Assembly (NCBI GenBank): GCA_963729715.1
Contig: CAVSPA010000005.1
Coordinates: 256,001 to 320,000 of the forward strand
Length of the DNA: 64,000 nt
Reading direction: 5' to 3'
Source: an uncultured delta proteobacterium
Lineage (GTDB): Bacteria > Desulfobacterota > Syntrophia > Syntrophales > UBA2185
The translations under genes and the position numbers were made by a program. The notes under the pieces were generated by a model. The model did not search any database, was not told the DNA's origin, and saw only the letters and a program-made list of their open reading frames with translations. The stretch's first letter is position 1. The number at the start of each line of letters is the position of its first letter. Of the stretch, positions 1-64,000 are shown one piece after another.

Positions 1-1
1 A

Positions 2-178
2 TGGATGCTTGACCTTTCCCTTGCCAACAGGCTGCAGATAATCGGCAGGGGCATCCCCGAGAGAAATATCTCGATCGCAAACTACTGCACTTCCTGCCAC
101 AGACATATGTTCTACTCCCACAGAGGCGAGGGAGGAAATACGGGCAGACAGCTCAACTTCATCATGCTCACACCTTAG
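2..178 (+). CDS. pgeF: 3' end of peptidoglycan editing factor PgeF/YfiH (partial)
   Basis: Manual translation WMLDLSLANRLQ...NYCTSCHRHMFYSHRGEGGNTGRQLNFIMLTP* matches the YfiH C-terminal CTxC..FYSxR..TGR motif. Confidence 0.85.
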   Translation, partial: WMLDLSLANRLQIIGRGIPERNISIANYCTSCHRHMFYSHRGEGGNTGRQLNFIMLTP

Positions 179-239
179 AAAGAAGTGTTCAAAGGCCTTT
201 CCGCTTTGGTATATAAAAAACATGGCGTTTAAAAAGTGC

Positions 240-268
240 TTGACATGGAGGAGCGGGTGATATAAATT
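240..268 (+). promoter_or_regulatory. sigma70-type promoter for rho
   Basis: TTGACA (240-245), 17 bp, TAAATT (263-268). Confidence 0.6.
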
Positions 269-491
269 GTAGAAAAATTGTAGAAAGGCTGAAATAAAGT
301 CCTTCCTTTTGGATTGTCTCAAGAACCCAATTTAACAACTCATTACTAATCCAAGTTATTCTTTATATACTTCGCTGTATGTTAAGTCTGCCATATCTTT
401 TGTTAATAAGTGTGGTTTGAACTGGGAGTCGGGAAACTTGGTTGTTATTTTTCAAGACTAATAAATAGAGGTGCGAGCAAGAGAATTAATT

Positions 492-1739
492 ATGAATATA
501 GAAGAAATTAAAAGATTGCCCATCAGTGAGCTTACGAGCATGGCAAAGGATTTGAGTGTCGCAGGCGCGGGCGGTATGAGAAGACAGGATCTGATCTTTG
601 CGATATTGCAGACTCAAGCCGAAAAGAACGAGAGTATAACGGGGTCTGGAGTTCTGGAGATCCTTCCTGACAGCTTTGGGTTCCTCAGGGCCGTAGATTA
701 CAATTATCTCCCGAGCCCTGATGACATCTACATCTCGCCGTCGCAAATCCGGAGGTTCAGCCTCAGGACTGGTGACACGGTATCAGGCGAGGTCAGACCG
801 CCTAAGGATGGTGAAAAATATTTCGCCCTCCTCAAGGTAGATGAGGTAAATTTTGAAAGTCCCGAAGCTGCCAGAGACAAGATACTCTTTGACAATCTCA
901 CGCCACTCTACCCGGAGCAGAAGGTGAACCTTGAAGCAGATCCGGAAAATTTTTCGACAAGGATCATGGATCTTTTCACCCCCATCGGAAAAGGCCAGAG
1001 AGGGCTAATTGTTTCACCGCCGCGGGCAGGAAAGACCGTGCTCCTCAAAGATATCGCCCACAGCATTTCCACAAACCACGAAGAAGTCATTCTGATGGTT
1101 CTTTTAATTGATGAGCGACCGGAGGAAGTCACGGACATGCAGCGCAGTGTAAACGGAGAAGTGATATCGTCAACATTTGACGAACCGGCCACACGGCACG
1201 TCCAGGTTGCAGAGATGGTCATTGAAAAAGCAAAGCGTCTCGTCGAACATAAGAAGGATGTGGTGATCCTTCTTGACAGCATCACCAGGCTCGCCAGGGC
1301 TTATAACACCGTCGTTCCGCCAAGCGGCAAGGTCCTATCAGGCGGTGTTGATTCCAACGCCCTGCATAAGCCGAAACGATTCTTCGGCGCAGCCAGGAAT
1401 ATAGAAAACGGCGGCAGTCTGACCATCATCTCCACGGCGTTGATCGATACGGGCAGCAGGATGGATGAAGTAATTTTTGAAGAATTCAAGGGCACGGGCA
1501 ATATGGAACTTCACCTGGACCGCAGGATTGCGGACAGGAGAGTGTTCCCCGCCTTTGACCTCATTCGCTCCGGCACGAGAAAAGAGGAACTCCTGATACC
1601 CAAGACCAACCTTAACAAGATATGGATTTTGAGAAGGCTTCTGCAGGAAATGAACCCTGTAGAGGCAATGGAATTTATCGTCGACAAGATACGCAAGACG
1701 GAAACCAACCAGGCCTTTTTAAATTCCATGAATCAGTAA
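492..1739 (+). CDS. rho: transcription termination factor Rho
   Basis: [17 protein letters not shown]-loop [25 protein letters not shown] at 492 preferred over GTG at 471. Confidence 0.98.
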
Positions 1740-1808
1740 AAACCATTGATTTTAGCGGGCGTGAATTCGCGCCTGTCAGTATGTTGCAGAGGAGGATAAT
1801 AGCAAACA

Positions 1809-2039
1809 ATGAAGGAAGGTATTCACCCGGAATATGCGAAGACGACAATCACTTGTGCGTGCGGCAACGTGATTGAAACACAGTCCACCAGGAAGGACAT
1901 CAGAGTTGAAATATGTTCTCAGTGCCATCCCTTTATGACGGGCAAACAAAAGCTTATGGATACGGCCGGTCGGGTGGAACGATTCAAGAAGAAATATGCC
2001 GCTAACGAAGAAAAAAAGAAGGGCAGCAAAACCGCCTGA
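1809..2039 (+). CDS. rpmE: 50S ribosomal protein L31 (zinc-binding type)
   Basis: [26 protein letters not shown]. Confidence 0.97.
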
Positions 2040-2250
2040 ATCTAAACTATTGTTTTATTGAGGATAAAAATTGCAGAGGAATGTATTCCGCGTAATCACC
2101 TTTGCCCCCGATGGGACATTTCCGCTGACCAGTCCATTGTTTCCCGCCTGTCTCATGGCAGGGCGACTCCTGTGTTGTCCATCGTATCAGCTTCGATCGT
2201 AAAAATCTGATCCAATTATTCCATCCTATAACATGATGTAAGATAAGATT

Positions 2251-3321
2251 ATGTTCAAACGACTGAAAGATATTGAAACAAGATATAAAGACCTCGAAGG
2301 GTTGTTGAGTGATCCCGATGTGGTCAGCAAACAAAGCATCTACCAGAAATACGCCAAGGAGCATGCCGATCTTCGAGACCTCGTAGAAGCATACAAGGAA
2401 TATGAAAAAACGAAGACCCGCATCGAAGAAGACCAAACTATCTTTCGTGGAAATGACGATGAGTTAAAAGAAATAGTCAAGGAAGAACTGCCGCAACTCA
2501 AGGAACGCTTGGAGCTTCTGGAGAATAAACTGAAACTCCTCCTCCTTCCCAAAGACCCGAACGATGATAAGAACGTGCTTCTCGAAATCAGGGCCGGCAC
2601 AGGCGGTGATGAGGCGGGGCTCTTCGTGGGAGATCTTTTCCGCATGTACGCCCAGTTTGCAGAAATGCACAGATGGAAGGTGGATGTTATAAGCAGCAGT
2701 CCGGCGGGCGGCATGGGTGGATTTAAGGAAATCATCGCCCTTATAGAAGGTCAGGGTGCATACAGCGTCTTGAAATACGAAAGCGGTGTACATCGTGTGC
2801 AGCGGGTTCCCGTTACAGAATCCCAGGGACGGATTCACACCTCTGCGGTTACTGTGGCTATTCTTCCCGAGGCCGAAGACGTGGAGGTCAACATCGATCC
2901 CAATGATTTGAGGATTGACGTCTATCGCTCCACCGGCCACGGAGGGCAGAGTGTCAATACGACGGATTCCGCCGTCAGGATCACCTATTTGCCCACGGGC
3001 CTTGTCGTCACCTGCCAGGATGAGAAATCCCAGCACAAGAATAAGACGAAAGCCTTAAAGGTACTGAGAGCCAGGCTTCTCGATAGCATGGTGCAGAAGC
3101 AGAATGCCGAAATTTCTGAATCACGAAAGACCCAGGTGGGAAGCGGCGATCGCAGCGAACGGATCAGGACATATAATTTCCCCCAGGGCAGGGTTACGGA
3201 TCACCGCATCGGCCTCACTCTCCACAACCTGGAGTCGCTTCTCAACGGCAACATTCAGCCGATCATTGACGCCCTGGCGACACATTTTCAATCCAAGGCC
3301 CTGCAAGACTCCATTAGATAA
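2251..3321 (+). CDS. prfA: peptide chain release factor 1
   Basis: GGQ motif, PVT tripeptide, [14 protein letters not shown]. Confidence 0.98.
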
Positions 3322-3366
3322 TCCTGCCTCATGATGTTTGTGGATGGCCTTAACGTAATCAGCGAC

Positions 3367-4230
3367 ATGAATATTTTGAATGCAATCACCGAAGCGATCC
3401 ATTTCCTTAAGAGTTGCGGTTGTGCGACTCCCAGGCTCGACGCAGAGGTGCTCCTGTCCGCTTGCTTGAAGAAGGATCGCACGTGTTTTCATATCGATCG
3501 TGAAAAATCATTAACAGAAAACGAACTTGAAGAATTTCAGCGATGCATCGAACGGCGAAGGGTTGGAGAGCCGGTTGCCTATATTGTGGGGAAGAAGGAA
3601 TTCTGGTCGCTTCCATTCGAAGTCAACAAGCATGTCCTCATACCCCGGCCGGAAACAGAAATTATCGTTGAAGAGGTGCTGAAGGTTTGTTCATCCCTGA
3701 AAACAAGAGAATTAAGAATCCTGGAGATCGGCACGGGCAGCGGGGCAATCAGTGTTTCGCTCGCGCACGAGTTAAAGAACGCGCAAATCATAGCCACGGA
3801 CATTTCACAGGATGCAATTAATGTAGCTTCTCGGAATGCGCAAATTAATAATGTCGCAAGTCAAATTTCTTTTCTATCAGGAAATTTATTTGAGCCTGTG
3901 TCAGGAAAATTTGATATCATTGTCTCCAATCCGCCTTACATATCAAGAGAAGAATATGGCTGCCTGCCCTCAGGGGTTCGGGATTTTGAACCGGAGACGG
4001 CGCTGCTTGCGGGCGCTGACGGAACTCTCTTTCACAGGGAGATCATCAAGGCAGCCGGCATCTATCTAAAAGCGGGGGGCTGGACTTTCATGGAAATAGG
4101 GGCTGGACAAAAAGAGATGGTTGAATTTATGTTGAATGAATACGGCCTTTATGACAATATCGCTTTCAGAAACGACTATGCAGGCATAGAACGTGTTGCT
4201 ATCGCAAGGAGAGTAACGACCGGTGGATAA
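3367..4230 (+). CDS. prmC: release factor glutamine methyltransferase
   Basis: [17 protein letters not shown] motifs; follows prfA; start uncertain (3331 or 3367). Confidence 0.95.
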
Positions 4231-5473
4231 GATTATTATAGTTGGCGGCGACAAACTCCGCGGCGATGTCCAAATCAGTGGGGCCAAGAACGCATCTCTG
4301 CCCGTGATGGTTTCCGCGCTTCTCGCGCCGGGCTGGAGCACATTTCTCAACGTTCCCAATCTTGTTGACATCAAAACGATCAAGAAACTTCTCAGAAATT
4401 TAGGCGCCAAGATTGAGGGAGAAGGGACTGTAAGGATCAATACGGAAGACATCAGCAATTGTGAGGCCCCGTATGATCTCGTCAAGACCATGAGGGCATC
4501 CGTCCTCGTCCTGGGGCCGCTCGTAGCAAGAATGGGTGTGGCAAGGGTCTCTCTTCCGGGAGGATGCGCCATAGGAGCAAGGCCGGTCAATCTTCATATA
4601 AAGGCCCTTCAGGATTTAGGTGCAGAAGTGGAGCTGAAAGACGGCTACGTGGAGGCGAAGGCGCGGAGATTGAAGGGCGCCACTATTTACTTTGACATTC
4701 CTACTGTAACGGGAACGGAAAATATCATGATGGCCGCCTGCCTTGCTGACGGTACTACTCTTCTGAAAAATGCTGCGAGGGAACCCGAGGTCGTCAACCT
4801 GGCTGATGTCTTGAACGGCATGGGGGCGAAGGTCACCGGCGCCGGCACGGATATAATCAGGATAGACGGTGTCGAGAAAATGCACCCTGTCGAAGCCGCC
4901 GTTATTCCCGACCGAATCGAAGCAGGCACTTTCATGATTGCCGTGGGCATGGCGGGCGGTGATGTCAGAATAATGGGATGCGAACCTGTTCACGTCGAAG
5001 CGCTGGCTATGAAGCTGAGAGACGCCGGAATGGAGATCACCCCCTTCGATGGCGGCATCAGGGCCTCTTCGAAGAAAAAGATTAAAAGCGTCGACATAAC
5101 AACGCTCCCCTACCCGGGATTTCCCACGGACCTGCAGGCCCAAATGATGGCTCTGATGTCGGTGGCCAACGGACTCTCCGTCATTACGGAGACAGTCTTT
5201 GAAAACAGATTTATGCACGTGAGTGAATTGATGAGAATGGGAGCAGATATATTGATTCATGGAAACAGCGCCATGGTAAAGGGAACACCAAAACTCAAGG
5301 GGGCACCGGTCATGGCCACGGACCTCCGCGCCTCCGCTTCTCTGATCCTCGCGGGATTGGCGGCGGAAGGAAAGACGGAGCTCTCCCGGGTTTATCACAT
5401 AGACAGGGGATACCAGGAAATCGAAAAGAAATTTTCCGCCATTGGCGCCAATATAAAAAGGGTCTCAGGCTAA
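4223..5473 (+). CDS. murA: UDP-N-acetylglucosamine 1-carboxyvinyltransferase
   Basis: [16 protein letters not shown] (active-site Cys), [15 protein letters not shown]. Confidence 0.98.
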
Positions 5474-5474
5474 G

Positions 5475-6776
5475 ATGAGAATTATCCGCACCGACCAGGC
5501 CGGCTTCGAGAAAATATTCCAGAAGATTAAGAACCGCGGCGGGTTCAGTGAGAACATCTGGGAACAGGTGAAGACCATTGTGGAAGACGTCCGCAAGAGA
5601 AAGGACAAGGCCCTTTTTGCATATACGAAGAAGTTTGATAAGTGGATTCCCACTGCGAATACCATAGAAGTAACTCCCGCAGAAATAAAGAAAGCCGTAG
5701 CTGCGGTAAAAGCGGAAGAACTGGCGATCCTCAAGCTTTCCGCGAAGCGTGTGGAAAGATTCCATCGCAGACAGATAATTAAAAGCTGGTCTGTTTCTGA
5801 TGAAGCGGGTATTGAACTTGGACAGCACATATCGCCCCTGGAGCGCGTCGGCATCTATGCCCCCGGAGGTCTTGCCTCGTATCCCTCTACCGTAATAATG
5901 GCGGCTGTTCCGGCAAAGATCGCGGGCGTTCCGGAAATCATCCTCGTCACACCTGCAAAAGGCGGAAACGTGAATCCCTTGATAATTGCCGCGGCAAAAC
6001 TGAGCGGCGTCACGCGTATATTCAAGGTAGGAGGCGCCCAGGCCATAGCCGCTCTCGCAAACGGCACGGACCTGATACCGAGAGTGGATAAGATCGTCGG
6101 GCCCGGTAACGCCTACGTCACGACAGCCAAGATGGTGGTTTACCAGTGGTGCTGGTGCGGCATCGACATGGCCGCCGGCCCCAGCGAGATTCTCATCATA
6201 GCGGACACGACGGCAGATGCCTCTTATATGGCTGCTGATCTTCTTGCGCAGGCGGAGCACGATGAAATGGCAAGCGCCATTCTTCTCACCCCGTATGAAG
6301 TCTTGGCCAGGAAAGTTGCCGTTGAAGTTACTCTGCAGTTAAATGGCCTGAAAAGAAAGGCGATTGCCTCACGCGCGCTCGCAGATTTCGGCGCCATCAT
6401 TGTGACCAAAGATATTCACGAGGCGACAAGCATCGCCAACCGGTTCGCGCCCGAACATCTCGAATTGATGGTCAGGAACCCGAAGAGAATATTGGCCGAG
6501 ATCAAACACGCCGGCGCCATTTTTCTCGGGCACAATACGCCGGAGAGCCTTGGGGATTATATGGCCGGGCCCAATCACATCCTTCCCACAAGGGGAACGG
6601 CAAGATTTTCATCTCCCTTGGGAGTATACGATTTTGTGAAGCGAAGCAGTGTTCTTTTCTTCTCAAGAGAGTCCCTGCAAAAATACGGAAAGCGGGCGGC
6701 AAGATTTGCTGACATGGAAGGTTTTGAGGCGCACGGAAAGTCAATTACCGTAAGGATGCGGCCAAAAAAGCCTTGA
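5475..6776 (+). CDS. hisD: histidinol dehydrogenase
   Basis: GGAQAIAALA, GPGNAYV, AGPSE, QAEHD, PEHLEL, GPNHILPT. Confidence 0.97.
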   Translation: MRIIRTDQAGFEKIFQKIKNRGGFSENIWEQVKTIVEDVRKRKDKALFAYTKKFDKWIPTANTIEVTPAEIKKAVAAVKAEELAILKLSAKRVERFHRRQIIKSWSVSDEAGIELGQHISPLERVGIYAPGGLASYPSTVIMAAVPAKIAGVPEIILVTPAKGGNVNPLIIAAAKLSGVTRIFKVGGAQAIAALANGTDLIPRVDKIVGPGNAYVTTAKMVVYQWCWCGIDMAAGPSEILIIADTTADASYMAADLLAQAEHDEMASAILLTPYEVLARKVAVEVTLQLNGLKRKAIASRALADFGAIIVTKDIHEATSIANRFAPEHLELMVRNPKRILAEIKHAGAIFLGHNTPESLGDYMAGPNHILPTRGTARFSSPLGVYDFVKRSSVLFFSRESLQKYGKRAARFADMEGFEAHGKSITVRMRPKKP

Positions 6777-6800
6777 CAAAAAATCTCCGATCGCTAAGAT
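6773..6800 (+). promoter_or_regulatory. sigma70-type promoter for tRNA-Gly
   Basis: TTGACA, 16 bp, TAAGAT about 60 nt upstream of the tRNA. Confidence 0.55.
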
Positions 6801-6857
6801 GGCCAGCGTTATTCTTATGTATATTTATTTTCCTTAACAGTCTTTCTTCTCTTCTGA

Positions 6858-6932
6858 GCGGGCGTAATTCAGCGGTAGAATGTCAGCTTCCCAAGCTGGA
6901 CGTCGTGGGTTCGACTCCCATCGCCCGCTCCA
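6858..6932 (+). tRNA. tRNA-Gly (CCC)
   Basis: Acceptor stem GCGGGCG/CGCCCGC, anticodon loop TTCCCAA, T-loop GGTTCGACTCC, encoded CCA. Confidence 0.97.
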
Positions 6933-7077
6933 TTTTATCCCTATCATTATGGTGATCTTCAGAGTTTCTGTCCGGTACAAGGTTGTCTGAGTAAACAGTC
7001 GGAGATTTCCGATGGTTATCTTTTCTTCTCAATCCAAAGATGATGTTGTTTCATGTCGATGGATCGACCCCATTCAG

Positions 7078-8736
7078 TCATGAAATTGTTTTGAGCTCAT
7101 GAAAAATGGCAGCGCCCAGTTTCTCTTTTTTCGTGTCGAAGATCATTGTGCTCTTGCATCGTGCCTCTCTCGCTTCTTCGAGGAAATATTTCAGGAGATT
7201 GAGGTCGCTGCTCTTGGAGGCGCCCGATTTTAGATTCCCGGAAATCTTCGCCAACACGGAGAGGATGCCAAAGGCATAAAGGCTGAGCGTGGTCATCCGT
7301 CTCAGGAAGAATTGCCGCTCAACCACCTTTTCTCCGTGGAAGATGATTCCCAAGAGCAGCATGCGTTTGATCGTCCGTGCATTGGTTTTGACAAGTCTCA
7401 CGGCCTCCTGCACGGTTTCGTCACCGCCATCTACACGCCAGGACATCGCCGCAAAGCTGGAAAAGAAGGCCTTTATAACATAGGACCAGCGGGAGAAACC
7501 GCTGTGTGAGCGAAGCTCTTTCTTCAGACGTCCAAGGAGGAAAAGCATGGGGTAGGCGGAATGGATTTCCGTCGTTCCCTCGAATATGGGAACGACACGG
7601 AAATCGCGCATTCGCTTTTCATAGGGCTGGGTCATGAGATAGCCGGCGCCACCAGCCACCTGCATAGCATCGTAGAGGACGTCCCACGCCCGCGTGGAAC
7701 CGTAAAGCTTGCAGTGCGATGTCTCGATCACCGGGTCTTCTGTCGGCCGTGATTCGAGAATATTTGCAGTAAAATAATTAATGCACGATGTGACGAATCC
7801 ATGGACCCGGGCGTTGATTATTTTTTCCTGCACGAGAGGAAAGTTCCGGATGGGGACTCCGAACTGCATTCTGGCGTGGGCGCGCTTGAGCATGTCCTTC
7901 AAAGATATGTCTATGAGGCCGGCGCCTGCGGCGCCGAGGGCGAGCCTCCCGTAGTTGAGGATGGCCAGGGCGATCTTGTAGCCTTCTCCCGGTTTGCCCA
8001 GCATGTTTTCCACCGGGACGTGAACATTCTGAAATTGAATGGTGGCCGTGGAGCTGGCCCTGATGCCCATCTTGGGCATGTCCTTCCCTATCTTGACTCC
8101 TTCCCACGCCGTCTCCACGATGAAGGCACCCATGAACCCGGGATGCGCCGGGTCCATCTGGGCAAAGGCGGTGAGGCCTTGCGCGTAGTTTGCGTTGGTG
8201 ATGTATGTTTTCGTGCCGTTGAGGATGTAATGCTTGCCATCGGCGGAGAGTTCTGCTTTTGTCTCAATATGTCTCGCATCGGAACCGAAATTCGGTTCCG
8301 TGAGTGCGTAAGAAAATATCATATCTCCCGATGCGGCCAGCGGGAGATATTGGCGCTTCTGCTTCTCCGTTCCGTATAGTTCAATACCTTTGATGCCGAT
8401 GAAAAGGTGGGCAAGAAAAACAACTGCTGATGCCAGGTCCTGTGCAGAAATCTCTTCTACGAAACGGATGCAGTCAACAAGGTCGACGCCCAAGCCGCCG
8501 TAAGTTTCAGCAAGGCTGATCCCGAAGAAGCCCTTTTTCCTCATTTCCTCGAGCATCTCATCGGGTATGCGTCCTTCCTCTTCAATCTTCTGCGGGGAAT
8601 AGTTCTTAAACATATCCCGGTAGGATTGCAGCAAGGACTGAACCTTGTCTGAATCGACCGGCATGCGGTAGGAATCAAAGGCCGTTTTATCAAAGACGCC
8701 CTCTAATATCTTCTCCATGAAGCTGCCCGACGCCAT
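7078..8736 (-). CDS. acyl-CoA dehydrogenase, long (VLCAD/ACAD9-like) form
   Basis: ALTEPNFGSD, LNGTKTYITNA, KMGIRASST, QFG, IFEGTTEI; start at MASGS with AAGGAG SD. Confidence 0.92.
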   Translation of the reverse strand: MASGSFMEKILEGVFDKTAFDSYRMPVDSDKVQSLLQSYRDMFKNYSPQKIEEEGRIPDEMLEEMRKKGFFGISLAETYGGLGVDLVDCIRFVEEISAQDLASAVVFLAHLFIGIKGIELYGTEKQKRQYLPLAASGDMIFSYALTEPNFGSDARHIETKAELSADGKHYILNGTKTYITNANYAQGLTAFAQMDPAHPGFMGAFIVETAWEGVKIGKDMPKMGIRASSTATIQFQNVHVPVENMLGKPGEGYKIALAILNYGRLALGAAGAGLIDISLKDMLKRAHARMQFGVPIRNFPLVQEKIINARVHGFVTSCINYFTANILESRPTEDPVIETSHCKLYGSTRAWDVLYDAMQVAGGAGYLMTQPYEKRMRDFRVVPIFEGTTEIHSAYPMLFLLGRLKKELRSHSGFSRWSYVIKAFFSSFAAMSWRVDGGDETVQEAVRLVKTNARTIKRMLLLGIIFHGEKVVERQFFLRRMTTLSLYAFGILSVLAKISGNLKSGASKSSDLNLLKYFLEEAREARCKSTMIFDTKKEKLGAAIFHELKTIS

Positions 8737-9029
8737 ACTTTGTCTCCTTTCTCTTGAGACCGTGCCCGTTACATCTCGATGGGGGTAATAATCCATCGAT
8801 AATATAGATAATGATGATTTCTTTGCGGACACATCAAGTATAAGAGGCATACATAGGAATTTCCAGCTTTTTTTGGTCATGATCGCAATAATGATCAAAT
8901 ACCTGCCTCCGGCTCCCATAGCTCCCGCTATTCATTAAATCCGATCCCTAAATAGATTCTATTTTTCTCTTGCATTGGAGATTTTTATGTGTTAGAAACT
9001 CCGTGAAAATCATCGTGTACGTTAGTGAT

Positions 9030-9057
9030 GAGTGGGCTTGTGCCCACTTTTTTTTTC
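9030..9057 (+). promoter_or_regulatory. rimP leader hairpin (terminator-like)
   Basis: GAGTGGGC-TTGT-GCCCACTT followed by a long T run upstream of rimP; resembles the known rimP leader. Confidence 0.75.
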
Positions 9058-9115
9058 TTAAATGCTTGAGAACGAGGCCATGGGAAAAGGCGCCTGACTG
9101 ATGAATTGGAAATAA

Positions 9116-9595
9116 ATGGCTGATAAATCGATTACATACCGGGAAAAAATCAGAGAGCTCATTGAGCCTGTGGTCGAATCTGAAGGCATGGAAGTCGTCG
9201 ATCTTGAATGTCTGAAAATGAAATATCGGTGGCTGGTGCGTATTTACATCGACAAGGAGGGAGGGGTCACCATCGCTGATTGTTCTGAAATCAGCAAGCA
9301 GGCGGGTGATATCCTCGATGTTTATGACGTATTTCCCGGCTCTTATACGCTGGAGGTTTCTTCTCCGGGCCTGGATCGGCCTCTCACCAGAGACAAGGAT
9401 TTCATTAAATACCGCGGATCCCCCGTCCGGATCAAGACAGGAGAAAAACTCGACGGCGTGAAAAATTTTTATGGGACATTGAATGATTATCTTGATGAAA
9501 ATGGCGCAAAGACTCTGGTCGTCGATGTATCGGGAACGATTTATCACATACCGAGAGATTTGGTGGTAAAGGCACGTCTGGTTTATGAATTTTGA
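9116..9595 (+). CDS. rimP: ribosome maturation factor RimP
   Basis: YTLEVSSPGLDRPL; upstream of nusA. Confidence 0.96.
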   Translation: MADKSITYREKIRELIEPVVESEGMEVVDLECLKMKYRWLVRIYIDKEGGVTIADCSEISKQAGDILDVYDVFPGSYTLEVSSPGLDRPLTRDKDFIKYRGSPVRIKTGEKLDGVKNFYGTLNDYLDENGAKTLVVDVSGTIYHIPRDLVVKARLVYEF

Positions 9596-9616
9596 TGCAA
9601 ATATGGAGGACTCTCA

Positions 9617-10879
9617 ATGTTGCCAGAACTTAAACGTCTGATAGAGCAGATGGGTAAGGATAGAGGTATAGATAAAGGTGTCATTATAGAGGCACTGGAA
9701 ACGGCCATGCTGACCGCTGCGCGGAAAAAATTAGGGCTCCACGTGGAACTTGAGGCCCACTACAACGAGGAAGCGGGAGAAGTTGAAGTCTTTCAATTCA
9801 AGACCGTCGTAGATAAGGTTCTGGACCCCGATGTCCAGATTGCATTAGCTGAAGCACGTCGAACCTTGGATGAAGAAGCGGAAAGGGGAGACAGCCTAGG
9901 GATCAAGATAGAAACGAGCACCTTCGGCAGGATTGCCGTTCAGACTGCCAAGCAAATAATCATTCAAAAAGTCAAGGACGCTGAGCGGGATAACGTTTAC
10001 GATGAATACAAAGACAAGAAGGGCGAACTGGTCAGCGGCTTTGTGCAAAGATTCGACGGGGGGAATATTATCGTTAACCTCGGGAGGGCTGAAGGCGTTA
10101 TACCCACGGCGGAACAGATCTACAGAGAATCATACAAACGGGGGGAGCGGATTCGGGCATATGTGTGCGATGTGAAGAAGATAACCAAAGGACCTCAGAT
10201 CATCCTATCCAGAACTCATCCCGGTTTCCTCAAGGCCCTTTTCGAAGTGGAAGTGCCGGAGATATCTGAAGGCCTGATCGAAATTGTAAATGTGGCAAGA
10301 GAACCGGGAAAACGGGCCAAGATCTCTGTGAGAACAAAAGATAAAGATATAGATCCGGTGGGTGCATGCGTCGGCATGAGAGGTTCCCGCGTGCAAAGCG
10401 TGGTTCAGGAATTGAGGGGAGAGAAGATAGATATTGTTCCCTATTCCGTCGATAACGCCAACTATGTCTGCAGCGCCCTCTCACCGGCCAAGGTCAACCG
10501 CGTCATCATGGATGAGGACAGTCGTTCCATGGAGGTAATTGTTCCCGACGATCAACTCTCTTTGGCAATCGGCAAGAACGGACAGAATGTGAGGCTGGCG
10601 GTCAAATTGACGGGGTGGAAGATCGACGTCAAGAGTGAATCTATGGCTGCCTCACAGGAGGCGGAAGGATTCAAGTCCCTTATCAAGATTCCCGGCATCG
10701 GCGAGGCCGTGGCGGATAAGCTTTACAATGAGGGCTTCAAAAGCATCGCCATGATCGCATCAGCGGAACCTGAGATGCTGTCGGCAATTCAGGGTGTGGG
10801 AGAAAAGAGCGCGTCACAATGGATCGAAGCGGCAGTTAAGATTATAAATGAAGAGACGGCAGAAAAGAAGAGCTCCTGA
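9617..10879 (+). CDS. nusA: transcription elongation factor NusA
   Basis: FGRIAVQTAKQ, AREPG, DPVGACVGMRGSR, SLAIGKNGQNVRLA; C-terminal HhH repeats. Confidence 0.98.
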   Translation: MLPELKRLIEQMGKDRGIDKGVIIEALETAMLTAARKKLGLHVELEAHYNEEAGEVEVFQFKTVVDKVLDPDVQIALAEARRTLDEEAERGDSLGIKIETSTFGRIAVQTAKQIIIQKVKDAERDNVYDEYKDKKGELVSGFVQRFDGGNIIVNLGRAEGVIPTAEQIYRESYKRGERIRAYVCDVKKITKGPQIILSRTHPGFLKALFEVEVPEISEGLIEIVNVAREPGKRAKISVRTKDKDIDPVGACVGMRGSRVQSVVQELRGEKIDIVPYSVDNANYVCSALSPAKVNRVIMDEDSRSMEVIVPDDQLSLAIGKNGQNVRLAVKLTGWKIDVKSESMAASQEAEGFKSLIKIPGIGEAVADKLYNEGFKSIAMIASAEPEMLSAIQGVGEKSASQWIEAAVKIINEETAEKKSS

Positions 10880-10965
10880 GAGGGGCGGAATCGAGGGTAA
10901 AACCCTCAAAGACGAACTTATGGAAAGACACATTTCTATAACCATTACATGCGAGGGTCTCAAGA

Positions 10966-13674
10966 ATGTCTAAGAAAAGGGTCTACGAGTTAGCTAAGGA
11001 ATTGGGTATCGACAGCAAGGAGCTGATATCTCGTTTGGAAAAATTCGGCATTGCTGTAAAGTCCCATTCAAGTACTCTGGAAGACGAAGATGTGGAGAAG
11101 ATACAGAAGGAATTGATATCAGGTGAACCGCATGAAATGGTCGAGCAAAGAATAAAGTCCACAATCATAAGAAGGCGGGTGGTTCGTCCCGCTGCCGAAG
11201 AAATTACAGCAGAGCCTGTCGAGGCCGAAATTCCCATAGCGCCTGAAAAAAAGAAGATTGATTCAGCAGTCCCAAAAGAGGCGAAGAAAGAGAAGGCCGG
11301 CCCCAAAGAAGTGCAGGCAAAGGTGACCGCACCTGCTGAAAAGGCGCCAAAGAAAACTGCTCCCGAAGAAGCAATTCCGCCTAAGGTTGCCAAGCCGGAA
11401 GAACCCGTCGTCAAAGATATAAAGGTGGAAAGTGAGATGAAGCCTGCTGAAGCGGTTGAAGAAATTCCAAAGAAGCCCAAGAAGAAGGTTGAGTTGGTTG
11501 AAAAAAAACCTGCACCTCCGTCAGCAGCTTCTCCAGCGGCCCCGGAAGCAAAGGAAGCGCCGCAAAAGGAAGAGAAGAAAGAGGCTGCAGCTGCTCACGT
11601 ACCCAAAGAGGCCGCTCCTGAGGTAAAGAGAGAGCCGGCGCAGAAACCGGCACTAAAGATCGTAAAGGAAATCATCCCTGCCAAGCCGGGAGAAAAGCCG
11701 GCTAAGTGGGAACCCGATAAAACCAAGATAAAGGGCAAAAAACCTGTTGAAGTCGTGATGGAAGAACTGCCGTCCGCAAGGAAAAAGGCCTTTATCAAGA
11801 AGCTCGTCGACAAGAAAGACAGGCGTGAGGACTTAGATAGAGAAGAGAGGGTTAGTAAGTGGAAGGATGGAAAAAGGCAGGTCGCTGCCAAGATGAAAAA
11901 AACCGTCATTACCACCCCGAAGGCAATAAAAAGGAGAATAAAGGTAGGTGAAGTAATAACTGTCGGTGAGCTTGCCAAAAAAATGGGCGTTAAGGCGGGC
12001 GAAGTTATTAACAAGCTGATCGGACTTGGCTTGATGGTCACCATCAACCAGGCTATCGAGATTGATGCCGCAACTCTCATTGCCGGTGAATTCGGATATC
12101 AAGTGGAATCAGTCGGAGCTGAATATGATGAGCCGCTCCAGAAAGTTGAACCTCTTTCCGAAAATCTGACAACCAGGGCGCCTGTCGTCACGATAATGGG
12201 GCATGTCGACCATGGGAAAACTTCTCTTCTCGATGCCATAAGGCGGACCAATGTAATCGCCGGCGAGGTGGGGGGTATTACTCAAGCCATCGGGGCATAC
12301 CATGTCCACATTAAAGACAGAGATATCGTTTTCCTCGACACACCGGGCCATGAAGCCTTCACGGCCATGAGGGCCAGGGGCGCCCATGTAACAGATATTG
12401 TTGTACTGGTAGTCGCGGCTGATGACGGGGTAAAGGACCAGACGATAGAGGCCATCAATCATGCACGTGTCGCAGGAGTTCCCATAATCGTTGCCGTCAA
12501 TAAGATAGACAAGCCGGGAGCGGACCCGGGCAAAATCAAGCAGGTCCTCTCCGATTATAACCTCGTCTCTGAAGAATGGGGCGGCGATACCATATACTGC
12601 GAAGTATCCGCCAAGAAAAAACAGGGTATAGAAGAGCTTCTGGAAATGATTCTTCTTCAAGCGGATGTCATGGATCTGCGTGCCGACGCCAACCGGCCCG
12701 CCCGCGGCGTCATCATCGAAGCAAAACTTGATCGTGGACGCGGGCCTGTAGCGACCGTGCTTATCGAAGAAGGCACACTGAAAGACGGCGACGCTTTTGT
12801 CTCCAAAACGGAATTTGGCAAGGTCAGGGCGCTGATTAACGACCAGGGACTGAGGGTGGAAGAGGTTGGACCGTCAATGCCGGTGGAAGTAATAGGGTTT
12901 TCCGGGGTCCCCCAGGTGGGCGCGGAGTTTATAGGTGTGGAGGATGAGAAGAAGGCCCGCAGCATCGGAGAATACTGGATAAGAAAAGAACGCGAACGGG
13001 AACTTTCCAAATCGTCAAAGATTACTCTCGAGCAATTATACCAAAAAATTAAAGAAGGGGTTAAGGAGCTCAATGTCATTATAAAGGGAGATGTGCAGGG
13101 CTCCATAGAGGCTATGGCAGACGCCTTGAACAAGCTGAGTACGGCCGATATCAAACTGAAGATTATCCACAGTTCAACAGGCGCTATCACGGAAACGGAT
13201 GTCATGCTCGCATCGGCGTCCAACGCCGTAATAATCGGGTTTAACGTTAGACCGGATAGCAGGGTTACGGACATCGCCGAACAAGAGGGCGTCGAAATCA
13301 AGTTGTATGAAGTCATTTACGACGTTATTGCGGATGTGAAAGCCGCCATGGAGGGCCTACTCGAACCAGTTTATAAGGAGACGGTAATTGGGCGGGCGGA
13401 AGTAAAAGAATTGTTCAAAGTTCCAAAGATTGGAACCATTGCCGGAAGCTATGTGACGAGCGGTAAGATTGCAAGAAATGCAAATCTTAAATTGGTACGA
13501 GACGGGGTGCAAATTTACGATGGCAAGTTACTCTCCCTCAGGAGGTTCAAGGACGACGCCAAAGAAGTGATGGAAGGATTTGAATGTGGTATCGGAATAG
13601 AGGGCTTCAATGACATCAGAGTAGGTGATGTCATCGAGGCTTATATCAATGAAGAGTTAGAAAGAAAACTCTGA
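10966..13674 (+). CDS. infB: translation initiation factor IF-2
   Basis: [24 protein letters not shown]-rich N-terminal linker. Confidence 0.98.
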
Positions 13675-13803
13675 AACGGCAATCAGGAGAAAAATAGGAA
13701 ATTCTAAGAATCTAAGCAGCAAGCAAATCCAGACAGAACGCATAATTTAGATATTCGGGTTTTGCATTTGTTTGGAATCGCGGATTTAGAATTCATTTAA
13801 GAT

Positions 13804-14142
13804 ATGGTTATAGGATCCGGCATTATAAATTTGTTGATCGTCGAAAGCAGGTCTCTGAAGGAAAAAAGAGGCGTACTGAACAGGATATTGAAACGGACCC
13901 AAAACGAGTTTAATATTTCTATTGCCGAAATCGGGCAGAATGACCACTGGAAGAGGGCGCAGATTGGTTTTAGCCTCGTAGGGAATGATAGGCGTTATAT
14001 AAATGGAAAAATTGACCACATTCTGCAATTTGTCGACCGTCTTCACCTGGCTGAAGTGCTGAATTCAAAAATTGAGATAACCAATCTTCCCGATTCGATG
14101 GACCACCTCGAATACAACGAGGATAAGTATAATGAGTTTTAA
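13804..14142 (+). CDS. DUF503 (YlxP-like) protein
   Basis: SLKEKR..FNISIAE motif; lies between infB and rbfA. Confidence 0.85.
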   Translation: MVIGSGIINLLIVESRSLKEKRGVLNRILKRTQNEFNISIAEIGQNDHWKRAQIGFSLVGNDRRYINGKIDHILQFVDRLHLAEVLNSKIEITNLPDSMDHLEYNEDKYNEF

Positions 14143-14503
14143 GAGGGCAACCCGCGTGGCAGATCTCATTATTGCGGATATTTCCGATATCCTCTTAAGA
14201 GAAATTAGAGATCCGCGCATCAAGTTAGTTACCATTACCGGCGTAAAACTGACCGATGACCTGCGCTTTGCTAAAATATTTTTTGTCGAGATGGGCAAAG
14301 ATACCTGCGACCCTGAAACAAAAACAGCACTGGAAAAGGCAACCGGTTTCTTGAAGAGGGAACTGGGGAAAAGGCTAAGGCTACGCTATGTGCCGGATAT
14401 TATTTTCGTGTGCGACGAATCATTTGCATACGGAAGCCGAATAGACAAACTGCTTGCAGAAATACAAACAACAGGGGAACCGGATATTGAAGAGAATCAT
14501 TGA
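14132..14503 (+). CDS. rbfA: ribosome-binding factor A
   Basis: DPRI..VTITGV..DLR, LRYVPDIIF. Confidence 0.95.
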   Translation: MSFKRATRVADLIIADISDILLREIRDPRIKLVTITGVKLTDDLRFAKIFFVEMGKDTCDPETKTALEKATGFLKRELGKRLRLRYVPDIIFVCDESFAYGSRIDKLLAEIQTTGEPDIEENH

Positions 14504-15446
14504 CATGATAAATAAGCAAAGTTCTTTTCTTATTGCCTCGCATGTCAGACTTGATGGCGATGCGCTGGGATCGGAACTGGGCTTGTATCACATGCTTTCC
14601 AATATGGGTAAGGCGGCTACAGTTTACAATCAGGATGAAACGCCGGGCAATTACCGTTTTCTCCCCGGGAGCGAAAAGATCGTCCATAAGCTTCCCCCCC
14701 TCGAAAGATACGATGTCGCATTCATCCTCGATTGCAGTGAATTTGACAGGATCGGAGAAGAAGCTTCCCGCATCGGCAGCATGCAGCGCATCATAAACAT
14801 TGACCATCATGTCTCAAACAGGAACTTTGGGAGCATTGCTCTCATCGACCACAATGCAAGTTCCACGGCGGAGCTGCTTTACAGGCTTATGCTGAAGATG
14901 GATCTTCATATCACGAAGGAGATAGCAACCAATCTGTATGCAGCAATTATTACCGATACGGGAGGATTCTGTTACGGGAATACAAAGAAGGACACTCTTA
15001 TTGCAGCGGGAAACCTTGTGGAAAGAGGGGCCGATCCTCAATGGATTTCAGAGAATGTATATGAGAGCAATCCTCTTTCGAAGATAAGACTCTTGACAAA
15101 GGTACTCGAAACGCTTGCTTTCGACTGGGACAGAAAAGTCGGCTACATGGTTGTGTACCGGAAAGACCTTAACGATGTCGGAGCGCTGGTGGAGCATACC
15201 GAAGGCTTTGTAGATATCCCGCGCTCCATTGACGGAGTAGAAATATCCATTCTCTTCACTGAATTATCAGAGTCCCAATTCAAGCTAAGCCTTCGATCAA
15301 AAGGAAAAGCGAATGTGGAACGTGTTGCCAGAGCATTCGGTGGAGGTGGACATATTAATGCCGCGGCGTGCCAGATAGATGGAGACTTCAAGACTGCTTT
15401 ACAGCGAGTTCTGAGCGCTGTTGCCGACCTTTCATCAAATCCATGA
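14487..15446 (+). CDS. nrnA: DHH/DHHA1 phosphoesterase (nanoRNase/pAp phosphatase)
   Basis: HVRLDGDALGS, NIDHH, TDTG, GGGGHINAA; TTG start inferred. Confidence 0.9.
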   Translation: MKRIIDMINKQSSFLIASHVRLDGDALGSELGLYHMLSNMGKAATVYNQDETPGNYRFLPGSEKIVHKLPPLERYDVAFILDCSEFDRIGEEASRIGSMQRIINIDHHVSNRNFGSIALIDHNASSTAELLYRLMLKMDLHITKEIATNLYAAIITDTGGFCYGNTKKDTLIAAGNLVERGADPQWISENVYESNPLSKIRLLTKVLETLAFDWDRKVGYMVVYRKDLNDVGALVEHTEGFVDIPRSIDGVEISILFTELSESQFKLSLRSKGKANVERVARAFGGGGHINAAACQIDGDFKTALQRVLSAVADLSSNP

Positions 15447-15524
15447 ATAGTGACTTGATGAAGAGACACTGCCTGAAGGCCCGGACTTCATAAGAAGTCG
15501 GATTCATTTTATTGCGAGCCCATC

Positions 15525-16460
15525 ATGAATGGCATCGTTGTTATCGACAAACCTCCGGGAAAGACGTCTCATGACGTGGTCGAGGATGTCAAGAAAGCCC
15601 TGTCAGTGAACAAGGCCGGGCATGCGGGCACTCTGGACCCAATGGCGACCGGTGTATTGCCCGTCTGTCTGGAAGAGGCGACAAAACTGGTGCAGTTCCT
15701 GTCAACGGATACGAAAGACTATACGGCGACTATGTTGCTGGGTGTGAAGACAGACACCCAGGATATAGAAGGCAAGGTCATCGCCCGTGACGACTCGTAT
15801 GTCATGCATGAGGACATAGAAGATATTTTTTTTCGCTTTATGGGAGAAACGGAACAGGTGCCTCCTCGTTATTCAGCTGTAAAATATAAGGGCAAACCTT
15901 TATATAAATGGGCGAGGAGGGGTATTACCATTGAACCTCCGCGGCGGATCATAGAAATATACGCGATCACGATCGATGAAGTGAATTTACCCTACATAAC
16001 TTTCAGAGTCTCCTGTTCAAAGGGAACCTATGTGAGGTCCCTGTGTTCCGATATAGGTGAAATGCTCGGTTGCGGAGCATGTCTGGCAAGCCTGCGCAGA
16101 ACAAGAAGCGGCAGTTTCTTTGAAGCGTCTGCCATACCCATCGACGAACTTGAGAATGCAGCGGGGAAATGGCCTCCAGACCACATTATTCCTTTGATTG
16201 ACGCCCTGCCCCACATCGCGGCGATTCATGTGGATCACAAATTTGCCAGGAGGTTGAGAGAAGGTTATCAGCCGGTTGCAGAAACATTGAGAATATATCA
16301 AATCCCTTCCCTTGCAGATGGAGATATGGTAAAATTCGTGGATGAAGATGGCAACCTTGTTTCTGTTGCGAAAATGCTTTGTGCATCCGACCGGATTGAT
16401 TCGATAGACGGAAAGAGGCAGGCGGCCAAGATCGTAAGAATCTTTAATGCCGACAAATGA
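15525..16460 (+). CDS. truB: tRNA pseudouridine(55) synthase
   Basis: GHAGTLDPMATGVL, PPRYSAVK, CSKGTYVRSL. Confidence 0.97.
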   Translation: MNGIVVIDKPPGKTSHDVVEDVKKALSVNKAGHAGTLDPMATGVLPVCLEEATKLVQFLSTDTKDYTATMLLGVKTDTQDIEGKVIARDDSYVMHEDIEDIFFRFMGETEQVPPRYSAVKYKGKPLYKWARRGITIEPPRRIIEIYAITIDEVNLPYITFRVSCSKGTYVRSLCSDIGEMLGCGACLASLRRTRSGSFFEASAIPIDELENAAGKWPPDHIIPLIDALPHIAAIHVDHKFARRLREGYQPVAETLRIYQIPSLADGDMVKFVDEDGNLVSVAKMLCASDRIDSIDGKRQAAKIVRIFNADK

Positions 16461-16494
16461 ACTTATGACGGGCATTAAATCTATTTGGGCAAGA

Positions 16495-16640
16495 GTAAAG
16501 AACCCCGTGCTTCCGCACGGGGCATTAAAACTCAAAATCTAACTGCTTGGGAGCTTTTCTTCATGCTTATGATACTCAATTCCTAAAGAACGGAAACCCT
16601 TTCCTCCCCGTGCTTCCGCACGGGGTATCCAGGGTTTGAT
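16495..16640. mobile_element. putative non-autonomous IS200/IS605-like miniature element (paired palindromes); ends approximate
   Basis: Two identical 20-bp hairpins CCCCGTGC-TTCC-GCACGGGG at 16503-16522 and 16606-16625; the second is extended by AAACCCT/AGGGTTT; no transposase present. Confidence 0.55.
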
Positions 16641-16755
16641 TTTCATGAAGGAAAAATGAAGTGCACCCTTAACAAGGTTGGGTAGTTTTCTGCTACTGTC
16701 GGAAGGATATTAACAAATTATTGGCTACGACTAATTTTAGGGAGGATATGAAGCG

Positions 16756-17022
16756 GTGTTAGATTCGGAAAAAAGAAAGGACGTCATTAACAATTTCCAA
16801 TTACATGCGGTAGACACAGGTTCACCTGAAGTCCAGATTGCCCTTCTCAGCGCCAGGATAGAATACTTGACGGAACATTTCAAGGCCCACAAAAAGGACC
16901 ATCATTCGCGCAGAGGTCTCTTGAAACTTGTGGGCAAGAGAAGACGCCTTTTGGATTATCTCAGAAAAAAGGATGTGGAGAGGTACAGGAGCGTTATTCA
17001 GCGTCTGGGACTAAGAAAATAA
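16756..17022 (+). CDS. rpsO: 30S ribosomal protein S15
   Basis: [23 protein letters not shown]. Confidence 0.98.
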
Positions 17023-17162
17023 TCAAGCATCAAGTTCTGGAAGCTGAACGTAACTTCAGGTATCTTTCACATCCATTGCGGAGTCGTTCGGATTTTCGTC
17101 CTTTGGTACTATTTAAGAAACACGTATTTAGACAGAAACTTTCATGAAGAGGGAACAATTAC

Positions 17163-19283
17163 ATGAGCGATATATTTAGCAAGGATTTTGCGGGAAGAAG
17201 CATTTCCATTAAAGCAAATTATATGGCAGGCCAGGCCGATGGATCGGTCCTCGTAACATACGGTGACACTGTAGTCATTGTGACCGCCGTATCACTTAAG
17301 AAGAAGAGAGAAGGCGTAGATTTCCTTCCTCTTACGGTCGATTATCAAGAAATGACTTTTGCGGCAGGAAAGATTCCCGGAGGGTTCTTTAAACGTGAAG
17401 GTCGCCCCAACGAAAGAGAGACCCTGACGTCCCGGATCATTGACAGATCCATCAGACCTCTTTTTCCAAAAAGCTACTACTTCGAGACTCAAATCGTGGC
17501 AACAGTGCTCTCCGTGGATAATGAAAATGATTCCGTTGTGACAGCTTTACTCGGCGCCTCCGCTGCCCTGGCGATTTCCGATATCCCCTTCAATGGGCCG
17601 ATTGCCAGCGTCCGTGTCGGCAGGGTTGACGGCAAATTTATCGTGAACCCGTCGGCAGAAGTTCTGGAGAAAAGCGATTTCAATCTCTTCATAGTGGGAA
17701 GGAAGATCTCACCAGCGGCGGGAAGCAAAGATTTTGACATTAATCTGGTTATGCTTGAGGGTGATGCACGTGAAGTAGAAGAGGATACAATTGTGGATGC
17801 CATCAATTTCGGCCTGGAGTCCTTGCGGCCGATAATTGAATTTCAGGATCATATTCGCCAGACCATAGGAAAAGAGAAACGGGTTCTGGAGGCAGTCGCC
17901 GTCAATGAAGCCCTTTTGGCAAAGGTAACAGAGAAAGCCAAAGACAGCATGAAAGAAGCTTATACCATAGCGCGGAAACAGGACAGGTACAATAAGCTTG
18001 ACTCGATAAGGGAAAAGGTCATCAAAGAAGTTTGCGCCGAAGATGACAAGCTTGTTCACGAGGTCAGCAACATACTATCAGACCTGGAGAGACAAGTCGT
18101 CAGGAACATGATACTGCGCGACAAGAAGAGGTCCGATGGCAGAACATCCGCCGAGATCAGGCCGATCAGCGCCGAGGTAGGGATTCTCCCCAGGGCCCAC
18201 GGGTCGGCCTTATTTACCAGGGGTGAAACCCAGGCTCTTGCCGCCCTCACACTTGGTACATCTTCAGATGAACAGCGTTTGGATTATATAGGCGGAGAAG
18301 AAATGAGAACCTTCATCCTGCACTATAATTTCCCTCCTTATTGCGTAGGAGAGGCGCGGCCTTTGAGAAGTCCGGGAAGAAGAGAGATCGGACACGGTGC
18401 CCTGGCCAGAAAAGCATTGCTTCCCATCCTGCCCTCCGAGGAGACATTCCCTTATACGATAAGGATTGTTTCCGAGATACTGTCTTCCAATGGCTCATCT
18501 TCAATGGCCACAGTGTGCGGCAGCCTGCTGTCCCTCATGGACGCCGGCGTGCCGGTAAAGGATATCGTTGCCGGTATTGCCATGGGGTTGCTAAAGGATG
18601 ACAACAATGTTGTTGTTCTTTCCGACATTATCGGAGATGAGGATCATGCCGGTGACATGGATCTCAAGGTGTGCGGAACGAAGAAGGGTATCACGGCCCT
18701 GCAGATGGACATCAAGATAGGCGGCCTCAACGAAGATATTTTGAGAATGGCCTTACACCAGGCGAAAGAGGGACGGCTCTTTATCATTGAGAAGCTCAGG
18801 GAAACTATTGCAGAACCGAGGGGCGATATCTCCAAATATGCACCACGGATTACAACGCTCAAGGTCAGACCCGAGAAGGTGAGAGATGTGATCGGTAGCG
18901 GCGGGAAAAATATCAGGCAGATTATCAGTGAAACGGGTGTGACCATCGATGTTGAAGATGATGGTACGGTGACCATTGCGTCGAATGACTCAGAAGCGGC
19001 GTCAAGGGCTGTAGCCATGGTTAAGTGGCTGACCGAAGACGCCGAGGTGGGAAAGATCTATCGCGGTACTGTCAAGAAAATAGTTGACTTTGGCGCTTTC
19101 GTAGAAATATTGCCCGGCACGGAAGGGCTGGTGCACATATCGCAGCTGTCGCGGGAGCGGGTCAAGAGTGTTACCGATGTCCTCCATGAGGGTGAGGAAG
19201 TGATGGTAAAGGTTCTTGAGATCGACAAACAGGGAAAGATCCGCCTTAGCAGGAAAGATGCACTGGGTCCCAATGCACAATAA
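17163..19283 (+). CDS. pnp: polyribonucleotide nucleotidyltransferase
   Basis: GKIPGGFFKREG, FTRGETQ, RREIGHG, SNGSSSMA, KH and S1 domains. Confidence 0.98.
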   Translation: MSDIFSKDFAGRSISIKANYMAGQADGSVLVTYGDTVVIVTAVSLKKKREGVDFLPLTVDYQEMTFAAGKIPGGFFKREGRPNERETLTSRIIDRSIRPLFPKSYYFETQIVATVLSVDNENDSVVTALLGASAALAISDIPFNGPIASVRVGRVDGKFIVNPSAEVLEKSDFNLFIVGRKISPAAGSKDFDINLVMLEGDAREVEEDTIVDAINFGLESLRPIIEFQDHIRQTIGKEKRVLEAVAVNEALLAKVTEKAKDSMKEAYTIARKQDRYNKLDSIREKVIKEVCAEDDKLVHEVSNILSDLERQVVRNMILRDKKRSDGRTSAEIRPISAEVGILPRAHGSALFTRGETQALAALTLGTSSDEQRLDYIGGEEMRTFILHYNFPPYCVGEARPLRSPGRREIGHGALARKALLPILPSEETFPYTIRIVSEILSSNGSSSMATVCGSLLSLMDAGVPVKDIVAGIAMGLLKDDNNVVVLSDIIGDEDHAGDMDLKVCGTKKGITALQMDIKIGGLNEDILRMALHQAKEGRLFIIEKLRETIAEPRGDISKYAPRITTLKVRPEKVRDVIGSGGKNIRQIISETGVTIDVEDDGTVTIASNDSEAASRAVAMVKWLTEDAEVGKIYRGTVKKIVDFGAFVEILPGTEGLVHISQLSRERVKSVTDVLHEGEEVMVKVLEIDKQGKIRLSRKDALGPNAQ

Positions 19284-20529
19284 GACTGTCCTTTCTAACG
19301 GTGTCAGTGTTGTTTCGGAATACATCGATCATGTCAGATCAATATCCATAGGGATCTGGGTCAAGTGTGGTTCACGTTACGAAGACCATGCCACAAACGG
19401 AGCGGCACATTTTATAGAGCACATGCTTTTTAAGGGGACCAAAAACAGGTCTGCTTTTGAAATTGCATCGGCAATTGATTCCGTTGGCGGTATGATGAAT
19501 GCCTTCACCGGCAAGGAGTTGACCTCGTTCTATATAAAGATACCGGACTACCACCTACCTATGGCGGTAGACCTCCTTGCTGATATTTTTACAAACTCAT
19601 GCTTCGATGAAAAAGAAATCGTGAAGGAACAATCGGTGGTCCTTCAGGAAATTAACTTGACCGAAGATACACCGGATGATTATATTCATGATTTCTTTGA
19701 GGGCGTATTCTGGAATGGCCACCCCCTCGGTTTTCCGATCTTAGGCACCAAGAACCTGGTAGCCTCCTTAAACAAAAAGACCCTTTTGTCTTTCTTCGAT
19801 GCACGCTACGGGGGCGATAATCTGGTGCTCGCGGCTGCTGGCAATCTGAAACACGATGAATTCGTTGACCTCACAAAAAAGGCATTCGGATCCATACCGG
19901 TGGGGACAAGCAAATCTCAGACGGACAAACCGGCGGTGTCATCAAAGGTTGCCGTTCTCAAGAAGGACCTGGAACAGGTGCATATGATCATGGGCACCCT
20001 CGCCCCTTCCGCCGTCAGCCCTGAGAGATATGTCGGCTTTCTATTGAATGCCGTTTTAGGCGGAAGCATGAGTTCGAGGTTATTTCAGGAAGTCAGAGAA
20101 AAAAGGGGGCTCGCTTACGCGATCCATTCCTTTATCTCCCCGTATATGGATGTGGGCCTTTTGGGAATATATGCAGGAACCAGCGAGGAGAGAGTTCCTC
20201 TCGTCATTAATCTCATTCTTGAAGAACTGAAACGATTGCGTCATGAGCTTTTAACGGAAAAGGAGATGGCACAGGTCAAAGAGTTGATCAAAGGAAATTT
20301 TCTCCTTTCGATGGAAAGCACTGACAGCCGGATGATAAGGTTGGCCAAGAACGAGATTTCTTTCGGAAGGCATATCCCCGAGGACGATGTTATTGCCGCT
20401 GTAGACGCAGTTGCCGCAGAGGATGTCAGGAAACTTGCCTTTGAAATATTCAGGGCTGGCGCCATATCCATCGCCGCGACGGGAAGGCTTTCAGAAAAGG
20501 ATATCGCTATTAATTCGTATGAAGGATAG
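19273..20529 (+). CDS. M16 (pitrilysin-family) zinc peptidase
   Basis: HFIEH inverted zinc motif, NAFT, SSRLFQEVREKRGLAY. Confidence 0.93.
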   Translation: MHNKTVLSNGVSVVSEYIDHVRSISIGIWVKCGSRYEDHATNGAAHFIEHMLFKGTKNRSAFEIASAIDSVGGMMNAFTGKELTSFYIKIPDYHLPMAVDLLADIFTNSCFDEKEIVKEQSVVLQEINLTEDTPDDYIHDFFEGVFWNGHPLGFPILGTKNLVASLNKKTLLSFFDARYGGDNLVLAAAGNLKHDEFVDLTKKAFGSIPVGTSKSQTDKPAVSSKVAVLKKDLEQVHMIMGTLAPSAVSPERYVGFLLNAVLGGSMSSRLFQEVREKRGLAYAIHSFISPYMDVGLLGIYAGTSEERVPLVINLILEELKRLRHELLTEKEMAQVKELIKGNFLLSMESTDSRMIRLAKNEISFGRHIPEDDVIAAVDAVAAEDVRKLAFEIFRAGAISIAATGRLSEKDIAINSYEG

Positions 20530-20567
20530 CGCTCTATAAGAATGCAGGGATGAATGCCTGAGTTGCG

Positions 20568-21017
20568 ATGATAGAAGAAATTGGCGTGTATATTCAAAAG
20601 CTGCCCGGTTATTTAGACATGTCGCTTCCTCGATACATGACAGAACATTCAGCGGGCATGGATATCTATGCAGCTGTCAAAACGGATGAGACGATATTTC
20701 CGGGACAGAGGAAGATAATTCCTACAGGCATGGCGATTGCGTTGCCGGAAGGCTATGAAGCAGAAATAAGACCCCGAAGCGGCCTTGCCATAAGAAATGG
20801 AGTGACGCTGGTTAATTCCCCGGGAACCATTGACGCGGATTACCGCGGTGAGATCAGAATAATACTGATTAACCACGGGGAGGAGCCCTTTGTCATCAGG
20901 CGCGGTGATCGCATCGCACAGATGATAATACACAGGGTCTGCAAAGTTTCATGGATAGAGTGTCAGCAACTTGATGCAACAATCAGAGGGGATGGGGGTT
21001 TCGGCCATACTGAGTAA
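20568..21017 (+). CDS. dut: dUTP diphosphatase
   Basis: [30 protein letters not shown]. Confidence 0.97.
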
Positions 21018-21034
21018 GTAAGGGTGAACGCTTC

Positions 21035-22213
21035 ATGAAAAAATTCAGGGTAAATAAAACATACAAAGAGATCAACGAGAAGATCAAGAAAGGTAAAGCC
21101 GTTGTTGCAACGGCTGAAGAGATGATCGACATCGTTGAGAGACATGGTCATGTTGAGGGGGCCCGGAGAATAGACGTTGTCACAACCGGGACATTCGCCC
21201 CCATGTGTTCATCCGGAGCCTTCCTGAACTTCGGCCATACGGCTCCGAGAATAAGGGCATCCAAAGTGTGGCTAAACGACGTACTCGCTTACGGCGGCAT
21301 CGCGGCGGTGGACTGCTATATAGGAGCAACTGAGGTGGCCGAAGGGGATCCCTTGAATAGCGTCTATCCGGGGGAATTCAAGTATGGAGGCGGTCATGTG
21401 CTTGAAGACCTGGTGGCAGGCAATGTAATTAGATTGCGCGCCGAAGGGTATGGAACCGATTGCTATCCTGCCCGAAGATATGAAAAAAATATCACGATAA
21501 ACGATCTGCGGGATGCAATCCTCTTCAACCCGCGAAACGCTTATCAAAATTATAATTGTGCCGTTAATATGTCTGACAAAACAATTTATACTTACATGGG
21601 CGTGTTGAGACCCCGCATGGCCAACGCCAATTATGCTACAGCGGGACAGTTAAGCCCTCTCTTTAACGATCCCCACTACATGACCATCGGTATCGGAACG
21701 AGAATCTTTTTGGGAGGAGCCCAAGGTTATGTGGCCTGGCACGGGACCCAGCACAACCCGAATGTTAAGAGAGGCAAGCATGGCGTCCCTAAGGAAGGCG
21801 CAGGAACAATTTCGGCAATAGGGAACCTTAAAGAAATGTCTCCACAATGGCTTGTAGGCGCGAGCATGTTAGGATATGGGGTTTCCCTGTATGTTGGCAT
21901 AGGCATTCCCATACCTGTTTTGAATGAAGAAATGGCAAAGTACACAGCGGTTAAAGATGAGAATATATGTACACAGATCTATGACTACAGCATGGATTAT
22001 CCTAAAGGTGGTGCCCTCAAGAGTCTCGGAGAGGTTAGCTACAAAGAACTCCGTTCCGGCGAGATCGTAATAAATGGTAAAAAAGCAATTACAGCTTCTT
22101 TATCAAGTTATTACAAGGCAAAGGAAATTGCAAATATTCTCAAGGAGTGGATTGAACGCGGTAATTTCCTCATCGGGGAGCCCCAACAGTGCCTTCCTTC
22201 TGTCATGATCTAA
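21035..22213 (+). CDS. DUF39 homocysteine biosynthesis protein (L-aspartate semialdehyde sulfurtransferase-like), without CBS domains
   Basis: KTYKEINEKI..DVVTTGTFAPMCSSG..NPRNAYQNY..SPLFNDP..IGIGTRIFLGG. Confidence 0.88.
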   Translation: MKKFRVNKTYKEINEKIKKGKAVVATAEEMIDIVERHGHVEGARRIDVVTTGTFAPMCSSGAFLNFGHTAPRIRASKVWLNDVLAYGGIAAVDCYIGATEVAEGDPLNSVYPGEFKYGGGHVLEDLVAGNVIRLRAEGYGTDCYPARRYEKNITINDLRDAILFNPRNAYQNYNCAVNMSDKTIYTYMGVLRPRMANANYATAGQLSPLFNDPHYMTIGIGTRIFLGGAQGYVAWHGTQHNPNVKRGKHGVPKEGAGTISAIGNLKEMSPQWLVGASMLGYGVSLYVGIGIPIPVLNEEMAKYTAVKDENICTQIYDYSMDYPKGGALKSLGEVSYKELRSGEIVINGKKAITASLSSYYKAKEIANILKEWIERGNFLIGEPQQCLPSVMI

Positions 22214-22462
22214 TTGCTGCACTTGTGGGAAGCCCAAAAAGAACATCAGACCACTCACAATACCTCTTAAGTGTCTAATATAGCTAAATTTGCTTTGTAC
22301 GGCTGCGTTCAGGAACGTTAGGGTGGTGCCTTTTTTGTGATGCTGCCATTCTTAATTAATGTGCATTAATGTTAAAAAATATTGCATATAAGTGATATTA
22401 ATCACTTGACATTATTTATTTTTAGTATCATAAAATCCATATAAGGGTAAGGTTTTCCCAGC

Positions 22463-22675
22463 TTGAGGATAAATGTGAAAAAAAATAAAGTCAGACAATT
22501 CCGTGAAGCGATCCCTTTGAGCATTGCCGAACTCGCAAGAAGGGCGGGCTTGGCTCCGCAGACTGTGACAAAGATGGAAAAGGGATTGCCGACAAGGAAG
22601 TATTCCGAATTGAAGGTGGCAAAGGCTTTACAAAAGAATTATGAAGACGTTTTTGTGTCGGATAAGGAAGCGTAG
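22463..22675 (+). CDS. small XRE/Cro-type HTH protein
   Basis: LSIAELARRAGLAPQTVTKMEKG helix-turn-helix; start uncertain. Confidence 0.8.
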   Translation: MRINVKKNKVRQFREAIPLSIAELARRAGLAPQTVTKMEKGLPTRKYSELKVAKALQKNYEDVFVSDKEA

Positions 22676-22725
22676 TACATATCTTGCATTATTTCTTGGA
22701 GGCTTGTCGGAGACTAGTGGTTAGA

Positions 22726-22992
22726 ATGAAAGTAGGAAGGTATCTTGTTGTCTTTATTCTTGTGATGAGTATGCTCATCATCTTCGGCAAGAGGGGGCTC
22801 ATCGACAACTACTCCATGAAGGAGCGGTTAATGTCTCTTAAGAAGTCGAATCAGGATATTGCCCTTGAAAACAAGGAATTGAACAAGAAAGTAATGTTAC
22901 TAAGAGGCGACCTTCAATATATGGAGACGGTGGTGCGAAACGAACTCGGTATGGTCAGAAAGGGAGACCTCGTTTATCGATATCTTAAATAA
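22726..22992 (+). CDS. ftsB: FtsB/DivIC-family septum formation initiator
   Basis: Single TM, FGKRGL, coiled coil, ETVVRNELGMVRKGD. Confidence 0.8.
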   Translation: MKVGRYLVVFILVMSMLIIFGKRGLIDNYSMKERLMSLKKSNQDIALENKELNKKVMLLRGDLQYMETVVRNELGMVRKGDLVYRYLK

Positions 22993-23029
22993 ACCTATAT
23001 GAGAAAGAAGAACCAAGCACGGTGATCCT

Positions 23030-24157
23030 ATGTTTGACGTCAAAAATTTGTTAGCAGACAGCAAAAAGATATTCAGTCTTGATACCATCAAGAACCTGTT
23101 TCCGGCCAGCAAAAGCCTGGTCGGCCTTGATATAGGGTCAAGTGCTGTAAAGCTTGCTGAAATAATCGAGACGCCAAAGGGATACGTACTTTCCCGGTTT
23201 TCTCAGATACCTCTCGCAACGGGAGTGATAGTGGATGGTGTGCCTGTCGAACATCAGGAACTGGCTCAGAAAATAAAACAGCTATTCAAACAGTCCGGTT
23301 GCAGAAGGAAGTCCATAGTTACGTCTCTTTCAGGACACTCCGTCATCATCAAAAAAGTGAACTTTCCCACAATGGATGAAACAGAACTGCGTGAGCTGAT
23401 AAAAGATGAAGCAGGAAAGTATTTACCTTTTGATAGCATGGAGGCAGTAAGCTACGATTTCCAAATCCTGGGCGAGAATGAATTCAACCCTAATCAGATG
23501 GATGTTATTATCGTTGCAGCGAAGAATGATATCGTTAACTCCTATGCCGATACCATTCAGCAGGCAGGGTATTCGCCGGTTATCATGGACGTGGATTCTT
23601 TTGCACTGGAGACCATGTATGAAGAGAATTACGATTTTGAAGACAATGAAATGGTTGTCCTCGTTAATATTGGGGCAAGTATCACAAATATAAATGTCCT
23701 CAGAGGCGGTTCTTCGGTCTTTACCAGAGATTTTATGCTTGCAGGAAATTCCATAACTGAGGCGATTGGGCAGAAGATGGGAATCGCCTTTGAAGAGGCT
23801 GAGAGAATCAAGATCGAAGGTTCCGGTGGCAATGAAGCGGCGGAAAAGGAACTCCGGGAAAGTCTCCTTTATTACGCAGACCCGATATGTTCGGAAATTG
23901 AGAGGTCCATTGATTATTTCAGATCCACCTACGGGGGGGAATATTTGAAACGCATTCTCCTCTCCGGTGGAAGTGCAAGAATTCCGGGAATGGTGAGTGA
24001 CCTCACGCACAGGCTCGGCGTGGAAGCGGAAATCGCCAATCCCTTCAAGAAAATAGGCTACGATACAAAAGCCCTGAATGAGGCTGCAGCTGAAGAGATT
24101 GCACCTATCGCTGCCGTCGGTATCGGACTGGCGCTGAGAAAAGTTGGTGACAAATGA
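23030..24157 (+). CDS. pilM: type IV pilus assembly protein PilM
   Basis: VGLDIGSSAVK, actin-like fold, LSGG, AVGIGLALR. Confidence 0.96.
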   Translation: MFDVKNLLADSKKIFSLDTIKNLFPASKSLVGLDIGSSAVKLAEIIETPKGYVLSRFSQIPLATGVIVDGVPVEHQELAQKIKQLFKQSGCRRKSIVTSLSGHSVIIKKVNFPTMDETELRELIKDEAGKYLPFDSMEAVSYDFQILGENEFNPNQMDVIIVAAKNDIVNSYADTIQQAGYSPVIMDVDSFALETMYEENYDFEDNEMVVLVNIGASITNINVLRGGSSVFTRDFMLAGNSITEAIGQKMGIAFEEAERIKIEGSGGNEAAEKELRESLLYYADPICSEIERSIDYFRSTYGGEYLKRILLSGGSARIPGMVSDLTHRLGVEAEIANPFKKIGYDTKALNEAAAEEIAPIAAVGIGLALRKVGDK

Positions 24158-24702
24158 TCAGAATTAATCTTCTTCCCTATCGGGAAAGGGAAAAGAAGGA
24201 GGATGTTACTCGTCAGATTGTTATCATTGCCATTACCCTCGTCGTCTTTCTCTTAGTCATTGGTTCTCTCCAACTTTATCTCAGTATCAGCGTAAGCAAT
24301 CTCGAAAAGAACATAAAACTCCAGGAGGAGGAACTCGCTCGTCTGACAAAAACTATAGGTGACATAGAACAGTATAAATTGAACAAGTCGACCCTGGAGA
24401 GAAAACTCGCTATAATTAACAACCTCGAAGAAAATCGTCTGGCGCCTGTTATGATGCTTGACGAGATTTCGCAGCTGATTCCTGTAAAGGATGTCTGGCT
24501 CGATAAGATCTCAGAGAAAGGTTCAGAAGTTACATTGGAAGGCATGGCGATAAACAATATCGCCGTTGCGCATTTTATGAAGAATCTCTCTGGAGCCAAT
24601 TTTGTCAATACTGTCGATCTGTTATCCACCAGGGAAAGAGAAGTCTCTGGCATGAAATTGCAGCAATTCGTAATATCTTGTGTGAAAAAGAGGGTCCCAT
24701 AA
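24154..24702 (+). CDS. pilN: type IV pilus assembly protein PilN
   Basis: MIRINLLP N-terminus, TM, coiled coil. Confidence 0.95.
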   Translation: MIRINLLPYREREKKEDVTRQIVIIAITLVVFLLVIGSLQLYLSISVSNLEKNIKLQEEELARLTKTIGDIEQYKLNKSTLERKLAIINNLEENRLAPVMMLDEISQLIPVKDVWLDKISEKGSEVTLEGMAINNIAVAHFMKNLSGANFVNTVDLLSTREREVSGMKLQQFVISCVKKRVP

Positions 24703-24706
24703 TTAG

Positions 24707-25411
24707 ATGGCTGTTACTTTCGAAGATATAAAGAAGTGGCCTCCAAAGCGTAAGGCAATCGCTCTCGGCATTATTTATTTGCTTTTAGGCGGTGCATATT
24801 ATTCTGTTTTTATGCAATCATCCATGGATCAGAAAGGGTCATGGGAAACCAAGCTTTCCGATCTTCAGGAGCAAGTCCAGGAGAAAGAACGCCTGGCATC
24901 CCAAAAGGGCAAATATGTGAGAGAGGTAAATACGCTGAAGGAAGCGTTCAAGATTGCCCTGACGAAACTGCCTGACCAGCGTGAGATACCGGGTCTTCTA
25001 TATTCTGTTGCGCAGGCCGGTAAAGATTCCGGCGTAGATTTTGTCCTTTTCGAACCGAAACAAGCGGAAAAGAAACCCCGGGAAGTGGAAGATCTCGGAG
25101 TAAGGCCGCCACTTGCAAAAGCCGCAGCACAAAAGCCGGGTGACAAGAAACGTGTCGAGACGCCGAACCCGCAGGAAGAACAGTTTTATGAGGAAATACC
25201 AGTGAGAGTGTCGGTCAGCGGAGGCTTCCACAGCATAGTGACTTTTTTTGAGAAGGTCGCGAAGCTTCCGAGGATCGTCAATATTGAAGATATAGCGATG
25301 TCAGAAGCGAGGGACACAAAACGGGGGCGTTACATTGTCACGAACTGTGTGATCAAGACTTACATGTTCCTCGAAAAAATGGATGAGAAAAAAGTAGATG
25401 GAAAACAATAG
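24707..25411 (+). CDS. pilO: type IV pilus assembly protein PilO
   Basis: LPDQREIPGLL, FYEEIPV, LPRIVNI. Confidence 0.93.
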   Translation: MAVTFEDIKKWPPKRKAIALGIIYLLLGGAYYSVFMQSSMDQKGSWETKLSDLQEQVQEKERLASQKGKYVREVNTLKEAFKIALTKLPDQREIPGLLYSVAQAGKDSGVDFVLFEPKQAEKKPREVEDLGVRPPLAKAAAQKPGDKKRVETPNPQEEQFYEEIPVRVSVSGGFHSIVTFFEKVAKLPRIVNIEDIAMSEARDTKRGRYIVTNCVIKTYMFLEKMDEKKVDGKQ

Positions 25412-25931
25412 ATTCCGAGTGCACGTAATGCACATCCTCCTGGCCCCAATTGCTGCTTTGTGGCTGTCAGTGTCCATATCTACAGCCGCACTTTCTCAAT
25501 CAGCCGAGACAAAAGCGCCGGGTGCCGACGCATCTGAAACGAAGATCCCCGGTATCAAAGCGACGCCCGCGTATAAATATAACCCCATTGGAAAGCCCGA
25601 TCCCTTTAAACCTTTCATAGAACAGGAACTGGGCCCCAAAAAGAAGACTGAATTAAAAGCCCTGCCAATTTCACCCCTTCAAAGGGAAGGCATAAATAGT
25701 TTCAGGCTCGTTGGCGTATCGGGCGATGACCATCACAGAATAGCTATCGTTCAGGATGTTAAGGGTAAAGCCTACCCCATTTTTCTGGGAACCTACATTG
25801 GCCAAAACGGCGGCAGGGTAGTGGAAATACTCCCGGACCGCATTATTGTTGAAGAAAAAAACAAAATAGAGGACAAGGAAAAAACAAACAGACTGACGAT
25901 TAAACTTCGCAAAGACGAAGGCGAGGAGTAA
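25398..25931 (+). CDS. pilP: type IV pilus assembly protein PilP
   Basis: YNPIGKPDPFKP, SPLQ, IGQNGGRV. Confidence 0.9.
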   Translation: MENNRFRVHVMHILLAPIAALWLSVSISTAALSQSAETKAPGADASETKIPGIKATPAYKYNPIGKPDPFKPFIEQELGPKKKTELKALPISPLQREGINSFRLVGVSGDDHHRIAIVQDVKGKAYPIFLGTYIGQNGGRVVEILPDRIIVEEKNKIEDKEKTNRLTIKLRKDEGEE

Positions 25932-25933
25932 CC

Positions 25934-27739
25934 ATGAAAAGAAACATGCCCTGGTTTATAATCCTGATTGCTTGTGTAATGTTTATTGGCAGTACCGAAT
26001 ATGCCGGGAGTGCACCGACGGAAGATAAAACCCCACAGGAGGCCCCTCCAGGCAAGGTGCAGGCCACAGATTTCGGTTACTTGGAGGGTATAACATTTGA
26101 CACAATAAACGGCAAAGAGCGCCTCACCCTTGTTTTATCCAAACAGTCAGGTGTCTCTATTGAATCCATAGGTGACAAAAACCTGTTGGTAAAAATAACA
26201 AAGCTTTTTGTTCCTGAGGAGCTCAAGCGCAACTTGGGTGAAGGAAAGCTTTCCAATATCGTCAGTGTTGTGCCTTCGCAAAAAACAGTTGATGGCGAGC
26301 AGTGGGCATTAATCACTATCGCTTTAAGAGAACGCGTCCCTTACAAGGTGAATCAGGAAGGACAAAGTGTCCTGATTGACTTCGACGTAAGAAGCCTTGC
26401 TGCCAAGTCGCCTGCAGTTGAGCAGAAAACACCTGACGTCCCTAAAGAAACGCCAATAGCTGCAAAAGCATCAAAAGGATTACAAAGAGCTTCGTCAGTT
26501 TCTAAAGAAGAAATAGCCCCAATGCAGGCAAAGCCCCCGTATGGCGGTCAGGCAATATCTCTTGATTTTCAGGATGCGAATATAAAGACCGTTTTTAGAT
26601 TGCTCTCCGAGGTGGGAGGAGTCTCGATTGTATCCGGAGACGATGTCAAGGGGAACGTTACCTTGTATATGAAGAAGGTTCCCTGGGATCAGGCCCTCAA
26701 TACCATTTTAGATATACAGGGTCTTGTCAAAAAGCAGATGGGTGACGTGATCAGCATCATGACTGTCGAGAAAGTGAAAAAAGACGAGGCTGACCGGAGG
26801 GCGGGGGAGGAAGATCGTATCAAAGCCGAGGCTGTTTCAAGGAAAGCCGAACAGGATCGCCTCGAAGAGAGAGGAAAGCTGCGGCAGATATCAATAGAGG
26901 CAAAAATCGTACAGGCAGAGGATGATTTCGTCAGAAACCTCGGGGTACAGTGGGGCGGCGTCACATACAATTCTGCTGGAGGCTATTCCTACGCCTTGAT
27001 GGCCGGCACAAACCCCGGCACAAATCCCTCTGGAGCTCGTAATATAACGTGGGGTTATCCATCAGGTATTCCATTTACAAATCCGGATGGAACCGCAATT
27101 CAGTCAGCTGCCCTTAATTATCCAGCCACGGTGGGTGGACCGACATTCGGCCTCATCATAGGCGGTAGCGCAGCCGTTCTCGAAGCCCAGCTTCAAGCCC
27201 TCGAGACAAACAATACAGGGAAAATCATCTCATCGCCAAAAATTACCACTATGGATAATGTCAAAGCAACGATAAAACAGGGTCAGGAAATTCCCTATGT
27301 TACAATAGACAAAGATGGAAACAGGAGCATCACCTTCAAGGAGGCTGTTCTGAAGCTGGAGGTCAAACCTAAGATTACGCCTGATGGCACCATTTCCATG
27401 GAGATCAAAGCAACAAATGACGCCGCGGACTACGCCACGGGTGCCTTGCTGGGAGGGAACCCGCCAATTAACAAGAATGAGGTTGAGTCTAAGATTGTCG
27501 TACAGGATGGAGATACCATTGTCATCGGGGGAATCCTCAATACTTCGGATCAAAGAAACGAATCCGGTGTTCCCTGGTTTATGAAAATACCCGTTCTGGG
27601 CTGGCTATTCAAAACTGAGGGTATAACGAAACAGCGAAAACAGCTTATGGTATTTATCACCCCGAAAATAATATCAAATGAAGATGCGGGCGTCGACAAA
27701 TTTGAAAGGCCGAAGGGACCCGAAAAACCTAAGGGATAG
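25934..27739 (+). CDS. pilQ: type IV pilus secretin PilQ
   Basis: ISLDFQDA, VPWDQAL, IKQGQEIPY, GVPW..IPVLGWLFK, FITPKI. Confidence 0.96.
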   Translation: MKRNMPWFIILIACVMFIGSTEYAGSAPTEDKTPQEAPPGKVQATDFGYLEGITFDTINGKERLTLVLSKQSGVSIESIGDKNLLVKITKLFVPEELKRNLGEGKLSNIVSVVPSQKTVDGEQWALITIALRERVPYKVNQEGQSVLIDFDVRSLAAKSPAVEQKTPDVPKETPIAAKASKGLQRASSVSKEEIAPMQAKPPYGGQAISLDFQDANIKTVFRLLSEVGGVSIVSGDDVKGNVTLYMKKVPWDQALNTILDIQGLVKKQMGDVISIMTVEKVKKDEADRRAGEEDRIKAEAVSRKAEQDRLEERGKLRQISIEAKIVQAEDDFVRNLGVQWGGVTYNSAGGYSYALMAGTNPGTNPSGARNITWGYPSGIPFTNPDGTAIQSAALNYPATVGGPTFGLIIGGSAAVLEAQLQALETNNTGKIISSPKITTMDNVKATIKQGQEIPYVTIDKDGNRSITFKEAVLKLEVKPKITPDGTISMEIKATNDAADYATGALLGGNPPINKNEVESKIVVQDGDTIVIGGILNTSDQRNESGVPWFMKIPVLGWLFKTEGITKQRKQLMVFITPKIISNEDAGVDKFERPKGPEKPKG

Positions 27740-27828
27740 GACATCATCGTTTCTTTGTAATCAAAAGCGTTGCGACTTTCTTCTTCCCACACTACTTTTT
27801 TTTGCAACGAAGAGATGCTAAAGTGAGC

Positions 27829-28599
27829 ATGAACCGGTTAAACATAATACATGCCGCTCTTGCGGTGTCCGCTCTCGCCATCATGGCATGCGGGACGAGC
27901 CCATGGACTCAGGAACAGGCAGATGCCCACGTTAATGTCGGAACTGCCTATCTGGGATCGGGACGATCTAATGATGCCTTGAAGGAATTTTTGCAGGCGG
28001 AAAATCTCTCGCCCCGAGATCCCAAGGTTCATTATTATATGGGGATTTCTTACCTCGAGAAAGGGCTTAGGGATAAAGCAATCGATGAATTTAAAAATGC
28101 CCTGTCTTTGAAGCCCGACTATTCGGAGGCACACAATTTTCTGGGCGTAATCTATCGCGATAAAAAACAATGGGACATGGCCATAGATGAATTTAAGAAT
28201 GCCCTTGCCAATGCGCTATATGAAACCCCTGACAAGGCAATATTTAACATGGGAACGGCCTATTACGGTAAGGGGGATTATGAGAAGGCCCTGAAAATTT
28301 ACGAAGAGGCGAAGAACAAGCAGCCGCACACAATCCCCATCCCTGTAATAGACCTTAACATGGGTATAACCTGTTATGCCAAGGGGGATTTAGAAAAAGC
28401 GGTTAGTTATTTGAGGGCATCCTTCAAGGCTACCCCCTCTTTACTGGAATGCCACTACTGGTTAGGGCTGTGTTATATCAAACTGCATGATACGGCAAAG
28501 GCAAAAGCAGAGTTCATGACCATCATCGATATAACACCGGATTCGGGATTGGGGATAGAAGCCAAGAAGAGCCTAGATTCCATAACGTCTTCCCGCTAA
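27829..28599 (+). CDS. pilF: TPR lipoprotein, PilF/PilW(Tgl)-like pilotin
   Basis: Lipobox-like LAIMAC, tandem TPRs, directly after pilQ. Confidence 0.75.
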   Translation: MNRLNIIHAALAVSALAIMACGTSPWTQEQADAHVNVGTAYLGSGRSNDALKEFLQAENLSPRDPKVHYYMGISYLEKGLRDKAIDEFKNALSLKPDYSEAHNFLGVIYRDKKQWDMAIDEFKNALANALYETPDKAIFNMGTAYYGKGDYEKALKIYEEAKNKQPHTIPIPVIDLNMGITCYAKGDLEKAVSYLRASFKATPSLLECHYWLGLCYIKLHDTAKAKAEFMTIIDITPDSGLGIEAKKSLDSITSSR

Positions 28600-28880
28600 T
28601 CAGGCGAAGCAGCATATACGCAAAAATTCGGTCCTTTCCTAATCAGTCCACGGACACTTCAAATTATCCACGCTATCCCTTCAACCGCCCCGTACTCAGC
28701 TCTGGACCATTCTTAAAAAATCCCCTCACAAAGAAATCCCCCTACCCTTTTTCCTGCGATTTGTACCTATAAAGGGAGGAGGATTGACAGTATAAGATTT
28801 ATTATACCTATTACCTCGCTGCGAAGAGCGGGCAGTACACTTCTTCACTAAACACTACATGAGCAGATTTTTTGAAGAGC

Positions 28881-31800
28881 TTACTGTATTCTCCGATCCT
28901 TCCAGTTTAGGATGTTGACCCTGTTGGAGAGTCCCGGGGGATTGAAGTTCACGCGCTGCGTGCTTGCAGAGACACCGCTGCCGCCGCTCAGCGTTACATA
29001 GATATCTCCGATGGTCGATCCCCCCGGCTTCATGGAAATCATGGGTGAAGAGGCTATGCCAGCCCCGAGCGACATGCTTCGTGACGAGCCGCCGAATGCG
29101 CCGTCACCGGAGGTGTAGTTTAAGCCGTAGAGCGTTGAAGTGCCGCCCTGCAAACAGACATCTCCGCCTGAAGGAGGTGTGTAGGTGGTAAAGTAGACCA
29201 CGCCACCAAACACTGTTGGATCGGAAAGCATTTTCTCCCCCGTTCCCTGCAGATTGATGTAGAACCCGTCTTGGGTGTCGCCGGTACCGTATGACTGCCC
29301 CGTGGCTGTTACATTCTTCAGATTGCCGATCGTATAGGTGGTGCTCCGGTCATCATCCTTCATGGCGAACAAGGTGTCGCTCGTGGTGGTATCCTTGGGG
29401 CTCATGTGATTTCCCGTACCCCAGTATACCCACGTATTCTGCTGATTATCCACGGCGGCGGTTGCCATCTGGTAGATGGGTTGGGCCGTGGCAGAGCTGT
29501 AAAGACGCCCGCCTGTCCAGTTGACGGCCTGACCGCTGATGCCGCAGTTCGGCATATCCACCGCCCTGCAGAAGTTGAAGCGCCACATGTTGCCCCCCAG
29601 GTCCCCTACATAAACCGTGTCGATAAAGCCGTCCTGATCGGTATCAACAGTGGCGGGAGTCGCCGGTATGCTGTATTGCATGTTCGGGTCATTCCCGTAG
29701 TTGTAGCTCCAGAGAATCTGCCCGTTGCTCAAGTCAACGACATAAAACCCCTTCCCCCGGCAGTCACAAACCCCGCAGGCGCCTCCTCCTGAGCAGTTGG
29801 CCCCGTTGTATCCTCCGCCTATGAACCCGACCCATTTCTCATATACCTGACCGCCCTGATTGTAAATGACCCTGCCCACCATCATCTTGCTCCACGGGGC
29901 CCCGAGGTAAGGCTTCACTGCATTCGTGCCCACGAGGCGCCATTTATATGCGTTCGGTGTAGCGGACGTGTTGGTGAGATCAAAGGCGTAATAGCCGCAG
30001 TAATGAACATAGGTGGAGTCATACGTGGCCTGAAAGTTACTGTCGCACTGGGAATCGGAGCTCCAGAGATTGACGCCCCCGTCCCCTTCACCAAAGATCG
30101 CCATTGTGTGCCAATCCTGCTTTACTTTACTCGTACCGTCAACGGTCCCGCCGGCACTCTGCCACCATACGTCAGCCACCGTCACCGGCCCGTCAACCAG
30201 ATACTGGTGCGGAAGCGCCGAGGGATTGGAGGGATGGGCGGTGTACTGCAACTGGGGTAGCAGGTTGGGGGGAACAAAACTCCACTGCTCGGATCCGTCC
30301 GACGTCTTGAAGACGTGGAACTGACCGTCATTTGCCCCCGCTACGATGAGACGAAGTCCGTTAGCGGAGGTACGCGGATTATCACACCTGAACTGATCGA
30401 AGGCATTTCCAAACATAGGGGTGCTTTGGCACGAGTAAGACGTATAATTCTGATCGCGGAGGTCTTCGAAAAAAGGGTTCGGTGTTCCCACGTTGACCGG
30501 TGTTGAGTGGAATATATCGCCCAGCTTCCAGCTGTCAGGGTTATATGTGGGATTTCCCTGGATGTACCCCACGACGGCATTTCTCGTTGGGTTGTCGGGA
30601 ACACCAAGCCTGTTTTTTGAAATTGACGTATCGAAAGTTATCAGGCTGGCATTGCTGGAGGTAAATATATTACGGGTAGTGTAATCTTGTGCCGCAAGAA
30701 GGGACCCCGCCTCCCAGACAACGGCGCCCAGGGTCCCGTCGGCGTTGATGTTATATTTCTTCAGATACCCACGCCAGAAAGGATCGCTGTTTACGGGCGT
30801 GAATGAGGCCTCATAGAGGAAGTCTTCGTCCGTGATCCGGGAGGAGGACACCGAGGCAACGGTAAAAGAATATGTCTTTGATATGATATCCTGCGGTATG
30901 GCAGCGAGCGCCGCTGCAAGCTCTGTGGGATTATCGGCGTAATATGCATGGCCGTTGGCGTCGGCAGTGCCCCCCGCAACCGCCATCTGGTCCAGCAACG
31001 GCTTGGACTGGGCCGTAAGGGCCATACCCAGGACATATGTACTTATATTGAAGGTGTAACCGGGGACGGCCGGCGTGGTAAGAGTCGTTAAGGCAGTGAT
31101 CTGAGAGATCACGGAGGGCAGCACGTTAACAGCCGTATCAGTTGTCCCGTTGGCGTACGTGTTGGCGAGCCCGGCAGTCACGAAGATGACAAAATTCTTC
31201 TGGCACCACGCCTGTATGGGGCTTGTATAGGAGACGCCGCTCTGGTAGTCGGTTCCACCCTGAAAGTACTCTATAGCCGACTGGAAAGTGCCCGTACCCG
31301 GCGCTAGGCCCGCATTCACTATATAAGAGCAAAGATTGGGATTGGCCGTATTTGTGCAGCTCATATATCCCGCCTGGTTATTTTCGTTCATCGCGAGCAT
31401 CGCGGTCAGCGCGTTAAGCTGGCTGTTGTTGCCCGGGTTGGTGGCGCAGGCCACATGGAGATAACCGTCACCCGGGGAGCTGTTGGCAAACCATGTCTGC
31501 CCCGTGTAATAACCAAAGTTCCGTTTACCGAATTCTTTAAACCCCAACGCTATATCCTCGTCCGTAGGGCCGAAGCCACCACTGTAGAAGCCGCCAGAAT
31601 AATTGTGACTGCCGCCGGCGTAATCAGCATGAACCGGGCCGGTATCATTCGTGCCTGTTTTTGTGTGGTAGCAGTCGTAGGAATCGGTTGCCGAGTTATT
31701 ATCCGCGACGTATGTAGTGCCGTAGCAGAAGAAGATTCCCTGATTTGAGCCCGCATAATCTGTCCCGGGAATATTGTAGTATACATAATGGCTAGCATCT

Positions 31801-32402
31801 GTCGGGTTTGTCATCTGCTGTGTTTTTGGATAGGTAATACCACAATAGGTGTTACGATTCACCGAGTTTGCTGCGAAGGCCGTAAGCCCATCATTGCCGT
31901 CCGGGTCATTCATCGTGTAGTCTGCATTGAAGTTAGGGTTGCCGACCTGGCAGGCCGCATTGCACGTATCCCTGCTTGACGTATGCCCAGGATAATTCTG
32001 GCAGTAATCGACGCACCCTGGTTCCGGGGGAGGAGTCGGACAGTAGGACTTATCCTTGTACGAAGTGAAATAGGGGGTATTATGGAGATAGTCTTTGGCC
32101 GCAGCCGGGAGTCTGAAGGACATAAGCCCGATCCGCATATTGTTCGCGTTCGCATTAACCAAACCCAGCAGCTGCCTGCGGCCCTCGACAGACCTGCTGC
32201 CGGTTGCCCAGGAACAGATGGCGTTTCCCAAAAAATCCTCGTCCATTTTGTTTGAGTTGTCCAGGATGATAAGCACGTTGGGCTGAAGGTTGCTTAAAAA
32301 TATGTCCGCCTCGTCGGCGTAAACTGATTTAACGCCGCCTAGGACAACTGTGAGAGATAACCAGATAATGACTATAATGATATTTCTAAATATCGTCCCC
32401 AT
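28881..32402 (-). CDS. pilY1: PilY1/PilC-family pilus tip adhesin
   Basis: Signal peptide, vWA-like N-region, LGDIFHSTP, GANDGQFH, VDGP, Ca-binding DTDQDGFID..GDLGGNMWRF, C-terminal W. Confidence 0.93.
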   Translation of the reverse strand: MGTIFRNIIIVIIWLSLTVVLGGVKSVYADEADIFLSNLQPNVLIILDNSNKMDEDFLGNAICSWATGSRSVEGRRQLLGLVNANANNMRIGLMSFRLPAAAKDYLHNTPYFTSYKDKSYCPTPPPEPGCVDYCQNYPGHTSSRDTCNAACQVGNPNFNADYTMNDPDGNDGLTAFAANSVNRNTYCGITYPKTQQMTNPTDASHYVYYNIPGTDYAGSNQGIFFCYGTTYVADNNSATDSYDCYHTKTGTNDTGPVHADYAGGSHNYSGGFYSGGFGPTDEDIALGFKEFGKRNFGYYTGQTWFANSSPGDGYLHVACATNPGNNSQLNALTAMLAMNENNQAGYMSCTNTANPNLCSYIVNAGLAPGTGTFQSAIEYFQGGTDYQSGVSYTSPIQAWCQKNFVIFVTAGLANTYANGTTDTAVNVLPSVISQITALTTLTTPAVPGYTFNISTYVLGMALTAQSKPLLDQMAVAGGTADANGHAYYADNPTELAAALAAIPQDIISKTYSFTVASVSSSRITDEDFLYEASFTPVNSDPFWRGYLKKYNINADGTLGAVVWEAGSLLAAQDYTTRNIFTSSNASLITFDTSISKNRLGVPDNPTRNAVVGYIQGNPTYNPDSWKLGDIFHSTPVNVGTPNPFFEDLRDQNYTSYSCQSTPMFGNAFDQFRCDNPRTSANGLRLIVAGANDGQFHVFKTSDGSEQWSFVPPNLLPQLQYTAHPSNPSALPHQYLVDGPVTVADVWWQSAGGTVDGTSKVKQDWHTMAIFGEGDGGVNLWSSDSQCDSNFQATYDSTYVHYCGYYAFDLTNTSATPNAYKWRLVGTNAVKPYLGAPWSKMMVGRVIYNQGGQVYEKWVGFIGGGYNGANCSGGGACGVCDCRGKGFYVVDLSNGQILWSYNYGNDPNMQYSIPATPATVDTDQDGFIDTVYVGDLGGNMWRFNFCRAVDMPNCGISGQAVNWTGGRLYSSATAQPIYQMATAAVDNQQNTWVYWGTGNHMSPKDTTTSDTLFAMKDDDRSTTYTIGNLKNVTATGQSYGTGDTQDGFYINLQGTGEKMLSDPTVFGGVVYFTTYTPPSGGDVCLQGGTSTLYGLNYTSGDGAFGGSSRSMSLGAGIASSPMISMKPGGSTIGDIYVTLSGGSGVSASTQRVNFNPPGLSNRVNILNWKDRRIQ

Positions 32403-32432
32403 AGAACACTCCTTTACCTCGCGGAAACACCG

Positions 32433-32759
32433 TTAATGTAAAACGACCTCCTTTAATACACCGTTTATGAACGTCAGATCCGCCATTATCTTCTTCGCGG
32501 AGACGCGACTCGTGCCGGTAAGATCGGTCACATTGACACCGTTCAGATCATAGCTCCCGCCGTTTTCCAGGTAGAGCACATTATTTGCGATGGTCTTTAC
32601 AAGTTGAGAGGATTTAGAAAACTGTGTCTGATTCGAGGGCTGGGCGCCTGTCCCGCTTACGGCGCCGGTCTCCATCCGAGCCCCTGCATCGGTGACGGAA
32701 AAAAGAAACAAAAAAGATATAATCAAAACATATAGAATTTTCTGGTTTTTCGACATCAT
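32433..32759 (-). CDS. small secreted hypothetical protein between pilX and pilY1
   Basis: Strong SD GAGGAGGTGA, signal peptide, beta-rich C-terminus. Confidence 0.7.
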   Translation of the reverse strand: MMSKNQKILYVLIISFLFLFSVTDAGARMETGAVSGTGAQPSNQTQFSKSSQLVKTIANNVLYLENGGSYDLNGVNVTDLTGTSRVSAKKIMADLTFINGVLKEVVLH

Positions 32760-32901
32760 TCACCTCCTCGTCATTTCCCCCGAGCTGACGCCAGTTCCGC
32801 CGATACTCTCAGGTTAAGGATATGCTTGCTTCTGGAAAGCATGGAAAAGTTGCGATGAACAATACAGTATGGCTTGATTTCCATGCTATTACGGTATCTC
32901 C

Positions 32902-33384
32902 CTATCGTGACATGGTTGACATTTCCACTGGACCATATCCGATCCCCACGCCTATGGTTACCTGTGTATTATATTCCGTATTTTTCCCGATCACATCGAC
33001 ATTATATCTGCTCTGCCCCCAGCGCTGTCCGCCGCCGATTGAGTAGCCGGCAAGCGGTATCATTATCGCGCCTATAGTCGGTCGTGTGGTAGGATAATTA
33101 ATAGTATAGCTGGACACACCGTCCGCCCTGTTGACAGTCTGAGGGATGAGGACGGGGTTCTGGGGATCAAATACCTGCGAAAGGTCGTTGATACCGGTGT
33201 CCGCGGCAGCAAGGGCCCGCTTTTCTCCGACAATTTTCACGCTCACCCTGATGTCCTGTGTCGATAGAGAAATAACCAGCATTCCCAGGGCGAGGAGGAT
33301 CAGGCAGGCCATGATGGCTGCGATGAGGGCGAATCCTGCCTCGGAGTTCTTCTTGGGAAGCGTTCTCAGTATATTATTATCCAT
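32902..33384 (-). CDS. pilX: minor pilin PilX-like
   Basis: G|FALIAA prepilin site lacking Glu5, ALAAADTGI. Confidence 0.8.
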   Translation of the reverse strand: MDNNILRTLPKKNSEAGFALIAAIMACLILLALGMLVISLSTQDIRVSVKIVGEKRALAAADTGINDLSQVFDPQNPVLIPQTVNRADGVSSYTINYPTTRPTIGAIMIPLAGYSIGGGQRWGQSRYNVDVIGKNTEYNTQVTIGVGIGYGPVEMSTMSR

Positions 33385-33397
33385 AGTTGCTCCAGGA

Positions 33398-34150
33398 TCA
33401 ATTGTTTCTCAGGGTCTCACGGGTCTTATAGATCATCCTTCGCGTCAGGCCTGTGCTCGGATCGATATCCTCCGTTTCGACTGCAAGCGTAATCTCTATC
33501 ATTCTTATATCTGTGGTACATCCCGGCATGCAGTTCCTCCCTACACCTGGCCCAAAAAGGAGCTCTACTCCCTGGCCGTCGAAGTAACGGAAGACCGGAA
33601 CGTTGACATCGGCGTCAGCATTGATGACTCTTACCGTCCGGGGATTGGCGCTCACGAGCGAATCCCCCAGGAAGGCTTGGGGCCCACCGCAGTTTGCTTC
33701 TCTTGTAATATACCTGTCATTGCCTGTCTGCACAAAGTTATACCTGATGATCTCGTTGCCTTCGGTTAGTGCGCCGTTACCGTCCGGATTACCGTTAGCG
33801 TCGACACCACCCGCGATATCCATTTCCACGGTGATCGAATTCGCTGTAGCCTCCTGTATTCCCTTGTATGTCTGATTTGCAGACGGGGTAGTGCAAAAGT
33901 TAGGCCCTCCCGGATTTCCGTCACTCTGCCAGACGACTGAAAATGACGGGTTATAGGAGGCCATCTTAATCTCCAGGGCCATGATCTCCAAGGCACCCCT
34001 TACATCCTGCTGGGCCGTAACCTTTCTTTCTATACCCCCGGAAGACCTTGATGCCGACTCGATGGCGACGCCGATGGCGAAGAGCATAATGAGCGAGACG
34101 CAAATGGCTATCGCGATCTCGACAAGTGTGAAACCTCTTGCGTCATTCAT
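33398..34150 (-). CDS. pilW: minor pilin PilW-like
   Basis: RG|FTLVE, QQDVRGAL..EIKMA, C-terminal LRN. Confidence 0.85.
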   Translation of the reverse strand: MNDARGFTLVEIAIAICVSLIMLFAIGVAIESASRSSGGIERKVTAQQDVRGALEIMALEIKMASYNPSFSVVWQSDGNPGGPNFCTTPSANQTYKGIQEATANSITVEMDIAGGVDANGNPDGNGALTEGNEIIRYNFVQTGNDRYITREANCGGPQAFLGDSLVSANPRTVRVINADADVNVPVFRYFDGQGVELLFGPGVGRNCMPGCTTDIRMIEITLAVETEDIDPSTGLTRRMIYKTRETLRNN

Positions 34151-34163
34151 ACGGTTTGACCCA

Positions 34164-34649
34164 TTAGAAACCAACCGGCACGGCATTTGACCCATTCACA
34201 CACCCTGCCGGAAATCTGAAACTTTCCTGTTGCGCAACATCGGCGCTCTCCACAAGATTTCTGTAATTGCGCGCCACTTGATCCGGCCACGTAACCGTAA
34301 CGGTAACGGTCCATATATTTGCGGGACCGACAACAGAGGCGATACTCGTGTTCACTGTGTACGTGGCATCCCCACGAACCTCTGCCCCCAGACCGCTGAC
34401 AATGATGGTTTGCACCGGCCGATTTCCCGTGGGAACAATGTTGCAGGGATTCATGATCCATGCCTCCCGGAGTTCAAGCTCTCTATGCATGATGCCGGCC
34501 CCCCTGCCCATGTAGTCCGATTTTCCTACGGTTCGCCATGCCGAGGGCTGCATTGACAAAATTGCCATGACGCCGACGGTGACCAAAAACATGGCGATGA
34601 CCACCTCGATGAGACCGATACCCCGTTTAGACAATATTAAACGTGACAT
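34164..34649 (-). CDS. pilV: minor pilin PilV-like
   Basis: RG|IGLIEVVIA, VTVTVTW. Confidence 0.8.
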   Translation of the reverse strand: MSRLILSKRGIGLIEVVIAMFLVTVGVMAILSMQPSAWRTVGKSDYMGRGAGIMHRELELREAWIMNPCNIVPTGNRPVQTIIVSGLGAEVRGDATYTVNTSIASVVGPANIWTVTVTVTWPDQVARNYRNLVESADVAQQESFRFPAGCVNGSNAVPVGF

Positions 34650-35115
34650 ACGTTCTTCCCGTCAAATTGACTGTAATTGTGGCTCGAGAGTTTCTGCTGT
34701 TCTGCAGGACCACGCCGTCGAGAACTGCATTTCCCAGGGGTGATACTGTGCCTCTGGGGTTAAAAACAACCGTCTGCAATGCGCCCGGACCAAATGTGGC
34801 GCTGAAGATTGTAATATCTGACCCGAACGTTGAGGGGCTCTTGGTCGTCAGGTTGGTGACAACTGCGTTCACCACCGACTGTATCGTATAGCTGCCGGGG
34901 ACAGGAGTATTAAAGGCAATTTGATATGTAATGCTTTCGGAAATCGCTCTTTCCTTGTATATGGCAAAGTCAGAAGCAATATCTCTCGCTGCGCTCCTGA
35001 GATTTCTATTTATAGTATAACTTTGCAGCCACAATCCAGCGATGGTTGAAATGAATGCCAGCAGAAAGACGACGATCATCAGCTCCACCAGCGTGAATCC
35101 TTTAGGTCGTTTCAT
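34627..35115 (-). CDS. fimU: minor pilin FimT/FimU (GspH-like)
   Basis: KG|FTLVELM, FNPRG, GR near the C-terminus. Confidence 0.85.
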   Translation of the reverse strand: MKRPKGFTLVELMIVVFLLAFISTIAGLWLQSYTINRNLRSAARDIASDFAIYKERAISESITYQIAFNTPVPGSYTIQSVVNAVVTNLTTKSPSTFGSDITIFSATFGPGALQTVVFNPRGTVSPLGNAVLDGVVLQNSRNSRATITVNLTGRTYVTFNIV

Positions 35116-35116
35116 A

Positions 35117-35926
35117 CTATTTCTTCCCGTCAATGAGGTCTAACAGTTCTGCCTCGGGTAAAGCCCCTATTTTGAGTCTGCCATCCGGCAGTATCAGTGA
35201 GGGTGTTACCCCAATCCCCAGCAAGTTGGCAAGCTTCATAGAATTATCTATCTCAGCGGTGGCACACTCCGTCTTAGGAATCTCCCTCTTTTCGAAGTTA
35301 TCATCCAGCATCTTCACCGATTTGTTGCAGACGATGCTCTTTGCCTTCCAGTAAGCGTCTTTATGAAACTCCAAAGGCAAAAACTTTATATAAAATGCTA
35401 TGTCCTTTCTTTTGGCTATGAGCTGTTTCATCGTCTGGTGAAACTGTCTGCAGAATGGACAATCAGGGTCTGTAAATACGACTACCTTTTTCGCTGCGTC
35501 CTTCTCCCCCAGGACGAGGGCATCAGTCAGCGGAATCTTCGCTATGTCGATCCTTTTATTGTCTTCAATCCTGCGAATAGCCTCCATGGTCTTGCTGGTC
35601 ATGGTAGACACTTCTACGAAATTACCACCAAGGATCAGATAGTTTTTATCAACGTCAAGATAAAATATCTTCGTCTGTCCCATGATATCGATAACTACTT
35701 CACAGACGCCCTTGATGGGACTGTCCGCGATGCCGAGCACCTTCGCATCAGGCAAGTTGAGCTTCTTTAATATCTCTGTTATCCCTTCCCCGCCTAAGGA
35801 GACGCAGTCTTTCTTTACCTGGCCCGTTTCTGCTCCCCACGCGCTGCCATATCCTGAAGAAGCGGAGACAAAAAGCAATGCACACGATAGACATAAGAAA
35901 GCAGAGAATAAGCTTTTTCTTGTCAA
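35117..35926 (-). CDS. dsbC: DsbC-family disulfide isomerase
   Basis: Signal peptide, FTDPDCPFC, GVTP cis-Pro loop; TTG start with AGAGGTG SD inferred. Confidence 0.9.
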   Translation of the reverse strand: MTRKSLFSAFLCLSCALLFVSASSGYGSAWGAETGQVKKDCVSLGGEGITEILKKLNLPDAKVLGIADSPIKGVCEVVIDIMGQTKIFYLDVDKNYLILGGNFVEVSTMTSKTMEAIRRIEDNKRIDIAKIPLTDALVLGEKDAAKKVVVFTDPDCPFCRQFHQTMKQLIAKRKDIAFYIKFLPLEFHKDAYWKAKSIVCNKSVKMLDDNFEKREIPKTECATAEIDNSMKLANLLGIGVTPSLILPDGRLKIGALPEAELLDLIDGKK

Positions 35927-36115
35927 TGCGCCACCTCTCTTGCTATTATTTTGACACTTTTTTATCTCATATTTTCTGAGTGAAATCAAGAAATCCATTC
36001 CTTGCAAACGTTAAATGGCGCGGTATCTTACAATATGGCAGGGTTTAGACGGTACAGACGGGCCCCTCAGTAAAGGGGCCGTAGGCTAACTTCATCACAG
36101 AAGGTCATTTCAATC

Positions 36116-36211
36116 GTCCGGCAACCCTGCCGCCGTATCCGCTTTAATAAAGAAGATTTAGGCCAGTGGCTTTACGTCCCGTCCTTTCGGACAGTTTGCC
36201 TTTTTCAGGAC
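36116..36211 (-). ncRNA. c-di-GMP-I (GEMM-I) riboswitch
   Basis: Minus strand reads GGCAAACTGTCCGAAAGGACGGGACGTAAAGCCACTGGCCTAAA...ACGGCGGCAGGGTTGCCG, with a GAAA tetraloop, its receptor, and P1 GTCC/GGAC. Confidence 0.93.
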
Positions 36212-36278
36212 TCTTTTTATGATTTCAAAGATTATACGGTTTCTTCAGGGAGTCTTGCTATTCTCCCTCTCCATATTC

Positions 36279-36305
36279 ATATCGGCAATAAAAGAAAAAT
36301 CTTTA
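36279..36305 (-). promoter_or_regulatory. sigma28 (FliA)-type promoter
   Basis: TAAAGATT-N11-GCCGATAT versus consensus TAAAGTTT-N11-GCCGATAA. Confidence 0.7.
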
Positions 36306-36345
36306 GTGCTTTTTCCAAATAAAATTTACAACTAAATATCTATGA

Positions 36346-36361
36346 TGCAATCAATATGCCA
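36346..36361 (-). promoter_or_regulatory. sigma54-type promoter
   Basis: TGGCATATTGATTGCA with GG-N10-GC spacing. Confidence 0.65.
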
Positions 36362-36657
36362 CGCAGTGCACGTCCGCAGCCATCGCATGAACAAAACCAA
36401 ACGCTTGCAATTTTCGCAAATTAGATTCGCCTTATCAGATCGAACGAGAAAAACATCTCGGGCGTCTGACTAAGAATCGGTGATTTTGACCAATCATTTG
36501 CATGAAATTTGTCCGAAAATTGACTTACGTTTATTGGGTATTTTTTCAATTAAATGGTGTGGATTTCTTGCTTGACACGTTATAGGTGCTGTGTTACAGC
36601 TCACACCTGTCCGGGCCGCTGCAGGAAAATTCGCTAAGATTTAAGATACATGACCAT

Positions 36658-37356
36658 ATGGACGATACTGCCACCAAAGAAAGAGAGGAGTTTCTTTCGA
36701 TCGCGGAAGCCTATATAGAGAAGAGTCTGTATAAAGAGGCGTCACATATAACCGAGTCATGGTTAAAGCGTTACCCCATCGATGCTGATGCGAATATTAT
36801 CCGCTGCCACGCACTCCTCAAGATGGGGAATATTGAGAAAGTCAGTGAAGTCCTCGATGATCTGGAAGCAAAGGTCCTTGAATTGTCGCGCATCTACAAT
36901 CATGTTGGTGATCTCTGCCTGAATGCAGGACTGACGAAAGAGGCAACTAAATTTTATCGGAAATTTATATTTCTGAATCCCACTGTAGCGAGTGCAAAAG
37001 GAATCTACGATAAGGTCAATAACCTCGCAGCGCAAATGGATGAATCAGACGTCGAAGGAGATGCGGTAACGCATAGTCGTTCTGACGATGTTGTAACTGA
37101 TTTCTGCACCACAACCCTGGCTGAGCTGTACATCAGACAGGGTCACTTTGATATGGCTATCAATGTGCTCCGTGAGATACTCAAAAGAGAACCGGAAAAC
37201 AGATTGGTTGCAGATAGGTTAAGCGATGTAACGGCGATGCAGCGTGACCGCATCGGAGAAAAGACATCTTTACATATAGAGCAAGATGAGGCCGTAATCA
37301 AGGAGCTCTCAAGATGGCTCGAAAATGTAGGCAGGTTAAGAAGCCATGCATCGTGA
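36658..37356 (+). CDS. TPR-containing hypothetical protein
   Basis: TPR-like helices, TTTLAELYIRQGH motif, C-terminal LSRWLEN. Confidence 0.75.
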   Translation: MDDTATKEREEFLSIAEAYIEKSLYKEASHITESWLKRYPIDADANIIRCHALLKMGNIEKVSEVLDDLEAKVLELSRIYNHVGDLCLNAGLTKEATKFYRKFIFLNPTVASAKGIYDKVNNLAAQMDESDVEGDAVTHSRSDDVVTDFCTTTLAELYIRQGHFDMAINVLREILKREPENRLVADRLSDVTAMQRDRIGEKTSLHIEQDEAVIKELSRWLENVGRLRSHAS

Positions 37357-38434
37357 CTCTCCGGCACCTCCTGAAAGGATGGCAAGAGTCAGGGATATTC
37401 TTCATGAGCTTGATATCGACGCCCTGCTTCTTCTTGATATGAAGAATATCCGGTATCTTACGGGATTCACAGGCAGTGACGGTGCGCTAGTGATAGGAGA
37501 AAAGCAAGAGACTCTTCTTGTTGACGGCCGCTATACTAATCAGGCGAAAAAAGAAGTCGAGGGGTGCCATATCTCTGAATACAAAGAAAAAATAGATGGA
37601 ATCACGACGATTCTTTCGGACGGTAATTTGACATCCGTCGGGTTTGAATCGCAAGCGATGAATGTCAATATCTATTTGAACCTGAAGGATAAACTCGGCG
37701 CCTTGAGCTTGAACCCGCTCTCCAACGAAATCGCTGCCCTCAGAACCGTCAAAGATGAGAAAGAAATCGCGTGTATCAGAAGAGCAGCAGAAATATCGTG
37801 TGAGGCTCTTACTGCCGTTCGAGATCTTATAAAGCCGGGCGTAAGAGAGACTGATATCGCCATAGAACTGGATTTCCAGATGAGGAGACGCGGTGCGGAA
37901 CAAGTTTCCTTCCCGACCATTGTGGCGTCGGGAGCAAACTCAGCGCAACCTCACGCGCAGCCGGGATTGCGGGCGATTGAAAATGGAGATATGGTAATAA
38001 TAGATTACGGCGCTGTACATTGCGGTTATCATTCTGATGAAACCTGCACTTTTGCCGTAGGCTATAAAGACAAGAAACAGGAAGAGACATACTCCCTGGT
38101 AAAGACTGCTCACGACAGGGCATTGGCGGCTGTCAAAGCCGGCATCCCTTGTGTAGAAATCGACCGCATTGCCAGAGAGTGCATTGAGACTGGCAAGCTG
38201 GGCAAGTATTTTACGCATGGTACAGGCCACGGTGTCGGGCTTGATGTCCACGAATCGCCGCGGATTACAAGCAATTCGGAAATGGTCCTTGAGGCGGGGA
38301 TGGTATTGACCATAGAACCCGGTGTCTATATCCCGGACCTCTGGGGCGTCCGCATTGAAGATATGATATTGGTTAAAGGGGAAGGGTGTGAGGTCTTGAC
38401 AAGAGTGTCGAAGGACTTCACAGTGCTCCATTGA
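37346..38434 (+). CDS. Xaa-Pro aminopeptidase (M24)
   Basis: NIRYLTGFTGS, PH, YHSDETCT, HGTGHGVGLDVHE, TIEPG, GVRIED. Confidence 0.93.
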   Translation: MHRDSPAPPERMARVRDILHELDIDALLLLDMKNIRYLTGFTGSDGALVIGEKQETLLVDGRYTNQAKKEVEGCHISEYKEKIDGITTILSDGNLTSVGFESQAMNVNIYLNLKDKLGALSLNPLSNEIAALRTVKDEKEIACIRRAAEISCEALTAVRDLIKPGVRETDIAIELDFQMRRRGAEQVSFPTIVASGANSAQPHAQPGLRAIENGDMVIIDYGAVHCGYHSDETCTFAVGYKDKKQEETYSLVKTAHDRALAAVKAGIPCVEIDRIARECIETGKLGKYFTHGTGHGVGLDVHESPRITSNSEMVLEAGMVLTIEPGVYIPDLWGVRIEDMILVKGEGCEVLTRVSKDFTVLH

Positions 38435-38480
38435 TACTAAAAAAGGAATGCAATAAATTCATGTATTAGGATGCCGCGCT

Positions 38481-38879
38481 ATGAAGGTATTTCCAGATGA
38501 TCTTCTTTACAACAGGGAACATGCATGGGTCAGGGTTGAAGGTGAATTAGCTACCATTGGTATCACGGATTACGCCCAGGAAAAATTGGGAGAAATCCTC
38601 GCTATAGAACTGCCCGAAGTTGACTCTTATGTGGAAAGGGACGAACCTTTCGGAACTATTGAATCTGCAAAGGGTGTATTCGAGCTTATTTCACCCGTGA
38701 GTGGTGAGATCGTGAGTGTCAACGAGGACATATTGGACGACATTGGCATTGTCAACAGTGACCCCCACGATACAGGATGGATGATCATTCTGGAGATGTC
38801 GGATTCGGAGGAGCTTGACGATCTCCTGGATCCAAGAGAATACCATGACTTTGTACTTAAAGAAGCGGAGAGTGACTGA
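38481..38879 (+). CDS. gcvH: glycine cleavage H-like lipoyl carrier protein
   Basis: HAWV, IGITDYAQ, IESAK (lipoyl Lys), SPVSG, GW. Confidence 0.92.
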   Translation: MKVFPDDLLYNREHAWVRVEGELATIGITDYAQEKLGEILAIELPEVDSYVERDEPFGTIESAKGVFELISPVSGEIVSVNEDILDDIGIVNSDPHDTGWMIILEMSDSEELDDLLDPREYHDFVLKEAESD

Positions 38880-38888
38880 CCCTGTTTC

Positions 38889-39734
38889 ATGATATGGAGA
38901 TTCCTTTCATTCAAGCGCTTTAATGCCTTTGAAAACATGGCCATTGACGAGGCCATATTCCGGGAAAATCAACGAACCGATTCAACGCCCACACTCAGAT
39001 TCTACAGTTGGTCCCCCCCCTCAGTGTCTCTGGGATATTTTCAGGCGGCCCGGAAAGAGGTTAATGTTGAAGCGTGCAGAACATATTCGGTAGACATCGT
39101 CAGGCGCCCGACAGGGGGGAAAGCTGTCCTTCATGAAAATGACCTGACCTATGCCGTAATTGCCAGCGAGCATAATCCCCTCTTCCCACCGGACATCCTG
39201 GGAACATATAAGGTCATCAGTGACTGCATCGCCGGAGGACTAGCGGAGCTTGGGATAGAAGCAGAGATGGAAGACAGCGGGAGGTCATATCAGGACGACT
39301 CCCTGAAAGCCGCCTGCTTTTCGTCTCCTTCCCGATATGAGCTTCTGGCCAAGAGAAAGAAGATATGCGGCAGCGCTCAACTAAGATCAAAGGGGATTTT
39401 CCTTCAACATGGCTCAATCCTGTTGGATTTTAACCCCGCTAAGACATGTGCCCTCCTGCTGCCCGAGGAGGGCGACCGGAGTCGGCAAACCGAGAAGTTG
39501 CGCAGGTCCGTAACCTCGATATATGAGCAGGTTGGCGCTCCCGTGCCCGTAGAGAATATCTGCCGCGTCATGAAAAAGAGTTTTGAAAAGGTGCTGTATA
39601 TCAAGCTGGTAGAGGGCTGTTTGACGGCTCACGAGGAGTCCTTGAAGTTACGGCTGATGAATGATAAATACATGACTGATAGATGGAATATGGAAGGCAA
39701 GGTCGCTTTGGATGGACGTAAGAACTCTGATTAA
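38889..39734 (+). CDS. lipoate-protein ligase / octanoyltransferase (LipM/LplA family)
   Basis: NMAIDE, SLGYFQ, VRRPTGGKAVLH, KICGSAQ, QHGS. Confidence 0.9.
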   Translation: MIWRFLSFKRFNAFENMAIDEAIFRENQRTDSTPTLRFYSWSPPSVSLGYFQAARKEVNVEACRTYSVDIVRRPTGGKAVLHENDLTYAVIASEHNPLFPPDILGTYKVISDCIAGGLAELGIEAEMEDSGRSYQDDSLKAACFSSPSRYELLAKRKKICGSAQLRSKGIFLQHGSILLDFNPAKTCALLLPEEGDRSRQTEKLRRSVTSIYEQVGAPVPVENICRVMKKSFEKVLYIKLVEGCLTAHEESLKLRLMNDKYMTDRWNMEGKVALDGRKNSD

Positions 39735-40776
39735 GAAGGAAGTGCGCGAGCAGGAAGGTTATCAGGCCGACATCGTGCCCTCGCGCGCAAAAATGGATGC
39801 TAATGAGAGCCCCTTTTCGCTCCCCCCCACGCTTAAAAAAGAACTGTTTGACAAGATGCAAAACATTTCCTTAAACAGGTACCCGGAGCCGGGTGCGCCC
39901 CTGATCAGGAAACGCTTTGCTGGATACTATGGTGTAGCCGACGACATGATAATGATCGGCAACGGGTCTGATGAGCTTATTCAGATCCTCTGCACTGCTT
40001 TGATAAATTCATCTTCGGTCGTCATGGTTCCGGTACCGACTTTTGTCATGTACAGGATTATCGCATCAAATTCCGGTCATGCAGTTGCAGAGGTGCCCCT
40101 AAATGCCTCCTTTGATTTGGACCTCGATGCAATGCTGAACCGGATTGCCACTGATGCACCCGTACTGACCTTCTTGAGTTACCCTAACAGTCCTACGTCA
40201 AACTGCTTCACTGAAAAGAGTGTTGCGGCCATCCTTGACGCATCAACAGGAATTGTGGTTGTCGATGAGGCTTACGGCAGCTTCGCTGGCAAAACCTTGC
40301 TGCCCTTATTGAAGAAATATGAAAACCTGGTTGTCTTAAAGACCCTCTCTAAAGTGGGACTTGCCGCCATCAGGATGGGCTTCCTGATCGGCCCCCCCAC
40401 TCTCGTGCATGAACTCGACAAGGTCAGACTCCCCTATAATATCAATACACTTTCCCAGGTCGCTGCCGGATTCTATTTGGATCACATTGATACGTTTTTG
40501 GGTCAGACCGGGGATATAATTGCAGGTCGTGAAGAGCTCCTCGGCGCTCTGGGGAAGATTGAGGGTGTACATCCCTATCCTTCAGATGCAAATTTCATTT
40601 TTTTTCGTTGCGATTTCGATACGGATAACATATACTCCATTTTAGCCCAGGAGGGAATTCTTATTAAGAACCTAAACGTTCCCGGGGTTTTAAAGAATTG
40701 TATGAGAGTGACGGTTGGTAACCGTGAAGAAAACCAAGAATTCTTAAAAGCGTTAAAGAAAATCTTTCTAAAGTAA
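39712..40776 (+). CDS. hisC: histidinol-phosphate aminotransferase
   Basis: DANESP, NRYP, GNGSDE, DEAY, TLSK, RLPYN. Confidence 0.93.
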   Translation: MDVRTLIKKEVREQEGYQADIVPSRAKMDANESPFSLPPTLKKELFDKMQNISLNRYPEPGAPLIRKRFAGYYGVADDMIMIGNGSDELIQILCTALINSSSVVMVPVPTFVMYRIIASNSGHAVAEVPLNASFDLDLDAMLNRIATDAPVLTFLSYPNSPTSNCFTEKSVAAILDASTGIVVVDEAYGSFAGKTLLPLLKKYENLVVLKTLSKVGLAAIRMGFLIGPPTLVHELDKVRLPYNINTLSQVAAGFYLDHIDTFLGQTGDIIAGREELLGALGKIEGVHPYPSDANFIFFRCDFDTDNIYSILAQEGILIKNLNVPGVLKNCMRVTVGNREENQEFLKALKKIFLK

Positions 40777-40803
40777 GGAGTGTGGTCTAACATAAGGTAA
40801 CAG

Positions 40804-40857
40804 AGGGTAGTTTACGGCAGCGGCGTAAATCGTCTGGTGTCGTACTGCCCTTTTTTT
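40804..40857 (+). terminator. long hairpin plus T tract between hisC and rpsU
   Basis: AGGGTAGT..ACGGCA pairs with TGTCGT-ACTGCCCT, followed by a T run. Confidence 0.55.
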
Positions 40858-40923
40858 GTCCCGTTGTGGCTCAACATTTAAGCAATTTAGATTTTGTTAT
40901 TAAAAAAGAAAGGATGGATTGTT

Positions 40924-41115
40924 TTGGAAGTAAAAGTATATGATAATGACATTGAAAAGGCCTTGAAAATCCTGAAGAACAAACTTTCAAAAAGCGGATT
41001 GTTCAAGGAGCTAAAGCTGCGGAGAGCCTATGAGAAGCCTTCTGTGAAGAGGAAACGCAAAGCCATTGAAGCCCGCAGACGTTATGCCAAAGTTCAGCGC
41101 CGCAGAAGTTACTGA
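40924..41115 (+). CDS. rpsU: 30S ribosomal protein S21
   Basis: EKALK..YEKPSVKRKRK; TTG start after AAGGATGG. Confidence 0.93.
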   Translation: MEVKVYDNDIEKALKILKNKLSKSGLFKELKLRRAYEKPSVKRKRKAIEARRRYAKVQRRRSY

Positions 41116-41198
41116 GAATTTTTTCCACAGCAAGAACCATGATCACCGAGGCCGGGGTCTCCTGCCGGATGCTAACGGAGACCCGGAGTGTACGCAAA

Positions 41199-41852
41199 AT
41201 GGACGAGAAGCAATATTTGGTTGATGCCCTGTCGATAGAGGAATCATGGCGGATATTCCGCATCATGGCGGAATTTGTGGAAGCCATCGAAACCCTGTCC
41301 AAGGTAAAAAACGGCGTTACGATTTTTGGATCCGCAAGAGTCGGAGCTGATGATCCATACTACAAGAAGGCGGAGTATCTCGCCAGAAGGCTTGCCGAAA
41401 ATGGCTTCAGTGTAATTACAGGAGGCGGCCCCGGCATCATGGAGGCAGCCAATAAGGGAGCGGCGGAGGCAGGTGGCCAGTCGATAGGAATGAATATTCG
41501 TCTTCCCTATGAGCAGAAACCAAACCCGTACGCCAAAACTATTATCGAATATAAATATTTTTTCATCCGTAAAGTAATGTTTGTAAAATATGCCGTGGCG
41601 TATGTAATCCTCCCGGGAGGCTTCGGAACAATGGATGAGCTCTTCGAGGCCTTGACTCTTATTCAGACAAAAAGGATAAAGAGCTTTCCCGTCATACTGA
41701 TGGGCAGCGAATACTGGCAAGGCCTGATGGGCTGGATGAAAGACACCATGATCGGGAAGGACAAGATCGAACCGTGTGATCTCGAAATCATCCACATCAT
41801 TGATGACCCAGATGAAGTAGTAAAACATATAAAGAAATTTGTCATTCTCTGA
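41199..41852 (+). CDS. LOG family protein (TIGR00730-like)
   Basis: FGSAR, TGGGPGIMEAAN, PGGFGTMDE. Confidence 0.92.
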   Translation: MDEKQYLVDALSIEESWRIFRIMAEFVEAIETLSKVKNGVTIFGSARVGADDPYYKKAEYLARRLAENGFSVITGGGPGIMEAANKGAAEAGGQSIGMNIRLPYEQKPNPYAKTIIEYKYFFIRKVMFVKYAVAYVILPGGFGTMDELFEALTLIQTKRIKSFPVILMGSEYWQGLMGWMKDTMIGKDKIEPCDLEIIHIIDDPDEVVKHIKKFVIL

Positions 41853-42038
41853 AAACTCTGCAAGTTCTCGTCTGATACCCATATCAAGATTTGATAAGAA
41901 TGGCGCCGAATTGTCATATCGAGCGGAGTGAGACCTTTTGTAGTTATGCGCATTAAGACTCCTAGCTCGCATGCGGGATGAAAGACATTAAACGTATCCT
42001 CAGAATTAGACGAAGGTCACGACACAAAAGCCGGCACA

Positions 42039-43391
42039 ATGGATTTTGAAAAGATACTGATGGAATTAAAGAAGGGGAAGGCGGACCCTTCTCCCTGTTA
42101 TCTCCTGCACGGTGAAGAAAAATATCTTGTCAAAGATGCCCTGAATAAAATCATGGCCGCTCTCATCCCTGCAAGCGACAGGGATATGAATCTCTTTTTG
42201 GTGGATGGAGAGTCGGAAGACATAGACAGCATCTGCGAGACAATCCTGACGCCACCCCTCATTCCGGGAAGAAAAGTTGTTGTGCTGACAAACACCCGTC
42301 TTTTTCAAACAAAAATTGCCCTGCCGGAGATAGTACAAAAAATTCGACAGCATCTTACTAATGACCCCAACGTGGCAGTCAGGTATTTTATGCAATTCCT
42401 GAAGATCGCAGGCTGGAATATCGATGATCTCAGAGACGGCGGCTGGAAGAAAATTACTAGCGACAACTGGCAAAAGACTGTTGAAGGCGACAGCGGACAT
42501 GATAGGGCAACATGGCTACCAGAAATGATCGAGACTTGCATAAGCCACGGAGTGGATATGAGCAAGCACAGGGGGGTCGCGGAACGTCTTGAAGATACCC
42601 TGAGAAAAGGTATCCCGGCAGGCATCCATCTGATCATAACCGCAGAGACAGTAGACAAGAGGAAAAGGCTCTTCAAGACCATATCCGAGACGGGAATTAT
42701 CCTTAATTTTTCTCGGCCAAAAGGGGATGCGAAGCAGAAGAATGCCCTCATGGATATGGCAAAAAATCTCTTAGCTCAGAGTGGAAAACAACTGACGCCA
42801 GGCGCATGGATCGCTATCGGCAGGAAAACGGGCTTTGACCTTGCCGATTCCATGAAAGCTTTGGAAAAGCTTATCACCTATGCAGGTGATAAGAAATCAA
42901 TTGAAGAGTCCGATATCGAAGAGGTCGTGGGAAAAACGAAAGAAGATACGATTTTTGATTTAACGGGCGCCCTTGTCGCGAGGAAGTTGGATGTGGCGTT
43001 GTCAAATCTTAAAGATCTTTTCGATCAGGGTATAAACCATATATTGATCCTGTCAATGATAGCAAGGGAACTCAGATTTCTCCTCCATGCCAAGATGTTT
43101 CTCAGATCGGGTAAGCTTGGGTCTTTTGAGCCGAATATGGACTATGAAAAGTTTCAGAGATCCGTTTATCCGGTCATTGGAGAATGGAGGGGCGATAAAG
43201 GGGGGAAAAGCGGTCTGGATGGTCAACATCCGTACGTCATTTATAGTGCCTTAAAAAGCTCTTATCGATTCTCATACGAGCGCCTGTTGAAACATTTGGA
43301 GGACCTAGTCGATATGGACATTGCCTTCAAGACCACGACGAAGGAGCCGAAGTTTATGCTGGAGCGCTTTATTGTGAAAGTCTGTACGTAA
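42039..43391 (+). CDS. holA: DNA polymerase III delta subunit
   Basis: YLLHGEEKYL, VDKRKRLFK, LEKLITY, IFDL; carries an internal insertion. Confidence 0.8.
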   Translation: MDFEKILMELKKGKADPSPCYLLHGEEKYLVKDALNKIMAALIPASDRDMNLFLVDGESEDIDSICETILTPPLIPGRKVVVLTNTRLFQTKIALPEIVQKIRQHLTNDPNVAVRYFMQFLKIAGWNIDDLRDGGWKKITSDNWQKTVEGDSGHDRATWLPEMIETCISHGVDMSKHRGVAERLEDTLRKGIPAGIHLIITAETVDKRKRLFKTISETGIILNFSRPKGDAKQKNALMDMAKNLLAQSGKQLTPGAWIAIGRKTGFDLADSMKALEKLITYAGDKKSIEESDIEEVVGKTKEDTIFDLTGALVARKLDVALSNLKDLFDQGINHILILSMIARELRFLLHAKMFLRSGKLGSFEPNMDYEKFQRSVYPVIGEWRGDKGGKSGLDGQHPYVIYSALKSSYRFSYERLLKHLEDLVDMDIAFKTTTKEPKFMLERFIVKVCT

Positions 43392-43486
43392 ATGAAACCA
43401 GCAACAGATGCCGGATCTCAGCAGTAAGAGTGAAGCTCCCCTTTTTTCACTTGCAAAATGACTTTTCTTTAAGGAGACTTTTTTCT

Positions 43487-45409
43487 ATGTCTCAAAAAAT
43501 ACCAGAATATCGTCGTAAGCTATTGATTTGTCTTCTTCTTACGTTGGTAGTGCTCGCTGCATTCTGGCAGGTTAGGAACAGCGATTTCGTCAATTTCGAT
43601 GACCCGAGGTGCACCACAGAAAACCTGCATATACAGGGCGGATTGAATCCGGAATTTCTGAAATGGGCCTTCACGACGAGTCATGCCGGCTACTGGCAGC
43701 CCCTTACCTGGTTGTCCTTCGCGATGGATTATCAGCTGTTCGGACTCAATGCAGGAGGATACCACATCGTCAATCTTCTCTTGCATATAGTCAACACCTT
43801 ATTGTTGTTTCTAATTTTCAACCGCATGACCCACGCTCTGTGGAAAAGCGCCTTTATGGCTGCTCTATTCGCCCTTCATCCCATCCATGTGGAGTCTGTG
43901 GCCTGGATAGCTGAGAGAAAGGATGTTCTCAGCGCCTTCTTCTGGATGCTCACGATGGGAGCTTATGTCCTCTATGCGGAGAAGCCGGGAGTGAGGAAAT
44001 ATCTGCTCACCATTGTATTGTTTTCCTTCGGACTCATGGTGAAGCCAATGCTGGTTAGTCTGCCATGTGTGCTGTTAGTACTCGATTACTGGCCGCTGGG
44101 CCGCCTTCGCTTCAATGACTCCCTTGATGTTCCAAAAATACCAGAATCAAAAAAAGAAAAGAAGAGTGCGAGAAAAATCTCAGCTTCAGCTAGAAGCAAA
44201 GAGGCCACGCTACCGGAGCAGTCACAGTTTTTACAAAGGTTATGGCCTGTCATACGAGAAAAAATCCCTTTCTTTGCCCTCTCGGCTATCTCAAGTATTG
44301 TGACTGCCATAGGGCAACAAAAGGCGGGGGCGATGGAATCTCTCGAAATACTTCCCATCGCCACACGAATCGGCAATGCCTTGATCTCTTATATACGTTA
44401 CATCGGAATGACCATATACCCGCACGGTCTGGCCGTGTTTTATCCATATAGGGGAACGATTTCACCATGGGAAGTCTTCCTTGCCGCTGCATTCTTATTA
44501 ATCGCAACCTTAATGATCTTTCGATGGGCAGCAAAGATGCCCTATCTTGTCATGGGATGGTTATGGTACCTGGGAACACTCGTTCCTGTAATCGGCATAA
44601 TACAGGTGGGAATGCAGTCTATGGCAGATCGATATACCTATATTCCGATAATCGGTCTTTTTGTGGCAACCACGTGGGCGGTACCTGATATCACAAGAAA
44701 TTGGCGTTATCGGCAATACATACTTTCCGCCGGAGCAGTAATTGTTTTATCAGCTTTAATGTTCTCAACCCGGATGCAGGTCAAGTACTGGCAAAACAGT
44801 ATCACTCTTTTTGAGCATGCCATTCAGGTTACGGATAATAATTATCTGGCGCACAACAACCTGGGGGTTGCTTTGAGCAGCACTGGAAAAAGAGAAGAAG
44901 CCATGGCGCAATATAGAGAGGCTATCAGAATAAAACCAAACTATGAAAATGCCATCTTCAATTTAGCAAATAACTTATCTGCACAAGGCAGGACTGATGA
45001 GGCTATTCTATGTTATCAAGAAGCTCTTAGGCTACGGCCAAATTATGCCAAGGCACATAACAATCTTGCAACACTGTTAATTTCAAAGAAGATGTTTAAG
45101 GAAGCAATTGGTCACTACCAGGAAGCACTCAAAACCGATCCAACAAATTCGGCTACGCACTATAACCTGGGAGCAGCCTGGCTGTCGATTGATCACTTTG
45201 AGGATGCCGTTGGTCAGTTCCAGGAAGCAGTAAGAATCAATCCCCGATTTAGTCAAGCTCACAACGCCTGGGGGATAGCCCTAGCCCGATCGGGGAAGAC
45301 TGCTGAGGCCATCAACCATTTCAGGGAGGCTCTACGAATAAAACCTAATTTTAGAGAAGCAAATGACAACCTGAGGGCAGCATTGGCGCAACAGAATATG
45401 CGTCGTTGA
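43487..45409 (+). CDS. TMTC-like GT-C membrane protein with C-terminal TPRs (copy 1)
   Basis: FVNFDD, WQPLTW, HPIHVESVAWIAERKD, ADRYTY, WQNS, then multiple TPRs. Confidence 0.85.
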   Translation: MSQKIPEYRRKLLICLLLTLVVLAAFWQVRNSDFVNFDDPRCTTENLHIQGGLNPEFLKWAFTTSHAGYWQPLTWLSFAMDYQLFGLNAGGYHIVNLLLHIVNTLLLFLIFNRMTHALWKSAFMAALFALHPIHVESVAWIAERKDVLSAFFWMLTMGAYVLYAEKPGVRKYLLTIVLFSFGLMVKPMLVSLPCVLLVLDYWPLGRLRFNDSLDVPKIPESKKEKKSARKISASARSKEATLPEQSQFLQRLWPVIREKIPFFALSAISSIVTAIGQQKAGAMESLEILPIATRIGNALISYIRYIGMTIYPHGLAVFYPYRGTISPWEVFLAAAFLLIATLMIFRWAAKMPYLVMGWLWYLGTLVPVIGIIQVGMQSMADRYTYIPIIGLFVATTWAVPDITRNWRYRQYILSAGAVIVLSALMFSTRMQVKYWQNSITLFEHAIQVTDNNYLAHNNLGVALSSTGKREEAMAQYREAIRIKPNYENAIFNLANNLSAQGRTDEAILCYQEALRLRPNYAKAHNNLATLLISKKMFKEAIGHYQEALKTDPTNSATHYNLGAAWLSIDHFEDAVGQFQEAVRINPRFSQAHNAWGIALARSGKTAEAINHFREALRIKPNFREANDNLRAALAQQNMRR

Positions 45410-45514
45410 CATTATTTCTAGGCCCATTACCGGAGAAATCAAAGTTTTCAATGAAGCGCTTAACCGAGACTGTCTGGACATGAACTAACCAGGTAAGAAT
45501 ACTAAAGATTACCG

Positions 45515-45697
45515 TCAGGAGCGAAGTCCTCTATTCTACTTCTAAATAATCCTTATTTAAGGACTTCTTTTGTCTCTCAAGAAATACCAAACTATTGTAG
45601 CCAGCTTCTGATTTGTCTCTTTCTCACTTTTGAAGTACCTGCTACATTCTGGCAGGTCATCCTTATCAACATGTCGTGATTGACGACCCAGATGCGA
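45515..45697 (+). pseudogene. decayed 5' fragment of a TMTC-like gene
   Basis: SQEIPNYCSQLLICLFLTFEVPATFWQV aligns with MSQKIPEYRRKLLICLLLTLVVLAAFWQV of the 43487 gene; start codon lost and an in-frame stop follows. Confidence 0.75.
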
Positions 45698-45804
45698 TGA
45701 AAAATTCAAACGCAGTAATAAGGTCAATTCAAGCGCATAGCATGTAGAGATGTAGCACTAATCTTAAAAATCAAAAAAGAGGAAATCTGCTTAATCAGTC
45801 AAAC

Positions 45805-46341
45805 TCAAAGTTTCCGCATTCTATCCATTGCTGACTTTTTCCTCCGGGAAAGTCTCCTAGATGGGCCTTTCTTCTTTGCTGGTCCCCTTGTTGCATCGGC
45901 TTCTTCTTTATCTGATCGTTCGGCCTCATGGCAGGCATGGCCAGTCATCGCGGTTTTCGCCCTCTCCATCAGCTCATCAAAATCATGGGATGAAATTGCT
46001 GTTCCCCCTCGGTGACTGACAAAATCGGCAATGTCCCTGTCCGACGTGACAACAACCAGTTCTTCCGCCCTTCCCTGAACCATGCGTTTGATGACTTCAT
46101 CTGCTTTCTCACCTTTTCGGGAATATATGATGTCTATCCCTGAAAGTTTATCCCTTTCTTCCTCGACAGGTCCACCTTGCCAGCCGTCGAAAACGATGGT
46201 AACCTTGTGTCCTCTCTGTTTCTTGTAACGGGATACACTTCTTGCCAGGGCATTTCTGCCCGCCTCCAGGCTTAGTCTCTCATATCGCCTCAGTGCATCG
46301 GATTGCCTTATCAGATTGTAACCGTCAATTATGATGTGCAA
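45805..46341 (-). CDS. NYN-domain (YacP/Rae1-like) ribonuclease
   Basis: IIDGYNL, VFDG, ADEVI, VVTSD; TTG start inferred. Confidence 0.88.
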   Translation of the reverse strand: MHIIIDGYNLIRQSDALRRYERLSLEAGRNALARSVSRYKKQRGHKVTIVFDGWQGGPVEEERDKLSGIDIIYSRKGEKADEVIKRMVQGRAEELVVVTSDRDIADFVSHRGGTAISSHDFDELMERAKTAMTGHACHEAERSDKEEADATRGPAKKKGPSRRLSRRKKSAMDRMRKL

Positions 46342-46814
46342 GATGGATGGTACCTGCTTTATTTCGTTATCGATAATTTCGGACAGGAAGAATGATCCAT
46401 TTGCCACGCCGCTCGCGAGCACCTTGTGTCAAATTATTTATTTTTTTATTGTAATCCGCTTTTTTCTTGACCTCGACACCGCGATTCTGCTATTTTCCGC
46501 TTGTTTTTATATTAGAAAGTTCTTTGCAGGTCAGTTTCTTTCTTAACAACTTCTGCAGGTAAGTGTCAACAGAATACGCTACCCCGTAACGATGAAGATT
46601 AAGATGTCCATGAACCTTCGGTATTAGTTTAGATTCCTGATGCAAATGATTCCTCATGAGCAGAGGCAATGAGTGGAAACAGATGTCTTTGTATAAAGCG
46701 TAAGCTTCAAGGTATGTCCGTCGACTACCTCATTGTTGACGGAGCTCCCAAGACCAGTACGGGTAGGATTAGTATAATTCGACTTAGAAAATTATATGCC
46801 TAGGAGGACAAGAA

Positions 46815-47957
46815 ATGGATTTTGAATTGAACGATGAACTGAAGATGCTGAAGGAGATGTCATACAAATTTGCCCAGGCCGAATTTACCGGGATATCCCA
46901 CGAATGTGACGAGGGAGAGAAATACACTCCGGACATTCGCAGAAAGGCCGCTGAAAATGGTCTCATCGGGGCCTGGATTTCCGAAGAATATGGTGGCGCG
47001 GGAGCAGGTTTTTTAGGCAATGCCATCATCATGGAAGAATTGTCCAAGGTGGATATGGGGATCGCCTTGAATGTCGTTGCCGCCACATTCGGCTGCGAAT
47101 CCATAGTACACTTCGGGTCGGAAGAGCAAAAAAAGACCTATCTCCCTCCCGTATGCAGGGGTGAACAGGTAAGTGCGGGGGCATTTACGGAGCCCAACGC
47201 CGGCACAGATGTGGCAGGATACAGAACTAAGGCTGTTAAAGACGGAAATAACTACGTCATCAGCGGAAATAAGATGTTCATAACCAATGGAAGCGTCTGT
47301 GACTTCATGGTAGCCCAGTGCATTACCAACCCGGAGGAAAAAAAGCACAACAGCTTCAGCCTTATTATCGTTCGTGCCGATACCCCGGGAATAACGAGAA
47401 ACAAGATCCATGGAAAAATGGGTATCCGTTCCAGTGACACGGCAGAAATCGCTTTCGAAGATGTGCGGGTTCCCCGGACTAACCTGGTTGGCAAGGAAGG
47501 AAACGGCTTCCGGCAGTTGATGCATTTCTTTGATACAACAAGAGTGATGGTTGCCGCCCAGGCCCTCGGCCTCTCCGAAGCCTGTCTGGAAACGAGCATC
47601 AAGTATGTCAAGGAAAGAACGGCTTTTGGAGCCCCCCTGGGTTCCTACCAGTTGACCCAGATGAAACTGACGGAGATGGCGATCAAGGTAGAGGCTCTAC
47701 GGGGTCTTATTTATAGATCGGCATGGCTTCTTGATGAGGGCAGGCCGGACTACACTCTGGCTGCGATGGCAAAATATTACGGAGGTCAGACGGCGGTCTT
47801 CTGTGCGAACTACGCCGTGGAATTGCACGGCGGGTATGGTTACATCGATGAGTACAGCGTCCAGAAATGGTACCGTGACGCTAAGATTCTCGAACTTTAC
47901 GAAGGAACCAAAGAAGCTGAAATCATGACCATCGGCAGGATACTGCAGACACGGTAG
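46815..47957 (+). CDS. acyl-CoA dehydrogenase (about 380-aa form)
   Basis: AFTEPNAGTD, GNKMFITNG, KMGIRSS, HGGYGY, LYEGTKE. Confidence 0.95.
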   Translation: MDFELNDELKMLKEMSYKFAQAEFTGISHECDEGEKYTPDIRRKAAENGLIGAWISEEYGGAGAGFLGNAIIMEELSKVDMGIALNVVAATFGCESIVHFGSEEQKKTYLPPVCRGEQVSAGAFTEPNAGTDVAGYRTKAVKDGNNYVISGNKMFITNGSVCDFMVAQCITNPEEKKHNSFSLIIVRADTPGITRNKIHGKMGIRSSDTAEIAFEDVRVPRTNLVGKEGNGFRQLMHFFDTTRVMVAAQALGLSEACLETSIKYVKERTAFGAPLGSYQLTQMKLTEMAIKVEALRGLIYRSAWLLDEGRPDYTLAAMAKYYGGQTAVFCANYAVELHGGYGYIDEYSVQKWYRDAKILELYEGTKEAEIMTIGRILQTR

Positions 47958-47963
47958 TCATTC

Positions 47964-48010
47964 AAAAAATGCCCCCATCCCCGCCTTGACATATGGGGAT
48001 AGGGGCATTT
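47964..48010. terminator. probable bidirectional terminator between convergent ACAD and rpe
   Basis: AAATGCCCC-C-ATCCCC...GGGGAT-A-GGGGCATTT inverted repeat. Confidence 0.6.
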
Positions 48011-48027
48011 CCAATTTTGAGTGGAAA

Positions 48028-48687
48028 TCAACCGCCTATTTGGCCTTTCATGGCGCTGATGGCATGAGCATAGTCTCCACTCCCGAAAACAGCGGCACCC
48101 GAGACTATGACGTCTGCACCGGCTTCGGCAACCAATCTGATATTATCGAGAGTAATGCCGCCATCAACTTCAATGGCGACATCCGGTGAAATGGCATTCA
48201 CCATATCCCTGGCTTGCCCTATCTTCGTGAGGATACGCTCTATGAATTTCTGTCCTCCGAATCCGGGATTGACGGACATAACAAGAAGGAGATCAACGTC
48301 TTTCAGAATCGGTTCAACCTGAACGAGCGGCGTGGCAGGATTAAGAGACACACCCGCCTTGACGCCCCTTTCCTTTATCTGGGCAATTGTCCTGTGGAGG
48401 TGCAATGCCGCCTCGACGTGAACTGTTATGATATCACTCCCAGCTTCGGCAAAGGAGTCTATATAACGTTCCGGATTTGAAATCATGAGATGCACGTCAA
48501 GAGGAAGTCTCGTGATCTTTCGCAGCCATTTTACCGGATTTGGCCCGATTGTGATATTTGGAACGAAATGACCATCCATTACATCCACGTGTATCCAGTC
48601 GGCGCCCGCCGCTTCCACGGCCATGATTTCTTCGCCAAGCCTGCTGAAGTCAGCAGAAAGAATGGAGGGGGCAATCTTTTTCACCAC
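48028..48687 (-). CDS. rpe: ribulose-phosphate 3-epimerase
   Basis: IAPSILSADF, HVDVMDGHFVPN, MSVNPGFGGQ, VDGG. Confidence 0.98.
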   Translation of the reverse strand: MVKKIAPSILSADFSRLGEEIMAVEAAGADWIHVDVMDGHFVPNITIGPNPVKWLRKITRLPLDVHLMISNPERYIDSFAEAGSDIITVHVEAALHLHRTIAQIKERGVKAGVSLNPATPLVQVEPILKDVDLLLVMSVNPGFGGQKFIERILTKIGQARDMVNAISPDVAIEVDGGITLDNIRLVAEAGADVIVSGAAVFGSGDYAHAISAMKGQIGG

Positions 48688-48884
48688 ATGCCTTCTTTTC
48701 CGTTCTCTTGAAACTTATGAGAAAATGTGTTTTGCGTTACTTTTAAAAGAGGAGCACTGACAGAATGTCTGTACACCATCAATGATGACCTGTCAATAAT
48801 TACTGAACGGTAGAAAAGACCCTTGACAAAATAATTGCAACAGCCCATGCTTTCGGCAAAATAGCAAATATATAATTGCAATCA

Positions 48885-50180
48885 ATGTACCTACTTTACA
48901 ACATTCTTCTAGTCATGGCTGCCCTGCTCGCTCTCCCTTACTATGCGATTAAAATGACGCTTACGGGAAAATACAGAAAGAGCATGGGGCCGAAGTTCGG
49001 GCTTGTGAGGCCTTCAATCTTTGCGGAGATGAAGGGTAGCCCCAGGATATGGATACATGCCGTTTCTGTCGGTGAGGTAACTGCTGCGGCACCGATTGTC
49101 GCTTCTTTAAGAACGCACTTCCCTGAAGCCTGTATTGTACTGTCCACCAGCACGGAAACCGGTCAGGATATGGCCAGAAGGATCGTCGCCGGAGCGACGT
49201 CTTTCATATACTATCCTCTTGATATACCATTTGTCGTAAGAAAGATGATCACGAAGGTGAGACCTGACATATTTATCCTGACAGAGACGGAACTCTGGCC
49301 CAATTTTATTAGGGTGTGTAAAAAGCAGGGTGTGAAGGTTATAATGGTTAACGGTCGCATCTCTCAGCGCTCATATCAGAGGTATGCCCTGACGAAGTTC
49401 TTCTGGAAAGACGTTATAAATTTGATCGATGAGATGGGTGTGATTTCCATAATTGACGCCGAGAGGTTGATGGCTATTGGAATGGCTCGATCGAGAGTTC
49501 ATATCATGGGAAATGCAAAGTACGACAGTCTGGCAGCGAAGGCAACACTCCCTGTCCGGGAAGAGATGGAAAGAAGGCTGAACCTGACCGCAATGGACAG
49601 GGTCTTCGTGGCGGGAAGCACGCATGACGGCGAAGAGAAAATCATCCTCCATGTTTACGGGCGCATCCTTGAGACATACCCTGATTTCAAATTGATAATC
49701 ATCCCCCGGCACCCTGAAAGAGGTCATACAGTCCTGTCCTTGGTCAAGGAGGCTGGCTTTGAGGATTGTATGACGATGACCGAAATCGCGGGAGGCAGGC
49801 AGCGAACCGGTGAACGTGTCATTGTAATTGATGTAATCGGCGAACTCTTCAAAATATACTCTCTCGCTTCTGTGGTCTTCTGCGGCGGTTCCCTTGTCCC
49901 AAAGGGCGGGCAGAACATCCTCGAACCTGCCGCATGGGGCAGGGTCATCTTTTATGGACCTTCCATGGATGATTTCAAGGATGAGAGGGAACTGTTTGAA
50001 AAGGCCGGAGCTGGAATAACGGTGAGAAGCGGCGAAGAATTACTCGCAGGTATACTGGCGCTCGTGTCTAATCCTGACACGCTTGCCAGAAGGGGAGAGG
50101 AGGGGCGAAGGATTGTGGTTTCCAATATGGGGGCCGCAGATAGATACGCCGAGATGGTTAGGTCACACATTGGGAAATAG
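48885..50180 (+). CDS. waaA: 3-deoxy-D-manno-octulosonic acid transferase
   Basis: WIHAVSVGE, ETELWPN, GNAKYD, AGSTH, PRHPER, GGQNILEPA. Confidence 0.95.
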   Translation: MYLLYNILLVMAALLALPYYAIKMTLTGKYRKSMGPKFGLVRPSIFAEMKGSPRIWIHAVSVGEVTAAAPIVASLRTHFPEACIVLSTSTETGQDMARRIVAGATSFIYYPLDIPFVVRKMITKVRPDIFILTETELWPNFIRVCKKQGVKVIMVNGRISQRSYQRYALTKFFWKDVINLIDEMGVISIIDAERLMAIGMARSRVHIMGNAKYDSLAAKATLPVREEMERRLNLTAMDRVFVAGSTHDGEEKIILHVYGRILETYPDFKLIIIPRHPERGHTVLSLVKEAGFEDCMTMTEIAGGRQRTGERVIVIDVIGELFKIYSLASVVFCGGSLVPKGGQNILEPAAWGRVIFYGPSMDDFKDERELFEKAGAGITVRSGEELLAGILALVSNPDTLARRGEEGRRIVVSNMGAADRYAEMVRSHIGK

Positions 50181-50264
50181 ATTGTCGATCTACGTATTCA
50201 ATATGTGATAATGATAAATCATCAACCACGCTGAAATAGATCCCACCCTTTGATTAAGACAGTA

Positions 50265-51164
50265 TCAGCCCTCGGCCCGATTAAGGTACTCATTCCATCT
50301 GGTGTCAACCCACCTCTGGAGCTGCCTCAGTTGCTCAATGCTCATCTTCCGGAATCGCCCCTGTCTTTCCACGTAATTGATGACAGACAGCTTATTCCCT
50401 TTTTCCGCAAGTGTCTTACTTCTCCCGGTAAAGCGAAATTTGCCATCCTCAATCTCGAAGAGGACGACGATCCCCGTTTCTACGGCAAGCCTCCCGATAC
50501 GCACGGTGTCCTTGGGCGCATAACCCCATCCCGGCGGGCAGGGGACGGCGATCTGCACGTACCTCGCTCCCTTGATGCGCTTGGCCTTGACAAATTTATC
50601 GTACAGGTCAATCGGATAGGCCGATGAAGTGGTGGCGAGATAAGGTAGGTCGTGGGCTTCCATGATTCGCAGCATATCCTTCTTGGGTTGCTGCTTGGTG
50701 AGCACCGGCGTGGTAGAGGTCAATGCCCCCATGGGCGTGGCACTAGAGCGCTGTGTGCCCGTGTTCATATACCCCTCGTTGTCGTAGCATACATAGATGA
50801 AGTCCGTTCCTCTTTCGGCCGCCCCGCTCAGGGCCTGAATTCCCATGTCGAAAGTACCGCCGTCTCCGGCGATGGCCACGACAGTAATATCCGTGCGGTT
50901 CACAGCATTCAAGCCGGCGACAAGACCAGAAGCGGAGGCAGCCGTACTGGCGAATGTGCAATTGAGGGCGGGAATAGTCACGGATGTCGTCGGATACAGA
51001 CCGTGGAGAACTGTCAGGCAGCAGGCCGGAAATGTCACAATCGTATTTTCACGCAGTGCTTTTAGAACATAGCGATATGCGAGGGAGAGGCCGCAACCCT
51101 GGCAAGCTCTCTGCCCCGGGAGCATATACTCTTCAATATTAACCTTGAACAGGTTCTCTGGCAT
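50265..51164 (-). CDS. 2-oxoacid:ferredoxin oxidoreductase beta subunit
   Basis: ACQGCG, TPP motif GDGG..DNEGYMNTG, PCPPGW. Confidence 0.92.
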   Translation of the reverse strand: MPENLFKVNIEEYMLPGQRACQGCGLSLAYRYVLKALRENTIVTFPACCLTVLHGLYPTTSVTIPALNCTFASTAASASGLVAGLNAVNRTDITVVAIAGDGGTFDMGIQALSGAAERGTDFIYVCYDNEGYMNTGTQRSSATPMGALTSTTPVLTKQQPKKDMLRIMEAHDLPYLATTSSAYPIDLYDKFVKAKRIKGARYVQIAVPCPPGWGYAPKDTVRIGRLAVETGIVVLFEIEDGKFRFTGRSKTLAEKGNKLSVINYVERQGRFRKMSIEQLRQLQRWVDTRWNEYLNRAEG

Positions 51165-51168
51165 ATTA

Positions 51169-52377
51169 TCACTCCGTAAAACAGTTTAGCCATTTCGGCG
51201 CAGGTTCCGTATCTCCAGCAGCGATTGCATCCCGTGATGACCGTACAGCCTCGGCGAGTTCCCTCGCCTTGACATCCCGACCCCCAAGGCCACAGATGTA
51301 ATTGTGGATAGGCAGTCGTATATCTGTCCCGTAAAAGGCCGCCTTGATTTCGGAACATAGCGCTCCTTCATACCCGTAACTGATCCCCTTTTCGAAGACG
51401 CAGATGGCCTTTGCCTTCCTGAAGGCCGCGCGGACATCTTCTTTCGGAAAGGGCCTGAAGACCCTGATTCCGATAACTCCGGCATTAAGCCCCTCTGACC
51501 TCAGCATATCCACGGCTGTGGTGGCTTCGCTTGCCACAGAACCCATCCCAACAAGTATCATCTCGGCGTCATCTGTCTTGTATTGCCATAGCATGCCGCC
51601 GCAATCTCTCCCGAAGGCACCGGCAAATTCACGGCTCGTGGAGACAATAACGTCGCGGGATTCAATGAGGGCCTTCTGAAGCTTGTATCGCATTTCCATA
51701 TAGCCGTCACACAGCACACCCTCTGTATTAGCCCTTCGCCATGGGAAAAGAACAGGGTTGATATTCATGGGAGCCTCCGGCGAGAGAATCGTGTGGGGTT
51801 TATAAGGGGGCAGGAAATCGGAGACAACCACAGCATCAGGGATATCCACAGGCATCATCGTATGAGACATGACAAAACCATCATAACAGATCATGACGGG
51901 CACATAAACCGACTCGGCAATCCGGTACGCCTGAATAATGGAATCAATAATCTCCTGGTTGTCCCGGCAGTAAATTTGTATCCAGCCTGTATCGCGCTGT
52001 GCGATGGAATCCTGCTGGTCGTTGAAGATCGTCCACGGAGCGCCCACTCCACGGTTGATGCAGCACAACACAATAGGCAGCCTTGCGCCGGCTGCCCAGT
52101 GTATCTGCTCATGCATGTAAAGCAGTCCCTGGGAGCTCGTGGAAGTGAAGACGCGTGCCCCCACAGTGGATGCCGATATACAAACCGCAAGAGCGGAATG
52201 CTCTGATTCAACGCGGATATATTCTGCCTTGAGTTCTCCGCCCTCAATCAACTGGGAAAGCATCTCTGTCACAGAGGTCTGCGGCGTAATGGGATAGGCC
52301 GCCACGACCTGAACATGGCTGAGCTTCGCCCCAAGAGCCGCGGCCTGGTTGCCCGTTATGATTTGCACTTCAGCCAT
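51169..52377 (-). CDS. 2-oxoacid:ferredoxin oxidoreductase alpha subunit
   Basis: AYPITPQT, ESEHSA, TSSQGL, GLGGRD. Confidence 0.92.
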   Translation of the reverse strand: MAEVQIITGNQAAALGAKLSHVQVVAAYPITPQTSVTEMLSQLIEGGELKAEYIRVESEHSALAVCISASTVGARVFTSTSSQGLLYMHEQIHWAAGARLPIVLCCINRGVGAPWTIFNDQQDSIAQRDTGWIQIYCRDNQEIIDSIIQAYRIAESVYVPVMICYDGFVMSHTMMPVDIPDAVVVSDFLPPYKPHTILSPEAPMNINPVLFPWRRANTEGVLCDGYMEMRYKLQKALIESRDVIVSTSREFAGAFGRDCGGMLWQYKTDDAEMILVGMGSVASEATTAVDMLRSEGLNAGVIGIRVFRPFPKEDVRAAFRKAKAICVFEKGISYGYEGALCSEIKAAFYGTDIRLPIHNYICGLGGRDVKARELAEAVRSSRDAIAAGDTEPAPKWLNCFTE

Positions 52378-52663
52378 TCTTCTCCCCCTCGTTCACCATG
52401 GATATCGCTTTTCCGGGACACTCCTCAGCACATATGCCGCAACCTTTGCAGTATTCCAGATCAATTTCCAGGGGAATCGTCGCTTTGATTACTCCTTCCG
52501 GACAATAGAGCCAGCAGAGAAAGCAGGCAGCCTTTTTCTTAATGGAGGGGATACACTTTGAATGATCGCAAACGGGCCTCATGTCCCGCCAGTCCCCCGT
52601 CTTCCCCGCTTCTCCAACTGCCGGTGTGGCCATGGCGGAAATATTCGTGTCTCTTTTCTTCAC
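52370..52663 (-). CDS. 2-oxoacid:ferredoxin oxidoreductase delta subunit (2[4Fe-4S])
   Basis: TGDWR..P, CFLCWLYCPE, CKGCGICAEECP. Confidence 0.92.
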   Translation of the reverse strand: MKKRDTNISAMATPAVGEAGKTGDWRDMRPVCDHSKCIPSIKKKAACFLCWLYCPEGVIKATIPLEIDLEYCKGCGICAEECPGKAISMVNEGEKNG

Positions 52664-52665
52664 AA

Positions 52666-53241
52666 TTATTGTCCTCCATTGGCGGTTTTCATTATGGTCT
52701 GCGCAAATGCATCTCGCAGGGCGACGATATTGGCAGCAGAAACAGCGCTTGATAATTTAGCCTTCAATCCTTTTTCCATCGCATCAAGAGACACAAGGTT
52801 TGATACCCTGGCAAATGCCCCCAGCATCGTGGTGTTGACAATCGGCTTCCCCTCCCTTATGAGATGGTTTTTGAGGGCAATATTTCCCGCATCAACCGTG
52901 GCTATGCTGATCCTCACGTCAAAATTCAGTTCATCAGGCTTCAAGGGACTGTTGACAATGATAAGCCCCCCTTCTTTGAGCGTTGTCAGAATGTTTACGG
53001 CAGAAAGGAGAGATGAATCCAGAACAACAGATATATCTGCATACTCAATCTGCGAGACCATCCGGACAGGCTCTGACGAGATCCTGGTTGAAGCTGTCAA
53101 CGGGGCACCTCTTCTTTCCGGACCGAAGGTCGGTGCGGATGTGACCCCTTTGAATCCTTGAATATAAGCTGCTTCTGCCAAAATCTGCGCAGCGATGACA
53201 ACGCCCTGACCGCCTCTTCCGTGCCATATTATTTCATGCAT
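52666..53241 (-). CDS. 2-oxoacid:ferredoxin oxidoreductase gamma subunit
   Basis: MHEIIWHGRGGQG, FGPERRGAP, NTTMLGA. Confidence 0.92.
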   Translation of the reverse strand: MHEIIWHGRGGQGVVIAAQILAEAAYIQGFKGVTSAPTFGPERRGAPLTASTRISSEPVRMVSQIEYADISVVLDSSLLSAVNILTTLKEGGLIIVNSPLKPDELNFDVRISIATVDAGNIALKNHLIREGKPIVNTTMLGAFARVSNLVSLDAMEKGLKAKLSSAVSAANIVALRDAFAQTIMKTANGGQ

Positions 53242-53391
53242 ACGGCCTACCTTTATGAATTTAATTACATCAATTTCCAAATGCACATGCACTATTGTCA
53301 TTTCGAGCGGCGAGAGAAATCTTGAGATCACTCATCGCTGACGCTTCATCACAGTTAAGGGTTTCCGCTTGTCCAAAAGCCAGGTTTTATT

Positions 53392-53430
53392 AAAATAAAA
53401 AGGCCATGGATTTTTTTACCCATGGCCTTT
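53392..53430 (-). terminator. intrinsic terminator of the leader attenuator
   Basis: Minus strand AAAGGCCATGGG-TAAAAAAA-TCCATGGCC-TTTTTATTTT. Confidence 0.85.
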
Positions 53431-53450
53431 AGGATGATATAAACGTACTA

Positions 53451-53567
53451 TTATCCTGTCCTAAAAACGACGGGTGACGCGGGTAGCCGCGCCAACAGAA
53501 GAGCGAGGAGGAGCAAGCGAGAATCGCACAAATAAAAAATCTCTCTTCTTATTGATCCAAAGGTCAT
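53451..53567 (-). CDS. leucine-rich leader peptide (38 aa)
   Basis: MTFGSIRREIFYLCDSRLLLLALLLARLPASPVVFRTG*; lies between a promoter and a terminator. Confidence 0.75.
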   Translation of the reverse strand: MTFGSIRREIFYLCDSRLLLLALLLARLPASPVVFRTG

Positions 53568-53598
53568 TTTCAGGAAATCCTGTCCAAGGTTCGCGGAA

Positions 53599-53627
53599 AA
53601 CATAGAATAAATAACAGCAGATGTCAA
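53599..53627 (-). promoter_or_regulatory. sigma70-type promoter for leader and oxidoreductase operon
   Basis: TTGACA, 17 bp, TATGTT on the minus strand. Confidence 0.75.
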
Positions 53628-53649
53628 TAGACAAATCGTAGTCTAATGC

Positions 53650-55377
53650 TCACCTGAATCCCTTCTTCACCGCCATAGCGTTTTTAAGGTTCTCCTGCGC
53701 TAATGCGTAATCCGGGTTGAGACGCAAAGCTTCCCGATAGTTGGCGATGGCCTCATCCAGCTTTCCCTGATAAAATAGCGCGTTTCCCAGATTGTTATGT
53801 GCCTTTGCATAGTCCGGACTGATGCGGATACTTTCACGAAACTGATTAATTGCTTCATCGAGTTTTCCTTGTGAAGCCAGCATTATGCCCAAATTGTAGT
53901 GTGCATCGGCCGGATTGTTGATACTGATAGCCTTCTGGAAGCGGGCAATAGCCTCTTCTCTTTTTCCCTGGAGGGCCAGAGCATAACCCAGGTTATTTTG
54001 CGCCCAGGCATTTGCAGATGTAACCTTTATGGCATGCTCATAAAGGATAATATTATTGCGCCAAAAACCAATCTGGACATACGTCATAATTACACAAGCG
54101 AAAAGAATCCCCACAGCGGCGGTAGTGAGTGCGATTCTTCGATGACGCCAACGATTGAGGAGTTCCGGAGCACCCCAGGCAATCACGATGAATATGCCGA
54201 TAAGTGGCACATAGGTATAGCGATCGGCCATAGACTGCAATCCCACCTGTACAAATCCAATGACGGGGACGAGAGTTCCCAGATACCACAACCACCCAAC
54301 TATAAGATAAGGAAACCGCCTAGCTGTTCGAATAGCCAAATAGGTTATAACCATTAGAACTAAAACGGCCGATATTGCCTGCCATGAGGAAAGCGCAACA
54401 CCGACATAAGGATAAAAGATGGAGAGCTTTACAGGCCACAGCATCTTTCCAATGTAGCTGACATAGGAAATCACCGCATTGGCAATGCGGAGGCCGAGGG
54501 GATACAACTCCATGGGTTTCACGATCCGATGCTGGGCGTAGACTGTTATGAAGCAGAAGAGTATGGTGATAGCAAAAAACGGTATCTTCTCTTTTAGTAA
54601 CGGCCGCATCTCCTGCCACAGGACATGCGATTCTATATTACCCTTGGTATGTACGGTATCCTTGCCGGGCCGCTGCTGCGACTTCTGCTTCTTCTTCGCG
54701 CGGCTTGCCGGCCCAGGTGTTGCGGCAGCATTACGGACACCCGCCGTAGCCATCTGGAGCCGCTTTAGGGGCCAGTAATCCAAAAGCAGCAGGACAACGG
54801 GCAAGGTGACCAACATAGGCTTGGACATGAGACCCAGCAGGAAGAATGCAAGGACAAATAGATACCTCTTATATCCGGGACGTTCCACATAGTAAGCGTA
54901 CGCCCCCATGGTGAACATCCAAAAAAGGGTGGAGAGGACATCCTTCCTTTCAGCGACCCAAGCGACAGATTCTACATGGAGGGGATGCAGCGCAAAAAGC
55001 CCTGCCACAAAGGCACTCTGCCAGAGGGCGTTTGTCATACGGTGGAGAATCAGGAAGAGCAAGAGAGTGTTGGCAATATGAAAGAAGAGGCTGACCAGAT
55101 GATGCGGCCCCGGTTTCAGTCCGAATACCTGACAGTCCAGCATGTGTGAAAGCCATGTAAGTGGGTGCCAATTATGGGCGTGCGGCTCGGAAAAGGCCCA
55201 GGCTATGCCCTTTAGAGTAATCCCGTCCTGTACATAACGGTTCTCTGTCACATAATCGTTATCATCGAACGATATGAACTCGTGGTTTCTGACCTGCCAG
55301 AAGACCGCGACGGTTGTCATTGACAGGGCAATGCAGACTGCCAATACTAAATAGTTTCTATTTATCTGACTTGTCAT
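53650..55377 (-). CDS. TMTC-like GT-C/TPR membrane protein (copy 2)
   Basis: FISFDD, WHPLTW, HPLHVESVAWVAERKD, ADRYTY, TPRs. Confidence 0.85.
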   Translation of the reverse strand: MTSQINRNYLVLAVCIALSMTTVAVFWQVRNHEFISFDDNDYVTENRYVQDGITLKGIAWAFSEPHAHNWHPLTWLSHMLDCQVFGLKPGPHHLVSLFFHIANTLLLFLILHRMTNALWQSAFVAGLFALHPLHVESVAWVAERKDVLSTLFWMFTMGAYAYYVERPGYKRYLFVLAFFLLGLMSKPMLVTLPVVLLLLDYWPLKRLQMATAGVRNAAATPGPASRAKKKQKSQQRPGKDTVHTKGNIESHVLWQEMRPLLKEKIPFFAITILFCFITVYAQHRIVKPMELYPLGLRIANAVISYVSYIGKMLWPVKLSIFYPYVGVALSSWQAISAVLVLMVITYLAIRTARRFPYLIVGWLWYLGTLVPVIGFVQVGLQSMADRYTYVPLIGIFIVIAWGAPELLNRWRHRRIALTTAAVGILFACVIMTYVQIGFWRNNIILYEHAIKVTSANAWAQNNLGYALALQGKREEAIARFQKAISINNPADAHYNLGIMLASQGKLDEAINQFRESIRISPDYAKAHNNLGNALFYQGKLDEAIANYREALRLNPDYALAQENLKNAMAVKKGFR

Positions 55378-55396
55378 CTTTCAGCCGTAATGAGAT

Positions 55397-57343
55397 TCAT
55401 TGCTTTCTATTATGCATCGCAAGGGCATTCTTCATGTTGTCCTTTGCCAGCTTGAAGTCGGGGTTAATTCGCAGGGCCGCACGGTAACTGTCAATGGCTC
55501 CGTCAATCTCCCCCTGCGAAAGCAAGGCACTTCCCAGATTGTTATGGGCATCTGCCAAATCAGGCTTGAGTCTGATGGCCTCCCGAAAGTGGGTGATGGC
55601 TTCGCCTTCTTTACCCAGTAGGGCCAGGACGTAACCGAGGTTATTTTGATATTCTGCAGAGCGAGGTTTAAGTCTCACAGCCTCCTTGAGTTGGACAACA
55701 GCTTCTGTCAAATTACCCCCGCGAGCCAAGGCATTACCCAAGTTATAATGTCCATTCGAGTGATCCGGATTGATCATCAAGGTTTCCTTGTAGTCTGCAA
55801 TGGCCCTTTTATAATCGCCCAGATTGACCCTTGCGTTTCCCCGATTGTAATAGGCATCATAAAACCGCGGGTTCAACTTAATCGCCTTATCGTAATACGT
55901 TAGCGCCTCGGACGCATTTCCCGCATCGGCCAGCGCCTTCCCATAATTGCTTAACGGCCTCGGTTTATTCGGAGATTTCTTCAGACAATCGGCCCAGAGG
56001 GTATAATCACTTTTCCAGACCTTATTGCGCTCATAGGTCAATACGGTGTTTGTTAAGATCAGTAAAAACAGCGCTCCCACTGAGACCTGCCTGTACCAAT
56101 CCCATATGAAGTAAAAGACCACTGCAGTCAGCACAAGAAAAAACCCAAAACCGGGTAGGTATGTCCGATGTTCAAATATGACATTCTGGGAAATCGGGAT
56201 AATACTTGATTCTACGGACAGGGTTAAAAAACCCCAGAATATCCCAAAGGAAATAAGCCGATACCTCCGGAAAAGCAGTATGCCGAGAACAAAAATCCCG
56301 GCCAGGGATAACAGGCCCAAGAGCGTATGCCATTCAAAAAAGCTATGCGAGATCGGATAATCATAATCCAGATTCTGATTTACGGGTAGTATGAATAGCC
56401 TCATATATGTCAGTATAACGCTAAACTGTGTGATGAGATATTCCCAAGCGGTTATGGGATAATCGTAGCCTTGGTGAAGAAGAGGCGGTATGGGGTTAAA
56501 TATCTCGAATGAGAAATTGAGGAAAAAAAGGACAATGAAAATCCCGAGGATGGTGATAGGAATCTGAATGCCCCTGTCTTTTAAATCGATCTTCCATGCA
56601 TCGGTCCTTATAAAGCTGAACTCGTACAAAACAAGGGCGAAGGGTAGTGTAAAAACGATCTCCTTGGTCAGCATCCCTAAGACCGCGCAAAATAGGGCGC
56701 CCGCATAGTAAAAGAAAACCTGTGTGCCTCTATTTCCCTCCCCAAGTCTGCCCTTCACATACAACGCCAGCGACAACAGATAAAACAGCGTGGCCAGTGA
56801 AGCCAGCCGTTGCACGATGTACGTGACCGATTGGGTTGCCAGGGGATGGGATACGAACAACAAGGCGGTAAATAGGGCCATTGCTCCTTTATGTCGGCTT
56901 ATCGGCTGAGCCCTCATTACAGGCGTTGCCATCGTCAGCAGTACGAGCCACCATACCAATATGGCATTGACAATATGTATCGCCAGATTAACGAGGTGGT
57001 ATCCCCACACATCAAGCCCATGAAAATAATAATTCAAGGCAAATGATAGATACCCTATGGGACGACTGGGGTAAAACCCCCACCAGGCTTGAACGTCGGA
57101 GAGATTCCGTACGGCGATATTCTCCTCAATGGTTGGGACATCATCAAAATGAAAAGAGCAATCAAACGAGTTGGAATACGCTGTTACGCCCACGAGACAA
57201 ATAAGCAGTATAGATATCAGAGTCCAGGGGACGCTTCTGTTCTTAACTTGTTCTTTTCCCTTACTGGGAAAATCACTTATCTTCTTTTTCGTAGTCTTCG
57301 ACGTCCGTCTATTACCCACGCTACCTCCGACGGTCTTTTTCAA
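55397..57343 (-). CDS. TMTC-like GT-C/TPR membrane protein (copy 3, divergent subfamily)
   Basis: FHFDD, RP, HPLATQSVTYIVQR, TKE, DYDYP, EHRTYLP, TPRs. Confidence 0.85.
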   Translation of the reverse strand: MKKTVGGSVGNRRTSKTTKKKISDFPSKGKEQVKNRSVPWTLISILLICLVGVTAYSNSFDCSFHFDDVPTIEENIAVRNLSDVQAWWGFYPSRPIGYLSFALNYYFHGLDVWGYHLVNLAIHIVNAILVWWLVLLTMATPVMRAQPISRHKGAMALFTALLFVSHPLATQSVTYIVQRLASLATLFYLLSLALYVKGRLGEGNRGTQVFFYYAGALFCAVLGMLTKEIVFTLPFALVLYEFSFIRTDAWKIDLKDRGIQIPITILGIFIVLFFLNFSFEIFNPIPPLLHQGYDYPITAWEYLITQFSVILTYMRLFILPVNQNLDYDYPISHSFFEWHTLLGLLSLAGIFVLGILLFRRYRLISFGIFWGFLTLSVESSIIPISQNVIFEHRTYLPGFGFFLVLTAVVFYFIWDWYRQVSVGALFLLILTNTVLTYERNKVWKSDYTLWADCLKKSPNKPRPLSNYGKALADAGNASEALTYYDKAIKLNPRFYDAYYNRGNARVNLGDYKRAIADYKETLMINPDHSNGHYNLGNALARGGNLTEAVVQLKEAVRLKPRSAEYQNNLGYVLALLGKEGEAITHFREAIRLKPDLADAHNNLGSALLSQGEIDGAIDSYRAALRINPDFKLAKDNMKNALAMHNRKQ

Positions 57344-57523
57344 CGATAGAGAGAACTAATAAATACGCGATAGTTGAGCAAAACAACTGTGATGTCCAAC
57401 GAACTTACTCTAAAATGATGCCAGCAGGCAAGAATTACGAAAAGATCATGACGAACATTTAATTTTTTTGTCCACGTTCTTGAAACATCAAACCTCCGTT
57501 ATAAGCAGAGCAGTACACAAAGA

Positions 57524-59482
57524 TCATCTCTTCCTCCTCCGCTGAGCAAGAGCATCCTCGAGGTTTTTTTGTGCAAGCGCATAGTCCGGTTTGAGAAGTA
57601 ATGCTTGCTGAAAACTGCGAATGGCTTCATCAATCCCGCCCTGTAAAAACAAGGTGTGTCCCAGATTGTTGTATGCTTTTGCATAGTCCGGCTTGACGCG
57701 GATAGCTTCCCGAAAGTGATAAATGGCTCCACCGAAGTCACCGCGTGAGAGCAGCATAGTACCTACATTATAATGCACCTCCGCCGAAGCATCTGACATC
57801 ACCGAGCGCAAATCCGATTTGATCTCGAGTGCCTTGGAAAAAACTGCCATTGCTTCAGTGAATTTCCCTTGCGAAGCCAGGGCCTCTCCCAGATTTACAT
57901 AGGCTTTTATGTAATTCGGGTTAATCCGGATTGCCTCACCATAATGACTGATAGCTTCTTCGATACGGCCTTGTTCTTGCAGGGATATGCCGAGGTTATT
58001 GTTTTCCTCGTAGCAATTTGGACAAATCCGGACGGCTTCGGAATAATGATGGATGGCCTCTTCAAATTTTCCCTGCGTGAGCAAACTATGCCCCAAATTG
58101 CTGTGAGCAGTATAGTTATTTGTTGTCACGTCGATGGCATGTGTAAACAGGGTAATGCTGTTTTGCCAGTACTGCACCTGTTTCCAGGAAACGAATGAGA
58201 GGATGCAAATTATGATGACAGCAAGTGTTGCAAGAGCAGCATTCATATGTCGCCATTTCTTTATAAGCTCAGGCACTCCCCAGGCAACCATGATTAGAAT
58301 GCCGATAATGGGTACGTAGGTGTAACGGTCCGCCATGGCCTGCACGCCAACTTGGACAAGACCTATAACGGGAACCAGTGTCCCCAGATACCAGAGCCAC
58401 CCTGTCGTGAGATATGGGTAGCGCTTCGCGGTCCAAAGAATCAAGTACGTTGCAATGATAAGAAAGAGGACTGCCCCAATGATCTCCCAAGTCGGAAGCC
58501 TGCCGGGGTAAGGATAAAGAACCGCAAGATTTGCGGGCCAGACTATCTTCCCAATATAACTGCAGTAAGAGACAATGGCATTTGCAATGCGGGCGGACAA
58601 GGGATAGCTTTGTAGAGAACCCATCGCCCCGCTTTTCTGCTGCGCTATGTATGTCACTATACTAAGTGCCAGAGAAAGAACAAAGAATGGAACCTTTTCC
58701 AGTATAATATGGCCGATGGCAGGCTGTTGCTGGCTCTGCTTCGCGGTCTTGTCTGCCTGCTTTGGCTTCTGTCTATTCCTTACACGTTCCTTTTTCTTGC
58801 CTTGTGTGTTCAGAGATTCTTCAGATTGCGTGTGCTTATCTACTGACGGTTTCCCTATTGTCACGCGACGGAGGGGCCAGTAATCAAGAAGGAGCAGGAC
58901 AAAAGGAAGTGTGACTACCATGGGTTTGGCCATGAGGCCCAGGGAAAAGAAGAGAAGAGTGAGAAGATACCTCTTTAGCTCTCGCCTTTCAACATAGAAA
59001 GCATAAGCCCCCATGGTGAGCAGCCAAAAAAATGTGGAGAGGACGTCTTTGCGCTCGGCAACCCAGGCAACAGACTCCACATGGAGAGGATGAATGGCGA
59101 AGATAGCGGCTACAAAGGCGCTTTGCCACAGGAACTTCGTCATCCGGTGAAGTATGAGGAATAGCAAAAGCGAATTTGCGATATGAAAGAGAAGATTAAC
59201 GATGTGGTAGCCTGTCGGGTTCAGCCTGAACAAGTCGTAGTCCAGCATATAGGATACCCATGTAAGCGGATGCCAGTATCCTGTATAACTGGTCGTCAAT
59301 GCCCAGCGAATTCCCCCTGTCGTGATACCATTCTTTACATAACTGTTTTCCGTCACGTATTCATTATCATCGTAATTTGTGAAATCACAATGATTGACCT
59401 GCCAGTAAATGGCAAAGGCGGTAATCGCCAGAAAGACGCAGACGTATACTGTGCGGTGATTGTCACTTAATCTATTCATCAT
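57524..59482 (-). CDS. TMTC-like GT-C/TPR membrane protein (copy 4)
   Basis: FTNYDD, WHPLTW, HPLHVESVAWVAERKD, ADRYTY, TPRs; ATGA overlap with the hflX stop. Confidence 0.85.
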   Translation of the reverse strand: MMNRLSDNHRTVYVCVFLAITAFAIYWQVNHCDFTNYDDNEYVTENSYVKNGITTGGIRWALTTSYTGYWHPLTWVSYMLDYDLFRLNPTGYHIVNLLFHIANSLLLFLILHRMTKFLWQSAFVAAIFAIHPLHVESVAWVAERKDVLSTFFWLLTMGAYAFYVERRELKRYLLTLLFFSLGLMAKPMVVTLPFVLLLLDYWPLRRVTIGKPSVDKHTQSEESLNTQGKKKERVRNRQKPKQADKTAKQSQQQPAIGHIILEKVPFFVLSLALSIVTYIAQQKSGAMGSLQSYPLSARIANAIVSYCSYIGKIVWPANLAVLYPYPGRLPTWEIIGAVLFLIIATYLILWTAKRYPYLTTGWLWYLGTLVPVIGLVQVGVQAMADRYTYVPIIGILIMVAWGVPELIKKWRHMNAALATLAVIIICILSFVSWKQVQYWQNSITLFTHAIDVTTNNYTAHSNLGHSLLTQGKFEEAIHHYSEAVRICPNCYEENNNLGISLQEQGRIEEAISHYGEAIRINPNYIKAYVNLGEALASQGKFTEAMAVFSKALEIKSDLRSVMSDASAEVHYNVGTMLLSRGDFGGAIYHFREAIRVKPDYAKAYNNLGHTLFLQGGIDEAIRSFQQALLLKPDYALAQKNLEDALAQRRRKR

Positions 59483-61146
59483 AGGAGGGGCGATCTTGAT
59501 TCTATAGGATTCATCCTCGGGCGGGTTTTATTGATCATCGCCTCCATCCTTTCTGCGAGTGGGGGAAGTGTTTTCGTATTCAGGGCTGATATGGCTATGG
59601 CATCAAACCTTTGACAGAGGTTTTGCAGCGTTGCTTTGTCGGAGAAACGATCTTTCTTGTTGAAGACAAGAAGGGTGGGCTTCCCGATAATCGCAAGCTC
59701 CTCCAGGATTTTCTCAACTGCCGCTATATGGCTTTCAAAATTTTGGTTGCTTATATCAATTACATGCATAAGAACGTCGGCTTCATGGAGTTCATCAAGG
59801 GTGGCCCGAAAAGCGGCGAAGAGGTCCCGGGGAAGGTCTCGTATAAAGCCTACCGTGTCGGTGATGATGGCCTCCGTATCGCGTGGAAATCGGAGCCTCG
59901 AGCTTTTTGGATCAAGGGTTGCAAACAGGCGATCCTCCGTAAAGACGCTGCTTTTTGTGAGCGTATTCAAGAGCGTCGATTTCCCGGCATTGGTGTACCC
60001 GACGATAGATACTACGGGAAGTCCCATTCTTCCCCGTTTAACGCGACGTTGTTCCCTGGCCCTTTCGATATCATGCAGTTCACGTTCCAGCCGGTGGATT
60101 CGATCCCTCACACGGCGGCGGTTTATCTCGAGTTTGGTCTCTCCCGGCCCCCTACCGCCGATACCTCCCGTGAGCCTCGACATGGCCGTATTTTTTGTCA
60201 CGAGCCTAGGGAGGAGGTACTTCAACTGTGCAAGCTCTACCTGGAGCTTGCCCTCTCTGCTGTGGGCACGACGGGCGAAGATATCGAGAATGACCTGCGT
60301 GCGGTCGATAACTTTCATCTCTGTAAAATCAGTAATGGATCTGAGCTGTGCCGGTTGCAGTTCGTGGTCGAAGATTAGAAGATTAGCCCCTATCTGCATG
60401 GCCCTGATGACGAGCTCCGACATTCTCCCTCTGCCAAGGACGAATCGAGGATCTATCTGATCACGGTACTGGATGATGCTGTCGAAGACTTCAACCCCGC
60501 AGGAGCGGGCAAGCTCCTTCAACTCATCCAAGGAGCCCCGGCTGTCGACAAGGGGACTCGTTTCCACGCGGATCAGTATGGCGCGGTCAGTAGAATCTAC
60601 CTTCCTCGTCATCTGTTTTTTTGCAAATTCTCTCTCCAAGGCCTGAATGAAGGCGAGAAAATTGAGGTCCATCTCCGACGGACGCGCCTTTTCCATGATA
60701 AGCCAGTACCTGCCATCGGGGTTTTCCGGAATCAGATGGGCAGTGTGGGCATAACCAGGAAGTCCATCCTCTCCCGTCTCCACGGCTGAGATTAGATCGA
60801 AGCGGAGTAGAGCCAGGTCCGTGAGGTCATCACTAGTGAGTCCCTCACCGTTTAGATGGGTATGGATTAGGCGAAGGCCCTTGAAACGCGTGGAAGAAGA
60901 ACGGAAGCCGTCGAGTCCGGGAATCATGATGTCTTTGGGTGAGCCGGCGATTACGTATGCGACCTCGCCTCTGCGGCTGATCAGGATGCCTATCTGACGG
61001 TTGATTTCTCGTGAAATGGATGTGAGTTGTCTCGCCAGTTCGTAGGTGATGATACGTTCCGGCGGTACTTTCCTCCGGTAGAGTTGACCGATCCTCCTTA
61101 TCTGTTCTGCTCCGAGACCGGTCAGATTGCCATAGACTTTATTGAT
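59479..61146 (-). CDS. hflX: GTPase HflX, long form; probable ATC start at 61146
   Basis: ILDIFARRA, GGRGPGETKLE, GYTNAGKST, LFATLD, DTVGF; the frame stays open for 73 codons upstream of ATG 60927. Confidence 0.93.
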   Translation of the reverse strand: MNKVYGNLTGLGAEQIRRIGQLYRRKVPPERIITYELARQLTSISREINRQIGILISRRGEVAYVIAGSPKDIMIPGLDGFRSSSTRFKGLRLIHTHLNGEGLTSDDLTDLALLRFDLISAVETGEDGLPGYAHTAHLIPENPDGRYWLIMEKARPSEMDLNFLAFIQALEREFAKKQMTRKVDSTDRAILIRVETSPLVDSRGSLDELKELARSCGVEVFDSIIQYRDQIDPRFVLGRGRMSELVIRAMQIGANLLIFDHELQPAQLRSITDFTEMKVIDRTQVILDIFARRAHSREGKLQVELAQLKYLLPRLVTKNTAMSRLTGGIGGRGPGETKLEINRRRVRDRIHRLERELHDIERAREQRRVKRGRMGLPVVSIVGYTNAGKSTLLNTLTKSSVFTEDRLFATLDPKSSRLRFPRDTEAIITDTVGFIRDLPRDLFAAFRATLDELHEADVLMHVIDISNQNFESHIAAVEKILEELAIIGKPTLLVFNKKDRFSDKATLQNLCQRFDAIAISALNTKTLPPLAERMEAMINKTRPRMNPIESRSPLL

Positions 61147-61168
61147 TGCCTGCCCCCTTGCTTTCCGC

Positions 61169-61363
61169 TTAACGCGTTGCCATTCTCCTCGCTAGACGTT
61201 CTTCAAATCTCTCCCGGCTGTGGAAACTGGTTCGTCCTATCAATTTTCTGGGATTCATCGCCCCGCATGTAGGACAGGTGACGCTTTCCTGATCTTCACT
61301 TACCTTCATGAAGCATTCGAAGATATGCTTGCAAGCGCTGCATTCAAATTCATAGATGGGCAT
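61169..61363 (-). CDS. FmdB-family zinc-ribbon protein
   Basis: MPIYEFECSACKHIFE..CPTCG. Confidence 0.88.
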   Translation of the reverse strand: MPIYEFECSACKHIFECFMKVSEDQESVTCPTCGAMNPRKLIGRTSFHSRERFEERLARRMATR

Positions 61364-61435
61364 GGGAAATTCCTACTTCTTCATTTTGCAAAAAATTACC
61401 ACACTCACATGATATGGGTCAAGTAATTTTAGGCA

Positions 61436-61472
61436 AAGAAAAAGCCCCGGAAGGGCATCCCTCCGGGGCTTT
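61436..61472 (-). terminator. intrinsic terminator after the porin gene
   Basis: Minus strand AAAGCCCCGGAGGG-ATG-CCCTTCCGGGGC-TTTTTCTTT. Confidence 0.85.
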
Positions 61473-61496
61473 AAGATGCAACTGATAACTACCGGA

Positions 61497-62885
61497 TTAG
61501 AAGGAGAGAGTCAGTTTGTGAGTTATAAGGTAGTCGTTATCAATCGTGGCTGCTGCATTGGTGCCCTTCCAGAAGTCGCCTGCCCACAAGTAGCCAAAGC
61601 CGACCATGTAGCTGAGGTTGTCATAGATCTTGTAGGTTGCTGTAACGTCAAGTTCACTACCGTAGTTCTTGGACTGCCAAAGTGCTGCCGCTGCCGGAGT
61701 TGCGCCGACGTTCTGGTCCGCCTGAGCAATGGTATAGCTCGCTTTGATGTCCAGTTTCGGCATAGGCTTCACACCGAGGAAGAACTGCCCCATCATCGCA
61801 TTGGAGATACCTCCCTGCATGGCGGTGAGAGAGCCATTAACTGAACTACCATAACCACCTTCCCACCTGCCAAGGTCATAGTTGAACAGCATCAGACATG
61901 GGTTAAAGTCCGTGCCTCCTCCAGCTCCGGCTTCACTCTTGTCTGTCGAGTTCGGGTCATCGCCCTGCACATAGATAAATGTAAGACCTGCGTACATAGG
62001 CGCGAAATCGTAGGTAGCCGAGACATAGCCTTCCCATCCAGCTCTGTCGATGTCTGGGGCGCCATTTTCGAACGCTTTCGATTTGCCTGTAATGTAAACG
62101 ACCTCACCCTCTAAATAGATAGGACCCATCTGAGCCTTCACGTACGGGTCAAATATCCAATACTGTGACTTGTATCCCGCATCCGCCGAAGAAGGATTCA
62201 CGGACGCACCGGAAGTATTGGTAAGGTTGTAGTAATAGACGAGTAAACCCGTCTCACCCTTGCCCCAGTTGTAAACAAAGGCGCCAACGTACTTATCCGC
62301 CTGTGAATCAACCTGGTAGCTCGCTACATTTACATTGCCTGCGGGACCGGCTGGGCTGTAGTACTCGGACCCTTCTATCTTATCCCAGAGGACTATGAAT
62401 GTCCACGGACCGGTCACGTAATCGTACCTTACCCTGGGGCCATAGTACTGTTCGCCACTGTCAGCGAAGTCGGTGCCAAACTTCGCCTGCGTCTGGTAAC
62501 CAACTCTCAAGAGACCACCGAAGATATTGGCGTTCACATACGCATGCGTGAACTTGATGTTCTCGGATTCGGCATCTACCCCGTTGGTGCCAGTTAACGG
62601 ACCTCCGTTAACGGATGTACTCCGCGTGGCCCCCCACACCTTTTCCAAGATGTCGGCTCTGGTCGTTAACGACAAGCCTTCCTGGACCTTGATGTCCGCC
62701 TGGAGTCTCAGTCTCTGCCAGACATTGGAAACGGATGCGCCACCGTTGGTGACTAAAGTACGGTTGTTGTCATAATATCCCTGAGCGACGTAAGATCCGC
62801 TGAACTTCACATCCGCCGCACATACGGGCATCGCGAAGGCCATGATCAGGGCAACTGATAGTAAAACTATCCAAAGCTTCTTCAT
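61497..62885 (-). CDS. outer-membrane beta-barrel porin
   Basis: Signal peptide, amphipathic beta strands rich in aromatic residues, C-terminal LTLSF; strong SD. Confidence 0.85.
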   Translation of the reverse strand: MKKLWIVLLSVALIMAFAMPVCAADVKFSGSYVAQGYYDNNRTLVTNGGASVSNVWQRLRLQADIKVQEGLSLTTRADILEKVWGATRSTSVNGGPLTGTNGVDAESENIKFTHAYVNANIFGGLLRVGYQTQAKFGTDFADSGEQYYGPRVRYDYVTGPWTFIVLWDKIEGSEYYSPAGPAGNVNVASYQVDSQADKYVGAFVYNWGKGETGLLVYYYNLTNTSGASVNPSSADAGYKSQYWIFDPYVKAQMGPIYLEGEVVYITGKSKAFENGAPDIDRAGWEGYVSATYDFAPMYAGLTFIYVQGDDPNSTDKSEAGAGGGTDFNPCLMLFNYDLGRWEGGYGSSVNGSLTAMQGGISNAMMGQFFLGVKPMPKLDIKASYTIAQADQNVGATPAAAALWQSKNYGSELDVTATYKIYDNLSYMVGFGYLWAGDFWKGTNAAATIDNDYLITHKLTLSF

Positions 62886-63488
62886 TGTTTCCTCCTGTTT
62901 AAGTTTTTAAAATTGATCTTTCCGGGCATGTTCCTGAAAGACCATTATTCTTACAAATACCTCAAGCAAATTCGGCCTTCAGAATTTAAAGGCCTTTCGA
63001 ATCTCTCTTTCACCTCCTTTCATCAAGATTTACGGTAAAAATAACTAACACCCTCAATATTCGTTGTCAAGCACTTTCGCCGCTTTTTAAAAAGGTCCTC
63101 GTAAAAAGCGGCCCTTCATATGGTTATTCGACCAGCAATAAGCATACCAGCGCAGCGAGCCAAGAATACCAGAGAAGACGTGATAGCGGTAACATATCGT
63201 ATATAAAGGAATAAATGACAAACATTGTTGCCTTTAAAAAAACGTGGAGACACCTGTAAGAGCCCTTGAACACCAACAATTCATTTTCTTGTACTCGATA
63301 ATAGCGCCGAAGTCGCGGGGTAAAGCCCTGGCAGGACACGAAAAATATTTTTATTTATCAATAAGTTGTAGCTTTTATCGCAGAGTTTTCCCTGGGTAAT
63401 ACGAAGGGATCGAAATGTCTGGCAAGCCCTAACCTATAACCGAGATGTGTTGCGAAATAGACACACTTGGTCGAAGTAGCGGGATTTT

Positions 63489-64000
63489 TTACAACAGGGC
63501 TTGATGATCTTTTACCATTTCTATGTCTGTTTTCATGTTGCGTCCCCGGGTTGTCAAATAGTTACCGATCATCAAACCATTTGCACCGGCAAGCATGGCC
63601 CATGATTGATAATCTCTGAGAGTAATTTCTCTCCCGCCGCAGATGAGGATATTCTTGTCGGGATTGACAAATCTGAAAATAGCTATGCACTTCAATGCCT
63701 CGAGAGGCAAGAGCAAGGGTTTATTTTCCATTCTGGTACCGGCAATCGGATTGAGAAAATTTATCGGTATACCGTCGACATCGAGTTCCTTCAGAGTAAC
63801 GGCAAGTTCGACGCGCTGCTCCCACGTTTCTCCAAGTCCTAAGATACCGCCCGAACAAGTTTTCATCCCGGCAGCCTTGGCAACTCTAACTGTAATAATG
63901 TCCTCTTCGTAGTCATGCGTGGTACATACCTTATCGAAGAAACTGCGGGCCGTTTCCAGATTATGATGGTACACGGCAATCCCCCCCTCCTTGAGGCTGC
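63489..64000 (-). CDS. bioB: biotin synthase, 3' part (runs off the window)
   Basis: YHHNLET, CSGGILGLGE, PINFLNPIAGT, GNYLTTRG. Confidence 0.93.
   Translation of the reverse strand, partial: SLKEGGIAVYHHNLETARSFFDKVCTTHDYEEDIITVRVAKAAGMKTCSGGILGLGETWEQRVELAVTLKELDVDGIPINFLNPIAGTRMENKPLLLPLEALKCIAIFRFVNPDKNILICGGREITLRDYQSWAMLAGANGLMIGNYLTTRGRNMKTDIEMVKDHQALL

Follow-up and report, generated by a model that had tools for sequence, protein, structure and literature searches.

The window, by which we mean the whole 64,000-nucleotide stretch of DNA that was analysed, carries a tightly packed set of genes for the gamma, delta, alpha and beta subunits of a 2-oxoacid:ferredoxin oxidoreductase of the pyruvate/2-ketoisovalerate (POR/VOR) subfamily, preceded by a leader region (Table 1). 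An ATG was adopted as the start of the gamma gene in place of a GTG at 53331. The region 53650-60927 (minus strand) holds an hflX-like gene and then three tandem TMTC-like membrane/TPR genes, and a fourth TMTC-like copy was found at 43430-45409 (plus strand).

Table 1. Positions of the leader elements and operon genes in the window
Feature	Position	Strand	Remarks
Sigma-70-type promoter	53599..53627	-	-35 TTGACA / 17 nt / -10 TATGTT; score 10/12
uORF start region	53563..53575	-	13/13 complementary to antiterminator 5' strand (pairs with 53471-53459); candidate re-initiation block or anti-antiterminator
Leader-peptide uORF, 38 codons	53451..53567	-	Leu sensing run, codons 18-28, at 53516-53484
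GC-rich hairpin after Leu run	53475..53494	-	Candidate RNA polymerase pause hairpin (putative role)
Antiterminator 5' strand	53459..53475	-	Ends just 5' of the uORF stop codon
Antiterminator 3' strand	53418..53434	-	Includes the terminator 5' arm
Intrinsic terminator	53390..53430	-	Hairpin 53430-53399 plus U tract
REP-like dispersed repeat	53297..53323	-	In variable terminator-gamma spacer, outside the switch; 14 pattern matches in the genome
Oxidoreductase gamma subunit	52666..53241	-	TIGR02175 above cut-off
Delta (ferredoxin-like) subunit	52370..52663	-	TIGR02179 above cut-off
Alpha subunit	51169..52377	-	PorA_Arch 446 bits (cut-off 550); VorA 385 bits (cut-off 646)
Beta subunit, last gene of operon	50265..51164	-	VOR-beta 364 bits and PorB 341 bits, both under the cut-off of 405

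A first-pass annotation had read the region upstream of the operon as a complete leucine-type attenuator, and most elements were recovered as it had drawn them. The promoter that it had claimed was present and tied for the best promoter-like score within 48-57 kb. As the scan returned 15 promoter-like sites compared to 10.5 ± 3.4 in shuffled sequences, this site is weak by itself and its real support is conservation: the -10 box A and T tract at 17-19 were invariant or nearly so among 28 orthologous leaders, in a comparison for which TTGAC served as the alignment anchor. Reading of the codons bore out the short frame with eight Leu in codons 18 to 28 (TTG CTC CTC CTC GCT CTT CTG TTG GCG CGG CTA), and a ninth Leu was codon 13. 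At the genome Leu frequency of 9.4%, the probability of at least eight Leu among 11 codons is 7.7e-7 per run of that size. The GC hairpin was present at the end of the Leu run, but with a 4-nt loop (CUAC) in place of the CTA proposed and a stem of 7 bp plus a closing U-A pair. The antiterminator strands paired at 16 of 17 positions as claimed, the sole mismatch being C.C, and the claimed intrinsic terminator with its U tail was likewise found. The pairing of the uORF start region with the antiterminator 5' strand had been overlooked. Folding of the entire leader gave -66.5 kcal/mol (z -4.9), and none of 200 shuffled sequences was as stable. The spacer between terminator and gamma gene was 155 nt in this genome and 15-273 nt in orthologues; relatives have different mobile-looking inserts in the spacer position that the REP-like repeat occupies here.

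A gamma orthologue was detected in 41 of 61 genomes at 51-100% identity (paralogues, ≤45%), the named relatives being Syntrophales, Syntrophaceae and Smithella. The leader lay directly upstream of the orthologous gamma gene in 38 of these 41 Syntrophales genomes. The three exceptions were G024 (L077), with the promoter only, G042 (L029), with no leader, and G053, in which the region is split across contig ends. In G042 the gamma gene directly follows hflX. In a second, partly overlapping set, the leader was present at 29 of 32 clade loci; two of the others end too soon, and the third, L190, has lost the uORF and antiterminator. With its promoter and a weakened terminator retained, L190 represents a natural loss of the switch, as do G024 and G042. 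The leader was absent from the distant homologue loci of this set (0 of 9). A covariance model was built from 23 oxidoreductase (POR) leaders and 21 leuA leaders, which match it by construction; the model also found unseen leaders, for example in genomes G022, G027 and G043 (42-72 bits). No leader match was obtained at 18 sister-enzyme loci of other orders, in G248 or at seven loci of the paralogues of this genome, and none of the 18 weaker matches read in a 121-genome sample of the phylum preceded an oxidoreductase, two of them having no identifiable downstream gene.

The leaders were then compared at the level of codons and of RNA pairing. When the most Leu-rich frame was scored, at least five Leu were found within 11 codons in 36 of 37 POR leaders and an in-frame ATG or GTG start in all 37, one of the 38 POR leaders having been missed by the search pattern. 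The open frame and the positions of start and stop were kept in all of the scored leaders. Across the 38 leaders, 260 of 418 codons of the sensing run (62%) were Leu and only 21 were Ile, Val, Met or Phe, and all six Leu codons occurred, which favours codon sensing over hydrophobicity. In POR leaders the antiterminator core mostly fell in frame 0 and in leuA leaders mostly in frame 2; it is therefore conserved at the RNA level. The antiterminator was 92.2% paired with 24 two-sided changes, a result seen in 0 of 500 shuffles (slid controls, 36-60%), and the GC hairpin was 87.2% paired with 38 two-sided changes and a covariation of 0.468 compared to 0.187 in shuffles (0 of 500); both sets of shuffles ignore relatedness. 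These results agreed with the proposal of the first-pass annotation that orthologous upstream regions should keep a Leu-rich uORF and covarying stems. The start-region helix was paired in 78.7% of cells among 44 leaders with covariation not above shuffles.

Folding of the nascent RNA, under the assumption that the ribosome covers 13 nt downstream of the A site, yielded the predicted switch. A ribosome stalled in the middle of the Leu run left the terminator arm sequestered (p>0.5) in all 38 leaders, and a ribosome at the stop codon did so in none of the 38, which is the geometry that the earlier annotation expected when the ribosome-covered region is constrained. Without a ribosome, the antiterminator still won in 31 of 38 leaders, and the covariation of the start-region helix was not above that of shuffles; the helix is a candidate protector that may give default termination when the leader is untranslated. 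The minimum-free-energy structure of the full-length RNA combined the start region:antiterminator pairing with the terminator, and at equilibrium the terminator won in full-length RNA even in the stalled states. Read-through would therefore need kinetic precedence, that is, the order of folding, as in other attenuators. A search of Rfam detected no family at gathering score, the best match being 20.4 bits and to unrelated families, with 0 matches in five loci.

A blastn search of the leader against its own genome matched contig C7 at three in-register places, namely, the start region, the antiterminator core and the terminator. This paralogous leader (G000:C7:102373-102611) precedes leuA-leuC-leuD, the LeuA protein scoring above the TIGR00973 cut-off, and each of the 30 leuA loci examined has a sister leader. 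The two kinds of leader have in common their promoter spacing, start region, Leu core, antiterminator and terminator. Only the oxidoreductase leader and the leuA leader combined a Leu-rich uORF with a terminator-like site among the 178 such sites of the genome. An unrooted leader tree placed 20 of 21 leuA leaders on a branch apart from the POR leaders (95/91), with L058 falling among the POR leaders; monophyly of the POR leaders was not rejected (p-AU 0.43). The separation of 20 of 21 leuA leaders across families indicated that the duplication of the POR and leuA leaders is old, and a recent copy from leuA in this genome was ruled out on the same ground. The genome-wide scan yielded 16 rows with codon-biased uORFs, several of which are probably chance. 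The sensed residue matched the pathway in Val/Ile or Ile leaders before two ilvB-like genes, which were named by eye from the translation, in an Ile leader before cimA and in a Phe/Tyr/Trp leader before a DAHP synthase gene. This match suggested that the organism uses leader-peptide attenuation routinely and that the sensed residue tracks the pathway.

Further leaders were noticed during these scans. The Val/Ile- and Ile-rich leaders before the ilvB-like genes and cimA are at G000:C5:672901, C5:670399 and C6:46178, and a His-rich uORF precedes a terminator at C11:12665. The Phe/Tyr/Trp-rich leader L064 (G000:C6:210902-211091), with a related terminator and two tandem terminator hairpins, precedes a type I-beta DAHP synthase gene, as do the similar leaders L157, L159, L173 and L205. 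L155 and L172 (G134:C32:197-283 and G167:C24:8029-8115) have Lys-rich uORFs on the same antiterminator/terminator scaffold before dihydrodipicolinate synthase and are candidate lysine attenuators; lysine leader-peptide attenuators are not known to be an established kind. A Phe-rich leader with eight Phe and a terminator (L079, G041:C48:115769-115965, minus strand) precedes a thiolase-domain gene, a noncanonical target. Another Phe-rich leader (L224, G000:C4, terminator near 288922, minus strand) precedes an operon for a LivK-like binding protein, an ABC transporter and an acyl-CoA ligase, which could serve uptake and activation of phenylacetate for Phe synthesis as a parallel salvage route. 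In L158 and L169, from other orders, a Tyr/Phe-rich leader precedes a gene labelled by eye as class I aldolase-like, possibly of the alternative 3-dehydroquinate route.

The leader has the features of a classical attenuator: a uORF with clustered codons, a terminator before the first gene, a mutually exclusive antiterminator and the stall/stop geometry. When leucine is plentiful, the ribosome would pass the Leu codons, reach the stop codon and cover the antiterminator 5' strand, which would let the terminator form. Under leucine shortage, it would stall in codons 18-27, and the antiterminator would capture the terminator 5' arm and allow transcription of the operon. The sensed species would be charged tRNA-Leu, the leader being of the same family as the Syntrophales leuA leader. 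The homology to leuA leaders, the conservation next to the operon, the covariation and the uniform folding geometry all supported the reading given by the first-pass annotation, a leu-type ribosome-mediated attenuator. We regard it as very highly probable that this is a real, conserved leucine attenuator in which stalling and read-through occur as predicted, and we infer that the operon would be induced by leucine limitation.

Such a switch is familiar from the enterobacterial leu leader (leuL; Rfam Leu_leader) and from the ilvGMEDA, ilvBN, thr, his, trp and pheA attenuators, in which a uORF with cognate codons and mutually exclusive antiterminator and terminator structures lead to read-through on starvation. 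The Syntrophales leaders resemble these in their clustered cognate codons, their exclusive antiterminator and intrinsic terminator, and the predicted read-through on starvation. They differ in having a longer uORF (about 32-41 codons), no Rfam sequence match, a stop codon placed where the antiterminator 5' strand ends, so that the ribosome would mask that strand directly, a hairpin after the Leu run that excludes the antiterminator strand, and a ferredoxin oxidoreductase as the target. Reportedly, Lopatovskaya, Seliverstov and Lyubetsky predicted in 2010 attenuators of the classical type for leuA, ilvB and the trp and his genes of delta-proteobacteria, and their gene list is not known to include an oxidoreductase target; the leuA copy of the Syntrophales leader may already be in print via that survey. 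T-boxes precede such oxidoreductase operons in Firmicutes. The ilv-leu operon of Staphylococcus aureus is described as controlled by a leucine-rich, cis-acting, leucine-responsive leader-peptide attenuator (PMC5794164); it is alike in its leucine-responsive leader peptide and differs in that its targets are the canonical ilv-leu genes. In Geobacter, a conserved 5' sequence before iorAB-paaK is listed under tryptophan, and a T-box is placed before leuA (PMC2700814). The likeness lies in a 2-oxoacid:ferredoxin oxidoreductase operon appearing, in a related group, among amino acid-biosynthetic operons with conserved upstream sequences; the Geobacter case differs in its IOR-type enzyme, its link to tryptophan, its leuA T-box and the lack of a stated mechanism for iorAB (PMC2700814). 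Attenuator-like leaders of Streptomyces coelicolor are reported to show nonclassical behaviour when mutated (PMC1262725). Our literature searches found no published description of a leucine attenuator on an oxidoreductase operon, and nothing relevant turned up in PMC12452182, PMC3543383 or PMC11304471. The mechanism of the switch is textbook; its target is unusual.

The downstream enzyme was assigned to the four-subunit POR/VOR subfamily from gamma and delta matches above cut-off and strong alpha and beta matches. The VOR equivalog cut-offs were missed, as were those of pyruvate synthase (Table 1), and the models were split, with alpha nearer to PorA and beta nearer to VOR. The nearest solved chain to alpha was 9BT4_B, from a methanogen pyruvate:ferredoxin oxidoreductase. 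VORs are known from Thermococcales, along with anabolic enzymes of methanogens. Compared to VORs and to the methanogen enzyme 9BT4, the Syntrophales enzyme is likewise made of four subunits (gamma-delta-alpha-beta), retains the YPITP motif as well as the Arg of the alpha subunit, and has a beta subunit that scores higher on VOR than on PorB; it differs in falling under the VOR and POR equivalog cut-offs, in forming its own supported clade (SH-aLRT 98), which includes one genome outside the order, and in its predicted repression by leucine. This genome has at least eight gene sets for 2-oxoacid:ferredoxin oxidoreductases, and a separate paralogue on C7, whose beta subunit passes the PorB cut-off at 434, is predicted to cover pyruvate synthesis. 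No acyl-CoA ligase or CoA transferase was found inside the operon. Assignment of a substrate from the neighbours was rejected, since kdtA, rpe, acyl-CoA dehydrogenase, hflX and TMTC-like genes are syntenic yet outside the operon. Among related enzymes, the sister enzymes of other orders at L247-L251, L253 and L256 consist of alpha and beta, with no gamma or delta match within the 12 kb examined. A leader-less sister oxidoreductase operon outside the order has an Lrp/AsnC regulator directly upstream on the same strand (L262:6834-7292), which possibly represents amino acid control by another mechanism. At L219 (G000:C5:373.6-376.9 kb), a transporter gene follows an operon resembling that of oxalate oxidoreductase, the alpha subunit of which scores above cut-off.

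The distribution of the enzyme was compared with that of leuA in 174 genomes of at least 95% completeness. Both genes were present in 62 genomes, the enzyme only in 32, leuA only in 74 and neither in 6, compared to 17.5 with neither expected by independence; the associated Fisher test (p=1.7e-5) overstates the significance, as related genomes do not count as independent and the assemblies are incomplete. When five of the six genomes with neither gene were rechecked (all but G327), G289 moved to the enzyme-only class. The enzyme was then kept in 33 of the 38 genomes without a leuA match and both genes were absent from the other five (G046, G248, G285, G291 and G327), which indicates that auxotrophy or other routes exist. 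leuA was missing from most members of four families and from some members of four more, and the four families without an enzyme match all keep leuA. Three genomes, G022 (100% complete), G027 (98%) and G043 (89%), had no LeuA, CimA or LeuC match, but all three retain ilvD, a class IV aminotransferase, the enzyme operon and a Leu leader. A divergent LeuA was rejected for the 13 leuA-negative genomes inspected and for G032, as their LeuA-like matches were CimA or lyase-like. The long HMGL-like matches were CimA orthologues (four were scanned, all above the TIGR00977 cut-off), and such an orthologue was present in 10 of the 14 genomes, G032 among them. G032 itself was dropped as a leuA-less genome because the start of leuA with its leader was found at a contig end. 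A promiscuous CimA together with LeuCD and LeuB could make leucine. The LeuB search gave no match above cut-off, even in the genome under study.

An operon switched on by leucine shortage bears the sign of a biosynthetic operon, and the enzyme should therefore supply leucine. Isovaleryl-CoA, CO2 and reduced ferredoxin would yield 2-oxoisocaproate, which a class IV aminotransferase would then aminate. Isovalerate carboxylation leading to leucine has been shown in rumen bacteria by isotope labelling. The reaction proposed here is the same, with the Syntrophales operon and regulator nominated by genomics only. Leucine formation by carboxylation of isovalerate is described for rumen anaerobes (PMC7356843), and expression of isovalerate degradation for Syntrophales (PMC7382037). 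Work on the VOR of Clostridium sporogenes describes a catabolic VOR-like operon that responds to branched-chain amino acids by induction and not by repression, and also notes that VOR-like sequences can prefer aromatic substrates, which counts against isovaleryl-CoA (PMC13290082). Given the attenuator, the enzyme is likely to run reductively as a 2-oxoisocaproate synthase that bypasses LeuA, LeuC, LeuD and LeuB, and side activity on isobutyryl-CoA and 2-methylbutyryl-CoA is plausible. Taken as a whole, an attenuator joined to a leucine-biosynthetic, isovaleryl-CoA-carboxylating enzyme is, on the genomic evidence, a fairly probable account of the locus, the substrate and direction being its predicted parts.

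Other explanations were weighed against this account, two of which concern the leader. The terminator might end only the transcript of the upstream TMTC-like gene, as the first-pass annotation had considered, with an incidental uORF and a separate downstream promoter for the operon. The end of that gene, at 53650, lies 23 nt ahead of the -35 box, no terminator-like site separates the two, and the gap from terminator to gamma gene is wide in this genome; however, no minus-strand promoter-like site was found in 53399-53241, 15 of 28 orthologues have a gap of only 15-30 nt, and the gene on the upstream side differs among loci and is divergently oriented in at least five of them (L081, L083, L084, L086 and L088). 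The probability of this explanation is negligible. It is most unlikely that the leader is real and yet is no ribosome sensor of Leu codons, being instead a T-box-like or protein-switched RNA or encoding a hydrophobic peptide that is itself the signal. The CUC-GCY-CUU core is conserved at the nucleotide level, in the peptide a hydrophobic run comes after basic residues, and leuA of Geobacter is assigned a T-box (PMC2700814). Against such an explanation, frame, start and stop position were kept in every scored leader with Leu retained over other hydrophobic residues, and in sister leaders the run changes to Lys or to aromatic residues along with the target pathway. A T-box was rejected, since no Rfam family matched and the antiterminator is a near-continuous helix without a UGGN bulge.

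The remaining two explanations accept the attenuator and assign the enzyme differently. The enzyme might feed the ordinary LeuA route by converting isobutyryl-CoA to 2-oxoisovalerate or acetyl-CoA to pyruvate, and the best alpha match (PorA_Arch), the methanogen origin of the nearest solved chain and the co-occurrence of leuA in 62 of 94 enzyme-bearing genomes would fit this, as would the breadth of VORs (PMC13290082). The enzyme and its Leu leader persist, however, in G022, G027 and G043, which gave no LeuA, CimA or LeuC match; there, more pyruvate or 2-oxoisovalerate could not be turned into leucine, but 2-oxoisocaproate could. The leader, moreover, counts Leu alone, unlike the Ile/Val leaders of ilvB, and another paralogue passes the PorB cut-off; we consider precursor supply unlikely. 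An enzyme working oxidatively under leucine shortage, for example from 2-oxoisovalerate to isobutyryl-CoA that enters an unrecognised chain elongation to leucine, or on another 2-oxoacid, appears very unlikely. 2-Oxoacid:ferredoxin oxidoreductases are reversible, the leuA-less genomes checked retain ilvD and the genome has many CoA-ester enzymes, all of which would suit an oxidative role. On the other side, the loci read showed no elongation genes within or next to the operon, several more steps would be needed than in direct carboxylation, and no chain-elongation route from isobutyryl-CoA to leucine is known to us.

The chances are about even that the enzyme is a dedicated leucine-biosynthetic 2-oxoisocaproate synthase whose attenuator was gained early in Syntrophales, that leuA was then lost repeatedly in at least six families and that carboxylation of isovaleryl-CoA is the sole leucine route there. 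A cluster at C7:443.5-450 kb of this genome (L223:7533-14101) encodes a two-subunit CoA transferase, a carboxyltransferase, an enoyl-CoA hydratase and two HMG-CoA-lyase-like proteins, the second below the family cut-off, and likely serves isovalerate metabolism. Its carboxyltransferase was present in three of five leuA-less genomes checked and absent from G022 and G043. That lineages with this cluster run it backwards from acetyl-CoA to isovaleryl-CoA, as a LeuA-independent de novo leucine pathway, is very unlikely.

The regulator in this case serves as a functional label, marking one of the oxidoreductase gene sets of the genome as a probable leucine supply in a way that is beyond the reach of sequence models. 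The complementary distribution of the enzyme and leuA points to CO2-fixing salvage of isovalerate in the energy-starved syntrophs of digesters and peat. If this is true, reconstructions that name leuA-less Syntrophales as leucine auxotrophs may be wrong, and the old isovalerate carboxylation pathway would gain a named bacterial gene set and a regulator.
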